Below the pieces are notes generated by a model, which saw only the letters and a program-made list of their open reading frames with translations, searched no databases and was not told where the DNA came from. From the IMG/VR virus record IMGVR_UViG_2734482545_000011: DNA of 40,605 bases; one strand, written 5' to 3'. Numbering within the stretch: the first letter of the stretch is position 1; the number at the start of each line of letters is the position of its first letter. This document shows, in pieces, positions 1 through 40,605 of this stretch. Origin of the DNA: a virus (Duplodnaviria; Heunggongvirae; Uroviricota; Caudoviricetes). The position numbers and the translations under genes were made by a program.

Positions 1-66
1 CTGCGTGGACTTCAGGTTGTCCTTCGCTTCGCGCGGGGTATGCCCCTTACTGCTGCCTTTACCCAT
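1..66 (-). CDS. J: tail tip/host specificity protein J, N-terminal 22 codons only (gene continues beyond window start)
   Basis: Reverse complement of 1-66 reads ATG GGT AAA GGC AGC AGT AAG GGG CAT ACC CCG CGC GAA GCG AAG GAC AAC CTG AAG TCC ACG CAG = MGKGSSKGHTPREAKDNLKSTQ, which matches the N-terminus of lambda gpJ as I recall it; lies directly downstream of I. Confidence 0.7.
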   Translation of the reverse strand, partial: MGKGSSKGHTPREAKDNLKSTQ

Positions 67-87
67 TCCTCACGCTCCATAAACGAC

Positions 88-108
88 AAAACCGCCCGCA
101 GGCGGTTT
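88..108 (-). terminator. short hairpin plus U-run between I and J (weak terminator-like or RNA structure)
   Basis: Plus strand aaACCGCCcgcaGGCGGTtt; on the minus strand a 6-bp GC stem is followed by TTTTGTCGTTT. Inside the tail operon, so at most an attenuator. Confidence 0.3.
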
Positions 109-126
109 CTCATAAAACATTTTGCA

Positions 127-747
127 TCAGCGACCAATCACCACAACCTGACCACCATCCCCTTCGTCTGCCGTGCTGATCTCCTGAGAAACCACACGTG
201 ACCCCACGCGCATTTCCCCGTACAGAACAGGCAGAACATTACCCTGGGCAACCATGTTATCCAGTGACGAGAAATACGTGTTCTGTTTGCCGTTATCTGT
301 ACTGGCTGCCGTGGGCGTCCTGGCTTTCGGTGCCAGCATCTGCGCCACACCACCCAGGATCATACTGGCCCCTGCTGCATACATACCCGATACAGCCGCG
401 GCCCCCAGCCAGCCCACAGGGTTCCACCATGCCACCGCAATCAGCGCCGCACCCAGCACCGCCTGAAACACACCGCCACTTTTGGCACCCGCCAGACGCG
501 GAACGATGTGGATCACGGCACCATTTGCCAGCGGTTCATTAAGACGGGCAGATAATTCATTTTCGCCTGCATCACGCCCGGCAATGCGCACCTGATACCA
601 GCCGTCGCTCAGTTTCTGACGAAATGCCGGGAGCTGTGTGGCCAGTGCCCGAAGGTCGATGCGGCGGCCAAATCGCTGCAAATCCCCGTAAAGGCAGATG
701 CGTGCCATGCCCGGTGACGCCAGAGGGAGTGTGTGCGTCGCTGCCAT
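127..747 (-). CDS. I: tail assembly protein I
   Basis: 206-aa ORF starting MAATHTLPLASPGMARICLYGDLQRFGRR and ending GEMRVGSRVVSQEISTADEGDGGQVVVIGR, recognised as lambda gpI-like; order M-L-K-I-J conserved. Confidence 0.85.
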   Translation of the reverse strand: MAATHTLPLASPGMARICLYGDLQRFGRRIDLRALATQLPAFRQKLSDGWYQVRIAGRDAGENELSARLNEPLANGAVIHIVPRLAGAKSGGVFQAVLGAALIAVAWWNPVGWLGAAAVSGMYAAGASMILGGVAQMLAPKARTPTAASTDNGKQNTYFSSLDNMVAQGNVLPVLYGEMRVGSRVVSQEISTADEGDGGQVVVIGR

Positions 748-1388
748 TTGTCGGTGTACCTCTCTCGTTTACTCAGTTGTTCAGGAATATGGTGCAGCAG
801 CTCGCCGTCACCACAGTAAATGGCGGCATGATTCGGCACCGATGAACCAAAACAGCACAGCAGCACATCGCCCGGCTGCGCCGTTGACAACGGCACCTGA
901 TACAGCCCTGTAGCCTCCAGATTATCCAGATAGAGATTCTGACCGTGACGCCACCAGTCATCCTCACGATGAAAATCCGGCATCTCAATCCCCGCCAGAT
1001 GGTAAGCGTCCCGGAACAGCGTGTAACAGTCCGTCACCCCGTGCTCAAAGCGCCGCCCGGTGAGATGCGGCACACAGCGGAACTTGTGAATCGCCCCGCG
1101 GCAGACCAGCCACCACGACAAATCACTCTGCACCTGCAGCCGCCGGTCGGCCTCACTCAGCCAGGGCAGACCACCGGGGTGGCTGTGGACCAGCGCCACA
1201 ATCTCACCCTGCATCTCTGCCTGCAGCCAGTCCTCCGGAGCCATCCGGAAATACTCCTCCGGCTCACCGGAAATATTCACGCAGGGAAAATATCTTTCCC
1301 CCTCCGGTGTTCTCACCACGAAGCCGCACGACTCCGCTGGCGCACATCGCCGGGCGTGCGCCAGAATCGCTGATTCTGTCTGTGTCAT
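609..1388 (-). CDS. K: tail tip assembly protein K (NlpC/P60 and MPN-like)
   Basis: 259-aa ORF MTQTESAILAHARRCAPAESCGFVV... with HSHPGG (JAB/MPN-like) and a C-terminal Cys/His region; lambda gpK-like. Its 3' end overlaps the I ORF by about 139 nt out of frame; the true stop or start of the neighbour may differ. Confidence 0.8.
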   Translation of the reverse strand: MTQTESAILAHARRCAPAESCGFVVRTPEGERYFPCVNISGEPEEYFRMAPEDWLQAEMQGEIVALVHSHPGGLPWLSEADRRLQVQSDLSWWLVCRGAIHKFRCVPHLTGRRFEHGVTDCYTLFRDAYHLAGIEMPDFHREDDWWRHGQNLYLDNLEATGLYQVPLSTAQPGDVLLCCFGSSVPNHAAIYCGDGELLHHIPEQLSKRERYTDKWQRRTHSLWRHRAWHASAFTGICSDLAAASTFGHWPHSSRHFVRN

Positions 1389-1393
1389 GGGAT

Positions 1394-2092
1394 TTACTGC
1401 GAAAGTTTGTTAATGGAAAGGAAGCCGCCAAAGTTGCCGACGTTATTGCGGAACTTACAACCGCTCAGGCATTTGCTGCATTTATCCTTCGTGATATCGG
1501 ACGTTGGCTGGTCATATTCATCCGCGACAGCCGGACCGTGATAACCGCACTCATCACCGCGATAGGTCCAGGTGCAGGTATTAGCAAGCATGATGCGCCC
1601 CGGAAAAACAGCGCCGTCCGTTTCCGTCGGCGTGGACAGTACAAAGGAGGCACTGACCGCGCTCAGTTCGCTGCACTGCTCAATACGCCAGCGGCTGATC
1701 ACCTCCTGCTCCGGATCGGCGTCACTGTTTCCGTTGACGAAGTTCACCGCATCCAGAAAACGGGCGTAAACCTTACGCCTGACCACCGTTCCGCCGACCA
1801 GACTCTGCAGGTCTTCCGCCATCCCGGTGACCATGCCGTGCAGATTAGAGACTTTCAGCGTTGGCCTTGCACTGGCACCTTTGCCGTTCATCTCAAATCC
1901 ACTCCCCTGAATGGGATAGGCCTGATACTGCCGACTCTGCCAGGTGACAGACTCTCCTTTCTCGTTCTGCTCATTGCAGAAAAAGTAGCGATCCCCGCCT
2001 ACCTCGGTCAGGTCGATTTCCCAGAGCACCACGCTGGCCGACTGCTCCGCACGAATGCATTCATTCAGCGTTTCCTGTTGTATGTCCTGCAT
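1394..2092 (-). CDS. L: minor tail protein L
   Basis: 232-aa [50 protein letters not shown]..., lambda gpL-like with C-terminal Cys cluster; position between M and K. Confidence 0.9.
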   Translation of the reverse strand: MQDIQQETLNECIRAEQSASVVLWEIDLTEVGGDRYFFCNEQNEKGESVTWQSRQYQAYPIQGSGFEMNGKGASARPTLKVSNLHGMVTGMAEDLQSLVGGTVVRRKVYARFLDAVNFVNGNSDADPEQEVISRWRIEQCSELSAVSASFVLSTPTETDGAVFPGRIMLANTCTWTYRGDECGYHGPAVADEYDQPTSDITKDKCSKCLSGCKFRNNVGNFGGFLSINKLSQ

Positions 2093-2430
2093 CAGATCAC
2101 CACTTCGTCAAACTGACACGAAAAATCGGTATAGGTGATATGTTCTGTCGCTGACCACGTTCGACACACCACTCTGATTTTTCTGTTAATACCCGGCGGG
2201 CGCCAAAAAAAAGATTTATAGCCTTCATGCCGGGCTAAAAATTTTTCAAATGAATCACGTTCATTCGCCTCAACTTTGAAATCACAGGTGAAAACGCGCA
2301 GAGAATGATTAAGTCCATTTGGACTTCGTTGCTCATAACCATCACCAAATCTTACAGTTTTTATCGATGGTTTATTTTCTGTTTTCATTCCATCCTCTGG
2401 TAACCAGTGAAATTCTTCCGTATTAGCCAC
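2092..2430 (-). CDS. M: minor tail protein M
   Basis: 112-aa [43 protein letters not shown]..., lambda gpM-like; directly downstream of the tape measure gene. Confidence 0.85.
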
Positions 2431-5400
2431 TTAACATTCCCCCATCACGTCGCATATTTAACAGATTGCCCTGCACCCGCTGATCAACCATCCCCATAAG
2501 TGCTTTTATTGCCTGAGGGCCAATCTCTCCATTCTGGCCGTCATTTTGAATAGTGATTTGGTATACAGGGGCATAGGTAATATCTCCGCCTCCATTACCA
2601 CTTTTACTATTAATAGCTCTGACACCAAGAGAACCATCGGAAGTTCGTGTTAATGGCATAATGGCTTCCGGTCCAGCCTCACCAAAAACACCAGCCCCTT
2701 TTGCAAAAGCAAAAAATTGCGGGGAATCATAAATACCGTTCGAATACGTGCTCAATGACGGAGACTCATAAACACCGCCCTTTGCATTCGGAATAAATTT
2801 ACTAATAGCACTCCCGATAGTTCCTAAAATCCCCCCAGAAGAACTGTTACTAATGCTGTCGAAAATCCCAGTAATTGAAGCCTTTAATGCTATTCGACTA
2901 AGATCCGAAATCACGGAAGTAGCGAAAGAACGAAAATTTGCCTTGCCTGTCGTGACAAAATCACCCAGCGCATCGGTCATCCCATCAAACATCTGAGTCG
3001 TGGTTGATTTTATCTGCTCACTGATATCCTTAGTGTCATCCAGCCAGTTATTGAATCCCTGGGAGGCACCACTAACCCAGTCTCCTGCCTGAATATCGAG
3101 CTGCTCGTTTTTCTGTCTGACAATTTCTTTTTCCCGTTCCAGAGCATCATTCAGAGCCTGCATTTTCTCTTGAAAAACATGATCTGACATTCCACGGGAT
3201 TTATCTGCATAGTCACGTTCAAGTTGCAGACGCTGATTGTTATATCCATGTTCAATCCGCAGTAATTCCTGCTGGCGTTGCTGATTTTTATCGCCAACCC
3301 CATAACCAGCAATCTGAATATCATACCCCTGCTGACGATTATCAATCGAAGCCTGCAATGAATCACGCCATGCTGTTATTTCGGCGGATTCCTTGATTAG
3401 CCTGTTATTTTTTTCAATCGCAACATTTTTCTCCATCAACGTGGTTATTTCTTCCCGGTGTAAGAGAAGCGATTTCTGATCCTGGGTTAATTTCGATGAT
3501 GGTCGTGACTCTAGGTCGGCAATCCGCTGACGCCACTTAACCAGTTCCTGTTCAGAGGAACTTAATTTAACGGTCAACTCAGCTTGTGAACTTAGTAACG
3601 CATTCTGTTGATTCAGATGATCAATCATTCGTTGGGCTGCATCATCAGAATAACCTTTCGCCTTTGGTTGCTTTGGATCTTTATAACGCTCATTTATTTG
3701 AGCGATAAGATTATTATATTCTTCCTTTGAATACTGATTCTTTAGCTTTTCCAGTTTTGCAAGTTCACTAGCTCTCTGCTGCTCCCGGGTCTGATATTGT
3801 TTTGAAAAGGCATCTGCTCTCTGTCTGAGTTCAATTCCTTCCTGTTGTCGCTTGTTGTAATCGTTTATTGATGAATTTAGTACGTCCTGAGCAATTTTTT
3901 CTGCTTGAAGTACGCCCAATTGCTGCTTTAATCGTGCCAGCCTTTTATTTTGAGCTCCGCCATCTCCAATGCCACCTAACCCGAAAACTCCGGGTCGGGT
4001 ATTTTTTTCTATTTCATCAATTTGACGGAGAACATCTGAGATTTTTTGATCAAGGGAGGCCTCACGGCCAATATCCAGCATGGAATCCCATGCCCATTTT
4101 GCGGAGTCTGCGACAGCTTTCCATGCAGTCTCAAGATAACCAAGATTTTCTTTAATCTGGTTGGTGCGCTGGATCATTGAGGATGAGTATTCTTCTGTCG
4201 CAATGCGGGCGGCCTCCTGCTGGTTCCCTTCATCCTGTAGCGCCTTAATCTGGTTATAAGTCGCAAGTGTCAGAAAATGGTACTGATCATTAAGTTTTGA
4301 TATGGCACTGACAGGATCCTTTGCAATTTCATTGAAGTCATTAACCAGTTGTTCGGTTGATATTCCTGTTACTTCGCTCGTTTTTACTATCGCTGTCGTC
4401 ACTTGCTCCAGCGAACTGCTCGCTACCTTTCCCGAACGCACAAGCTGATTTAATACTGCCGCCGCAGCACCAGTTGTCGAATCAGCCGCATTCCCGGCAC
4501 GTTGAGCTATATCGCCCAATTGCCCGCTGGTTGTCCCCAACTGATTTCCGGTAAGAATAAGAGATTTATTAAATTCGTCCTGCTCCTGAGAGCCTTTATA
4601 GTAAGCCAGTCCTAAGACCCCAACGGCTGCTGCGGCCAGGGTAAAAGGATTAATTAATCCCAGCACATAAGAACCTACACCTTTGATCGCCGGGCCAATC
4701 CCACCGAACATATCTTTTAGCTGGCCGCCCTGCTGCATTAACACCATAAATGGCGACTGACCAGTGGACAACCCAACAACAATATCCGTCATTTGTACAG
4801 GCAACATGCGCATAGCAAAAGCCGTTTGTTTTGCCGACATTCCGGTTTTGCTTAATTGTGATTGAGTAACCTCAAGCTCACTCCGCATAGCACGAAGTTT
4901 TCCAGAAAGCTCCTCATACATTTCAGGAGAAAGCATCCCCTTAGCTTTTGCTTCATTGAGCTGTTTCTGTTGTTCTACCAGACGATTAAAAGCAGTTCCG
5001 ACAGGATCAAGTTGAGCAATCAGACGTTGCAAAGCAACAACCTGTTCATCATGCGCTTTTGCTGCTTCTCGCTCTGCCTGAGCCTCTCCGGTAAGCTCTC
5101 GCCGTGTTTCCTGTATTTTTCGGCTATAATTCTCAAACTGAGAACCATTTATTTTCCCGGATGCAAACGCAGCATTAAGTTCATCATGCTGTTGTTCAAG
5201 ATTTCTTAGCGCCGCAGCCAGAGGGTCGATCTTGTCCAGCATTCTTTGAAAGGCCTGAGCCTGCGCTTCCTGCTGGGCGGCAGCAAGTTTTCCGGCCTTC
5301 TCGGCTTCTCTCTGCGCTTGCGCAACCCCGCTCAATTCCTCTGTGGTTTCATTAAGTTTACGGACAAGAAATTCATATTCTTCTTTATCAATAAGCCCTT

Positions 5401-5656
5401 TATCGAAAAATTTCTTTAATTCAGAATAGCGTCGACCGACAGTATCAATTGCGGCACCAACTGGATCAATAGCTGCTTTTAATTTTGCGAGCGCGTTCTT
5501 CTCATCTTCTGTTGCCTTAGTCACTTTCCCTGCGCTATTTGCAGCAGTTTCCCCAGCCTGCGTCATTTTGACTAATGAGGAGGTCAGATTGTCAGCATTA
5601 TTTTTCGCTCCAGTGCTATCAATAATTATTGCGAGACGCGAGGTTTGCTCTGCCAT
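2423..5656 (-). CDS. tail tape measure protein
   Basis: 1077-aa ORF rich in Ala/Gln/Glu/Lys coiled-coil sequence with a Gly-rich hydrophobic central segment; located between the GT chaperone and M. AGGAG Shine-Dalgarno upstream of the ATG. Confidence 0.9.
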
Positions 5657-5674
5657 TTATTAAAACTCCTGACA

Positions 5675-5700
5675 ACAAAAAACCCACCGCGAAGTGGGTT
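5675..5700 (-). terminator. hairpin plus U-run just upstream of the tape measure start (attenuator-like)
   Basis: Minus strand AACCCAC-TTCGCG-GTGGGTT followed by TTTTTGTTG; 7-bp stem. Lies between the GT stop and the tape measure RBS. Confidence 0.35.
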
Positions 5701-5821
5701 TCAGGCGACATAATAGTAGATATAGCGATTACGAGGCCACGCAATGCTTTTCTCCAGGAGCATCATCGATTTAATTAAAGACACCATCACATCTCTGTAA
5801 CAGAGTGTACGTAATTAACAA

Positions 5822-6579
5822 CTACACACACTGCTCCTGAAAATACTGGTCATCCAGTGCAAAGATCACTGCTTCAAATTCATCGCGCTCAATCAATACC
5901 GGATGAGTGGCTAAATATTCATTTATCTCTGTCAGAGATAAAGGCAAAGGCACCCCAGCCATTCCAGCATAACGTCGGGCACGGGATATTACCGAATAGG
6001 CGTACAACAACTCCTTAAGCACCGGGTCTATTTCTGGTTCCGGTATCGGTGGCAACCTGAGTTTTTCTCGCTTCCATCTTGCCTTTTCCCCCCTTTCTCC
6101 CCCGAACTCCGATAACCACCGCTGGGCAGCTATGGCTTTTTTATCGTATCCTGCTTCTGCTGCTCTTTACCCTGGGCGATGCTGGCTGCTTCTGCAAGGA
6201 TCTGCCAGTACAACTCTGGATTCTGCTTAAGCAGCGCGATCCCTCGTTCTGCCGTATATTCCAGTGCAACCTCAACACCATTAACCAGTTCACCAACCCC
6301 TTTCCAGTCTTTCAGCAGATAACGAGCGGCATTATCAATGAGTAAATCATCAACAGAATCCACCTCGGAAACCTTTGAAATATCAAACTCCTTCGTTCCG
6401 ACGTGCAAACTGGCATCCATTTTCTCAATGTGGCGACGGATTAATGCATTACGGGAGCGATACTGATCGTTATCGCTGCTTGCCACCAACAGTTTTAACC
6501 CGTCTACAGGTTTTAAGTCCTTCATTGGCGTAAACCAGCGTTCTCCACCAATGATAATTTTCTGATTAAGAATAAACAT
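5822..6579 (-). CDS. tail assembly chaperone GT (-1 programmed frameshift fusion product)
   Basis: G frame ends ...QKQDTIKKP-stop at 6130; the -1 frame stays open from the slippery heptamer through to 5822 (continuation KKAIAAQRWLSEFGGERGEKARWKREKLRLPPIPEPE...QYFQEQCV). Frame arithmetic fits a -1 shift. Confidence 0.6.
6130..6579 (-). CDS. tail assembly chaperone G
   Basis: ORF between major tail and tape measure genes; start placed at an internal Met (MFILNQKIIIGG...) preceded by GAGG; ends with the A-AAA-AAG slippery site 2 codons before its stop. Confidence 0.7.
   Translation of the reverse strand: MFILNQKIIIGGERWFTPMKDLKPVDGLKLLVASSDNDQYRSRNALIRRHIEKMDASLHVGTKEFDISKVSEVDSVDDLLIDNAARYLLKDWKGVGELVNGVEVALEYTAERGIALLKQNPELYWQILAEAASIAQGKEQQKQDTIKKP
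6136..6142 (-). promoter_or_regulatory. -1 ribosomal frameshift slippery heptamer AAAAAAG
   Basis: Plus strand CTTTTTT at 6136-6142 is AAAAAAG on the minus strand, sitting just before the G stop codon (ATA AAA AAG CCA TAG). Confidence 0.6.
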
Positions 6580-6639
6580 CCATAACCTCATTCAATGCGT
6601 CCCCCTGTAGGGCAGTACCACAGGAGGAATAACGGAAAA

Positions 6640-7602
6640 TCAACTAATCGCCTCAGCACTGGCTTTTGCGATCACGGCAGCCGGGGAATTTTTTTTTCTG
6701 GTTATCGTAGGTGCTTCATCTGCTGCGGTAATGCTCAATTGAACCTGGATAATGTCGCTATTACCCCCATCAGGCCATTCACCTGACACCTGAACCTTCG
6801 GGAAACTGAAAGTGTATGCCCCCTCTCCATTCGAAAGCGTGAAGCTGAACGGAACTGTTTCTCCAGTCAGTGTTTTACTCCAGATTTCCCACGCGGCTTT
6901 AGACCATGAAAGCGTCACCGTACCGGACGGTGTAAAAGTAGTCGGAATATTTGCTCCTGCATAAGGCGAGCCAGTCCCGATACAACGCTGTGTCTGGAGT
7001 TTGTTATCGAACTGAATATCAAAACTGTCGATACAAAAACCGTTACCTCCGGCAACACCATTCAGGCTTACTGCTGAAACCTCCTTAAACGAATAACGTA
7101 GCTTTCCTGCACTATCCACAGGTTCGCCTTTGATAAAATTCGTATCATCGGCCTTTGATTCCCAGTCCAGTCCGGCAAAGGTTACGGTCGCTGTAATATC
7201 GCCGTCGTTAGGGATCTGCATTTTCCATGAGCCAACCTGCGCTCCTCTGACGACAGAGGCAATTCCGACATCGGACGCATAGGTCGCCAGAGAAAATGTT
7301 ATTCGCTCATTCCCCATTGTCAGAGAATCGCCTGACCATTCCGCGCCGAAACAGGATGCAAGAAAATCATCATGTTGACCCCAGCGAAATTTGGTACCAA
7401 CATCACCGCCGACATCCACAGTGCCAGGCGTCGCCCCCTGAGCCATCCGGGAGCCACCAATCTCATTATTTTCGCCTTTATTCTGGGTGGGTTTTACTCC
7501 CCAGCTTGTGCGTTTTAATAAACTCCAGTCACCACTTGCTGGCGTAGTGCCTGCAACCGTCTCCCGGATAAATGCCGAGATAACCTTTGCACCTGAACTC
7601 AC
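6640..7602 (-). CDS. major tail protein
   Basis: 320-aa ORF immediately upstream of the G/GT chaperone pair, Gly/Thr/Ser-rich beta-type composition; assigned by position in a conserved siphovirus gene order. Confidence 0.75.
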   Translation of the reverse strand: MSSGAKVISAFIRETVAGTTPASGDWSLLKRTSWGVKPTQNKGENNEIGGSRMAQGATPGTVDVGGDVGTKFRWGQHDDFLASCFGAEWSGDSLTMGNERITFSLATYASDVGIASVVRGAQVGSWKMQIPNDGDITATVTFAGLDWESKADDTNFIKGEPVDSAGKLRYSFKEVSAVSLNGVAGGNGFCIDSFDIQFDNKLQTQRCIGTGSPYAGANIPTTFTPSGTVTLSWSKAAWEIWSKTLTGETVPFSFTLSNGEGAYTFSFPKVQVSGEWPDGGNSDIIQVQLSITAADEAPTITRKKNSPAAVIAKASAEAIS

Positions 7603-7628
7603 AGGAGCCTCCTATGTCATTAATTGCG

Positions 7629-8021
7629 CTAGAGCGCGCGATATGGAATTTGAAGATTAAGCTGGAACCAGCCATTCTTTTCGCCAACGGCTATTGAGGA
7701 AACAGCCTGGTAACTGAGACGATCGTCATCCTGAAACTCAAACAGTTCCCGCAATTTATCGGCTGTCTCAGTAATGAGTTTTGAACCAGAACCTGCGGGG
7801 ACAAATAACTGAATAATGATTATCCCCGTGCGATAAACAACCGGCCCCGCGCCAATTTCATTAACTCCAGCCTGCCCGGGAATATTACTTAACCGCGCCC
7901 AGATTAACTTACCGGAAGGATCGAACGTTGGCCCGTTCGGATACAATACGTCTTTTCCATCAATAATCGTCTGTGCCGTCATTCTGGAAATAACCGTATT
8001 TCTGATTTCAGTAAACTTCAT
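7629..8021 (-). CDS. tail terminator / tail completion protein (gpU-like position)
   Basis: 130-aa ORF between connector genes and the major tail gene; assignment by synteny only. Confidence 0.45.
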   Translation of the reverse strand: MKFTEIRNTVISRMTAQTIIDGKDVLYPNGPTFDPSGKLIWARLSNIPGQAGVNEIGAGPVVYRTGIIIIQLFVPAGSGSKLITETADKLRELFEFQDDDRLSYQAVSSIAVGEKNGWFQLNLQIPYRAL

Positions 8022-8398
8022 TTGTAAGCCTGTAAAACACCATGAAAAGCGTTGGCATACACGCCAGTTGGCGCTTGTTGTGAATGACCGTTTTCAAGAG
8101 CCTCTGCATAAGGAAGGTTATTCTGGATATAAATAACCCCGTAATTTGCAGCTTTCGAAATAACCCCGATCCCACGCTGAACAGCAATCGTACCGTTCGG
8201 ATCCACGTTATCAGATATACCAAAATCGGGATGCTGTAACGACACCAGGTTGTTATTTCTGAAACGTCCGGTATCAACCGGAGCAGCAATATCAATAGCA
8301 GTAAGAATCTGCATAGCGATGTAGCGAATCTTCAGCCCTACATCTTCCTCAATCATCCCGGCAAATATTGACGGTTCTATATCCCATGCCTTTGCCAT
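8018..8398 (-). CDS. neck / tail completion protein (HK97 gp10-like position)
   Basis: 126-aa ORF MAKAWDIEPSIFAGMIEEDVGLKIRYIAMQILTAIDIAAPVDTGRFRNN...; position in the connector module. Confidence 0.45.
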   Translation of the reverse strand: MAKAWDIEPSIFAGMIEEDVGLKIRYIAMQILTAIDIAAPVDTGRFRNNNLVSLQHPDFGISDNVDPNGTIAVQRGIGVISKAANYGVIYIQNNLPYAEALENGHSQQAPTGVYANAFHGVLQAYK

Positions 8399-8782
8399 TT
8401 ACGCTCTCCTTAACTGGATAGAGTAAACTGATGCGGAAGGATCTACACTTGCTGTAATTACCTCGTATCGTTGTAACTGCCTTGATACAGGATCATAAAT
8501 CTCAATAATATGGTCGACAGCTGGTTTATCCGTAACCTCGCATACCAGAGCGGTTAATTTAAGGTCACCATGCAAAATATTAATCCCATCAATTCTGCCC
8601 AGCTTATAACGTGTCAACACGCCTCGCCCGGTATAGATTGCGGTGGATTCGCCGCCAGTTTCCGTCACAGGATCCCAGTGCCGGTGCGTAACGTAAGAAC
8701 CAGAAAAATCACTCACGGCGTCCGCTAAATCCTCATCAAAAGCAGCGGCAACCTCTGACTGAATCTCTTCACGAAGCCCCAT
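8399..8782 (-). CDS. head closure / head-tail joining protein
   Basis: 127-aa ORF in the connector module; synteny only. Confidence 0.4.
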   Translation of the reverse strand: MGLREEIQSEVAAAFDEDLADAVSDFSGSYVTHRHWDPVTETGGESTAIYTGRGVLTRYKLGRIDGINILHGDLKLTALVCEVTDKPAVDHIIEIYDPVSRQLQRYEVITASVDPSASVYSIQLRRA

Positions 8783-9177
8783 TATCCCCCCCTCACAACC
8801 CTGACTTGTGAGCGACTAAGTCCGTACGGTTTCAGCAGTGCTATCGCAAGCTGTAAATCGGGTTCAAGCAATGCAGTGCTGTTTGCTGGCAACTCAGAAA
8901 ATGATTTCGATACACTGACCCCGTCAGCCGACACGGCTTTACTGATAACAACGCCAGAATCATTTTTCTGCTGAAACAACTTACCGAATGAGGCAATTCT
9001 GGCTGCATATGCTCCCGCAAGTTTTACCTCTTCCGGAATACGGGATGGGTTAATTTTCAGGTTGAAGCCATTAAGCCAGGCATTAGCCATTAAAACAGCT
9101 TTATTTTTAGCGTTCTCACTCGTCCAGGCGTTCCCAAACGCATTATCAACGTCATCACAGGTCACGTAAGTGATCAT
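8782..9177 (-). CDS. head-tail adaptor protein
   Basis: 131-aa ORF just downstream of the major capsid gene; synteny only. Confidence 0.4.
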   Translation of the reverse strand: MITYVTCDDVDNAFGNAWTSENAKNKAVLMANAWLNGFNLKINPSRIPEEVKLAGAYAARIASFGKLFQQKNDSGVVISKAVSADGVSVSKSFSELPANSTALLEPDLQLAIALLKPYGLSRSQVRVVRGG

Positions 9178-9180
9178 GTG

Positions 9181-9357
9181 TTACTCCTGAGTTTTCCAGC
9201 CCATAGCCTTCCAGTTGTCAACTTCATCAGGATGAACATTAGCGATAGTTGGTGCGCCGGGAAACATCTGATAATCGGTCACCATAACCACTAACTCAAT
9301 TTGCGTTTTTTGTGCGGCTTCACGCTGTGCTCTTTGCTCTTTAGTTAATCCGGCCAT
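9181..9357 (-). CDS. small hypothetical protein (58 aa) between capsid and adaptor genes
   Basis: ORF below the 60-aa track cutoff, read from the minus strand: MAGLTKEQRAQREAAQKTQIELVVMVTDYQMFPGAPTIANVHPDEVDNWKAMGWKTQE; fills the capsid-to-adaptor gap exactly. Confidence 0.4.
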   Translation of the reverse strand: MAGLTKEQRAQREAAQKTQIELVVMVTDYQMFPGAPTIANVHPDEVDNWKAMGWKTQE

Positions 9358-9366
9358 ATGCCCCCC

Positions 9367-9389
9367 ATTAAAAATGGGGCCGAAGCCCC
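9367..9389 (-). terminator. intrinsic terminator directly after the major capsid gene
   Basis: Minus strand GGGGC-TTCG-GCCCC followed by ATTTTTAAT, starting about 10 nt after the capsid stop codon. Confidence 0.6.
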
Positions 9390-9399
9390 GTTTGAATGT

Positions 9400-10539
9400 T
9401 TAACCAAGAATCAGACAACCATGTGCCGGCTTCACTGATGAAACACCCCATGCCAGTCCAACTTCATAGCGCACCTGGCGATACTGACGATACAGTGCAA
9501 TCTGGAACGTAATCCCTGAAATCGGGTCCGTAACATTCATTACATCATCAGCATTATCGCCACCTTCCGGCATTGCCGGAGTACGGGATGCCAGCAGAAA
9601 CGCGTTGCGATCAAACGCCATATTTGCAGTAAAGGCCCCAACAACTGTGATGGCAGTATCATCGGCCAGATCCTGACGCAGTCCGGGCGCTGCAAGAGTA
9701 ATCAGATTGCTGGTCGCTGCTGCCACAACATACTGATTCGGATCACCAGCGAACGTAACAATCTGACCTGCAGAAATACTCCCCGAACCAGTATCAATGG
9801 AAATAAGAACATCGCCTTCTTTTTTCTCTCCATTCACGAGATAACCAGTTGCAGCAACCTTTGGCGCTCGTTTCACACCTGCCGAACTGTGAATATTGAA
9901 TCCCTCCAGACGCCCCAACACGCCCTCACGCAGTAGCTGTTCAGTGCCGGATTCATTCACTTTAAACAATACAGACTGTTTTCCGCGCAAATTAGCAATG
10001 GCAGTGGAGCCAAGCACCATCTGCAGATCGGTTGTCGGTGCGCCGTTATCCTCCAGAACCTGACGAGCCAGAGCAGCATCAGAAAGATCATCTTTAACAC
10101 CAAACGGCGTTGTCCCTGCGGTTCCCACGGCGCGGGAAGCACCGAAATACAACGCACCAAGATCAGCCTCAACCTCGTTTGCAAGGGCGCGAAAAGCCTG
10201 CTTGAACTGATCAGCCAGAATGGTGTTGTAAGTCCCTGAAGGGCCAAGAGCCAGTTGTTCTTCACCATTCCATTTAACCGGTGCCATTTTGGATTTAGTA
10301 ATTTTTACATCAACAGTGCCAATATTTTGATCACCGGTATTCGGAGCTGACGGCCCCGGTACGATATCTTCGGTTTTCGCCTCAGGCGCAACTGGCGCGG
10401 TTACCGTCTGATCTTTTGCTGCGGCGTCAGCTTTTGCGTTTTTTGCTACCGCAGGGATAAAACCTACCTGCTCACGGGATACAACATCCAGGGCGGTATA
10501 AATAGTCGGGATCAACCCGGTCAGGGTATTTCCAGCCAT
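9400..10539 (-). CDS. major capsid protein
   Basis: Track ORF 9400-10632; start placed at the internal ATG (MAGNTLTGLIPTIYTALD...) preceded by AAGGAA, giving 379 aa; downstream of the scaffold gene. Confidence 0.8.
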   Translation of the reverse strand: MAGNTLTGLIPTIYTALDVVSREQVGFIPAVAKNAKADAAAKDQTVTAPVAPEAKTEDIVPGPSAPNTGDQNIGTVDVKITKSKMAPVKWNGEEQLALGPSGTYNTILADQFKQAFRALANEVEADLGALYFGASRAVGTAGTTPFGVKDDLSDAALARQVLEDNGAPTTDLQMVLGSTAIANLRGKQSVLFKVNESGTEQLLREGVLGRLEGFNIHSSAGVKRAPKVAATGYLVNGEKKEGDVLISIDTGSGSISAGQIVTFAGDPNQYVVAAATSNLITLAAPGLRQDLADDTAITVVGAFTANMAFDRNAFLLASRTPAMPEGGDNADDVMNVTDPISGITFQIALYRQYRQVRYEVGLAWGVSSVKPAHGCLILG

Positions 10540-10637
10540 AATTAAATATTCCTTAAAAATTTGCGTAATTGTGAATAGATGGAGTAATGAGCTATCCAGC
10601 CCTGACACCAGCTCCCATCCGGAAGCTGACAAATGTG

Positions 10638-11402
10638 TTAATCAACGATTGTGATACCGTCTTTCAATGCGTTTTGCTTACCTGCAACATCCAGTGCATC
10701 AAAAGCAGAGCGTTTCATCGTTTTCTGACCAATATCATGCTGTGTCGGACGGGAGCCGCCGCCATTGTTGCCACTGGCTTTCAGGATGTAGTCTTTCTGA
10801 GGGTAATTTTCGACAAGGAACTCCAGCGCCTCATCAAACTGCGCCAGTTCGCCAGGCTTCGCGCGGGAATAAATTTTGTTGCCGGAAGCGTCATAAGCAA
10901 CGATCCTCCCTTCTTCCACTTTGAATGCCTGCCCGAAGCGGGCTTGTAATAAATCTGCCGGGATCGCAATTTTATCGGCAATATATTTTGAACCCGCAAA
11001 ACTACCGCCAATCATAGAATCGTAAAGCTGCTTCTCCAGCATCTGAGAGCGTTGCTTTTCTTCATCTAATTGCTGCTGAAAATTTTTCGTAATTTCTGCC
11101 TTAACCTGGTCAACCTGTCCCGCATCGAGCAGCTTTTTCTGGTCGATTTTTGACAGCATTTCCAGTGCCTCGATCGCCTTCTTCGGGTCTTCGATAGCGG
11201 CAAACTTAGCCAGTTTTTCCTCTGCAGCTTCTTTAGCCAGGCGATGATTTTTTGCCTCGCCATTAAGCTCTGTAATTTTTTTTGTCGCCAGCGGTGCATC
11301 GAAGCCAATTTCTTTACCATCGTCGTGCACATAAACTGGCAGGCCAGCAGTATCAATTTCTGCGTATTGTTTTCCGTTAATCTCGACCGTTTTCAGTTTC
11401 AT
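10638..11402 (-). CDS. head scaffolding protein
   Basis: Track ORF 10638-11474; start placed at MKLKTVEINGKQYAEID... (AGGT 7 nt upstream). Charged, helical, Ala/Glu/Lys-rich; between head morphogenesis and capsid genes. Confidence 0.65.
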   Translation of the reverse strand: MKLKTVEINGKQYAEIDTAGLPVYVHDDGKEIGFDAPLATKKITELNGEAKNHRLAKEAAEEKLAKFAAIEDPKKAIEALEMLSKIDQKKLLDAGQVDQVKAEITKNFQQQLDEEKQRSQMLEKQLYDSMIGGSFAGSKYIADKIAIPADLLQARFGQAFKVEEGRIVAYDASGNKIYSRAKPGELAQFDEALEFLVENYPQKDYILKASGNNGGGSRPTQHDIGQKTMKRSAFDALDVAGKQNALKDGITIVD

Positions 11403-11460
11403 ATTAGTACCTGGTTTAAGTCTTCCGACAGTTACGCTGCTCACCATCCGGATCGCAGCA

Positions 11461-11486
11461 ATAAAAAAGGCCACCCGAAGGTAGCC
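11461..11486 (-). terminator. hairpin plus U-run between head morphogenesis and scaffold genes
   Basis: Minus strand GGCTACC-TTCG-GGTGGCC (one mismatch or wobble) followed by TTTTTTAT. Confidence 0.45.
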
Positions 11487-11506
11487 TGTTGTAATAAATG
11501 ATTTAT

Positions 11507-12622
11507 TTAAATCCCTGCTTTTCTGAATACCTGTGCATCACGCTCACGGAGCTGCTTCAGCGTCAGCCATTCGCCTTTATCGGTGTAAAATTCATCTGGC
11601 GACATACCACCATCCCGAATCAGCTTTGCTCGGCTTTCCCCCACAATCTGTTTTTGTCTGGTGTAAGGCTGACGCAAAAACCATTCCCTGTAGGTTGTAT
11701 CTCCGGCCACCACGCCATCCATGCTGGCCCGCTCAGCCGGGGAAATATCGCGAACATCAATACCCAGTTCCTTCGCTGATTTCAGAATGAACGTTTCCGT
11801 TGAGCGGCAGCAGAAATGAATTTTTCCCGGCCCCTGCAAATAAGGCACGCTGTGACCTACAGGTTTATTATTCAGCGTATATTTGAGGCGATCCCTGATT
11901 CGACATTGTGGCGTAGTACGATTATCAAGCGTTGATAACCATTGCTTACCCTTAATCAAATCATTATTCGCGCTGGCAAAACTCTCACGGGCAGTAGCAG
12001 CAAGATGTCCAACCGCTGTTTTTGCAATGCTGGCCGCATTAGCCCGGCTCATCTGCAATGCACCATCCTGAAATCCCTTACTGACATGTCCCCGAATTTT
12101 TCTTGCGATCTGCTCATTGGTATCCCCCAGCAAAAAACCCTGACGCACTGTATTTGTTATGCGTCTGAGCCGATCCGCCTCAAGATCTGAGGCCCACTCA
12201 CTGAGCAGTCGTCCCTGGAATGGTCGCGCCATTGCAGCGGCATAAAGTGCATCAGGAGAGATACCAACCAGAGGGTGAACATCAGCAACAAAATCAGGTA
12301 GCATAGAATCAAACAGACTTAACTGATAACCAGCCTCATAAATTGCCAGCTCGTTCAGCTCTCCGGAGAGACTGGTAAACATGCTGTTAATAGCAGTGCG
12401 GTTAACCTCTCTGACGCTCGCCAGAAGTGACTCCAGGCGCTTAACGGTAAAACTACCTGGATCGAGGCTGTCCAGTGCTATCAGCAGGCGAGCAGTAAGT
12501 TCCGCATCGCTGTCATTCAGTATTTTCACCATTCTGGCAGCCACGCCAGTGCTATAGCGGGATATCCAGACTGCATGAGCAATTGATTCATCACGCAGCC
12601 GTTCATTCACGGTTTGCATCAT
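11507..12622 (-). CDS. head morphogenesis protein (SPP1 gp7 / Mu F-like minor head protein)
   Basis: 371-aa ORF directly downstream of the portal gene; contains an NRTTPQCR segment as I recall from the F-like family. Assignment by position plus motif memory. Confidence 0.7.
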   Translation of the reverse strand: MMQTVNERLRDESIAHAVWISRYSTGVAARMVKILNDSDAELTARLLIALDSLDPGSFTVKRLESLLASVREVNRTAINSMFTSLSGELNELAIYEAGYQLSLFDSMLPDFVADVHPLVGISPDALYAAAMARPFQGRLLSEWASDLEADRLRRITNTVRQGFLLGDTNEQIARKIRGHVSKGFQDGALQMSRANAASIAKTAVGHLAATARESFASANNDLIKGKQWLSTLDNRTTPQCRIRDRLKYTLNNKPVGHSVPYLQGPGKIHFCCRSTETFILKSAKELGIDVRDISPAERASMDGVVAGDTTYREWFLRQPYTRQKQIVGESRAKLIRDGGMSPDEFYTDKGEWLTLKQLRERDAQVFRKAGI

Positions 12623-14009
12623 TGATTTCCATCAGCATTACACTCTGATTTTTTAATTCATCGATCACTTCCTCTGGACGGGAATCCTGATCGATAAATT
12701 TCAACGCCTGCAACACCCGAACCGCATCAATCTGACGTATATCACCGCCCTGACGCAATGACTGAACAGCCAGCGCGGAGGATGAGTCAAACACCTGGGC
12801 AGATACATCCAGTTCAGTGCGCACATCCACATTGCCACCGCAACTCTCTCCGATCCATTCCGCCATTATCTGGAGAATATTATCGAGGGCATCTTCGAGG
12901 GAGTTCGCCATTGTATAAAGCGGCGAGTTTTCCTGCATTCGCTCTTCATTAGTCTGATCAACAGATTTGGTGGATGTATTTTCAGCACGCAGAAGTTTAG
13001 CGCCGGCATGACGCATCTGATTTTCCAGCTTCTCAAGTGATGTTTCGCCAGATTCTATCGCTGCGCCACTATGTTCAACATATTCGAGGCCATTTTTTGT
13101 TCTGTCCTCAAAAATCGTAGCGGTGGATGCACCAACCGTCAGTTCTTCATTCCTGTCCAGCCCGTAGGCCACCAGCAATGGAACGCGGGCAACATGAAGA
13201 ATATTGTCCTGCTCGCTCTGGCTTTGCCAGTGCTTGATATTCAGCAAGCCAAGATTAAGCAATGGCGGTGTACCACGCATAAATCCTGTTTTCTTCGTGT
13301 ACAGTGTTACCAGAGGAATATCATCACGGCTGGTATTCCATGACTCATGAAGCGTCCAGACAGATTCGCCATTAGTGCCTTCGCTACGTCGATAAATTTC
13401 AACTCGACGGGGCATAATATGGCGGATCTGCTCCACCTTCTTCTGCCCGAAATCATCACCATCAATAATGATGACCTCTTTTATACGCAAATCAGTGAGA
13501 ACAACTTTCCCTTTTTCAACTTTCGATTTCCATCCAATAACCTGGCGTGGATTCAGCATCGTAACGTACGGACGACCACCGGTCGCGTTTTCATCGGCTT
13601 TTGTCCGAATCTCTTTCATATCCGTTCGTGGATAGTCCACCAGCGCATGTGCCACACCATACTGAAATGCGAGGCTGAAAAATTGCTGCGCCCACACATC
13701 CAGTCGGCTCCCCTCCATGTCGATATTTTCTGCATATTCCCTGATTTTTGCCGGCGTTTCCTCACTCAATACTGTCGGCTCTGCAAATATGCGCCCAATA
13801 TTTTGCTTGATGCTTTCTTCATACACAGGAAGTAGCGTAGCCACAGACAGGCGTTTTTTATAAGCGTCTTCATCTTCGTTAGGCCATTTTGGGAGATAAT
13901 TTTCCCCCTGCCTGCGCATTTCAAGCGTACCGCCCATCAGTGCGTCGTTAATATCCCACGCCTCCAGCATATCGTTATAGTCGAGGTTGGGTGTTGATAT
14001 ATCAGCCAT
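12603..14009 (-). CDS. portal protein
   Basis: 468-aa ORF immediately downstream of the terminase large subunit gene; size and position typical of a portal. Confidence 0.8.
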   Translation of the reverse strand: MADISTPNLDYNDMLEAWDINDALMGGTLEMRRQGENYLPKWPNEDEDAYKKRLSVATLLPVYEESIKQNIGRIFAEPTVLSEETPAKIREYAENIDMEGSRLDVWAQQFFSLAFQYGVAHALVDYPRTDMKEIRTKADENATGGRPYVTMLNPRQVIGWKSKVEKGKVVLTDLRIKEVIIIDGDDFGQKKVEQIRHIMPRRVEIYRRSEGTNGESVWTLHESWNTSRDDIPLVTLYTKKTGFMRGTPPLLNLGLLNIKHWQSQSEQDNILHVARVPLLVAYGLDRNEELTVGASTATIFEDRTKNGLEYVEHSGAAIESGETSLEKLENQMRHAGAKLLRAENTSTKSVDQTNEERMQENSPLYTMANSLEDALDNILQIMAEWIGESCGGNVDVRTELDVSAQVFDSSSALAVQSLRQGGDIRQIDAVRVLQALKFIDQDSRPEEVIDELKNQSVMLMEINDANRE

Positions 14010-14011
14010 AA

Positions 14012-15322
14012 TTAAATCCGAAGTGATGTGACTCTTCCGGTCGGTTTGACAATAGGGAATTGCTTAACGATGAAATAACCTCCGGCATCATTCGGGTGAT
14101 CATTGCCAGATTTTTTATCAGGCTCCCCCTTCTCATCCCAGACCTGTTGCTCCAGAGATTCGGCATATAACGGGCAACGCTTCACATTAACTTTATAGCG
14201 ACGCTCACCATTGGCATTGCAGAACATTGCATTCATTGAGTTAACGCGATCTTTTACTGGCGGGTTCGAGCTGTTCACCACAACGTTAAAACCAGCCTGC
14301 TTAAGCTGGGCTATATCCGTCGTACTTGCGTTACTTGATTTTCTGGAATCCCCGGAAGCATCTGGATAAATATAAATTTCCCTCACTTTCCGGTAATCAT
14401 TCCCATCATACAGCCAGAAGCGTTCTTTAATGATGCGGATCATATCCGGCGTATCGTAGGCATTGATGATTTCAGTTACCGCACATGGAAGCCCCAAACG
14501 CAGCACATGGACGATTCCCGCCATCTTTCCAACGTTAAAATCCATCCCAATATAAATCGGCTCCCCTGGCTGCTCCACTTCTTCGCAATTATTCAGTTTC
14601 CGGTCAAACTGATGGTAAACAGTACCACTTGTCAGGTTAGTAAACTGTCCTCGAAGATAGGCTTTAATCAGCTCTGGAGGGTATGATTCAAGAAGCGAAG
14701 GAATGTAATCTGCTGGCAGGTTCTTTTCATTATCGAAAGTAGATGCCTGCACCAGACCATACAGTGAGGCCAGCTCTGTTTTTTCACGCACGGCTTTAAC
14801 AAACTGCTCGTAGACAAATTTGAATCCTTCCGGCGTGGTTGTAACGTCAATACCGTTGCGAAGTCCATCAATCTTATAACGCATACGTGCAATTATCTTG
14901 CGCCACGCCGTTCTGGCTTTTTCCTTCGGCAAAATGTCCAGTTCATCCACCAACGCATTACCAATTTTGAAACCGACGATCGTTTGTGGCTTCTCCATCG
15001 ATCTGCAGATAGTGGTTCCCCGATACTGGCGTCCGTAATAAAAGTGAACCTCTTTATTTCCCTCATTAATTTTTACGTTCAATCCCCAGTCAGCAGCAAC
15101 TTCTTCCACTGTAGGGTAAAAAATATCGCGAATTTGGGGATACGTTGGCGCAAAATATCCCTGATTTATACCTGGATGCTCCCAAATCCCCTTGCATATG
15201 CCGCCACACCCAACCCATGTTTTGCCCGAGCCAAAACCAGCAATATAGGCTTTAAATTTATGGGGCATTGAAAGAAATCGCGCCTGAGGCACATTAAGCG
15301 TCGGAGAGATCATCTTCATCAC
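14012..15322 (-). CDS. terminase large subunit
   Basis: 436-aa ORF with Walker A-like AGFGSGKT near the N-terminus and an acidic C-terminal nuclease-like region; follows the TerS gene. Confidence 0.9.
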   Translation of the reverse strand: MMKMISPTLNVPQARFLSMPHKFKAYIAGFGSGKTWVGCGGICKGIWEHPGINQGYFAPTYPQIRDIFYPTVEEVAADWGLNVKINEGNKEVHFYYGRQYRGTTICRSMEKPQTIVGFKIGNALVDELDILPKEKARTAWRKIIARMRYKIDGLRNGIDVTTTPEGFKFVYEQFVKAVREKTELASLYGLVQASTFDNEKNLPADYIPSLLESYPPELIKAYLRGQFTNLTSGTVYHQFDRKLNNCEEVEQPGEPIYIGMDFNVGKMAGIVHVLRLGLPCAVTEIINAYDTPDMIRIIKERFWLYDGNDYRKVREIYIYPDASGDSRKSSNASTTDIAQLKQAGFNVVVNSSNPPVKDRVNSMNAMFCNANGERRYKVNVKRCPLYAESLEQQVWDEKGEPDKKSGNDHPNDAGGYFIVKQFPIVKPTGRVTSLRI

Positions 15323-16388
15323 TCCTTACTCTGGCATCAACCACATTAATATTGATCGCCACAGGCTGGGGATGTTCATTATCTTCCACCGTTTCGATCT
15401 CTTTGCGCAGCTTCTGGTTTTCCATTCTGCGCCGTTCAATTTCCAGTTCCCGTAGCCGCTTATCTGCACATAAAGCCCCGCCAGCAGAAAACAAACGCAA
15501 CAATTCACGCCGGGCGGCAGCCTTATCCTCCAGCAGGATCTCAACGCCGAATTTTCCGAATTTTGCCCCTGCATATAATTGCCGCGCATCCCCATCAAGC
15601 AGAGTGGTATCAGCCATATAAAGCTGTCCCGTTCCCTCACCGCAGCACTTCGGGCAGTCCGGATTGGGTATGGCGTTATCAACAAAGCCGAGGCCTCCAT
15701 ATTCCGGTTCGGGTTTGCCATCTCTGGAAGCCTGCGCCGCTGCCTTGTCGAATTCTGCTATATCGCGCCACTGGTAGAGATGATTCTCGCCCCAGCAATA
15801 ACGGCAGTTAACACGGCGAAATTGTGCAAGCTGATTGGGGTCGGCCAGGACAATAGCCATCAACTGACTCACTAGTAAATCCAGGTCTGCGGTATAGCGT
15901 TTCTGGTACTGATTGCGGAAGTAGCTGATAGCGCGAAAAACCCTGGCATTTCTAAGCATACGACTGGCGTTGCTGTTAGCTGTCGCACCTTGCCCCTCAT
16001 AACCGGCTAGTCGGTACGCCTCTGTCGGCTTTTTACCCTGAGCAACAAGCATCGCAAACTTAGCCTGCTGGTCAGAAATGCCGAATTCATCGGGACAGAA
16101 CGAAAATTCCTCCGCGTCGCCCTCATTCAGGCCCGCATCGAATACTGGCTTTTTTTCCTGAGATTTTTCGTTCCGCTTTTGTGCAGTCTGCGCAGATTTT
16201 TTCTGCGCACTTTTTTGCGCAGTTTTGCACATTTCTGTCTGCGCATTTTTCGGAGTTTTTTTGATGTAACGACGGGCTGTTGCGTAATTCAGTCCCCTTG
16301 CTTCACACCATGCCACCGGAGATATACCGGAGCGGGTGTATTCAGCAATATACTCCTGCTGCAACGCCCCCCAGTCCGGTCTGCTCAT
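15294..16388 (-). CDS. terminase small subunit (HTH N-terminus)
   Basis: 364-aa ORF immediately upstream of TerL, with an N-terminal helix-turn-helix-like segment and a Lys/Gln-rich linker. Confidence 0.65.
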   Translation of the reverse strand: MSRPDWGALQQEYIAEYTRSGISPVAWCEARGLNYATARRYIKKTPKNAQTEMCKTAQKSAQKKSAQTAQKRNEKSQEKKPVFDAGLNEGDAEEFSFCPDEFGISDQQAKFAMLVAQGKKPTEAYRLAGYEGQGATANSNASRMLRNARVFRAISYFRNQYQKRYTADLDLLVSQLMAIVLADPNQLAQFRRVNCRYCWGENHLYQWRDIAEFDKAAAQASRDGKPEPEYGGLGFVDNAIPNPDCPKCCGEGTGQLYMADTTLLDGDARQLYAGAKFGKFGVEILLEDKAAARRELLRLFSAGGALCADKRLRELEIERRRMENQKLRKEIETVEDNEHPQPVAININVVDARVRSDEDDLSDA

Positions 16389-16391
16389 CAG

Positions 16392-16643
16392 TTAGTCCTG
16401 ATTTTTATCCACCCTGAGTAGTTCGCGCAGAGCAAAGGCATCCCCTTTTCTGGCAAGCTTAAACAATGCCGCTCGTAACTCGGCTTCACCTTTCGCTCTG
16501 CCCTTACGGATGGCCGCATAAAAATCTGTCATTGCTTCCCGATTTTCTTTCAGTCGGTTCAGATCAACATCCAGAACGTCAGCGATTTGTTGTGCAGTCA
16601 TCCGGCACGCTGCCAGAGACTCGACTTTCGAATACGGAATCAT
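16392..16643 (-). CDS. small DNA-binding-like protein upstream of terminase
   Basis: 83-aa ORF; helical, basic C-terminus. The start may be the internal Met (MTAQQIADVLDV...), which would reduce the overlap with the upstream gene. Confidence 0.4.
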   Translation of the reverse strand: MIPYSKVESLAACRMTAQQIADVLDVDLNRLKENREAMTDFYAAIRKGRAKGEAELRAALFKLARKGDAFALRELLRVDKNQD

Positions 16644-17529
16644 TTGTCACCCCCATTGATATGCAGGGTGTCTTCTTCCTGTATTTTTCGTGAAGGATTT
16701 TTACTGCAGCGTTGTTCCAGGTGACCTGATGGTGAATGCGTTTATGACTGGCACCCATAAGTGAGATTTTTACGCACGACGGCGCATACATGACGGAGTA
16801 AAAACTTTTAACGTAGGTTCCGGAATCCAGATACAGCTCGGTCATTCCGCCGCTGTTTTTCTGCGTCTGTTTCTGCCCTAACTGGACAGCACCGATCGTC
16901 ATAAACAATTCACCACAGCGACCGAGATTCGTGTACGTATTCACATCCTCGTTAATGCGCCCCATGAATGAGAACGGTCGATCAACCGAACAGATAAAGC
17001 TGTTCATTGCCTTGCGTTTCACCCACGAAGCATGGCCGCCATTGTCACCAAGAAAATCCCCGCCCTGCGACATAGCGATGGAAAGAGCAGGTATTGATTC
17101 GTAGTACGCAAGCATTTCAGAAAGGATCTCATCCAGTTTCCTTATCGGGAAATAGGCCTGGTCATAGTTGCGATCCACCCGAAACTGGAACTCGTGATAA
17201 TCATCATCGAGCTGAATGAAGTATTTACACCCGACCAGTTTTGCCTGGTCGAAACAGGCATTACGGGCGTAAAAAATTGAGCGGCGGTCACTAAAATTAT
17301 CGGCTTCGTCAAAACGACTAGCAATATCGGCTTTGGAAAATACCAGCACCTGTTCACCAAATTCAGCCATGTACTGATGCCGTGTCTTATCTTCATCATC
17401 AACAACGATAAAAATTTTCCCGGTATAGCCAGCACGACGCAACGTCCGGTAAGTCAGAACTTTGTCCGGTCGCCCGTGAGTCAGAATAAAGGCGCAAAAA
17501 TCATCACGCATATTCCTCCTCCCCGCCAT
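16579..17529 (-). CDS. hypothetical protein with GT-A glycosyltransferase-like motifs
   Basis: 316-aa ORF with N-terminal FILTHGRPDKVLTYRTLRRAGYTGKIFIVVDDED and a later IQLDDDYHEF (DxD-like); motif-level resemblance only. Confidence 0.4.
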   Translation of the reverse strand: MAGRRNMRDDFCAFILTHGRPDKVLTYRTLRRAGYTGKIFIVVDDEDKTRHQYMAEFGEQVLVFSKADIASRFDEADNFSDRRSIFYARNACFDQAKLVGCKYFIQLDDDYHEFQFRVDRNYDQAYFPIRKLDEILSEMLAYYESIPALSIAMSQGGDFLGDNGGHASWVKRKAMNSFICSVDRPFSFMGRINEDVNTYTNLGRCGELFMTIGAVQLGQKQTQKNSGGMTELYLDSGTYVKSFYSVMYAPSCVKISLMGASHKRIHHQVTWNNAAVKILHEKYRKKTPCISMGVTNDSVFESRVSGSVPDDCTTNR

Positions 17530-18292
17530 GCATGATCTCCACCATGCGCTGCGTCATTCGGACAAATCCATTTTCAATAGCCTGCTGATAATCAATGATC
17601 ACCAGCGCCGACTCCTCGAAAAGGCACTGAATTTCAGCGGGGGCATGAGCGTAATAGTCCGCAATTCTGCTGAAATTAAACACCGTGTGACGTTCTGCTG
17701 CACACAGGAGGAATTTCTCAATATCAGGATCAAGGGACGCCGAACGTATCCGGCTGATCAGCTCCTGAGTTTTCGTATCGTCGTACAGTTCACTGATATC
17801 CGGTTTACCGCCTGACGGCTCATAAACAGGCGTATCAATTTTCGTCGTATACGGCTCCTCCTCATTTCCTGTACCGGGCAAAACATCCGTCAACAGTTCA
17901 TCAATTTCTGCCGGGATGAAGCCTGTCAGGGAGACATCAAAATCAGCATTGATTAGGTCCGACAGCTCCATCCGCAACAGATCTTCATCCCAGCCAGCAT
18001 TCATCGGCAGGCGATTATCTGCCAGGCGGTACGCCTTTTTCTGCTCATCCGTCAGGCCAGACAGAACAATGACCGGAACAGAATCCATTTTGAGCATTTC
18101 AGCCGCCATAACACGACCGTGACCCGCAATAATTTCGCCCTTTTCGTCAATCAGCACCGGATTAGTCCAGCCGAATTGCTTAATACTTTCTACCAGTTGT
18201 GCCACCTGCTCAGTACTGTGCGTCCTGGCGTTGTGCGCATACGGTGACAATTCTTGTAATGGGCGATAGACTATCTTTAATTTCTCGCTCAT
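17504..18292 (-). CDS. ParB-like nuclease domain protein (full-length YnaK-type)
   Basis: 262-aa ORF with an N-terminal ParB/Srx-like segment (NPVLIDEKGEIIAGHGRVMAA); sits downstream of trkG, where I recall K-12 Rac carrying the ParB-like remnant ynaK. Confidence 0.65.
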   Translation of the reverse strand: MSEKLKIVYRPLQELSPYAHNARTHSTEQVAQLVESIKQFGWTNPVLIDEKGEIIAGHGRVMAAEMLKMDSVPVIVLSGLTDEQKKAYRLADNRLPMNAGWDEDLLRMELSDLINADFDVSLTGFIPAEIDELLTDVLPGTGNEEEPYTTKIDTPVYEPSGGKPDISELYDDTKTQELISRIRSASLDPDIEKFLLCAAERHTVFNFSRIADYYAHAPAEIQCLFEESALVIIDYQQAIENGFVRMTQRMVEIMHGGEEEYA

Positions 18293-18309
18293 ACAGCCTT
18301 GCTTTATGA

Positions 18310-18345
18310 ATAAAACGCACCCCAGCAGCCAGTGCTACTGGGGGC
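18310..18345 (-). terminator. GC-rich hairpin plus U-rich tail after trkG
   Basis: Minus strand CCCCAGTAGC-ACTG-GCTGCTGGGG (about 10 bp with one G-U) followed by TGCGTTTTATT. Confidence 0.45.
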
Positions 18346-18429
18346 GGAGGTGTTGCTGGTAAAGTTAGGTATTGGATCAATGAGTGAGTCAACATAATAT
18401 TAAACTCACAATTATAAATCAGCCATATA

Positions 18430-19887
18430 TTAGGAGCGCCAAAAAAAACCTGAAAACAATATAATAACAGGATAAATTTCAAGGCGACCAAGAATCATAG
18501 CTATGCACATTAAATATTTTGCAATGTCATTAAGCACTCCGAATGACGATGCAGTAGCCCCAAAACCTAATCCCATATTATTAATACATGCAGCCACTGT
18601 TGCAAATGATGTAAGAAAATCATATCCCATACCATTTAACACCAGTATAAAAAACACCGTGAAGAGAGTATAAAGAAAAAAGAAACTCCATACAGACCTC
18701 ATTACACGATCTGTAACTATCTTCCCTCCTACATTTACACTCAACAACGCTCTGGGATGAGAAAGCTGATTTATCTCGTGTTTGCTTTGTTTGAAAAGTA
18801 TAAGAAATCGAAGTGACTTAATTCCACCACAGGTTGAACCTATACATCCCCCAAAGAAACTTGACAACAGCAAAAACACTATCGTGTGCGTGGGCCAGTT
18901 TGCATAATCCTGCGTAGCTAAACCATTATCAGTGAGCATGGAGCTGGCAAGAAAAAACGAATGAATAAAACTTCCATGCAAGTCATACATACCTATATGC
19001 CAGACCTGGAAAGAGGTAACAATGATCACCCCTAAGGCTATTAACAGAAAGAAACGAAGTTCAATATCTCTGATTAAAGGTTTTATCGTTTTTCTGCTAA
19101 TAACAATATACCAAAGAGTGAAGTTGAAAGCCGATAGCAGGGAAAAAGAACCAGCCACCAGCTCAACCAAATAGTTATTAAAATATCCGATACTCTCGCT
19201 ATGAGTTGAGAAACCACCAAGCGAAACTGTGGAAATCCCGTGACAAATAGCATCAAACAAAGGCATTCCTGCAAGTCTATAACAGACAATACAAGCAATA
19301 CCTAATAAAGAATAAGTTATCCACAGTGTCCGTGACGTATCGGCCAGGCGGGGAGTGAGTTTGTCATCCTTAAATGGCCCCGGCATTTCTGACTGATAAA
19401 GCTTTGCACCACCAATACCCAATAATGGCAATACTGCAACCGCCAGAACAATAACTCCTAAACCACCTATAAAATTTAACTGTGACCGATAGTACAAATA
19501 TGCCCGAGGTAATGAACTAACATCATCAATTACAGTTGCTCCTGTTGTTGTTATTCCAGAAACCCCTTCAAACAGAGCATCAATGAACGTTAAATTAAGT
19601 TCTGAGTCAATCCATAAAGGGAATGCACTAATAACAGAAAACAAAATCCAAAACATTACAATTATAATAAACCCATCACGGGTACGTAATTGAATGCCAG
19701 ATTTCTTAGTTGTATACCACGCTCCGCCACCAATGCAAAAAAATATAACGAAAGTTATAAAGAAAACGAACAGGCTTTTTTCTTTATAAAACAATGCTAC
19801 AACCATTGGTGGCAACATTGAAAGACTATAGAGCCAAACCAGGAACCCACACATATGAGTAACAACTCTTACATGAGATGTATTCAT
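18430..19887 (-). CDS. trkG: Trk-system potassium uptake protein TrkG
   Basis: Polytopic membrane protein MNTSHVRVVTHMCGFLVWLYSLSMLPPMVVALFYKEK...; 485 aa from the internal ATG (the track start is a TTG 6 codons upstream). Visibly AT-rich gene; trkG is a known Rac cargo gene. Confidence 0.9.
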   Translation of the reverse strand: MNTSHVRVVTHMCGFLVWLYSLSMLPPMVVALFYKEKSLFVFFITFVIFFCIGGGAWYTTKKSGIQLRTRDGFIIIVMFWILFSVISAFPLWIDSELNLTFIDALFEGVSGITTTGATVIDDVSSLPRAYLYYRSQLNFIGGLGVIVLAVAVLPLLGIGGAKLYQSEMPGPFKDDKLTPRLADTSRTLWITYSLLGIACIVCYRLAGMPLFDAICHGISTVSLGGFSTHSESIGYFNNYLVELVAGSFSLLSAFNFTLWYIVISRKTIKPLIRDIELRFFLLIALGVIIVTSFQVWHIGMYDLHGSFIHSFFLASSMLTDNGLATQDYANWPTHTIVFLLLSSFFGGCIGSTCGGIKSLRFLILFKQSKHEINQLSHPRALLSVNVGGKIVTDRVMRSVWSFFFLYTLFTVFFILVLNGMGYDFLTSFATVAACINNMGLGFGATASSFGVLNDIAKYLMCIAMILGRLEIYPVIILFSGFFWRS

Positions 19888-20024
19888 ATCTAAATATTCT
19901 TTCAATTATAACCACCTTGCTGCAATATTATGATTATACTGTATAAAATTTAACTCCTCTTAGATCTTACTTCACTGTTCCTTATGAAACAATCATCAAA
20001 ATGAATCATATTGTAGTTAAGATT

Positions 20025-20489
20025 TTACTTTAAACACTGCTCGGTTATGTATTGCTGAGCACCTTCAAGTTGGGCCTGCATCATTACCAGTCGTTCCCGG
20101 AGGGTGAAATAATCCCGTTCAGCGGTGTCTGCCAGTCGGGGGGAGGCTGCATTATCCACGCCGGAGGCGGTGGTGGCTTCACGCACTGACTGACAGACTG
20201 CTTTGATGTGCAACCGACGACGACCAGCGGCAACATCATCACGCAGAGCATCATTTTCAGCTTTCGCATCAGCTAACTCCTTCGTGTATTTTGCATCGAG
20301 CGCAGCAACATCACGCTGACGCATCTGCATGTCAGTAATTGCCGCGTTCGCCAGCTTCAGTTCTCTTGCGTTTTTGTCGCGCTGCTCTTTGTAGGTAATG
20401 GCGTTATCACGGTAATGATTAACAGCCCATGACAGGCAGACGATGATGCAGATAACCAGAGCGGAGATAATCGCGGTTACTCTGTTCAT
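20025..20489 (-). CDS. i-spanin Rz
   Basis: N-terminal TM segment ([16 protein letters not shown]) followed by a charged coiled-coil periplasmic domain; downstream of the endolysin; contains the Rz1 ORF in another frame. Confidence 0.8.
20084..20269 (-). CDS. o-spanin Rz1 (lipoprotein embedded in Rz)
   Basis: 61-aa [27 protein letters not shown]... with lipobox VVGC and a Pro-rich mature part ([15 protein letters not shown]); lies entirely inside Rz in the +1 frame. Confidence 0.8.
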
Positions 20490-20983
20490 TGCTGACCCCA
20501 CAAACAGATTTCACGCTCAATCTCACGACGAGTCATGAGACCTTTCCATTGCTTACCGCCAGCATATGTCCAGCGACGTAGCTGATCACATGCGCCTTTG
20601 ATATCGCCCTGGTTTATTTTGCGAAGAAGCGTCGATGTTCTGAAATTGCCAGCACCCACGTTGTAAACGAATGAGTAAAGAGCGCCGCGCGTTGTTTCCG
20701 GTATATCGACTTTGATGTACGGGTTAATTTGTCTGGCGACAGTGGCAAGGTCTTTATTCAAGAGTGTTTTGCATTCTGCTTTGGTATACGTTTTACCGAG
20801 CATGATGTCTTTTCCTGTATGCCCGTGACATACAGTCCATACACCAACAATATCTTTGTATGGTATGTAGCTGACACCTTCCAGACCATCGTTACCACTT
20901 GGGCCAGTGATTAACACTGATGCTATAGCAATTGCTCCGCCACCAATAGCAGCAGCAACGACTTTTCGTAATGATGGAGGCAT
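20486..20983 (-). CDS. SAR endolysin (T4-lysozyme-like muramidase)
   Basis: 165 aa; N-terminal weakly hydrophobic Gly/Ala-rich SAR segment ([20 protein letters not shown]) and catalytic E-x8-D-x5-T ([16 protein letters not shown]). Confidence 0.85.
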
Positions 20984-21198
20984 TATTCACCTCTCGCAGC
21001 CTTGCGCTTATCTTCTTTAATCTTGAAATAAAGGTTTGTCAGGTACGTCAGCAGGCCAAATACCAGACTACCCAGCACACCGATTGCAGCCCACTGTGAC
21101 GGAGTTACTCTATCGAGCAACTGTAAAAACCAGTAGCCAGCACTGCCTGCGGAGGTGCCGTAGGCAATGCCTGTTGAAATTTTGTCCATGGATTTCAT
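20983..21198 (-). CDS. pinholin (phage 21 S-type), dual-start
   Basis: [71 protein letters not shown]; two TMDs; Met1-Lys-Ser-Met4 dual-start motif; GGAGGTGAGG RBS. Closely resembles the phage 21 pinholin as I recall it. Confidence 0.85.
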
Positions 21199-21302
21199 AG
21201 CCTCACCTCCGCACGGAACGGATGGCATAGTTATTATGTGTAGGCTTTCAGACACATCAATCAGAGCCTTAATTGATATATATGCTGGAGACGATGCAAT
21301 AT

Positions 21303-21324
21303 AAAAAGCTCGCCGTAGCGAGCT
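21303..21324 (-). terminator. intrinsic terminator after the lipoprotein moron
   Basis: Minus strand AGCTCGC-TACG-GCGAGCT followed by TTTTATATTG, between lipoprotein gene 1 and the pinholin gene. Confidence 0.55.
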
Positions 21325-21449
21325 AATAAAATGTATTTCTCTGATATTATGTTTATTTGTATTAGCTCAGACTTGACATCACAGGTTTCGTATATAGAAC
21401 ATCATCAAATCTGTCAGTTTGCTATGAATGAGATATAGTAATTGAAGAG

Positions 21450-21845
21450 CTAACCTCGCATGTCAAAGCCAGATTTCTGAAAATCTCTGTAGACTTCCGG
21501 ATTGTTGAAGGCCGGAAATTTGGCTTTATGAGCTGCGGACTTTATCGCTTCGCAATAGGCTTTATCACCGTTACTGGTAGATATTTTTAACGCCGTGCCA
21601 TCCTGAGAGAATTCCATATGCAACCTGCATTTTTTCCCTTTCCAGTTATGCGGCTCATCAAGTTTGGCATTAATTGCAGCTCTGATTCCCCGCGCTTGCG
21701 CCCCCCATTCATCCTGATCATCCCAGCGTCCTGAACTGCAACTACCTGTAGCAGTAGTTTTGTGGCAATCTGAAGGGTGTAAAGGTGTGCATCCCGCAAC
21801 AAAACCGACCCAAAAAGTCAACATAACGATTTTCTTTAATCCCAC
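21450..21845 (-). CDS. outer-membrane lipoprotein with TolA domain III-like C-terminal domain (paralog 1)
   Basis: 131 aa; GTG start with GAGGAG RBS; signal peptide plus lipobox VAGC; C-terminal part (KKCRLHMEFSQDGTALKISTSNGDKAYCEAIKSAAHKAKFPAFNNPEVYRDFQKSGFD) aligns with paralog 2, including two conserved Cys. Confidence 0.55.
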   Translation of the reverse strand: MGLKKIVMLTFWVGFVAGCTPLHPSDCHKTTATGSCSSGRWDDQDEWGAQARGIRAAINAKLDEPHNWKGKKCRLHMEFSQDGTALKISTSNGDKAYCEAIKSAAHKAKFPAFNNPEVYRDFQKSGFDMRG

Positions 21846-21995
21846 TTCTTGCTCCTCAATCCATTAAAATCTCAGCAATAGTAGTTGTTACGTCCGCCAC
21901 TGGCTCAGAGCTGACTATCCGCTAAATTTAGCTCAGTGCCGTAGCTGTGTCAGAACAAACCTAAGCCGAAACCGTTTATTACAAAACAATAAATA

Positions 21996-22424
21996 TCAGG
22001 GTTTAAAATCCAGCACCCCATTTTGAAATACTTTATATACTTCCGGCGAAGGGGGGGCAGGTATATCAGCATTCTTTATCGCATTCATCGCTTCACGACA
22101 TAAATCGAGGTCTCCACTTTCTCTTTTAACCTCCAGTAGAAGGCCATTCGGGGCCATATGCATTCTCAGTGTACACTCTTTTCCTGAATACTTACTCGCA
22201 TCCCCGAACTGTTTTTCGATGGCGCTCTTGATTTGATGGGCATACAGACGGATATCCTCACTAACATCAGAAGTACGTTCAGATGAACTCACATACTGTG
22301 TCTCTATTGCTTTATCGGAGTAATATGATGTACGGTCATGATAATTTGTCGATACAGCATCAGTGCACCCGATAATAATCCCACTAATAATCAACGTAAG
22401 AATTGATGCGCTACGAAAACCCAT
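21996..22424 (-). CDS. outer-membrane lipoprotein with TolA domain III-like C-terminal domain (paralog 2)
   Basis: 142 aa; lipobox IIGC; C-terminus YAHQIKSAIEKQFGDASKYSGKECTLRMHMAPNGLLLEVKRESGDLDLCREAMNAIKNADIPAPPSPEVYKVFQNGVLDFKP closely matches my recollection of the E. coli TolA C-terminal domain (...GKTCTLRIKLAPDG...GGDPALCQAALAAAKLAKIPKPPSQAVYEVFKNAPLDFKP). Confidence 0.65.
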   Translation of the reverse strand: MGFRSASILTLIISGIIIGCTDAVSTNYHDRTSYYSDKAIETQYVSSSERTSDVSEDIRLYAHQIKSAIEKQFGDASKYSGKECTLRMHMAPNGLLLEVKRESGDLDLCREAMNAIKNADIPAPPSPEVYKVFQNGVLDFKP

Positions 22425-22453
22425 TTTTCCTCACATATGTCATATAGTAAAGG

Positions 22454-22483
22454 ATTATATATACCGTTGTTTTGGACGCTCAA
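22454..22483 (-). promoter_or_regulatory. candidate sigma70 promoter of the lipoprotein moron
   Basis: Minus strand TTGAGC - 18 bp - TATAAT, about 30 nt upstream of the paralog-2 ATG (GAGGA RBS). Confidence 0.35.
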
Positions 22484-23014
22484 ACAGCGAATCAGATCAA
22501 ATAAAACGCACATTTGTTAACATTTACACAAAGTCTGCGTGGGATATTCTGAAAGAATATCCATAATGTGGAGAGAATCTATTGAAGTGCATGGTGCCGG
22601 GTGCCTCCCGGTGAACAAAATGTTCGTGATACCTGTCGGCGACAGAAAAGGTTAATGGTATCACCCCACCGCACAGGGGGATTCACCATGCAGGAGTTTT
22701 CTTAGCAAACTCACTGCGCGCCCGGCAACTCCCAACCACATAAAATGCGGAGTTTGTGGCATTTATGCATATAACTCGCAGGAATTATCTTAAAAAACTG
22801 ATGTCGATCCGGATTAAAAAGAAGCAGGTCATCATCAGATGACTGGAAAAAAGGAAAACAAAAAATACTCATCATACAGTTTTGATTGCAGGGATGAGCC
22901 TGCTATGCACAATATGCAGAATATAAGCAAGATAAAAATATGCAGGCATATTATTTCGGATCTTGTTATTAACACAACCTTTTTAATAATCATTTGGCAT
23001 ACAATAAACCAGCC

Positions 23015-23041
23015 CAAAAAGAACCGCCTAAACAGGCGGTT
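23015..23041 (-). terminator. hairpin plus U-run in the Q-to-moron spacer (T2)
   Basis: Minus strand AACCGCC-TGTTTA-GGCGGTT followed by CTTTTTGGG. Confidence 0.45.
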
Positions 23042-23360
23042 GGTCAATACAAAGGATGCTTCGTCTTTATTATAGTAATCTGAGGCGTCGGGTGTCTTGT
23101 ATCAGACAACATATTGTCCCGCTAAACAGCGAATTACAAACCACCCTGCAATGATCTCTCATCTCATTTTATATGAGTTGACGACATCAGGATAACGCAT
23201 CATCAGCCCCTGCCAAGAAATATCAAAACTCCCGCCAGCAATGTGTTATCACAATATTGTAAAAAAAACACAGCACCGAAACTATAACTGGTCTCTGTTA
23301 TAATTTGGAGCAGAAAGACCAGTTGCCCAACTAGCAGCATTCTCCCCTGCTTTCCTGACG

Positions 23361-23389
23361 TAAAAAAACCGCATTAAGCGGTTTTTTTA
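23361..23389 (-). terminator. hairpin flanked by A- and T-runs about 80 bp after the Q-like stop (T1; tR-prime-like position)
   Basis: AAAAAAACCGC-TTAAT-GCGGTTTTTTT; reads as a terminator on either strand. Confidence 0.5.
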
Positions 23390-23468
23390 CGATGTCCATG
23401 TCTGCAATCCGCCTCGCGATACAGCTTTGCGAAGCATAGCAAAATTGAAGCAGTTTATACGTAAGAAA

Positions 23469-24011
23469 TCAAGCCATTTTCTCAGCAAATGATTCACGCA
23501 TGGGAATATATAGGGCATACTCAGCAACAGCTAACCAATTAGCAATCCGTTTTTCGCATGTGCTAAAACACCACTCTGGGTGTGCATCATTTAGCAATTC
23601 AGCCATTTTGCGCTTAGTCATCCCCCGCCCTTCATAGCGTTGCCGGAGAATGCAAATCAATCCTGGATGCTCTGCCAGCACCTCACTTATGACTCGATCA
23701 ATACATAACGCCTCTGCATCAGTACAATGCGCCAGCCAGCTCTTTTGCTTGCCGTTGATCATCTCTCGCAAAAACGCTTCCAGCTCAGCTTTCTCTATTC
23801 CCGCTTTTTTCATTCTGCGCAGGGCTTCATTAATGGCTGTTTTCGTCAGTTTTTTGGATGCCAACAACTGATTGAACATATTCCCTGACCTGCCACCGCC
23901 AATATACGACCAGCGCCCCCACATACGTAGTTTTCCCTGAATCCAGACACTTTCCAGCGTGGTGAGGCGAAGGTGTTCTCCGCTTTTTCCTGTATTCGTT
24001 GGGTAAATCAT
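23469..24011 (-). CDS. late antiterminator Q-like protein
   Basis: 180-aa ORF with several Cys/His; last gene of the nin-like block, immediately upstream of the late-region terminators and lysis genes. Assignment is mainly positional. Confidence 0.5.
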   Translation of the reverse strand: MIYPTNTGKSGEHLRLTTLESVWIQGKLRMWGRWSYIGGGRSGNMFNQLLASKKLTKTAINEALRRMKKAGIEKAELEAFLREMINGKQKSWLAHCTDAEALCIDRVISEVLAEHPGLICILRQRYEGRGMTKRKMAELLNDAHPEWCFSTCEKRIANWLAVAEYALYIPMRESFAEKMA

Positions 24012-24298
24012 AAATGACCTTTCTTTCTCCAGATTTCTTGTGTGCGAAAAACCCCTTCAGCATGCATCAGGCGCAATTCTTCTTTGGTGTAATCGCTGGT
24101 TTTTACCCGCCCGTCGATTAGATCGTGGCATGAGCTACAGGCTATCGCCGCCTGCATATCATGTGGTTTTGTCGCTGTTCCGCACGTCCCCGCCAGCCTG
24201 TAATGCGCCAGCACAGAGGTTTCGGGATTGTGATTGCAGTAGCCAGGGATTCTGATCTGGCACATCTGGCCTTTAGCCGCTTTACGTAAATTCACCAT
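24008..24298 (-). CDS. YbcO-like Cys-rich protein (DUF1364-type)
   Basis: 96-aa ORF MVNLRKAAKGQMCQIRIPGYCNHNPETSVLAHYRLAGTCGTATKPHDMQAAIACSSCHDLIDG...; size and Cys pattern match the lambdoid nin-region YbcO family as I recall it. Confidence 0.55.
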   Translation of the reverse strand: MVNLRKAAKGQMCQIRIPGYCNHNPETSVLAHYRLAGTCGTATKPHDMQAAIACSSCHDLIDGRVKTSDYTKEELRLMHAEGVFRTQEIWRKKGHL

Positions 24299-24897
24299 TA
24301 CGCAAACTCCAGTAGTTGTGCGGCCACATTTTCAACTTCCTCCTGAGAGGAGAATTTACGGAACAGAATCCAGTTCCACAGCACATTCAGTACAGATTTA
24401 TAAACCTGCTGAAACTCGACTTCGTCCATATTCGCAAAAGCGATGGATTTTGCCCGACGCCCACGGCTACCGTCCGGATAAATATGCTCGGTGTAAAATC
24501 CGGCCTGAATGGTTACCCACTCGCGGAAAGCCTCAAACGACTTTAGCAACGCCGTATCCCGGGTTCTACGAGTCGCAACGGTGTTAAGGTATTGCTCTGC
24601 GGCATCACTCAGGGCTGGCGTGTGTTCCCGACCAACTGATTCGCACAGGTAATCAACGAAACCAGACAGCAGTTCTCGTTCGCGAGGCGTGATCGCCCCA
24701 CCGACCGGAGTCCAGTAATCGAATCCCAGTTGCAGGAGTTTGAAAAAACGCTTGTGGAATGCGTAGTTACGCACACGCTTAAAGTCTGCGTGTATCCACT
24801 CACCTATTTTGATTTGATGCAGAAAATCGCAACTCTCCGGCGTCGCCGGGAGAAGTAAACCAGAAGAGGTTTGTTTGACCAGTTGTATATGCGCCAT
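24298..24897 (-). CDS. hypothetical nin-region protein
   Basis: 199-aa ORF, translationally coupled to the YbcO-like gene (start/stop overlap). Confidence 0.5.
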   Translation of the reverse strand: MAHIQLVKQTSSGLLLPATPESCDFLHQIKIGEWIHADFKRVRNYAFHKRFFKLLQLGFDYWTPVGGAITPRERELLSGFVDYLCESVGREHTPALSDAAEQYLNTVATRRTRDTALLKSFEAFREWVTIQAGFYTEHIYPDGSRGRRAKSIAFANMDEVEFQQVYKSVLNVLWNWILFRKFSSQEEVENVAAQLLEFA

Positions 24898-24955
24898 TTC
24901 TCAATCTCTCGATGGCGCAGCGCAGCAGATGCCAGTTGTTCAGGCTGACGAATAA

Positions 24956-24983
24956 AGTATAAATAAACTGGCTATGGTGTAAA
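24956..24983 (-). promoter_or_regulatory. candidate sigma70 promoter for the nin/Q block
   Basis: Minus strand TTTACA - 16 bp - TATACT, about 60 nt upstream of the 199-aa gene start, at the edge of the AT-rich island. Confidence 0.4.
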
Positions 24984-25178
24984 GCCCCACATAGCATGAA
25001 CAAACACTACATATCAAATAGCTGGTACAAGGATAGAAATACGACACTTATTATTAAAAACGATTAGATAAATTACATTTTAATGTTATGCAAAAGTTCT
25101 TTTTTATCATAACATTTCAATAAAAGCATTACAGATGCAATCATCCCGTCATCATCAATTATTTAAGGTGGTTAAACA

Positions 25179-25277
25179 TGGAAAATAACAAGTTCGCACA
25201 TCTCGCTCCTTTTTTATCCGTAATCCTTTTCGCTTGTTGTTTTATATGGGCATTATTTTTATAAAGTAGCCACATGA
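25179..25277 (+). CDS. small hydrophobic peptide ORF (32 aa)
   Basis: AAGGTGG Shine-Dalgarno 6 nt before ATG; MENNKFAHLAPFLSVILFACCFIWALFYKVAT, one predicted TM helix; in an AT-rich intergenic stretch. Below the track cutoff; coordinates approximate. Confidence 0.3.
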
Positions 25278-25672
25278 TAAGTTGCTGGAATCATATTTCC
25301 CACTCAAGTCATTAACATTTGATAAGATATATCTAAAAGGACGCCTTTACATTATTTATGCGTATATAATTTATTTATATACACAGTAAAGGTATCCTGG
25401 GAAAATATTTATCGTTAAAAAATACATCATAAATAATTAAGCTGAAATTTCAGAACACAACTAATACACACAATAAGGTTCAGTAACAGTAATCTATGTG
25501 GACTACATCGAGATTTTTTGATTAAACTTTAATAACTTATTCCTAACACACAGAATGCATAAACTAAAAGTAAAACAAATAGTTATACGAAAAACAACCA
25601 TATTTATTCTATCTTCTCCTCTAATCAACATATCAATTATGTGTTTCATAACAGCTTGACATAACCCTCCAA

Positions 25673-25695
25673 AAGATGCATTTTTAATGCATGTT
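25673..25695 (+). promoter_or_regulatory. NsrR-type 11-1-11 inverted repeat overlapping the predicted promoter of the YeaR-like gene
   Basis: AAGATGCATTT-T-TAATGCATGTT (ATGCAT ... ATGCAT), downstream of a perfect TTGACA at 25656-25661 and about 16 nt before the GGAGGAGGTGG RBS. Confidence 0.4.
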
Positions 25696-25710
25696 TTGGA
25701 GGAGGTGGTT

Positions 25711-26049
25711 ATGACACACAAGAGAATTCCTAAAGATTGGGTAATCAAACGCTCAACTCCGTTCTTCACAAAAGAGAACGTACCTTCAGCGTTATTAACA
25801 CATCATAATACAGCAGCAGGTGTTTTTGGGCAGTTGTGCGTAATGGAAGGCACTGTAACATATTATGGTTTTACTGATGAGAATGCTACTGAACCGGAGA
25901 TAAAAGTAGTCATTAATGCTGGCGCTTTTGCAACAAGCCCACCACAATACTGGCACCGTGTTGAACTAAGCGATGATGCTCAGTTTAATATTAACTTTTG
26001 GGTCGCTCCAGACTTTTCGGGCGAAAAAGTCTATAGCACCAAAAAATAG
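25711..26049 (+). CDS. YeaR-like DUF1971 protein
   Basis: 112 aa from the internal ATG with a very strong GGAGGAGGTGG RBS; pattern RSTPFF...H...GV.G.L.VMEG.V.YYGF.DE...EPE...AG.FA..PPQ.WH.VE...DA.FNI.F.VAP resembles E. coli YeaR as I recall it. Confidence 0.5.
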   Translation: MTHKRIPKDWVIKRSTPFFTKENVPSALLTHHNTAAGVFGQLCVMEGTVTYYGFTDENATEPEIKVVINAGAFATSPPQYWHRVELSDDAQFNINFWVAPDFSGEKVYSTKK

Positions 26050-26077
26050 ATGATCATATTAAAAATGCTTTAACAGT

Positions 26078-26116
26078 CAGACCCGGCAGGGCTATCCCCG
26101 ACGGGTCTCATTTTTG
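26078..26116 (+). terminator. intrinsic terminator after the YeaR-like gene
   Basis: AGACCCG-(16 nt loop)-CGGGTCT followed by CATTTTTG, about 30 nt after the stop codon. Confidence 0.5.
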
Positions 26117-26267
26117 TAAATATATTGGTTCTACATTGACAGGAGACTTCAACCATAAGAAGTAATCTGAATACTTGAGCAATAAATTTACTTAAGATTA
26201 ATGAGCGCACCTTGCCGGACAAAGATAAACCAAGGTAACACCTTTTTTCTAGCCAGTATGTAATCAA

Positions 26268-26486
26268 TCAGAAAGCCGCTCCATAAGAACAACAGCAAGA
26301 CAATAAATTGCCATTACAGCCGCAATAGCCAGCGCACATTTGAGAACCAGCACGACAACCCCCTGTATTAGACGCACACCAGTCCTGATAAATATGAGGC
26401 TGTCTCGTCAGTGATTCAATACAACTATTGGGTATAGTTTCTGTGATTTTATTCTGTAGAAATGGAACACAACAACCAGTCACCAC
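26268..26486 (-). CDS. Cys/Gly-rich small ORF (about 72 aa), uncertain
   Basis: AAGGAA then 6 nt then GTG; ...CASNTGGCRAGSQMCAGYCGCNGNLLSCCCSYGAAF; 11 Cys; no signal peptide. Could be spurious. Confidence 0.25.
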   Translation of the reverse strand: MVTGCCVPFLQNKITETIPNSCIESLTRQPHIYQDWCASNTGGCRAGSQMCAGYCGCNGNLLSCCCSYGAAF

Positions 26487-26669
26487 CAGCACTTCCTTAA
26501 ATGCTCTAAGTCAGAAACAAGCCAACATTTTAGTCCGCTTTGAGCGATCTGCAGACATTGCTAGCAGCCTTCTGTGTGAATTCTCAGGGAGCAGGTCGGC
26601 ATAGCATCACGTTGAGGCTCTTACCCTACTTGTTCACACCAACCCTAACTCCACAGACTGATTCATAAA

Positions 26670-27671
26670 TTAGTAATCTGCGTGTTTCGCACTTTTCAGA
26701 AATGCTTTCATATTTTCATTAGGTCGCTCAATTTCGAAGTTACTTCCATATAACTCTTGTAATTTTGGCCATAACTTACTTAATAACCCTCTCCTGCGAT
26801 AAAATGGATGTATCCAAACGGTAGATAGGTACGGAGAATTTGCATTTGAATTGTTTATTGTGACCAGCCCAACTAAACATTGTCGATAACCACTATTATC
26901 CATTGATTGTATTTCTTCGACGAATGGATACGCGATTACATCAGTCCAACCATGATCGGTTGTATCCCATTGCATTCCGTCATGACATTCCTTCGACTGA
27001 TAGCGGCGTAAAGCTACACACGCGAGCTTTTGCCAATCTGGAGAATTAATTGTGATCTCTTCATCGTATGACGCGCCTATTGGAGCGGGTATTGGTCTGA
27101 TTAATCCAGCATGGCATTCATCATAGAACTTCATGTTTCCCTCAGAAACGTTGTGTACGTTGGGTTGCTCCATGTGTGCGCCATTCAAAAATAGCTCTGA
27201 TAGTAGTGTATCTACACTGTAATCTTTATTGATTATTGTCGGCTTAGAGTTTTTCTTATTAAGGCCGCGAGTAACGATTTTTTGATCAATGTTAACAACA
27301 TGGAATAATCCGTCGGGGAGGCTAGCGAACCACGATGGGGCATCGGACCAGAATAGCATGCCTTTTGTACTTCTTAAGAGTTTAATTAAGTTAATACAAG
27401 CTTCTTCACTAGTCTTGCCGTTGATGCGAAGTATGTTAGGACTAAAGTAATATTCATCCATATCAGGGAATGCAGCTTCGCAAAACTCCTGTACATAATT
27501 TAGCACCTGGATTCTACAGAGATCATCATAGCTGGTAATAACTAAGGGGGTATCTTCATTACTATTATGATTATCAATAATGCAATCTATAGCGAGACTT
27601 ACTGCTTTGCGTATCACTTCAGTTGAATCTAACGACTCTAAAAATTTTGTCTTTCGTGTGCGAATATCCAT
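26670..27671 (-). CDS. hypothetical protein, gene B of the AT-rich two-gene operon
   Basis: 333-aa ORF starting 15 nt after the gene A stop (AGGT RBS); AT-rich codon usage; no family recognised by eye. C-terminal ...VWIHPFYRRRGLLSKLW... only weakly recalls a GNAT motif A. Confidence 0.7.
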   Translation of the reverse strand: MDIRTRKTKFLESLDSTEVIRKAVSLAIDCIIDNHNSNEDTPLVITSYDDLCRIQVLNYVQEFCEAAFPDMDEYYFSPNILRINGKTSEEACINLIKLLRSTKGMLFWSDAPSWFASLPDGLFHVVNIDQKIVTRGLNKKNSKPTIINKDYSVDTLLSELFLNGAHMEQPNVHNVSEGNMKFYDECHAGLIRPIPAPIGASYDEEITINSPDWQKLACVALRRYQSKECHDGMQWDTTDHGWTDVIAYPFVEEIQSMDNSGYRQCLVGLVTINNSNANSPYLSTVWIHPFYRRRGLLSKLWPKLQELYGSNFEIERPNENMKAFLKSAKHADY

Positions 27672-27686
27672 GTATGACCTGCGCTA

Positions 27687-28709
27687 TTAAAATTCATGAA
27701 TGAACGGTTTGTCATCTGGTTGCAAAATGGTGGTTTTATTCGTTGCTACATTTAAACTGTTGTAGAGCATAATTGCCAGGTTCGATGCATTTTCAATCAG
27801 CGTTTCAAGATCCTGGTCTGTAATCACTACGAGGTTCCCTTCTTTATCCTTTCCACCACGATGCACTAAGTGATTTCGATTGAGGGTTGCCAATTCAATA
27901 GCTTCTATCGGACAGTCTTTTTGTACTTTTATATCGAATGTAGCTTCATAGCGGTCGATTACCTTTTTAGTGCTATGCCAGCTTGCACTGATCAAGTGTT
28001 CCTTGATTGACCTGATTAGCTCTCCCCTAATTTTCTCGATGGGTTCACCCTTGAAAGGCAACGCAGCAATATCTTTGCTTACTTTAAATTCAGTCTTACC
28101 TTTTTCTATACAATTGGCTATGTAGACATCATCTTTCTCTATAGAATTAATGAATAGCTCAACATAAAGCGTTTCCAAAGCTGTAATAACATTCGTGTAG
28201 AGCAAACTAAGCAAGTGGTTTTTTTGCTGTTGTTCAGTTTTATCTTTTGCAAGTTTTTTTATTTTATCGATATTATCAATGAATTTTAAATACGGATTAC
28301 CGGAAGACGTTACAGCGTCGTAGATATCATCATCGTACCAATCATCTATATTATTTGAGTTTCCAGACCAGTCAAAACATTGTGTTTGTAATTCATCTAC
28401 TAATTCCTCAATATACTCAGATTTAACATATTGACCGAAGATGGATTGTAGTTCTTCGCTCGCATCATACGGCCCGCCATATATGTAAGCATAGCCACCT
28501 TCTCTACTTTCATACGGACAAGCATTTGCCGGATCTTCAAAGTTTTCAAAGAACCAGTTTTTCATTACTTCGAGTTGATCTTTTTTGCTTATGTATTTTA
28601 AAGATTTTAGTGGAACTTTCTTTCCATTAACCTCGAAAACAATTTTCACGATGTAACGCTCCCTTGTATCAATTGCGCAACTATTATACCACAGCGAAAT
28701 ACAGGGCAT
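27687..28709 (-). CDS. hypothetical protein, gene A of the AT-rich two-gene operon (C-terminal HEPN-like R-N-x-x-x-H motif)
   Basis: Track ORF 27687-28778; start placed at the ATG with a perfect TAAGGAGG 6 nt upstream (MPCISLWYNSCAIDTRERYIVKIVFEVNGKK...), 340 aa; C-terminal segment EAIELATLNRNHLVHRGG contains R-N-H-L-V-H (Rx4H). Confidence 0.7.
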   Translation of the reverse strand: MPCISLWYNSCAIDTRERYIVKIVFEVNGKKVPLKSLKYISKKDQLEVMKNWFFENFEDPANACPYESREGGYAYIYGGPYDASEELQSIFGQYVKSEYIEELVDELQTQCFDWSGNSNNIDDWYDDDIYDAVTSSGNPYLKFIDNIDKIKKLAKDKTEQQQKNHLLSLLYTNVITALETLYVELFINSIEKDDVYIANCIEKGKTEFKVSKDIAALPFKGEPIEKIRGELIRSIKEHLISASWHSTKKVIDRYEATFDIKVQKDCPIEAIELATLNRNHLVHRGGKDKEGNLVVITDQDLETLIENASNLAIMLYNSLNVATNKTTILQPDDKPFIHEF

Positions 28710-28747
28710 AACCTGCCTCCTTAAACTAACATACCATGAGCCAGCAA

Positions 28748-28773
28748 TGTCCGCTATTGGCACAAAGCGGACA
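28748..28773 (-). promoter_or_regulatory. 8-bp inverted repeat upstream of gene A (possible operator)
   Basis: TGTCCGCT - 10 bp - AGCGGACA, about 40 bp upstream of the gene A start codon; no U-run follows, so not a terminator. Confidence 0.3.
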
Positions 28774-28847
28774 ACCACGCTAGCTCTCCCCTGTGCCAGA
28801 AAAATGTCAATTTACATATGAACTAATGCTCTTTGATCTAGTAACGT

Positions 28848-29279
28848 CTATAAATACCGAAGATTTCCTTGATAAAATGCCAGTACACGTTTCATAACTT
28901 CACTCTTCCGGCACTCGCGACAGATTATGTTCTGACGCCTGTCATAGCGGCGTATTTCTCCGTCTGGTAATGACCAGATAAGGTCAGGATCAACCACAAC
29001 CGTTTTTTTCACCTTTGCCCTGGATAGTTTTTTGCGGGCGTTTTTCCAATCCTTACGAGCCTGTTCAGACGGGAATAACCCATAGCCAGAGTTGTATACA
29101 TCGCCACTGGCAACCAACTCTCTGGCAAGAATGCTCATCAGATATCTTGTCGCACCTGTCTTGGCCTCCAGTTGCCTTAACGTCTCGCGCCCACTCTGGC
29201 GTACCAACTCAACAACCTGCTCCTTAATTTTTTCACGCTCTTCCTGTGTAAAAACTTTTGCCATAAGCGCCTCCGGCAA
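28848..29279 (-). CDS. hypothetical phage protein
   Basis: 143-aa ORF (TTG start in the track; alternative internal start at MAKVFTQEER...); basic C-terminus with CRECRK; downstream of the YdaW-like gene. Confidence 0.55.
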   Translation of the reverse strand: MPEALMAKVFTQEEREKIKEQVVELVRQSGRETLRQLEAKTGATRYLMSILARELVASGDVYNSGYGLFPSEQARKDWKNARKKLSRAKVKKTVVVDPDLIWSLPDGEIRRYDRRQNIICRECRKSEVMKRVLAFYQGNLRYL

Positions 29280-30041
29280 TCACTTTTCCGACACAATACG
29301 ACTGGAGGAATCGACAATCTGTCGGACAATATCCCGGTGCTTGTTCAGCTCCCGCAGCGCGGCGCAGACTCGCTCCCACTTCTGGACATGATTTTTCGCC
29401 CGACGCAGTTCGCGGTTTGCCATATGCAGCGATGGTAAAACTAGGTCATCCGCTTGCGTTTCAGTAAACGATGGCAGCGACTGCACAATGTCCGCCACAG
29501 TTTCTGTTTTAATATCTTCCTGTGTTGCCGCTTCCTGTACTGGTAACGCAACACCGGCTGGCTGAGGAAAGGCTTTACCATCAGTTTCCGCTACCGATGC
29601 AGCTTTCGGCTCTGCTGGTAAATTATCGCCCGGCATGCAGTAACGAAATTTACTGTTCTGGTTTACGCGAATCAGGCGTCCTTTGCTGATTGCCATTGCC
29701 AGCGTTGAAGCAACTTTGCGGGATGTTGTACCGAACAGCGTAGCCAGTTCATCCGCCGTTTGTGGTCCGCGTTGTTCAATCGTCGCGGTTAAATCGCACT
29801 CTGAGATTTTCACTACAGTTGCCGTGGTGGTTTCTTCCGGCAGTTCTGCCTGCATTGGCTGTTCCTGCTGAACGTTGTTATCAGCCACACGCCAGGTGTA
29901 CGCGCTTTTATCAACGAAACCAGCTTTTTTCAGTTCCCATAGTTCGTTCAGCACTTCTTCACGACTGATATCAAGTCGCGCAGCAAGTTCTATGGATGTG
30001 GCTTTTCCCATTGCTTTCAGTGCGTCAAAAACAGTCTCCAT
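29280..30041 (-). CDS. YdaW-like protein (winged-helix N-terminus)
   Basis: Start placed at [43 protein letters not shown] with GGGAGG RBS; follows the DnaC-like gene as ydaW follows ydaV in Rac. Confidence 0.5.
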
Positions 30042-30063
30042 AAAAATTTCCTCCCGGTAAAAA

Positions 30064-30810
30064 TTACTTCTCAATTCCTGGCTGGACGACATTCGGACGC
30101 CAGCTCTCCCAGTTAAAATTCACCCATCGCCCGCCGTTCATGGTCATGCGATCCATAATCCGCTCGCCGAGCAATGTTTTCATGGCCTCATAGTTCAGGT
30201 TTGTCAGCATCCCCACGCTGCGCATCGACGCTGTCCGGCGATCAACAATCTGGTGCAGCACCACCTGCTCGTTTTTCGTCTCGCGCTGAATGCCAATTTC
30301 ATCAAGAACCAGCAGATCCACTTCGCATAGTTCCCGCAAAAATTTTTCGCCTGACTGCCCATCGTCATAGCTGGCGTGCAGGGCACTCATAACATCAGCC
30401 ACGGTAACCACAATCACTGTCTGACCGTCTTTCAGCAGGCGATTCCCGATAGCTGCCGCTAAGTGGTTCTTCCCGGTACCAGGTTTTCCGCTGAACGCAA
30501 AATTTGTACACCCGGTCATCAGTTCATCAGCGATGGATTTCGCCTGACTCAACGCGTATCGCTGCGCTTCGTTCTGCACCTGGTAATTCGAAAACGAGCA
30601 TTTGCGGTGCAATGGCTGGATGCCAGAGCGATTCAGAATTTTTTCCACCCGCAACTGACGATTCTGACGGTTGATCTCCTCACAACGTTTCTGGCCTTCG
30701 GAAAGTTGCCACTCGCGCCACTCCGCTACCGTCTTGAATGGCGCGGTTACATGTGACGGGGCCAGTCTGCGGATACGTTCAAGAACGTCGCCTGTCGCAA
30801 TATTTTTCAT
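30064..30810 (-). CDS. ydaV: DnaC-like replication protein (helicase loader) YdaV
   Basis: 248 aa; Walker [16 protein letters not shown] and Walker [10 protein letters not shown]; size matches Rac YdaV as I recall it. Confidence 0.8.
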
Positions 30811-30816
30811 GGTCAG

Positions 30817-31674
30817 TTACCCCCTGAAGCCTGGCGGGATCGCACTATCCGGTAACGAGACGGTGTTAACCTGTCGGAGTAACGTCTCAGGTCGAACACC
30901 TTTCGGCGCGAACAAGCCCTGGTATTCATTGGCGATGCTGTGTCGAATCACCTGCTCAGGTGAAAAACCCTGCTGGCGGAATTTTTCCAGCTCCCGTATC
31001 GCCCCGTTAGCGCCCTGCTCCGTTCGAATCGGTTTTCGCAATGCCTGGCGAAATTCAACCCACTCACGCCAAAGCGAGACAGAAATCCAGTTCGGCAAAG
31101 CAATATCCAGAGGGTCAAACTTTTTGACACCTCGATTCCCCCGGGGGGGATTTAGGGGGGGATCTGTTTTTAGATCTTTATCTGTATCTTTATTAGTTGC
31201 CTTTGTGTTGACATCATGTTCAAACACCACTTCAACATCTGTTTGAACACCTGTTAAATTTCTCTCTTGTTTTGTTTGAACATCTGCTTCCTTTCTGCTT
31301 CTTCTGGCCTGAACAGATGCTTTTCCTGCGGCTGATTTTTTGGTTAATTTTTCCCTGACTGATGCCAGATCTTCCTCAATCCGAAGATGCACCCATTCCT
31401 CGCCGTTATCGCAAAAAAACTCCTGCAAGGATGGTTCAACATCAGCCCATCGCTCGTTAGTCAGACGGGCAATTTTTGCCAGCCTGTTTTTAGGTATTGG
31501 CTTTCCTGTTTGCCAGTAATTGAACATCAGCAACAAATACGCACCATGCTCCTCTGCTGACAAATGCATGGTGTCAGCCAGGTAATCAGCTATGTACAGT
31601 TGCATGTATGGTAATGCGGCCATAATTGCCCCGTATGATGCTGCCCGGTGGCTTAGAATAAGCACAAACAGCAT
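30817..31674 (-). CDS. ydaU: replication initiation-like protein YdaU
   Basis: 285-aa ORF upstream of the DnaC-like gene, the position of lambda O / Rac YdaU; size matches my recollection of YdaU. Confidence 0.65.
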   Translation of the reverse strand: MLFVLILSHRAASYGAIMAALPYMQLYIADYLADTMHLSAEEHGAYLLLMFNYWQTGKPIPKNRLAKIARLTNERWADVEPSLQEFFCDNGEEWVHLRIEEDLASVREKLTKKSAAGKASVQARRSRKEADVQTKQERNLTGVQTDVEVVFEHDVNTKATNKDTDKDLKTDPPLNPPRGNRGVKKFDPLDIALPNWISVSLWREWVEFRQALRKPIRTEQGANGAIRELEKFRQQGFSPEQVIRHSIANEYQGLFAPKGVRPETLLRQVNTVSLPDSAIPPGFRG

Positions 31675-31686
31675 GGAAACTTTTGC

Positions 31687-32109
31687 TTAATGAACAATGA
31701 CAGAATCGTCGGAAGACCCGCCGCCGCTGAAATGCGCTTTCCGGTAAACGGCTTGGACTGCATCATCATGCGCATCAATTGCCGTACTTAACGCTTCCTG
31801 CGCCGCCAGTAATGCACGGCGTTCCAGGGTATCGAAGATGCAGAGTCGGTGACGCAGCTCGCGCGGAAGGATTGCCAGAATTGCTGGGATCAGCTTCTGA
31901 ATTTTTTCTCTTTGCGTTTTCGTTTCACCTTTCAACCAACGGTGATAGATATTCTGCTGATTATTCCAGTCCTTGCCTGGTACCAGGGGCAATTCGCCGC
32001 CCCCCTGGCGCAGATATTCTTCAGTAATGGCATTGGCTACCCATGCCTGCCCTTTTTCGGCTGCCAGGGCTAACAACACTGACTCGATGTGCTCATGCTT
32101 GATTTTCAT
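31687..32109 (-). CDS. ydaT: YdaT (CII-like regulator / reported toxin)
   Basis: 140-aa ORF immediately downstream of the Cro-like ydaS; size and position match Rac YdaT. Confidence 0.7.
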   Translation of the reverse strand: MKIKHEHIESVLLALAAEKGQAWVANAITEEYLRQGGGELPLVPGKDWNNQQNIYHRWLKGETKTQREKIQKLIPAILAILPRELRHRLCIFDTLERRALLAAQEALSTAIDAHDDAVQAVYRKAHFSGGGSSDDSVIVH

Positions 32110-32360
32110 GAATCAACTCCCATCAGCTTTTTCGTAGTAGTTTTATTTCTGCCAATAGTTAAAATTACATCAGCAGAAAATAATCCGTTTGATGCATGAG
32201 CGATTTTTTCAGCGTAATTTGTTTCGCCGGTATATTCTGTGCGAGGCAATTTTCCGTTATCCATCCATTTGTAGATTGCTCTTTGGCTGACACCACAAAC
32301 GTCGGCCACAACAGAAACGCGAACAGTTTTGATTACATCTTCAAGTGTTTTCTGGTTCAT
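32106..32360 (-). CDS. ydaS: Cro-like HTH regulator YdaS
   Basis: Start placed at MNQKTLEDVIKTVRVSVVADVCGVSQRAIYKWMDNG (HTH) with GAGGG RBS; divergent from racR. Confidence 0.65.
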   Translation of the reverse strand: MNQKTLEDVIKTVRVSVVADVCGVSQRAIYKWMDNGKLPRTEYTGETNYAEKIAHASNGLFSADVILTIGRNKTTTKKLMGVDS

Positions 32361-32439
32361 ATCACCCTCACAATGTGAACTTTGAGTACATGCTATAACA
32401 GAACTGACAGTACATTCAAGAGTGAATATCATTGAACTT
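32361..32439. promoter_or_regulatory. racR-ydaS divergent promoter/operator region
   Basis: 79-bp intergenic region with the near-palindrome TCACAATGTGA (32368-32378) and two direct AGTACAT repeats (32385-32391, 32409-32415). Confidence 0.45.
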
Positions 32440-32859
32440 ATGGTTCATGAAGATAAAGCGCGTAAAGAGTTCGCCAGTAGGCTTGCGCTAGCCTGTGAAA
32501 ACGCTGGTTATGAACAACATGGAAGGCAGGCAGAAATTGCCCGTCGAATGAAATTAACACCAAAAGCGGTTAGCAAATGGTTTAATGGCGAAACAATTCC
32601 TCGCCGAGAGAAATTAAGGGAATTAGCAACACTCATTGGAACAACACCAACCTATCTTTTGGGAGAGGATACAGAAGAAAGTGGACAGGTACGTTTCTAT
32701 CAGGAGTTAAATCCAAGACAAAAAATCATCATTGACCTTCTGGACGAGCTCCCTGACAGTGAGACAGATGAACTTTTAAAAACTCTTGAGGAGAAAAAAC
32801 AGAAGTACAATGCAATTTACGAAGAGCTAGCACGAAAGAAAAAACAAAAAGCCTCTTAA
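32440..32859 (+). CDS. racR: prophage repressor RacR (CI-like)
   Basis: HTH segment GRQAEIARRMKLTPKAVSKWFNGETIP; divergent from the Cro-like gene; acidic and basic C-terminal tail. Confidence 0.75.
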   Translation: MVHEDKARKEFASRLALACENAGYEQHGRQAEIARRMKLTPKAVSKWFNGETIPRREKLRELATLIGTTPTYLLGEDTEESGQVRFYQELNPRQKIIIDLLDELPDSETDELLKTLEEKKQKYNAIYEELARKKKQKAS

Positions 32860-32929
32860 ACCAGCATAAATCCGGTAGCGTCCCCCTCCGGGTTTGTGCT
32901 TCACTTTATCCCATCTCATTTTTTTACAC

Positions 32930-32982
32930 ACAAAATGTACTTATAGTACTTTACATCAATGAACACAAAGTACATTATATAC
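32930..32982 (+). promoter_or_regulatory. operator-like repeats downstream of racR (OL-like region)
   Basis: ATGTACT-TAT-AGTACT inverted repeat (32935-32950) and a further AGTACAT (32969-32975) beside TATATA; the same heptamer as in the racR-ydaS region. Confidence 0.35.
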
Positions 32983-33149
32983 CTACCAACCCACCCCGCC
33001 CCACAGAACGCAGGGCAATACTTCGAGTTACCAGGCAGTGGTCAGGGGTTAAGTAGCCAGCCCGAGGCGTATGAACATGACGGCAGGGTTCAGATTTTGC
33101 AGTGCAGCAGGTTTCAGTTCCGCCACCCGGCGTTAAGGGGAGAGATAAG

Positions 33150-33284
33150 ATGGTGCATTACGAAGTAGTTCAGTATTTGATGGATTGTTGCGGTATCACT
33201 TACAACCAGGCTGTGCAGGCTTTACGCAGCAACGACTGGGATCTCTGGCAGGCAGAAGTCGCTATACACAGCAACAAGATGTGA
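33150..33284 (+). CDS. ydaG: YdaG-like small protein
   Basis: 44 aa MVHYEVVQYLMDCCGITYNQAVQALRSNDWDLWQAEVAIHSNKM with AAGGGGAGAG RBS. Confidence 0.55.
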   Translation: MVHYEVVQYLMDCCGITYNQAVQALRSNDWDLWQAEVAIHSNKM

Positions 33285-33294
33285 GATTCGCAAA

Positions 33295-33450
33295 ATGCAA
33301 AAAATCGACCTCGGCAACAACGAATCCCTGGTGTGCGGCGTGTTCCCCAACCAGGATGGAACGTTCACTGCCATGACGTATACCAAAAGCAAAACATTTA
33401 AAACCGAAACTGGTGCGCGCCGATGGTTGGAGAAGCACACAGTAAGCTAA
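33295..33450 (+). CDS. ydaF: YdaF-like small protein
   Basis: 51 aa MQKIDLGNNESLVCGVFPNQDGTFTAMTYTKSKTFKTETGARRWLEKHTVS; stop overlaps the sieB stop on the opposite strand. Confidence 0.55.
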   Translation: MQKIDLGNNESLVCGVFPNQDGTFTAMTYTKSKTFKTETGARRWLEKHTVS

Positions 33451-33935
33451 CGATTAAAACGTCTACTCCTGCTGTTCCAGAATAACTTCATAAAATGGGA
33501 GTATTTTTCGGTGACGAGATAATAAGAACAGTTTGCGCTATCACTCTGATGTTGAATGATGCCCTTCCGTTCTAATTTTTTCATAACCGGGTTACGGCAA
33601 GGAGAAGTGATAATAAGATTTCCTGTTTTAAGGAAATCTTTAAATACAGCGATTTCTTTCTCAGATAAACGAAGCAATACTCGTTGCTCTGGTAGTAATG
33701 AATAATGCTTTTGAATATGTGCTCGCAATCTTGAGAAGGAAATGGCGACCACGAAAGAAAAGGCAAAAACGATAATCTGAAAGAGCCAAGGTATTTCAGT
33801 ATAAGCATTGAATGCGACAGTAAACTCTTTCGGTATCAGCCAGAGAGTGAGACCAAAAATGATAATCGTATACATAAGTATTTCGAGTGGCTCGTTAGCA
33901 AAAAGTTTCAACAATGGAGTAAATACATCCAACAT
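33447..33935 (-). CDS. sieB: superinfection exclusion protein SieB
   Basis: 162 aa from the internal ATG: MLDVFTPLLKLFANEPLEILMYTIIIFGLTLWLIPKEF... with two TM segments; recognised as Rac SieB. Confidence 0.85.
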   Translation of the reverse strand: MLDVFTPLLKLFANEPLEILMYTIIIFGLTLWLIPKEFTVAFNAYTEIPWLFQIIVFAFSFVVAISFSRLRAHIQKHYSLLPEQRVLLRLSEKEIAVFKDFLKTGNLIITSPCRNPVMKKLERKGIIQHQSDSANCSYYLVTEKYSHFMKLFWNSRSRRFNR

Positions 33936-34376
33936 ATCAATAACTCTCAACTGTAAGGGTATTGAAATGTTAACACAAGCTCTCGCTGTAGGGGTATAGC
34001 CGAGACCACCGAAGCCCGGAGGTGGTGAAATAAAACCGGGCACAACACGAAGGCGCATTTCCGATATCCATAAAGAGTCGGTCTTGTCTGTTAAATTTAA
34101 ATGGTGGGAGTGCGCCTCCGGTTGTAAATAACGACATTGCTGTGTGTAGTCCTGGCGGCATCAGTTTTTTTCTTGAAGTTCGGCTGATGTCCGCCCTTTT
34201 TAAAGTGAATTTTGTGATGCGGTGAATGCGGCTAAGCGCACGTGGCACAGTTAAAAGTCATGTTAGTCCTTATTGGTTTGGGTGGGAAAGCCGACTGTAA
34301 TTGTTAACTGGTTGCAGTCACCTGGAGGCACCAGGCACCGCATCAACAAAGTTCATTTGTAAAAATGGAGATAATT

Positions 34377-34598
34377 ATGATTGCACATCACTTCGGAACT
34401 GATGAAATACCACGTCAGTGTGTGACTCCTGGCGATTATGTTCTTCATGAAGGCCGGACATATATTGCCTCGGCAAACAATATTAAAAAGCGAAAACTAT
34501 ATATTCGTAACCTGACCACAAAAACATGCATTACTGACCGCATGATTAAAGTCTTCCTCGGTCGTGATGGTTTACCTGTAAAGGCGGAGTCATGGTGA
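34377..34598 (+). CDS. kilR: FtsZ-inhibiting killing protein KilR
   Basis: 73 aa [73 protein letters not shown]. Confidence 0.85.
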
Positions 34599-34768
34599 TG
34601 ACTAAGAAAATAAAATGTGCTTACCACCTTTGCAAAAAAGACGTTGAAGAAAGCAAAGCTATTGAAAGAATGCTTCACTTCATGCACGGGATTTTATCAA
34701 AAGACGAACCGAGAAAATATTGCAGTGAAGCTTGTGCCGAAAAAGACCAGATGGCACATGAACTTTAA
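34598..34768 (+). CDS. ydaE: zinc-ribbon small protein YdaE
   Basis: 56 aa [56 protein letters not shown]; start overlaps the kilR stop (TGATG). Confidence 0.7.
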   Translation: MTKKIKCAYHLCKKDVEESKAIERMLHFMHGILSKDEPRKYCSEACAEKDQMAHEL

Positions 34769-34842
34769 TTAATTGACTATTCGAAACTGAATTTATGCCA
34801 GAAATGGCAGGTATTCGCTCAACCTTAATTAAGGAGAAAAAC

Positions 34843-35118
34843 ATGATTACCAATTATGAAGCCACTGTTGTAACTACCGATGACATTGTTCACGAGGTGA
34901 ATCTGGAAGGAAAGCGCATTGGCTACGTAATTAAAACAGAAAATAAAGAAACCCCATTCACTGTGGTTGATATCGATGGTCCATCAGGCAACGTAAAAAC
35001 ACTTGATGAAGGTGTCAAAAAAATGTGCCTGGTGCATATCGGAAAGAATCTGCCCGCAGAAAAAAAAGCCGAATTTCTGGCAACTCTAATTGCAATGAAA
35101 TTAAAAGGTGAAATCTGA
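34843..35118 (+). CDS. racC: RacC
   Basis: 91 aa MITNYEATVVTTDDIVHEVNLEGKRIGYVIKTENKETPFTVVDIDGPSGN... with AAGGAG RBS. Confidence 0.8.
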   Translation: MITNYEATVVTTDDIVHEVNLEGKRIGYVIKTENKETPFTVVDIDGPSGNVKTLDEGVKKMCLVHIGKNLPAEKKAEFLATLIAMKLKGEI

Positions 35119-35219
35119 AAGAAATAGCCTGCGTATGGCGCAGGCTATGAACAGTGTGTATCCGGCAAGATCATTCACTGAACAAAACGAATTTTAATCT
35201 GAGTTGAGGTTAAAAAACA

Positions 35220-37820
35220 ATGAGCACAAAACCACTCTTCCTGTTACGGAAAGCGAAAAAATCATCCGGTGAACCTGACGTCGTCCTGTGGGCAAGCAAC
35301 GATTTTGAATCGACCTGTGCCACTCTGGACTACCTGATCGTTAAGTCAGGTAAAAAACTGAGCAGCTATTTTAAAGCTGTTGCCACGAATTTTCCTGTCG
35401 TTAATGACCTGCCCGCTGAAGGTGAGATCGATTTTACCTGGAGTGAACGCTATCAACTCAGCAAAGACTCCATGACATGGGAACTAAAACCGGGAGCAGC
35501 ACCAGACAACGCTCACTATCAAGGCAATACCAACGTCAACGGCGAAGACATGACTGAGATTGAGGAGAATATGCTACTCCCAATTTCTGGCCAGGAACTG
35601 CCCATTCGTTGGCTTGCTCAACACGGCAGCGAAAAACCGGTAACGCACGTTTCACGCGACGGACTCCAGGCATTACACATTGCTCGGGCTGAAGAACTAC
35701 CGGCTGTTACTGCCCTGGCTGTTTCCCACAAAACCAGCCTGCTCGACCCGCTGGAAATTCGCGAACTCCACAAACTGGTTCGTGACACTGACAAAGTTTT
35801 CCCTAATCCTGGTAATTCAAACCTGGGACTGATAACTGCTTTTTTCGAAGCATACCTGAACGCTGACTACACCGATCGAGGACTGCTGACAAAAGAGTGG
35901 ATGAAGGGTAATCGTGTTTCACACATCACTCGCACGGCTTCCGGTGCTAATGCTGGCGGCGGAAACCTCACCGATCGCGGCGAAGGTTTCGTACACGATC
36001 TGACGTCACTGGCGCGGGACGTAGCCACTGGCGTACTGGCCCGTTCAATGGATCTGGACATCTATAACCTTCATCCGGCACACGCTAAACGCATTGAGGA
36101 AATTATCGCTGAAAATAAACCGCCCTTTTCTGTTTTCCGCGACAAATTCATCACCATGCCTGGCGGGCTGGATTATTCCCGCGCCATCGTGGTTGCGTCC
36201 GTAAAAGAAGCACCAATTGGGATCGAGGTCATCCCCGCGCACGTCACTGAATATCTGAACAAAGTACTGACTGAAACCGATCATGCCAACCCTGATCCGG
36301 AAATCGTGGATATTGCCTGCGGTCGCTCCTCTGCCCCGATGCCGCAGCGAGTAACAGAAGAAGGAAAACAGGATGATGAAGAAAAACCGCAACCATCTGG
36401 AACAACGGCAGTTGAACAGGGAGAGGCTGAAACAATGGAACCGGACGCAACTGAACATCATCAGGACACGCAGCCGCTGGATGCTCAGTCACAGGTAAAT
36501 TCTGTTGATGCGAAATATCAGGAACTGCGGGCAGAACTCCATGAAGCCCGGAAAAACATTCCATCAAAAAATCCTGTCGATGCCGATAAATTGCTTGCTG
36601 CATCACGTGGTGAATTTGTTGACGGAATTAGCGACCCGAACGATCCGAAATGGGTAAAGGGGATCCAGACTCGCGATTGTGTGTACCAGAACCAGCCAGA
36701 AACGGAAAAAACCAGCCCGGATATGAATCAACCTGAGCCAGTAGTGCAACAGGAACCGGAAATAGCCTGCAATGCCTGCGGCCAGACTGGCGGGGATAAC
36801 TGCCCTGACTGTGGTGCGGTGATGGGCGACGCAACATACCAGGAAACATTCGATGAAGAGAGTCAGGTTGAAGCTAAGGAAAATGATCCGGAGGAAATGG
36901 AAGGCGCTGAACATCCGCACAATGAGAATGCTGGCAGCGATCCGCATCGCGATTGCAGTGATGAAACTGGCGAAGTCGCAGATCCCGTAATCGTAGAAGA
37001 CATAGAGCCAGGTATTTATTACGGAATTTCGAATGAGAATTACCACGCGGGTCCCGGTGTCAGTAAGTCTCAGCTCGATGACATTGCTGATACTCCGGCA
37101 CTGTATTTGTGGCGTAAAAATGCCCCCGTGGACACCACAAAGACAAAAACGCTCGATTTAGGAACCGCTTTCCACTGCCGGGTACTTGAGCCGGAAGAAT
37201 TCAGTAACCGCTTTATCGTAGCACCTGAATTTAACCGCCGGACAAACTCCGGAAAAGAAGAAGAGAAAGCGTTTCTGAGGGAATGCGCAAGCACAGGAAA
37301 AACGGTTATCACTGCCGAAGAAGGCCGGAAAATTGAACTCATGTATCAGAGCGTTATGGCTTTGCCGCTGGGGCAATGGCTTGTTGAAAGCGCCGGACAC
37401 GCTGAATCATCAATTTACTGGGAAGATCCTGAAACAGCAATTTTGTGTCGGTGCCGTCCGGACAAAATTATCCCTGAATTTCACTGGATCATGGACGTGA
37501 AAACTACGGCGGATATTCAACGATTCAAAACCGCTTATTACGACTACCGCTATCACGTTCAGGATGCATTCTACAGTGACGGTTATGAAGCACAGTTTGG
37601 AGTGCAGCCAACTTTCGTTTTTCTGGTTGCCAGCACAACTATTGAATGCGGACGTTATCCGGTTGAAATTTTCATGATGGGCGAAGAAGCAAAACTGGCA
37701 GGTCAGCTGGAATATCACCGCAATCTGCGAACCCTGGCTGACTGCCTCAATACCGATGAATGGCCAGCTATTAAGACGTTATCACTGCCCCGCTGGGCTA
37801 AGGAATATGCAAATGACTAA
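35220..37820 (+). CDS. recE: exodeoxyribonuclease VIII (RecE), full length
   Basis: 866-aa [54 protein letters not shown]...; same length as K-12 RecE as I recall; C-terminal nuclease domain present. Confidence 0.95.
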
Positions 37821-38622
37821 GCAACCACCAATCGCAAAAGCCGATCTGCAAAAAACTCAGGGAAACCGTGCACCAGCAGCAATTAAAAATAACGACGTGA
37901 TTAGTTTTATTAACCAGCCATCAATGAAAGAGCAACTGGCAGCAGCTCTTCCACGCCATATGACGGCTGAACGTATGATCCGTATCGCCACCACAGAAAT
38001 TCGTAAAGTTCCGGCGTTAGGAAACTGTGACACTATGAGTTTTGTCAGTGCAATCGTACAGTGTTCACAGCTCGGACTTGAGCCCGGTAGCGCCCTCGGT
38101 CATGCATATTTACTGCCTTTTGGTAATAAAAACGAAAAGAGCGGTAAAAAAAACGTTCAGCTAATCATTGGCTATCGCGGCATGATTGATCTGGCTCGCC
38201 GTTCAGGTCAAATCGCCAGCCTGTCAGCCCGTGTTGTCCGTGAAGGTGACGAGTTTAATTTCGAATTTGGCCTTGATGAAAAGTTAATACACCGCCCAGG
38301 AGAAAACGAAGATGCCCCTGTTACCCACGTCTATGCTGTCGCAAGACTGAAAGACGGAGGTACTCAGTTTGAAGTTATGACGCGCAAACAGATTGAGCTG
38401 GTGCGCAGCCAGAGTAAAGCTGGTAATAACGGGCCGTGGGTAACTCACTGGGAAGAAATGGCAAAGAAAACGGCTATTCGTCGCCTGTTCAAATATCTGC
38501 CCGTATCAATTGAGATCCAGCGTGCAGTATCAATGGATGAAAAGGAACCACTGACAATCGATCCTGCAGATTCCTCTGTATTAACCGGGGAATACAGTGT
38601 AATCGATAATTCAGAGGAATAA
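37813..38622 (+). CDS. recT: recombinase RecT (single-strand annealing protein)
   Basis: 269 aa from [57 protein letters not shown]...; start overlaps the recE stop by 8 nt. Confidence 0.95.
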
Positions 38623-38677
38623 TTCAGCCTGGCGGTGTAATGCACCGCCAACTTGAAATATTTTTATGAGAAAAATT

Positions 38678-38827
38678 ATGAGATATGACAATGTTAAACC
38701 ATGTCCATTTTGTGGTTGTCCATCAGTAACGGTGAAAGCCATTTCAGGATATTACCGAGCGAAGTGTAACGGATGCGAATCCCGAACCGGTTATGGTGGA
38801 AGTGAAAAAGAAGCACTCGAACGATGA
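38678..38827 (+). CDS. lar: restriction alleviation protein Lar/RalR (49 codons to an in-frame TGA)
   Basis: MRYDNVKPCPFCGCPSVTVKAISGYYRAKCNGCESRTGYGGSEKEALER then TGA; four-Cys zinc-ribbon pattern. The same frame continues 14 more codons (NKRTTGNNNGGVHV) to TAA at 38870-38872. Confidence 0.65.
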   Translation: MRYDNVKPCPFCGCPSVTVKAISGYYRAKCNGCESRTGYGGSEKEALER

Positions 38828-38852
38828 AATAAACGAACCACTGGAAATAATA

Positions 38853-39053
38853 ATGGAGGTGTTCATGTATAAAATTACCGCCACTATTGAAAAGGAAGGT
38901 GGCACTCCTACTAACTGGACAAGATATTCAAAATCTAAACTAACGAAATCAGAATGCGAAAAAATGCTCTCAGGTAAAAAAGAAGCAGGCGTTTCCAGAG
39001 AGCAGAAAGTAAAACTGATAAATTTTAATTGCGAGAAACTTCAGTCCTCGTGA
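38853..39053 (+). CDS. ydaC: YdaC-like protein
   Basis: MEVFMYKITATIEKEGGTPTNWTRYSKSKLTKSECEKMLSGKKEAGVSREQKVKLINFNCEKLQSS; alternative start at the second ATG (38865) after GGAGGT. Confidence 0.55.
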   Translation: MEVFMYKITATIEKEGGTPTNWTRYSKSKLTKSECEKMLSGKKEAGVSREQKVKLINFNCEKLQSS

Positions 39054-39152
39054 ATTGCATTGTATTCAAATTAAAACTTCATAGCTGATTATTAATAATC
39101 AACATCGGGCGTCAATTTAAGTCTAACATTGGCGCCTGCCAGAGGTGATGCG

Positions 39153-39368
39153 ATGGCACAAGTAATCTTTAATGAAGAGTGGATGGTTGAATACGGCCTG
39201 ATGCTTCGCACTGGTCTGGGGGCCAGACAAATTGAAGCATACCGCCAGAACTGTTGGGTGGAAGGCTTCCACTTCAAACGAGTATCTCCTTTAGGGAAGC
39301 CAGACAGTAAGCGAGGGATTATCTGGTATAACTATCCAAAGATAAATCAGTTTATCAAAGACTCATGA
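39153..39368 (+). CDS. xis: excisionase (Xis, YdaQ-like)
   Basis: 71 aa [71 protein letters not shown] with GAGGTG RBS; immediately upstream of the integrase. Confidence 0.7.
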
Positions 39369-39369
39369 T

Positions 39370-40605
39370 ATGTCTAAATTACCAACAGGTGTCGAGATTC
39401 GAGGTAAATACATTCGCATCTGGTTCATGTTTCGAGGAAAACGATGTCGGGAAACATTGAAAGGCTGGGAGGTTACTAACAGTAACATTAAAAAAGCCGG
39501 GAATTTAAGAGCGTTGATAGTTCATGAAATCAATTCCGGTGAGTTTGAGTATTTAAGACGTTTTCCCCAGTCCAGCACTGGGGCAAAAATGGTGACAACG
39601 AGGGTCATAAAAACGTTCGGGGAGCTTTGTGATATCTGGACAAAAATTAAAGAAACAGAGTTAACAACAAACACAATGAAGAAAACGAAATCACAATTAA
39701 AAACACTCAGGATAATAATTTGTGAGAGTACTCCGATATCGCATATTCGTTATAGCGATATCTTAAACTACCGGAATGAACTGCTGCATGGAGAAACGCT
39801 TTACCTGGATAATCCAAGATCCAACAAAAAAGGAAGAACCGTGCGCACAGTTGATAACTATATCGCCCTGCTCTGTTCGTTGTTACGTTTTGCGTATCAG
39901 TCGGGATTTATATCAACCAAACCATTTGAAGGAGTAAAGAAATTACAGAGAAACAGAATAAAGCCTGACCCGTTATCTAAAACAGAATTCAATGCATTAA
40001 TGGAAAGTGAAAAAGGACAGAGCCAGAACTTGTGGAAATTTGCCGTATACTCCGGGCTTCGTCACGGGGAACTGGCTGCTCTGGCGTGGGAGGATGTGGA
40101 TTTCGAGAAGGGAGTTGTGAATGTCAGAAGAAACCTGACGATACTGGATATGTTCGGTCCCCCAAAAACAAATGCGGGGATCCGGACGGTAACACTACTG
40201 CAGCCTGCTCTTGAAGCACTGAAGGAGCAATACAAACTGACCGGGCATCATCGCAAAAGCGAAATCACTTTTTATCATCGGGAGTACGGCAGAACCGAAA
40301 AGCAAAAACTGCATTTTGTTTTCATGCCCAGAGTGTGTAACGGAAAACAGAAACCTTATTACTCGGTAAGCAGTTTGGGTGCGAGATGGAATGCAGCAGT
40401 AAAACGTGCTGGTATTCGCCGCCGTAATCCGTACCATACGCGGCATACTTTTGCCTGCTGGCTGTTGACGGCAGGAGCGAACCCGGCGTTTATAGCCAGC
40501 CAGATGGGGCATGAAACTGCGCAGATGGTGTATGAAATTTACGGTATGTGGATTGATGACATGAACGACGAACAGGTAGCCATGTTGAATGCGCGGTTAT
40601 CGTAG
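39370..40605 (+). CDS. intR: tyrosine integrase IntR
   Basis: 411 aa; C-terminal catalytic region with HTRHTFACWLL (H-x-x-R) and tyrosine in QMVYEIYGMW; window ends on its TAG stop. Confidence 0.95.
   Translation: MSKLPTGVEIRGKYIRIWFMFRGKRCRETLKGWEVTNSNIKKAGNLRALIVHEINSGEFEYLRRFPQSSTGAKMVTTRVIKTFGELCDIWTKIKETELTTNTMKKTKSQLKTLRIIICESTPISHIRYSDILNYRNELLHGETLYLDNPRSNKKGRTVRTVDNYIALLCSLLRFAYQSGFISTKPFEGVKKLQRNRIKPDPLSKTEFNALMESEKGQSQNLWKFAVYSGLRHGELAALAWEDVDFEKGVVNVRRNLTILDMFGPPKTNAGIRTVTLLQPALEALKEQYKLTGHHRKSEITFYHREYGRTEKQKLHFVFMPRVCNGKQKPYYSVSSLGARWNAAVKRAGIRRRNPYHTRHTFACWLLTAGANPAFIASQMGHETAQMVYEIYGMWIDDMNDEQVAMLNARLS

What the first reader, a model, noticed from the sequence alone, without database searches (positions are those of the whole stretch)
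26670..28778. AT-rich two-gene operon of unknown function in the replication-to-nin slot: best candidate for an undescribed defence or abortive-infection module
Two tightly linked minus-strand genes (A: 340 aa, perfect TAAGGAGG RBS; B: 333 aa, starting 15 nt after the A stop) sit in a visibly AT-rich island between the replication genes and the nin/Q block. That position is variable in lambdoid phages and is absent from the K-12 Rac gene set as I recall it. Neither protein resembles a structural, replication or lysis protein. Gene A ends with ...IEAIELATLNRNHLVHRGG..., i.e. R-N-x-x-x-H, the signature of HEPN RNase domains found in Abi, Cas13 and toxin proteins. An 8-bp inverted repeat lies in its promoter region. 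The composition, operon structure and location fit an acquired defence cassette.
Basis: partly seen in the sequence, partly recalled or inferred. Interest (0 to 1): 0.85.

Follow-up and report, generated by a model that had tools for sequence, protein, structure and literature searches.

The report
HEPN RNase plus acetyltransferase prophage cargo
A 2.2-kb mobile gene cassette in a variable slot of a Rac-like E. coli prophage encodes a predicted HEPN ribonuclease of the abortive-infection type and an uncharacterised acetyltransferase; it is a reasonable but untested anti-phage candidate, and the two genes can exist without each other rather than forming an obligate pair.

Summary
Two minus-strand genes 15 nt apart lie in an AT-rich segment (38.5% GC; flanks about 50%) between the replication genes and the nin-like genes of a Rac-like prophage.

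The slot after the DUF977 gene is a cargo hotspot; other prophages carry a BstA-like gene, QueH or a DUF5677 gene there. The cassette has its own conserved extended -10 promoter. It also occurs in non-phage islands beside SIR2, Mrr and McrA-like genes.

A and B are not an obligate pair. Outside one Enterobacterales/Aeromonas clade, no sampled relative of either gene has the other adjacent. One lineage deleted A and kept the promoter and B. One E. coli strain has IS1 in B with A intact.

Most likely A is an infection-activated HEPN RNase and B is an accessory enzyme of unknown substrate. The A architecture was catalogued computationally in 2013, and prophage HEPN defences (HepS, Tha) are known. 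Defence function is not demonstrated. Interest is moderate.

The parts
26596..28775 (-). Mobile cassette as a unit: leader with inverted repeat, promoter, gene A, 15-nt spacer, gene B and about 75 nt of 3' tail
   Evidence: Homology with cassette copies in other genera and in other genomic contexts starts and ends here. Flank homology with prophages that carry other cargo resumes at about 28743 and about 26547. GC is 38.5% against about 50% in the flanks.
27687..28649 (-). Gene A, 320 aa (GTG start; the range includes the stop codon): HEPN/RES-NTD1 + HEPN protein, WP_014639476.1
28305..28649 (-). A residues 1-115: HEPN/RES N-terminal domain 1. It is the most conserved part of the protein (WFxxNFEDP...YESREGGYxYIYGGPY).
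   Evidence: Pfam PF18870 E 1.9e-4 on the query and 58/64 relatives. Conservation profile. The same domain is fused to a PIN_8 nuclease in P0117.
27726..28232 (-). A residues about 140-308: HEPN domain
27861..27878 (-). Codons for R258-N-H-L-V-H263, the Rx4H catalytic motif of HEPN RNases
   Evidence: R258, H263 and R264 are invariant in 64 sequences; sequence read
28709..28726 (-). It is probably not used and overlaps the -35 region of the conserved promoter.
   Evidence: Not conserved in diverged cassettes. PHROG 17908 uses the 340-aa form; PGAP uses 320 aa.
28683..28691 (-). Extended -10 element TGGTATAAT of the cassette's own promoter (inferred)
   Evidence: Conserved at a fixed distance from the GTG in all diverged cassette copies, including those whose upstream DNA is unrelated. 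The simple promoter scan missed it because the -35 is weak.
28659..28665 (-). Shine-Dalgarno AAGGGAG, 9 nt before GTG 28649
   Evidence: AAGGAGG in most copies
28748..28773 (-). 8-bp inverted repeat TGTCCGCT/AGCGGACA with a 10-nt loop, at the left edge of the module. In this window it is the core of a larger hairpin (28739-28786, dG -26.8 kcal/mol, z -4.2).
   Evidence: Its role is unknown; an insulating terminator-like hairpin or an operator are guesses.
27672..27686 (-). 15-nt A-B spacer without a clear SD, which suggests coupled translation of B
   Evidence: The spacing is identical in nearly all loci that carry both genes; the exceptions are a 1-nt overlap in L098/L112 and two loci with a disrupted A or B reading frame.
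26670..27671 (-). Gene B, 333 aa, WP_000354966.1: family-specific N-terminal domain + C-terminal GNAT acetyltransferase fold
27093..27671 (-). B residues 1-193: alpha/beta domain found only in this family
   Evidence: A profile search of 1.84 billion representatives found 23 hits, all B-family proteins or fragments of them. No PDB or Pfam match.
26673..27092 (-). B residues about 194-333: GNAT fold with motif A-like R292-R-R-G295-L-L and invariant Y308-G309

Best explanation
The region is a self-contained mobile cargo cassette of about 2.2 kb with its own sigma-70 promoter (extended -10). It sits in an accessory-gene hotspot just downstream of the DUF977 gene of lambdoid prophages. Gene A encodes a single-chain conflict protein: a highly conserved N-terminal HEPN/RES-NTD1 module joined to a C-terminal HEPN RNase domain. 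Inferred mechanism: A is made constitutively in the lysogen and is kept inactive without any antitoxin, as most relatives are solo genes. A signal of infection sensed through or relayed by the N-terminal module switches it on. The HEPN dimer's composite Rx4H site then cleaves RNA (tRNA or mRNA), stopping translation and aborting the infection. This parallels the prophage-encoded HEPN proteins HepS and Tha. Gene B encodes an acetyltransferase with a unique N-terminal domain that was recruited downstream of A in an Enterobacterales/Aeromonas lineage and is co-transcribed, probably translationally coupled. B is separable from A. It is most likely a second, autonomous conflict enzyme or an accessory modulator that acetylates a protein or aminoacyl-tRNA-like substrate, not an antidote that A requires. 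Shown: gene structure, folds, motif invariance, promoter conservation, hotspot polymorphism, mobility and separability of A and B. Inferred: RNase activity, activation by infection, the defence phenotype and B's substrate.
Against: There is no experimental or expression data. Neither protein matches a PADLOC model. Only 4 of 50,697 phage records encode an A relative and none encodes B. The N-terminal module of A is the best-conserved part of the protein. That is unlike the fast-evolving sensors of many phage-protein-sensing defences and leaves the trigger unexplained. Neighbourhoods of solo A and solo B are only partly defence-like, and many are ordinary. B's pyrophosphate-loop motif is imperfect (R-x-x-G-x-L, and the G is lost in some members), so even its catalytic competence is unproven. 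The conserved 15-nt spacing and co-divergence of A and B could mean a closer functional tie than I assume.
Confidence: 0.55

Rival explanations
1. Enzyme-neutralised toxin-antitoxin (type VII-like) or addiction module. A is a constitutively toxic HEPN RNase, and B keeps it off by acetylating it, as MntA does to HepT by AMPylation. The pair stabilises the prophage or fires when B is lost.
For: Tight operon with fixed 15-nt spacing and no SD for B. A and B co-diverge over 84-100% and 78-100% identity. A lineage lost A but kept B, which is the direction a toxin/antidote pair tolerates. HepT toxins are among A's best structural matches. Foldseek places B nearest to protein lysine acetyltransferases.
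Against: A relatives at 76% identity or less, including ones in Enterobacterales, are solo genes with no conserved neighbour. E. coli SF-173 carries intact A with B split by IS1. B relatives at 56% identity or less are solo and lack A. The gene order (toxin first) is unlike HepT/MntA. The evidence from natural knock-outs rests on single lineages.
Confidence: 0.12
2. Two unrelated morons that happen to be adjacent. B is the selected gene, for example an acetyltransferase that modifies a host or phage component, an anti-defence factor like the GNAT anti-CRISPR AcrVA5, or a small-molecule/antibiotic acetyltransferase. A is a separate, dispensable passenger.
For: B persists with the cassette promoter after precise loss of A in Enterobacter and Citrobacter islands. 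B is complete in all 209 E. coli carriers, though split by IS1 in SF-173, while A is truncated in 4. Both families are mostly solo.
Against: The pair is kept with identical spacing through about 20% divergence and across prophage and island contexts. A's catalytic residues are intact in every copy. Closest GNAT matches are generic, and B's neighbours give no hint of metabolism.
Confidence: 0.2
3. Phage-lifecycle function. The genes serve the prophage's own development, for example RNA processing or host take-over during lytic growth, rather than defence.
For: The genes lie in the early-right operon region, in the same orientation as the replication genes, so read-through from the early promoter is possible.
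Against: They are present in only 209/5426 E. coli genomes, while the flanking phage genes are in thousands. They are replaced by unrelated genes in sister prophages. They occur in non-phage islands. They have their own conserved promoter. They are essentially absent from sequenced phage genomes.
Confidence: 0.08

Closest known systems
HepS of Salmonella prophage Gifsy-1 (PMC13043305)
   Same: A prophage-encoded HEPN protein with an Rx4H motif. It lies in the accessory slot after the replication genes of a lambdoid prophage, is constitutively made, has no partner gene, and is an abortive-infection anticodon nuclease.
   Different: HepS is a stand-alone HEPN domain with its motif at R100-H105; that study excluded proteins over 250 aa or with extra domains. 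A is 320 aa with an N-terminal HEPN/RES-NTD1 module and its motif at R258-H263, and here it is followed by a GNAT gene. Sequence relatedness was not tested, because the HepS sequence was not in the LT2 Gifsy-1 record.
Tha-1/Tha-2 of Staphylococcus aureus prophages (PMC11087260)
   Same: About 300 aa, an N-terminal domain of unknown function plus a C-terminal HEPN with an RNxxxH motif, prophage-encoded, and the same PDB neighbours (5yep, Csm6).
   Different: No detectable homology (hhalign probability 1.9%). Tha has a small cognate inhibitor, Ith, elsewhere in the prophage and is triggered by tail proteins. Nothing equivalent was identified here.
RiboL-PSP-HEPN and MAE_18760-type HEPN families with HEPN/RES-NTD1 (Anantharaman et al. 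2013, PMC3710099; Pfam PF18735, PF18870)
   Same: This is the family to which A belongs by profile matches of its relatives. The NTD1+HEPN architecture was described there with a Klebsiella example, and the HEPN family was noted as distantly related to AbiD/AbiF. UniRef uses this name for A.
   Different: That description is purely computational and no member has been tested as far as I could find. The GNAT partner is not part of it.
HepT/MntA (HEPN/MNT) type VII toxin-antitoxin systems
   Same: Best structural matches of A's HEPN domain (8xdj, 5yep, 7ae2). A HEPN RNase encoded next to a transferase-type enzyme.
   Different: The partner here is a GNAT, not a nucleotidyltransferase. The order is HEPN first. 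A has an extra N-terminal domain. The partners are separable in nature.
GNAT toxins of TA systems (TacT, AtaT, ItaT; from general knowledge) and the GNAT anti-CRISPR AcrVA5
   Same: B has a GNAT fold and is carried on mobile elements.
   Different: Those toxins are about 160-175 aa and have an overlapping upstream RHH antitoxin gene. B is 333 aa with a unique N-terminal domain and no conserved small upstream gene. No sequence relationship was tested.

Membership tests
HEPN superfamily (gene A) | Conserved R-x4-6-H motif | tested here: met
   R258-NHLV-H263. R258 and H263 are invariant in 64 relatives down to 26% identity.
HEPN superfamily (gene A) | All-alpha HEPN fold | tested here: met
HEPN superfamily (gene A) | Metal-independent RNase activity from a dimeric composite site | not testable with these tools
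Pfam HEPN_RiboL-PSP (PF18735) | Profile match | tested here: inconclusive
   The window protein itself gives no hit at E<=1. 31 of 64 aligned relatives match (best E 7e-11). UniRef labels the protein this way. Membership is by transitive homology only.
Pfam HEPN_RES_NTD1 (PF18870) | Profile match to the N-terminal ~100 aa | tested here: met
   The query scores 22.2 bits, E 1.9e-4, below the gathering score of 27.4. 58/64 relatives match. More distant proteins that share only this domain reach the gathering score (28.7 bits).
GNAT acetyltransferases (gene B) | GNAT fold | tested here: met
GNAT acetyltransferases (gene B) | Acetyl-CoA motif A, Q/R-x-x-G-x-G/A | tested here: inconclusive
   R292-R-R-G295-L-L297. 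R292 is invariant, G295 is present in most but not all members, and the last position is L/M, not G/A. Pfam PF00583 scores 19.9 bits against a cut-off of 20.7.
HepT/MntA type VII TA | Adjacent MNT nucleotidyltransferase antitoxin gene | tested here: not met
   The neighbour is a GNAT. Only 2 of 150 neighbours of solo A genes have an NTP_transf_2 domain.
Toxin-antitoxin pair in general | Toxin gene not maintained without its antidote; partners co-occur | tested here: not met
   A is intact with IS1-disrupted B in E. coli SF-173. 78/81 A loci lack B. The 16 B-only loci whose B is at most 56% identical lack A. Caveat: expression of A in SF-173 is unknown.
GNAT/RHH TA toxins (TacT/AtaT type) | GNAT of about 170 aa with an overlapping upstream RHH antitoxin gene | tested here: not met
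   B is 333 aa with an extra domain. Upstream of solo B genes there is a gap of 98 nt or more in 10 of 13 loci and no recurrent small ORF.
Tha (S. aureus) | Sequence homology to Tha-1 | tested here: not met
   hhalign of the A family profile against 80alpha Tha-1: probability 1.9%.
HepS (Gifsy-1) | Stand-alone HEPN of under 250 aa with no extra domain (criterion used in PMC13043305) | tested here: not met
   A is 320 aa with an N-terminal domain.
Catalogued anti-phage systems (PADLOC-DB 2.0.0) | Significant match to a system model | tested here: not met
   Best E-value 0.01 for A and nothing for B. The library dates from 2023, so later systems are not covered.
Prophage accessory/defence hotspot cargo | Conserved flanks with alternative, unrelated occupants, some of them known defence genes | tested here: met
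   The same DUF977 and hokD-upstream/DUF1971 flanks hold QueH, a KilA-N/BstA-like gene (PADLOC E 3e-21), a 251-aa ORF, or a DUF5677 gene.
Anti-phage defence system (functional definition) | Reduces phage plating or burst when expressed | not testable with these tools
   An experiment is needed. No paper mentioning either accession was found.

The most novel reading that the evidence does not exclude
A and B together form a new kind of two-enzyme immune module in which an acetyltransferase gates or complements a HEPN RNase. For example, B might acetylate A, or A's RNA or protein target, to set the activation threshold. Alternatively B might be the first GNAT-based anti-phage effector with its own sensor domain, recruited to broaden the range of a solo HEPN defence. 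The fixed 15-nt coupling and the co-divergence of the pair would then reflect a true functional partnership that arose recently from two autonomous genes.
Probability: 0.15. Interest if true: 0.7.

Novelty: new variant of a known kind. Interest (0 to 1): 0.45.

Why it matters
If A protects against phage, it would give an experimental foothold on the widespread HEPN/RES-NTD1 + HEPN family: at least 352 species-level genomes across many phyla encode a relative of A. That family has been only a computational prediction since 2013. Its N-terminal module is unusually conserved and is shared with RES and PIN toxins, which points to a common, still unknown activation signal. It would also add the post-DUF977 slot of Rac-like and other lambdoid prophages to the list of defence hotspots usable for gene discovery. 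B is a rare family; its N-terminal domain has only 23 representatives among 1.84 billion proteins. It is found in defence-type islands, and a defence or counter-defence role for such an acetyltransferase would be new. If neither gene has a phenotype, the locus is just another pair of prophage morons.

Tried and rejected
1. Classical or type VII toxin-antitoxin pair: set aside because both families are mostly solo and natural variants lack either gene.
2. Membership of Tha: rejected by hhalign.
3. A match to any catalogued defence system: none in PADLOC.
4. Sequence relatives with solved structures: none for A or B.
5. A conserved partner for solo A or solo B: Pfam and PADLOC scans of 150 and 89 neighbouring ORFs found no recurrent family.
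6. Other architectures for B's N-terminal domain: a profile search of 1.84 billion representatives found only B-family proteins.
7. An RNA gene or riboswitch in or beside the cassette: Rfam found nothing at the gathering threshold, and only a chance-level hit at E 0.19 in a permissive scan. No tRNA was found.
9. Direct comparison with HepS: the LT2 Gifsy-1 record does not contain it.
10. The Foldseek afdb50 library was unavailable.
11. Literature searches for the accessions, for HEPN+GNAT systems and for Rac+HEPN found no description of this cassette. Brenes & Laub 2025 (Cell Host Microbe), a screen of E. coli prophage defences, could not be read, so prior experimental discovery cannot be excluded.
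Full report
**1. What is in the sequence**

The window is a Rac-like lambdoid prophage of E. coli. An identical locus in strain FORC_081 is annotated with recE, recT, kilR, sieB, ydaT, ydaU, a DUF977 gene, DUF1367/1364/1133 nin-region genes, lysis genes and trkG.

On the minus strand there is an ORF at 27687..28778 and a 333-aa ORF at 26670..27671, 15 nt apart. The segment is AT-rich:

- Cassette 38.5% GC, A 36.1%, B 39.1%.
- Replication block 49.8%, nin-like block 49.1%, whole window 45.9%.

I aligned the upstream DNA of 14 diverged cassette copies. That ATG is mutated to ATA/ACC in several copies, and the whole stretch is missing in the most divergent ones.

Three other elements are conserved in all copies:

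- the GTG at 28649 (ATG in one copy);
- an AAGGAGG-type SD 9 nt upstream of it;
- an extended -10 element (TGGTATAAT, 28691-28683).

The -10 lies between the two candidate starts.

The 8-bp inverted repeat is real (28748-55/28766-73) and is kept in most copies. It lies upstream of the promoter, at the left edge of the mobile module. In this window it forms the core of a stable hairpin (dG -26.8 kcal/mol, z -4.2), but the outer stem is not conserved.

**2. Gene A is a HEPN protein**

- Direct Pfam hits on the query are weak (HEPN_RES_NTD1, E 1.9e-4). Among 64 aligned relatives, 58 match HEPN_RES_NTD1 and 31 match HEPN_RiboL-PSP.
- R258, H263 and R264 of RNHLVHR are invariant down to 26% identity.
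- The N-terminal module (residues about 21-100) is the most conserved part of the protein. The linker and the C-terminal tail are the most variable.
- The same N-terminal module is fused to a PIN_8 nuclease in another protein. According to Anantharaman et al. 2013 it is also fused to RES domains.
- That paper already listed the NTD1+HEPN architecture, with a Klebsiella example. UniRef names the window protein 'RiboL-PSP-HEPN domain-containing protein'.

**3. Gene B**

- The AF2 model is confident (pLDDT 90.3).
- Pfam PF00583 is borderline on the query (19.9 bits against a cut-off of 20.7) and matches 18/46 relatives.
- Motif A is R292-R-R-G-L-L, so the canonical final G/A is missing.
- The N-terminal ~190 residues match nothing in Pfam or the PDB. 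In a profile search of 1.84 billion representative proteins they occur only in B-family proteins, with 23 hits.

**4. Are A and B a system?**

- A scan of one genome per species found 352 A relatives in many phyla. Of the 81 loci examined, only the three with A at 98% identity or more have B downstream. No other neighbour recurs.
- Conversely, among 77 B loci, B at 78% identity or more is usually preceded by A at exactly 15 nt. There are 46 such loci, and A (84-100%) and B (78-100%) co-diverge in them. All B at 56% identity or less are solo.
- A clade of B at 86% identity looked solo. It is in fact the cassette with a clean internal deletion of A (window 28673 joined to 27748) that keeps the promoter and B.
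- In E. coli, 209 of 5426 complete genomes carry A and 209 carry B.
- Strain SF-173 has IS1 inside B with A intact. Strain MB56 has ISSen4 between the genes. Strain AHB12 lost the 5' part of A through an IS1-associated deletion.

So the operon is a lineage-restricted union of two genes that otherwise live alone. Neither gene is indispensable for carrying the other. This argues against a classical toxin/antidote relationship. The natural knock-outs are single lineages, however, and their expression state is unknown.

**5. Genomic setting**

I searched the cassette with flanks against E. coli genomes. The DUF977 side (down to about 28743) and a 300-bp segment on the other side (26249-26559) are shared with many prophages that carry something else in between:

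- QueH plus a small ORF;
- a KilA-N protein that matches the PADLOC BstA model at E 3e-21, plus a 167-aa ORF;
- a 251-aa ORF;
- a DUF5677 protein.

The 300-bp segment lies upstream of hokD in other prophages.

The cassette also appears with different downstream phage genes (hokD, DUF968, RusA) in another lambdoid backbone. Outside phages:

- The A-B pair sits in an Aeromonas caviae relaxase/H-NS island beside cREC_REC+SIR2.
- The A-deleted form sits in an integrase-bounded island with Mrr_cat, a ScoMcrA-like HNH and Fic.
- A solo B sits in an island with TerB, a BrxC/D-like ATPase, a helicase, Mrr_cat and HEPN_Toprim_N.
- A solo A paralogue of E. coli sits in an integrase/AlpA/Rep satellite-like element. 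An Aeromonas one sits at a prophage end near SIR2_2.

Copies at over 90% identity occur in Klebsiella, Morganella, Proteus, Salmonella, Pectobacterium and others. Almost no sequenced phage genome has A, and none has B. The picture is that of mobile accessory cargo travelling with defence genes. Some neighbourhoods are ordinary.

**6. Mechanism**

The best-supported reading is that A is a single-chain, infection-activated HEPN RNase of the abortive-infection type. Two experimentally characterised prophage HEPN proteins give the precedent:

- HepS lies in the equivalent slot of Gifsy-1. It is an inactive tetramer that the phage J protein opens, and it then cuts tRNA anticodons.
- Tha of S. aureus has a similar size and layout and is triggered by tail proteins.

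A is not a member of either family. There is no homology to Tha, and HepS is defined as a stand-alone domain of under 250 aa. The unusually conserved, effector-swapping N-terminal module suggests a conserved signal or a conserved regulatory mechanism rather than a rapidly evolving phage-protein receptor. What that signal is remains open.

B's role is the weakest point. It has an independent distribution, and it survives with the cassette promoter after loss of A. I therefore treat it as an autonomous or accessory acetyltransferase. The fixed coupling to A leaves room for a regulatory partnership.

**7. Novelty and score**

The HEPN call was right and the cargo-island idea is supported. However:

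- the domain architecture of A is already in Pfam, UniProt and a 2013 survey;
- prophage-borne solo HEPN defences are now an established kind;
- nothing here shows function.

The HEPN+GNAT operon and the B family are undescribed as far as my searches reach. One relevant screen could not be read. I rate the finding a new variant of a known kind, with interest 0.45.

Noticed in passing
window 24900-25690: About 800 bp at 30.7% GC, more AT-rich than the cassette, with no ORF of 90 aa or more and no PGAP gene in the identical FORC_081 locus. It lies between the DUF1367 gene and the DUF1971 gene. Rfam found nothing there (the scan began at 24800).
   Followed up: partly
window 26249-26559: A segment 91% identical to the DNA that lies upstream of hokD in other lambdoid prophages, but no hok ORF is present in this window. 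It forms the conserved right flank of the cargo slot.
   Followed up: partly
window 28739-28786 (minus strand): A strong hairpin (dG -26.8 kcal/mol, z -4.2) between the DUF977 gene and the cassette promoter. Only the inner 8-bp stem is conserved among cassette copies. It may insulate the cassette from read-through of the replication operon.
   Followed up: partly
L171 (SF-173), L172 (O78 strain 3), L173 (MB56), L184 (AHB12): The cassette attracts IS elements: IS1 inside B, IS2 upstream of A, two ISSen4 copies flanking A, and an IS1-associated truncation of A.
   Followed up: yes
L174-L177 (E. coli prophages, same slot): Alternative cargo in the slot after the DUF977 gene: QueH (epoxyqueuosine reductase) plus a 90-aa ORF, a KilA-N/BstA-like protein plus a 167-aa ORF, a 251-aa ORF, and a 341-aa DUF5677 protein. 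Several of these are uncharacterised and could be further defence candidates.
   Followed up: partly
L159-L162 (E. coli, P0017): A second, solo paralogue of A (71% identity, 313 aa). It lies at the end of a small integrase/AlpA/Rep (REP_ORF2-G2P-like) element resembling a phage satellite, next to a resolvase and a convergent 227-aa ORF of unknown function.
   Followed up: no
P0117 (407 aa, metagenomic): The HEPN/RES-NTD1 domain occurs at the C-terminus of a PIN_8 nuclease, which extends the known set of effectors (HEPN, RES) joined to this module.
   Followed up: partly
L002 (JAIHTM010000277.1, 'Collinsella sp.' MAG): A 3.3-kb contig of an actinobacterial MAG carries the E. coli cassette at 100% identity. 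This is most likely bin contamination.
   Followed up: no
window 38871-39049(-) and 22535-22721(-): Rfam gathering-level matches to the RalA antitoxin sRNA (225 bits; the RalR/RalA type I TA of Rac) and to STnc100 sRNA (86.6 bits).
   Followed up: no
L181-L183 (Aeromonas caviae): The A-B pair lies next to a cREC_REC + SIR2 gene pair in a relaxase/H-NS mobilisable island, a compact cluster of likely defence genes.
   Followed up: no

Follow-up and report, generated by a model that had tools for sequence, protein, structure and literature searches.

Several phage and prophage immunity switches are described in enough detail to be set beside the locus analysed here. The CI repressor of phage HK022 binds adjacent operators cooperatively and forms loops between OL and OR (PMC8053113). 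The repressor of the Stx2 phage 933W prefers half-sites with G at position 2, A or T at position 3, A at position 4, C at position 5 and T or C at position 6; in a model of this repressor on DNA, K42 and K46 make contacts at operator positions 2-5 and E51 does so at position 6, and a K46A substitution abolishes sequence-specific binding (PMC3317979). In the CI proteins of HK022, 933W and lambda, the S24 domain mediates dimerisation and cooperativity; binding of the 933W repressor to OR1 and OR2 is not cooperative, and behaviour thus varies even inside the family. Leaderless repressor mRNAs have been reported for lambda cI, paaR2 and racR. The published operator of RacR from the Rac prophage of Escherichia coli K-12, TAGGC-N3-GCCTA, is plainly visible in the K-12 sequence.

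The window, meaning the whole 40,605-nucleotide stretch of Caudoviricetes DNA that was analysed, very probably carries at 32106-32990 a lambdoid immunity cassette of the HK022/933W type. This cassette comprises a cI-type repressor gene, a divergent cro-type gene, OR and OL, and it is set in a Rac-like backbone. Its features are as follows:

32106-32360, minus strand: cro-type regulator gene (84 aa, RefSeq start), divergent from the repressor gene and read from PR
32368-32378: palindrome TCACAATGTGA, perfect 5+1+5, over the cro-like Shine-Dalgarno sequence
32375-32391: predicted operator OR1, GTGAACT TTG AGTACAT, adjoining the cro-like gene; perfect GWAC-N5-GTWC match
32390-32419, minus strand: predicted PR of the cro-like/ydaT operon, -35 TTGAAT (32419-32414), read from the sequence
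32399-32415: predicted operator OR2, CAGAACT GAC AGTACAT; perfect match, 24 bp from OR1
32427-32432, plus strand: predicted PRM -10 TATCAT from a promoter scan (10/12 matches), with a -35-like CTGACA at 32404-32409
32432-32448: predicted operator OR3, TTGAACTTATGGTTCAT (TTGAACT TAT GGTTCAT); perfect match, 33 bp from OR2
32440-32859, plus strand: cI-type immunity repressor gene (139 aa), N-terminal HTH_3 (Pfam, E 1.8e-9) and a short helical C-terminal domain
32935-32951: predicted operator OL2, ATGTACT TAT AGTACTT; perfect match, overlapping the first two bases of the PL -35
32950-32978, plus strand: predicted PL, TTTACA-17-CATTAT, from a promoter scan (9/12 matches), directed toward the ydaG, ydaF, kilR-recET side
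32959-32975: predicted operator OL1, ATGAACA CAA AGTACAT; perfect match, 24 bp from OL2

The repressor is 100% identical to the 'CI repressor' of phage Tritos. Its DNA-binding domain shares (tblastn) 47.5% identity with HK022 CI over residues 4-102 and 50.7% with 933W-type CI over residues 1-73, and the cro-type protein is 62% identical to HK022 Cro (E 2e-34). Residues K42, S45, K46, W47 and E51 are invariant in an alignment of eight repressor sequences. Among the base-contacting residues defined in 933W (S41, K42, K46, E51), the last three are kept, while residue 41 is a proline, as in HK022. The original prediction had named the two genes racR and ydaS, an identity that did not hold up. BLASTP matches to the K-12 proteins cover the HTH only, over 33 residues for RacR (E 1e-4) and 18 residues for YdaS (E 0.03), and the genes are positional equivalents, not orthologues; judged by their protein relationships, they are an HK022/933W-type cI and cro. 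Literature searches on Tritos, the RefSeq protein accessions and CP-933R returned nothing relevant.

Pfam detected no S24 peptidase domain (PF00717) in the window repressor, which ends at residue 139 with a helical hairpin, while the domain is present in the relatives P0021 and P0034 and in the CI proteins of HK022 and 933W. Because this domain is absent from the 139-residue protein, oligomerisation and pairwise cooperativity are not simply transferable to it. A search of solved structures and a fold search with an AlphaFold2 model of the repressor (mean pLDDT 82) gave generic XRE-type HTH matches only and nothing specific to the C-terminal domain.

Attention had been drawn to this region by AGTACAT heptamers, taken to be operator half-sites common to OR and OL around the repressor gene. 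Plus-strand copies do occur at 32385-32391 and 32409-32415, with starts 24 bp apart, in a divergent spacer of 79 bp as described (32361-32439). ATGTACT-TAT-AGTACT was likewise found at 32935-32950, and a further AGTACAT at 32969-32975 is followed by TATATA at 32976-32981. As far as can be read from the DNA, the heptamer forms the right-hand part of a 17-bp dyad with imperfect symmetry, nTG(A/T)AC-N5-GT(A/T)CAn. Since the left halves (GTGAACT, CAGAACT, ATGAACA) repeat the half-site in degenerate form, with G(A/T)AC kept in all five sites, these are not direct repeats of a heptamer. The original prediction was therefore right in seeing a half-site and wrong in treating direct repeats as the binding unit, which is a dyad of 15-17 bp; its list of sites held four of them and missed OR3, which straddles the repressor ATG (32440-32442) and contains no AGTACAT. 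The cassette thus holds five perfect matches to the symmetric 15-17-bp operator core G(A/T)AC-N5-GT(A/T)C. Spacings are 24 and 33 bp in OR and 24 bp in OL, exactly as in HK022 and the enterobacterial relatives, and the two regions lie about 560 bp apart. Even with one mismatch allowed, neither an HK022-style third OL site nor a far-right operator was found in the window.

The five sites have counterparts in characterised switches. OR1 is collinear with HK022 GTGAACTTATGGTTCAT and with OR1 as deposited for a 933W-like record, OL2 with HK022 ATGTACTATTGGTACTT and the deposited 933W-type OL2, and OL1 with HK022 ATGAACTTTAAGTACAT and the deposited 933W-type OL1. The position of OR2 and its CTGA(C/T)A centre are unchanged in all enterobacterial relatives. 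OR3 is identical or nearly so in the HK022, Tritos, Salmonella, Klebsiella and Citrobacter loci, and the deposited OR3 of the 933W-like record likewise lies over the cI ATG. It is this homology to characterised switches, together with the conservation described below, that supports the reading of the heptamers as operator half-sites. The dyads are predicted to bind a dimer of the repressor HTH domain, and the whole is a new member of a known operator family for which binding is predicted.

An AT-rich heptamer might also recur by chance in AT-rich intergenic DNA and have no function. The motif was picked after the sequence had been inspected, and a frequency no higher than elsewhere in the prophage had been named in advance as evidence against operators. 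On that measure, the count across the window is not raised (five copies against 3.3 expected, with 26 of 100 shuffles reaching five), although four of the five copies fall within the two non-coding stretches that flank the repressor gene. In a recurrence test using non-overlapping counts, dinucleotide shuffling produced some 7-mer at least twice in each flanking stretch 4 times in 20000, and control placements made elsewhere in the window did so in 2 of 3867 cases. Perfect GWAC-N5-GTWC matches number six across the window, where 1.23 would be expected. The stretch 32377-32973 holds five of the six; its Poisson probability, a post hoc figure, is about 2e-11, and a 24-bp spacing is repeated among these five; the sixth perfect dyad lies outside the cassette, at 22613. 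Comparison with other genomes tells against chance. Related immunity regions, more than 50 of them, repeat this arrangement of sites, their cores staying constant while the centres vary, and these loci are not near-identical copies, repressor identity falling to about 36%. The comparative sequence data effectively refute recurrence by chance, to which we assign a negligible probability.

In GenBank record GQ499361 (933W-like), the deposited OR1-3 and OL1-2 coincide exactly with the pattern matches, with spacings of 24/32 and 24 bp. A further 43 genome loci from Enterobacterales, Pasteurellaceae, Vibrio and Pseudomonas contain 194 perfect matches against about 15 expected. Nearly all of these lie at -65, -41 or -8 from the repressor ATG or form 24-bp pairs downstream; OR1 takes the -65 position in most of the 43 loci, and a 24-bp pair of sites is found 3' of the repressor gene in most related loci. 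Sites in distant loci were located with the pattern itself, and information content at its eight specified positions is partly circular. Among five sequences of the same immunity, the core columns never vary (0/36), while the central triplets and the DNA between sites do, other non-coding columns varying at 16/70 (Fisher P 7e-4). Across 19 P41-type loci, 4/36 core columns are variable against 45/70 others (P 9e-8). Gap-free, ATG-anchored column conservation across all loci was not relied on, as it is blurred by the OR spacings of Haemophilus and of the Ser41 group. What is directly observed here is the sites with their spacing and conservation, and the relationship of both proteins to the HK022/933W regulators.

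An alternative is that the sites are real but are bound only by the cro-type protein or by the CII-like YdaT, or that the functional unit is the heptamer as a direct repeat bound by monomers. There are some grounds for such a reading: footprints of YdaT in K-12 extend over the racR-ydaS intergenic region, inverted as well as direct repeats have been noted in CP-933P, and conservation in the window is much better for the right halves than for the left, which produces a direct-repeat look. The left halves, however, keep the G(A/T)AC core in every site as noted above, and this core equals the half-site preference measured for the homologous 933W repressor. Residue 41 of the repressor recognition helix and the base immediately outside the core G vary together: with Pro41 the base is T in 211 of 274 half-sites and C in one of 274, whereas with Ser41 it is C in 42 of 78. 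As for YdaT, its box is TTGATT-N6-AATCAA, and the sole good match, at 32099-32116, lies outside OR and OL; YdaT was rejected as the heptamer binder. We consider this set of alternatives highly improbable.

Operators of the K-12 RacR or CP-933P type were also considered for the cassette and rejected, neither motif being found there. With one mismatch allowed, TAGGC-N3-GCCTA has a single match in the window, at 21161 and outside the cassette, and the CP-933P repeat consensus GTTTAGTAA has none in 32100-33000.

How promoters and operators relate is the weakest part of the explanation. The predicted PR fits the promoter consensus poorly and did not reach the cut-off of the scan, and we infer it. 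Its -10 would be either TATAGC (32397-32392, spacer 16) or TAGCAT (32395-32390, spacer 18), and it is collinear with TTGACT...CATAAT/TAATAT of HK022. OR2 occupies the spacer of this predicted promoter, while OR1 abuts its -10 and covers its predicted start. The CTGACA centre of OR2 supplies the -35-like hexamer of the predicted PRM, whose -35 thus lies inside OR2. With seven bases between the PRM -10 and the A of the ATG, a leaderless repressor mRNA is predicted. All nine loci displayed have a TAnnnT hexamer that ends on the first base of OR3, and a published HK022 construct (loopometer supplement) carries the label 'PM -10' on the stretch just upstream of the cI ATG. The PL -35, TTTACA, is invariant in the window and in the Tritos, HK022, Salmonella and Citrobacter loci; OL1 extends over the PL spacer and three bases into the -10.

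From this arrangement we infer binding, order of occupancy, cooperativity, promoter assignments and the action of Cro. Repressor at OR1 and OR2 would block PR, and with it the cro-like gene and ydaT, OR2 filling the PR spacer and OR1 reaching from the -10 to the start point. Repressor at OL1 and OL2 would similarly block PL. Since OR3 lies over the start of the presumed leaderless PRM transcript, its occupancy would turn off repressor synthesis, a form of negative autoregulation. Cro may bind the same sites as the repressor, by analogy with other lambdoid switches. The distance between OR and OL would make looping possible, as shown for HK022 CI.

One element of the original prediction fits this scheme poorly. 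The palindrome TCACAATGTGA does lie over the GAGG Shine-Dalgarno sequence of the minus-strand gene starting at 32360, as had been reported, and it was regarded as part of the system. Its perfect symmetry at this position and its retention in Tritos could suggest that it serves as an extra operator or controls translation of the cro-like gene. Yet an 89%-identical relative has it in broken form (TCACAGCGTGA), and the more distant relatives displayed (the Salmonella, Klebsiella, Citrobacter, HK022 and 933W-type loci) lack it while keeping OR1-3. The left arm complements the cro Shine-Dalgarno region, and the right one is merely the left half of OR1. A role for the palindrome is accordingly improbable, and its symmetry is probably fortuitous.

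The prediction of operators is in itself textbook lambdoid biology. The cassette was found in 1047 of 5426 complete E. coli genomes, O157:H7 strain 86-24 among them, and the "racR/ydaS" of about one fifth of sequenced E. coli Rac-type prophages is not RacR and YdaS but an HK022/933W-type cI/cro pair with predicted operators of its own. What has been learned from K-12 RacR about essentiality, operator sequence and cross-talk with C proteins should not be carried over to such strains. The five sites, the leaderless PRM and the PL predicted here give a concrete map of a very common immunity type. It is also conceivable, though unlikely, that a Rac-type prophage repressor without a self-cleavage domain could engage in cross-talk with co-resident phages of the 933W/HK022 type, since its half-site core, G(A/T)AC(T/C), is that measured for the 933W Stx2-phage repressor and is shared with HK022. 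If so, a repressor that RecA cannot cleave might bind 933W/HK022 OR and OL, leading to damped induction of Stx phages or partial superinfection immunity, and conversely, operators of the window type might titrate the Stx-phage repressor. Against this, the DNA-binding domains are only about 50% identical, and residue 41 and the base that it tracks differ between the groups.

HK022 is among the closest known systems. Its OR and OL align base for base with those of the window, the half-sites and the 24/33 and 24-bp spacings being common to both; OR3 lies over the cI ATG, the PL -35 is TTTACA and the PRM -10 has the same position (HK022 site positions were taken from its sequence and from the summary in PMC8053113). 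However, HK022 CI has 235 residues and an S24 self-cleavage domain, whereas the window repressor has 139 and a short helical C-terminus. HK022 also has an extra perfect site between cro and cII (L003 2163) that has no equivalent in the window, and which presumably corresponds to the operator described as lying about 300 bp downstream of OR (PMC8053113). HK022 continues with cII and nun, and the window has ydaT and the Rac early-left genes.

Phage 933W shares with the window a 15-bp symmetric operator with the core G(A/T)AC(T/C), three OR sites with OR3 over the cI ATG, only two OL sites with no OL3, and the contact residues K42, K46 and E51. It differs in having Ser41 and a preference for C outside the core G, where the window has Pro41 and T, in the S24 domain of its CI, which the window repressor does without, and in an OR2-OR3 spacing of 32 bp rather than 33 bp.

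The K-12 Rac prophage resembles the window in backbone and gene order, with ydaT 99% identical and ydaG, ydaF, sieB, kilR and recET flanking the region; both have a YdaT box at the start of ydaT, and the K-12 racR mRNA is leaderless, as is predicted for the window repressor. Membership in Rac is nevertheless confined to ydaT and the flanks: K-12 RacR and YdaS are unrelated to the window repressor and Cro-like protein beyond the HTH, and the K-12 divergent spacer, at 123 bp, is longer than the 79 bp of the window. An inverted-repeat motif of its own, centred on 3 nt, is present in K-12 Rac both in the divergent region and 3' of the repressor gene beside a PL-like promoter, as in the window. A different motif in the same two places, next to the same flanking genes, points to a swap of the immunity cassette, which we count in favour of the operator reading.

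CP-933P of O157:H7 is similar to the window in having a CI-like repressor without a peptidase domain, a Cro-like YdaS, a CII-like YdaT, operators common to OR and the PL region, and a repressor mRNA that is leaderless, as predicted for the window. Beyond its repressor gene it carries the toxin-antitoxin pair paaA2-parE2, which the window lacks, no toxin-antitoxin ORFs being found between the window repressor and OL. Salmonella relatives of the window repressor have a HigB/HigA-like pair downstream of the repressor gene.

Lambda, finally, has operators unrelated in sequence to those of the window. Its OR3 is upstream of the transcript start, whereas that of the window lies over it; its OR2 abuts the PRM -35, which OR2 of the window overlaps; and it has three OL sites to the window's two. 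The two switches nevertheless share 17-bp pseudo-symmetric operators, divergent PR and PRM at OR, PL at OL beyond cI, and a leaderless cI mRNA, which in the window is predicted.

The AGTACAT heptamers on either side of the repressor gene (139-aa product, 32440-32859, plus strand) had been proposed as half-sites of an OR and an OL, and they lie where the original prediction placed them. Two copies, at 32385-32391 and 32409-32415, stand 24 bp apart (start to start) in the divergent spacer, which is indeed 79 bp long (32361-32439). Downstream of the gene, ATGTACT-TAT-AGTACT occupies 32935-32950, and a further AGTACAT at 32969-32975 is followed by TATATA at 32976-32981. With regard to frequency in the rest of the prophage, there is no window-wide excess, the two strands of the 40.6-kb window together holding 5 copies where 3.3 are expected, a count equalled by 26 of 100 shuffles, but the placement around one gene is non-random. 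Four of the five copies sit in the two non-coding stretches flanking the repressor gene, two per stretch, an arrangement reached by any 7-mer in only 4 of 20000 dinucleotide shuffles of those stretches and, with equivalent stretches placed elsewhere in the window, in 2 of 3867 cases. The AGTACAT signal is one of placement, not of window-wide abundance.

Judged from its sequence, each AGTACAT makes up the right-hand half of an imperfect 17-bp dyad. The half-site reading is thus supported at both OR and OL, but the unit is the dyad, and a third site in the spacer, OR3, had been overlooked because it carries no AGTACAT. The five predicted sites are:

OR1, 32375-32391, GTGAACT TTG AGTACAT
OR2, 32399-32415, CAGAACT GAC AGTACAT
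OR3, 32432-32448, TTGAACT TAT GGTTCAT, spanning the repressor ATG
OL2, 32935-32951, ATGTACT TAT AGTACTT
OL1, 32959-32975, ATGAACA CAA AGTACAT

All five match GWAC-N5-GTWC perfectly, with spacings of 24 and 33 bp in OR and 24 bp in OL, and the window contains six such matches in total against 1.23 expected. The sixth, GTGAACAAAATGTTCGT at 22611-22627, is remote from the immunity region, in a non-coding gap between small ORFs; with about 1.2 expected per window it is probably a chance match without meaning. The palindrome TCACAATGTGA was also found as described, at 32368-32378, overlapping the GAGG Shine-Dalgarno sequence of the minus-strand gene that starts at 32360. It is retained in Escherichia phage Tritos, broken in an 89%-identical relative, which reads TCACAGCGTGA, and absent from all other relatives compared. 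Its left arm is the complement of the Shine-Dalgarno region and its right arm merely the left half of OR1, and we treat this unconserved palindrome as fortuitous.

A Rac-like prophage of E. coli or Shigella makes up the window. Its minus-strand ydaT (31687-32109) encodes a protein with 99% identity to K-12 YdaT, and near-identical genomes annotate ydaU, ydaF, sieB, kilR, racC, recE, recT and intR around it. The names racR and ydaS, however, do not hold for the two divergent genes: the repressor aligns with K-12 RacR over 33 HTH residues only (E 1e-4), the 84-aa divergent protein (32106-32360, minus strand) with YdaS over 18 residues (E 0.03), and neither is an orthologue. RefSeq labels both merely as helix-turn-helix proteins. 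By alignment, their true relatives are HK022-/933W-type regulators. Tritos has an annotated CI repressor that matches the window's repressor at 100% identity. Over its first 73-102 residues the latter shares 47.5% identity with HK022 CI and 50.7% with 933W-type Stx phage CI, and in this N-terminal part identity reaches 62-72% with the CI proteins of Klebsiella, Raoultella and Citrobacter phages. The divergent, cro-like protein aligns with HK022 Cro at 62% identity (E 2e-34). Homology to K-12 Rac ends at the ydaT start codon on one side and resumes just past 32982 on the other, and by this comparison the cassette (32106-32990) is a classic lambdoid immunity-cassette swap in a Rac backbone. K-12 Rac has its own repeated motif at the same two positions, the published RacR operators TAGGC-N3-GCCTA, which are absent from the window's cassette, as is the CP-933P repeat GTTTAGTAA.

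The arrangement recurs widely. The 24/33 OR spacing is common to Tritos, two metagenomic E. coli variants, two Salmonella prophages, the Klebsiella phage Kp4864-1 and the Citrobacter phage Omnitron, all of which also carry the 24-bp OL pair except Kp4864-1, where no pair was found within its 1.5-kb flank. A further 43 loci, one per species from Enterobacterales, Pasteurellaceae, Vibrio and Pseudomonas, contain 194 perfect matches in 252 kb against about 15 expected, nearly all of them either at -65, -41 or -8 relative to the repressor ATG or paired 24 bp apart, 0.5-3 kb downstream. Haemophilus prophages keep the three-site OR layout, offset to -84/-60/-27 from the repressor start. Among five same-immunity sequences, picked by gene homology and not by motif, none of the 36 core columns varies, as against 5/13 central-triplet, 7/30 inter-site, 2/9 position 7/11 and 2/18 outer columns (core versus other columns, Fisher P 7e-4), and in O157:H7 strain 86-24 only one of the 14 differences over 885 cassette positions falls within an operator, at the OL2 centre. 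Across the 43 loci and L003-L011, the base immediately outside the core G tracks residue 41 of the repressor's recognition helix. With Thr40-Pro41 it is T in 211 of 274 half-sites and C in one, and with Ser40-Ser41 (the 933W group) it is C in 42 of 78. These counts come from related loci and hence are not independent-sample statistics; direct contact near residue 41 would predict this covariation. These comparisons support the dyads as operators of the window's repressor.

Three promoters are predicted around the sites:

PR, minus strand, -35 TTGAAT at 32419-32414 and -10 TATAGC or TAGCAT within 32397-32390
PRM, CTGACA at 32404-32409, 17-nt spacer, TATCAT at 32427-32432 (promoter scan, 10 of 12 consensus positions)
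PL, TTTACA at 32950-32955, 17-nt spacer, CATTAT at 32973-32978 (promoter scan)

PR, a weak consensus match unreported by the scan and placed by collinearity with HK022, would drive the cro-like gene and ydaT. OR2 fills its spacer and OR1 extends from the -10 over the start point, and bound repressor would therefore occlude RNA polymerase. At PL, OL2 overlaps the -35, which is invariant among HK022-like loci, and OL1 overlaps the spacer and -10. With 7 nt between the PRM -10 and the A of the ATG, the repressor mRNA would be leaderless, as are those of lambda cI, paaR2 and racR; a TAnnnT hexamer occupies precisely the position of this -10 in each of the nine displayed loci. Since OR3 covers the PRM transcript start, its occupancy would shut off repressor synthesis, and in 933W OR3-bound repressor does repress PRM. 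The -35-like hexamer of PRM sits at the centre of OR2, 17 bp upstream of the conserved -10. This centre reads CTGA(C/T)A in enterobacterial relatives (L003-L009) and CTGAAA in a 933W-like record, whereas other operator centres vary freely, which suggests a dual constraint. Roughly 560 bp separate OR from OL; HK022 CI forms a loop joining its own OL and OR (PMC8053113). Directly 3' of the repressor stop, a strong RNA hairpin at 32863-32900 (-19.4 kcal/mol, z -5.45, none of 200 shuffles as stable), unreported by a consensus terminator scan, probably ends or insulates the PRM transcript before PL. The Cro-like protein would be expected at the same sites by analogy with lambda, HK022 and CP-933P. 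We infer this switch logic from anatomy and homologues.

The sole zero-mismatch YdaT box in the window, TTGATTTTCATGAATCAA (TTGATT-N6-AATCAA) at 32099-32116, covers both the start codon of ydaT and the end of the cro-like gene. It matches the site published for the CII-like YdaT proteins of Rac and CP-933P, and in K-12 the box activates a reverse promoter for the repressor gene. On the other side, Salmonella relatives (repressor 62-65% identical) carry a HigB-toxin/HTH pair between the repressor gene and the OL pair (L008 2553-3220; L009 2588-3255), parallel to paaA2-parE2 behind paaR2 in CP-933P; no toxin/HTH insert occupies this interval in the window.

The cassette is present, over at least 80% of 32106-32990, in 1047 of 5426 complete E. 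coli genomes, mostly at 95-99% identity, including O157:H7 strain 86-24 and APEC O1, and a literature search found no paper on it. HK022 and 933W already exemplify the operator family, half-site and OR/OL layout, and the operators would come as no surprise to a specialist; what is new is a predicted member of that family with a different repressor C-terminus, and the practical value lies in the corrected racR/ydaS labelling and a site-by-site map for experiments.

Domain search and alignment found no S24 (LexA-like) domain in the repressor. Its AlphaFold2 model (mean pLDDT 82) has a five-helix HTH domain (1-74), a disordered linker (77-87) and a helical hairpin (92-138), and a fold search with it returned generic XRE-type regulators only. 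The Klebsiella, Raoultella and Citrobacter proteins closest in the DNA-binding domain retain S24. RecA-stimulated self-cleavage is the usual induction route, and without S24 it would be unavailable, while dimerisation and cooperativity would have to come from the short helical domain. RacR and PaaR2 are similar in principle, with homology in the HTH only. There is a slim chance that such a non-cleavable repressor cross-talks with Stx-phage operators, for example in O157:H7 86-24, because the half-site core is common to it and 933W CI.

The 933W repressor recognizes a symmetric 15-bp site with key positions G2, A/T 3, A4, C5 and T/C 6 (PMC3317979), exactly the half-site core of the window. In the 933W repressor-DNA model K42 and K46 touch positions 2-5 and E51 position 6, and K46A abolishes sequence-specific binding (PMC3317979); in our alignment all three residues are invariant across the window's repressor and its relatives. 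In the 933W-like GenBank record GQ499361, the deposited OR1/OR2/OR3 "repressor binding site" features and OL2/OL1 are exactly the pattern matches, with spacings of 24/32 and 24 bp, compared with 24/33 and 24 bp in the window, and OR3 over the cI ATG. HK022 and its closest relatives carry one more perfect match, CGGTACTAAAAGTACAT, in the cro-cII interval (2163-2179 in the HK022 record, L003), found also in L024, L029, L032 and L034 at about -330 from the repressor ATG; it agrees with the far-right CI operator described some 300 bp downstream of OR, which is involved in immunity (PMC8053113). In the window the cro-like gene overlaps ydaT, so there is no counterpart. Elsewhere, OR and OL of HK022 align base for base with those of the window, and by these comparisons the switch is HK022/933W-like at the DNA-binding level, its repressor being a truncated-architecture variant of that family.

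Follow-up and report, generated by a model that had tools for sequence, protein, structure and literature searches.

The ralR reading frame and its prophage context

The window, by which we mean the whole 40,605-nt stretch of IMGVR_UViG_2734482545_000011, has at its end the left arm of a prophage of the Rac type, comprising recE, recT, a ralR open reading frame, a DUF1187 gene, xisR and intR. On the plus strand, the ATG at 38678 opens a ralR frame that is interrupted by a TGA at 38825-38827. The features of this region are as follows.

35220-37820: recE
37813-38622 (+): recT, upstream of ralR in the leftward early block recE-recT-ralR
38678-38827 (+): truncated ralR (lar) open reading frame, 49 codons and a TGA, identified by translation, RefSeq WP_001443846.1, PF14354 and NF007260
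38800-38815 (+): 16-nt RalA-pairing site in the ralR mRNA, codons 41-46, a direct repeat that fits the description in PMC4041452
38822 (+): synonymous site in the Arg49 codon (CGA here, AGA in K-12), linked to the stop and a marker of the haplotype on which it arose
38825-38827 (+): premature TGA at codon 50, with a derived A at 38827 followed by another A (UGA-A context)
38828-38872 (+): ralR 3' remnant, now presumably untranslated, 14 codons (NKRTTGNNNGGVHV) and the original TAA
38865-39053 (+): DUF1187 gene (ydaC/rcbA homologue), 62 aa, PF06688 at 132 bits, RefSeq WP_001302840.1
38871-39049 (-): RalA antitoxin sRNA, 179 nt, antisense to ydaC/rcbA, Rfam RF02694
39153-39368: xisR
39370-40605: intR

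Translation of positions 38678-38872 (+) gives MRYDNVKPCPFCGCPSVTVKAISGYYRAKCNGCESRTGYGGSEKEALER, a stop, NKRTTGNNNGGVHV and a second stop. A first-pass annotation of this DNA had described a TGA after codon 49 in a frame that stays open to a TAA, and translation confirmed this: the frame has 49 sense codons, the TGA, 14 further in-frame codons and the TAA at 38870-38872, and it would span 64 codons if the TGA were counted as sense. The same annotation gave the K-12 protein as 64 aa, which agrees with K-12 ralR (b1348; 195 nt, 64 aa), and expected a truncated protein, which is borne out by a predicted product that ends at Arg49 with 49 residues rather than 64. The overlap that it placed between the extension and the start of ydaC is also present, as the 3' extension of ralR shares 8 nt with the ydaC/rcbA gene, whose ATG lies at 38865-38867. 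The 3' remnant encodes the N51, K52 and R53 portion of the Lar W-N-x-R motif and is the K-12 sequence, set apart only by the G-to-A change in codon 50. Upstream of the frame, a T run at ~38661-38665, 13 nt before the ralR ATG, is one base shorter in the window and O55:H7 (five T) than in K-12 (six T). Use of the in-frame ATG at 38666 would extend the RalR N-terminus by MRKI, and some database entries do carry longer N-termini.

Window positions 16000-40605 are 99.9% identical to E. coli NCTC10444, in which ttcA, the K-12 Rac attachment site, directly follows the element. The NCTC10444 element carries lysis genes, terminase genes and trkG; the element is a long Rac relative and not a 23-kb remnant of the K-12 type. 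The gene order of the K-12 Rac prophage, which encodes the 64-aa RalR (Lar; b1348) of the RalR/RalA toxin-antitoxin system (PMC4041452), is the same (recE-recT-ralR-ydaC/rcbA-xisR-intR), and ttcA follows intR there as in NCTC10444. The window from 1 to 35000 holds a 1077-aa open reading frame (2423-5656, minus strand), terminase, essD, rrrD, trkG, kilR, sieB and a ydaS/ydaT-like region. The prophage in the window is far more complete than K-12 Rac, yet its ralR is truncated.

The antitoxin gene is intact. RalA matched RF02694 at 225.1 bits (gathering score 170) over model positions 1-179, and all 179 nt are identical to K-12. Pairing between RalA and ralR is underlain by a direct repeat (38802-38815 and 38974-38987), and the complementarity extends over 16 nt with a perfect 11-nt contiguous core, starting at RalA position 63. 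The 16-nt pairing site is also identical to that of K-12, and the variant bases lie 7-12 nt downstream of it. An RNAduplex prediction between whole RalA and whole ralR returned a meaningless end-to-end duplex and was disregarded. A promoter and terminator scan of the region found weak consensus matches only and no terminator, and it supports no conclusion. The best sigma-70-like match in the region (39115-39088 on the minus strand; TTGACG, 16 nt, AATAAT, 10/12) is placed ~35-40 nt upstream of 39049, the RalA 5' end as annotated, which is an unexpected distance, and RalA would have either another promoter or a longer precursor.

A GGAGG belonging to the DUF1187 gene (38855-38859) sits 5 nt in front of its start codon, and translation of this gene should therefore be independent of ribosomes arriving from ralR. 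This gene ends at a TGA (39051-39053; 62 aa), where K-12 has AGA and continues for 7 codons more to give 69 aa. K-12 rcbA is the odd one out through this stop loss (L001, ~1953-1976), the gene being 189 nt in every other allele that we fetched. This variable position is 2 nt upstream of where the 5' end of RalA maps on the opposite strand.

Ancestral state and spread of the codon-50 stop

Alignment to K-12 ralR, the check that had been proposed for this locus, found 193 of 195 nt identical, and one of the two differing bases in the gene is the codon-50 stop. At nt 145 the window has C and K-12 has A, with Arg49 encoded in both; at nt 150 the window has A and K-12 has G, which changes TGG (Trp50) to TGA. 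The TGG-to-TGA change suggested from the window by itself is thus the actual difference from K-12. K-12 and all of the intact alleles have G at 38827, where the window has A.

Five divergent E. coli alleles (L004-L008), ~90-98% identical to the window across a 351-nt query, all have TGG at codon 50. Four of the five encode an uninterrupted 64 aa, and the fifth, L006, stops at codon 24. One of them, L007, reads precisely CGA TGG, a single step away from the haplotype of the window. Homologues in Salmonella and Citrobacter keep RWN(K/R)R in the context L(V/I)RWN(K/R)R.

A word-indexed protein search retrieved just 19 close relatives, and an exhaustive HMMER search retrieved 1690 Lar-family representatives, from which we counted conservation in 220 Lar domains less than 60% identical to RalR. 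Trp50 was present in 220/220 of these distant domains, equal to C9 and C12 (220 each) and alongside C30 (210), C33 (215), N51 (210/220) and R53 (186/220); the matches were chosen by similarity to RalR and the conservation is possibly inflated somewhat, with a signal at Trp50 as strong as at the zinc ligands. Because divergent E. coli alleles, the Salmonella and Citrobacter homologues and all 220 Lar domains keep Trp50, TGG is the ancestral codon and TGA the derived one.

To gauge the frequency of the allele, we took 61-mers with the site at their centre and counted their exact occurrences in 5426 complete E. coli genomes from RefSeq, with the following result.

CGA-TGA (window haplotype): 310 genomes
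CGA-TGG: 123 genomes
AGA-TGG (K-12 type): 1154 genomes
AGA-TGA: 0 genomes

The locus is carried by ~1920 of these genomes and the nonsense allele makes up ~16% of carriers; exact 61-mers miss alleles with an additional SNP and mirror the most-sequenced lineages, but the counts are still ample against sequencing error. In these counts TGA is fully linked to the CGA marker. The CGA-TGG haplotype, judged from these sequences, is the intact precursor of CGA-TGA, and the finding of 123 CGA-TGG genomes and no AGA-TGA genome points to a single mutational origin of the stop. Carriers include O157:H7, O55:H7, O111:H8 and O102:H6 strains, three deposited phage records are identical across the 351-nt query that contains the allele, and at least 1000 contigs encode the exact 49-aa protein. 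Almost every carrier has the same 351 nt, and the W50stop allele is probably young.

Two readings would remove the nonsense mutation altogether, and to each we give practically no credence. The difference is a single base, of the type that errors can make, and a base-calling or assembly error could in principle have broken an intact gene in a single sequence. However, 310 independent complete genomes share the exact 61-mer, and because the exact allele recurs in this way it is real and neither chance nor read error. The 351-nt region is also identical across strains from different sequencing groups and in the three phage records, the protein is found on many contigs, and the stop is completely linked to CGA; an artefact, which the first-pass annotation had named as a possible refutation, is refuted by these 61-mer counts, phage records, contig counts and linkage. 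The polarity could also be reversed, with the 49-aa form original and the K-12 protein lengthened by a stop-to-sense change, and K-12 does have one such stop loss next door, in rcbA (69 aa, compared with 62 elsewhere). Against it stand the E. coli alleles of the divergent set and the homologues from Salmonella and Citrobacter, which keep Trp50 and extend beyond it, and also the 220 distant Lar domains, which never lack W50 and show strong conservation of N51 and R53. These observations together refute the reversed polarity. Reference Lar proteins ending at the equivalent codon would likewise have undermined the interpretation, but the Pfam profile continues for 6 positions past it, worth 14.5 bits.

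The history of the allele thus began with a G-to-A transition at 38827 on the CGA-TGG haplotype, by which the codon for the invariant Trp50 became TGA. Since then it has spread by descent, and probably also with Rac-type prophages, into several serotypes. As the allele is already catalogued in RefSeq and UniRef, it is an ordinary known polymorphism; a search of the literature turned up no paper, on O157 or otherwise, that notes the truncation. The first-pass annotation had mentioned neither that the allele is common and already a RefSeq protein nor that RalA, antisense to ydaC, is intact.

Expected effect on the RalR protein

The 49-aa open reading frame is RefSeq WP_001443846.1, annotated ralR and named 'type I toxin-antitoxin system endodeoxyribonuclease toxin RalR' (O55:H7 CB9615, NCTC10444 and many other strains). 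The protein is identical, and the DNA of these strains is identical to the window over at least 351 nt. The name implies an active toxin, which the present evidence does not support. It was assigned because the fragment exceeds the cut-offs of PF14354, TIGR03655 and NF007260. Against PF14354 the 49-aa product scored 39.0 bits over profile positions 2-52 of 58 (cut-off 28.6), and 53.5 bits over positions 2-58 of 58 when the stop was read as W. Against TIGR03655 it was barely above the cut-off (40.3 bits compared with 39.6; 55.3 bits with the stop as W), and against NF007260, the RalR equivalog, it scored 126.9 bits (cut-off 113) with positions 1-49 of 64 matched.

The Lar family (PF14354, Lar_restr_allev; TIGR03655, anti_R_Lar) shares a CxxC...CxxC zinc ribbon followed by a helix, with an invariant Trp and a following N-x-R. 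The zinc ribbon is present in the 49-aa product, which retains all four cysteines (C9, C12, C30 and C33). The C-terminal W-N-x-R motif is absent, as its W codon is the stop and N-K-R lies downstream. By family conservation, the stop would remove the most conserved non-cysteine motif of the Lar domain, and relative to K-12 RalR the product would be without W50, N51, K52, R53 and an 11-residue tail. Many Lar-family members have 2-5 tandem Lar domains, whereas the 49-aa product is one incomplete domain. Among metagenome proteins of the family (P0022-P0163), many are 105-430 aa long with 2-5 tandem Lar domains, and the Rac protein is single-domain.

King and Murray reportedly assigned ralR to restriction alleviation in 1995. 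RalR is described as a DNase toxin (PMC4041452). Its published biochemical role is disputed between DNase toxin (PMC4041452) and restriction alleviation (King and Murray 1995, as cited there). In PMC4041452, changes at residues 14, 37, 39, 49, 51 and 52 obtained by error-prone PCR lower toxicity, and purified K52Q does not cleave DNA. N51 and K52, which this mutagenesis showed to be required for toxicity and DNase activity, lie past the stop and are absent from the product.

We used an AlphaFold model, built with 7 related sequences at moderate confidence (pLDDT 68.8), solely to place the stop in the predicted helix. In the model, residues 17-22, 25-30 and 36-40 form strands and residues 43-58 form a helix, which the stop cuts after seven residues. 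A PDB sequence search with the 64-aa protein returned only chance matches, to the chitin-binding protein CbpD (E = 0.002-0.016), and Foldseek found no match to the model in the PDB at E <= 0.001. The best Foldseek look-alikes were Elf1/ELOF1 zinc ribbons (TM ~0.6), a generic fold likeness that gives no functional lead.

Translation would end after Arg49, within the predicted C-terminal helix, and the product would keep the four-cysteine zinc ribbon and lose W-N-x-R. Judged from published point mutants and from family conservation, the 49-aa product is most likely without toxicity, DNase activity or restriction-alleviation activity; loss of the last is expected because this Trp is kept throughout the Lar family. 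We predict a negative result if the 49-aa open reading frame were expressed and scored for growth inhibition. Some residual or altered activity of the 49-aa form is conceivable, given an intact zinc ribbon and scores that pass curated family cut-offs. The best reading of the locus is a type I toxin-antitoxin pair with the toxin disabled and the antitoxin RNA intact, and we consider it highly probable that ralR(W50stop) is a natural, single-origin nonsense allele in which the toxin has decayed and the antitoxin persists. Inactive hok copies in E. coli K-12 (PMC4041452) are similar in that the toxin open reading frame is mutated and the locus retained; here the antisense RNA is intact. The hok copies were inactivated by an insertion element or rearrangement, whereas ralR(W50stop) has a single clean nonsense codon, and the hok toxin is a membrane peptide whereas RalR is a soluble zinc-ribbon protein.

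Other lesions of ralR occur in E. coli. The L006 allele (NZ_CP168984.1, strain UTME-3; 380-574) has its ATG start changed to TTG and GGA changed to a TGA stop at codon 24 (G24stop). RefSeq labels it 'internal stop' but treats the W50stop allele as a normal protein. Another allele (P0002) carries W50S, with Ser at codon 50 (LERSNKRT), and is a second lesion at the invariant tryptophan. Two alleles (P0003 and P0005) have ralR frameshifts, and two E. coli proteins (P0012 and P0015) are RalR::DUF1187 deletion fusions. The P0012 junction (...GGSEKEA|GVSREQKV..., with the bar marking the junction) is the one expected from deletion between the direct repeats at 38802-38815 and 38974-38987, and the pairing repeat may also be a deletion hotspot that removes the ralR 3' end and much of ralA. 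These independent lesions fit ongoing ordinary decay of the toxin gene.

Alternatives to loss of function, and significance

Leaky termination at the UGA would leave RalR attenuated rather than dead, with Trp-tRNA(Trp) reading UGA-A at a low rate to yield mostly the 49-aa form and a little wild-type 64-aa protein. UGA is the sole stop codon misread by tRNA-Trp, and because the residue inserted would be the lost Trp, such readthrough would restore exactly wild-type RalR. Engelberg-Kulka reportedly found in 1981 that an A after UGA favours readthrough. Of the stop codons TGA is the leakiest, and here it is followed by A; downstream of it, 14 codons that match K-12 remain in frame. The K-12 RF2 variant is weak, and natural isolates probably terminate better, which tempers any percent-level figure taken from K-12. 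A reporter in the K-12 strain E. coli BW25113 put readthrough of UGA by Trp-tRNA(Trp), in competition with RF2, at ~2% at 37 °C and ~4% at 25 °C, and the level of readthrough varies with temperature, with cAMP and between single cells (PMC10570021). Several observations weigh against a role for it at ralR. No downstream hairpin or stimulatory structure is present: the minimum folding energy of window positions 38815-38880 was only -3.8 kcal/mol, compared with an average of -7.4 for shuffled sequences, of which 193 of 200 folded at least as well. Selenocysteine insertion or other programmed UGA recoding was rejected, there being no stable hairpin 3' of the UGA. Because nearly all carriers are identical across 351 nt, the identity of the downstream codons carries no weight, either for readthrough or as a sign of selection on them, and the same stretch is under constraint from the next gene, whose Shine-Dalgarno sequence and start it contains. 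Expression of ralR is, moreover, poor in lysogens. We regard leaky termination as unlikely to account for the allele, and we think it quite unlikely that the TGA acts as a natural 'dimmer' whose basal readthrough gives authentic RalR at roughly the percent level. If that were true, carriers would have a low, heterogeneous dose of a toxin or anti-restriction protein.

It is very unlikely, in our judgement, that the 49-aa zinc ribbon keeps a function of its own, be it non-toxic restriction alleviation or action as a dominant negative or a decoy, and that the truncation was selected for shedding toxicity while preserving this benefit. Such a function would accord with the retention of four cysteines and three predicted strands, with a fragment that scores above Pfam and NCBIfam cut-offs, and with an allele found in 310 of the ~1920 ralR-carrying complete genomes across several serotypes. 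However, Trp50 is as invariant as the cysteines (220/220), which argues for a role in the fold or the active surface, and substitutions at 49, 51 and 52 already lower activity (PMC4041452). The frequency of the allele is explicable by clonal expansion of heavily sequenced lineages, for example O157:H7, and quite different ralR lesions elsewhere, including the codon-24 stop, resemble plain decay. The frequency of the allele in complete-looking prophages shows that it is tolerated and is uninformative on selection.

For the favoured reading, a nonsense allele with a decayed toxin and a persisting antitoxin, the significance lies in annotation and in a natural pair of alleles; beyond these it is ordinary prophage gene decay. 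E. coli genomes labelled with a RalR 'endodeoxyribonuclease toxin' number in the hundreds and include O157:H7 and O55:H7 lineages, although the encoded protein is without the invariant Trp and the residues that mutagenesis showed to be required, and surveys of toxin-antitoxin or anti-restriction systems that count W50stop ralR as functional would overcount. The CGA-TGG and CGA-TGA haplotypes are a natural pair that differs by one base in the 61-mer and is suited to testing the Lar W-N-x-R motif, and the same pair could also probe the role of RalA after loss of its toxin.
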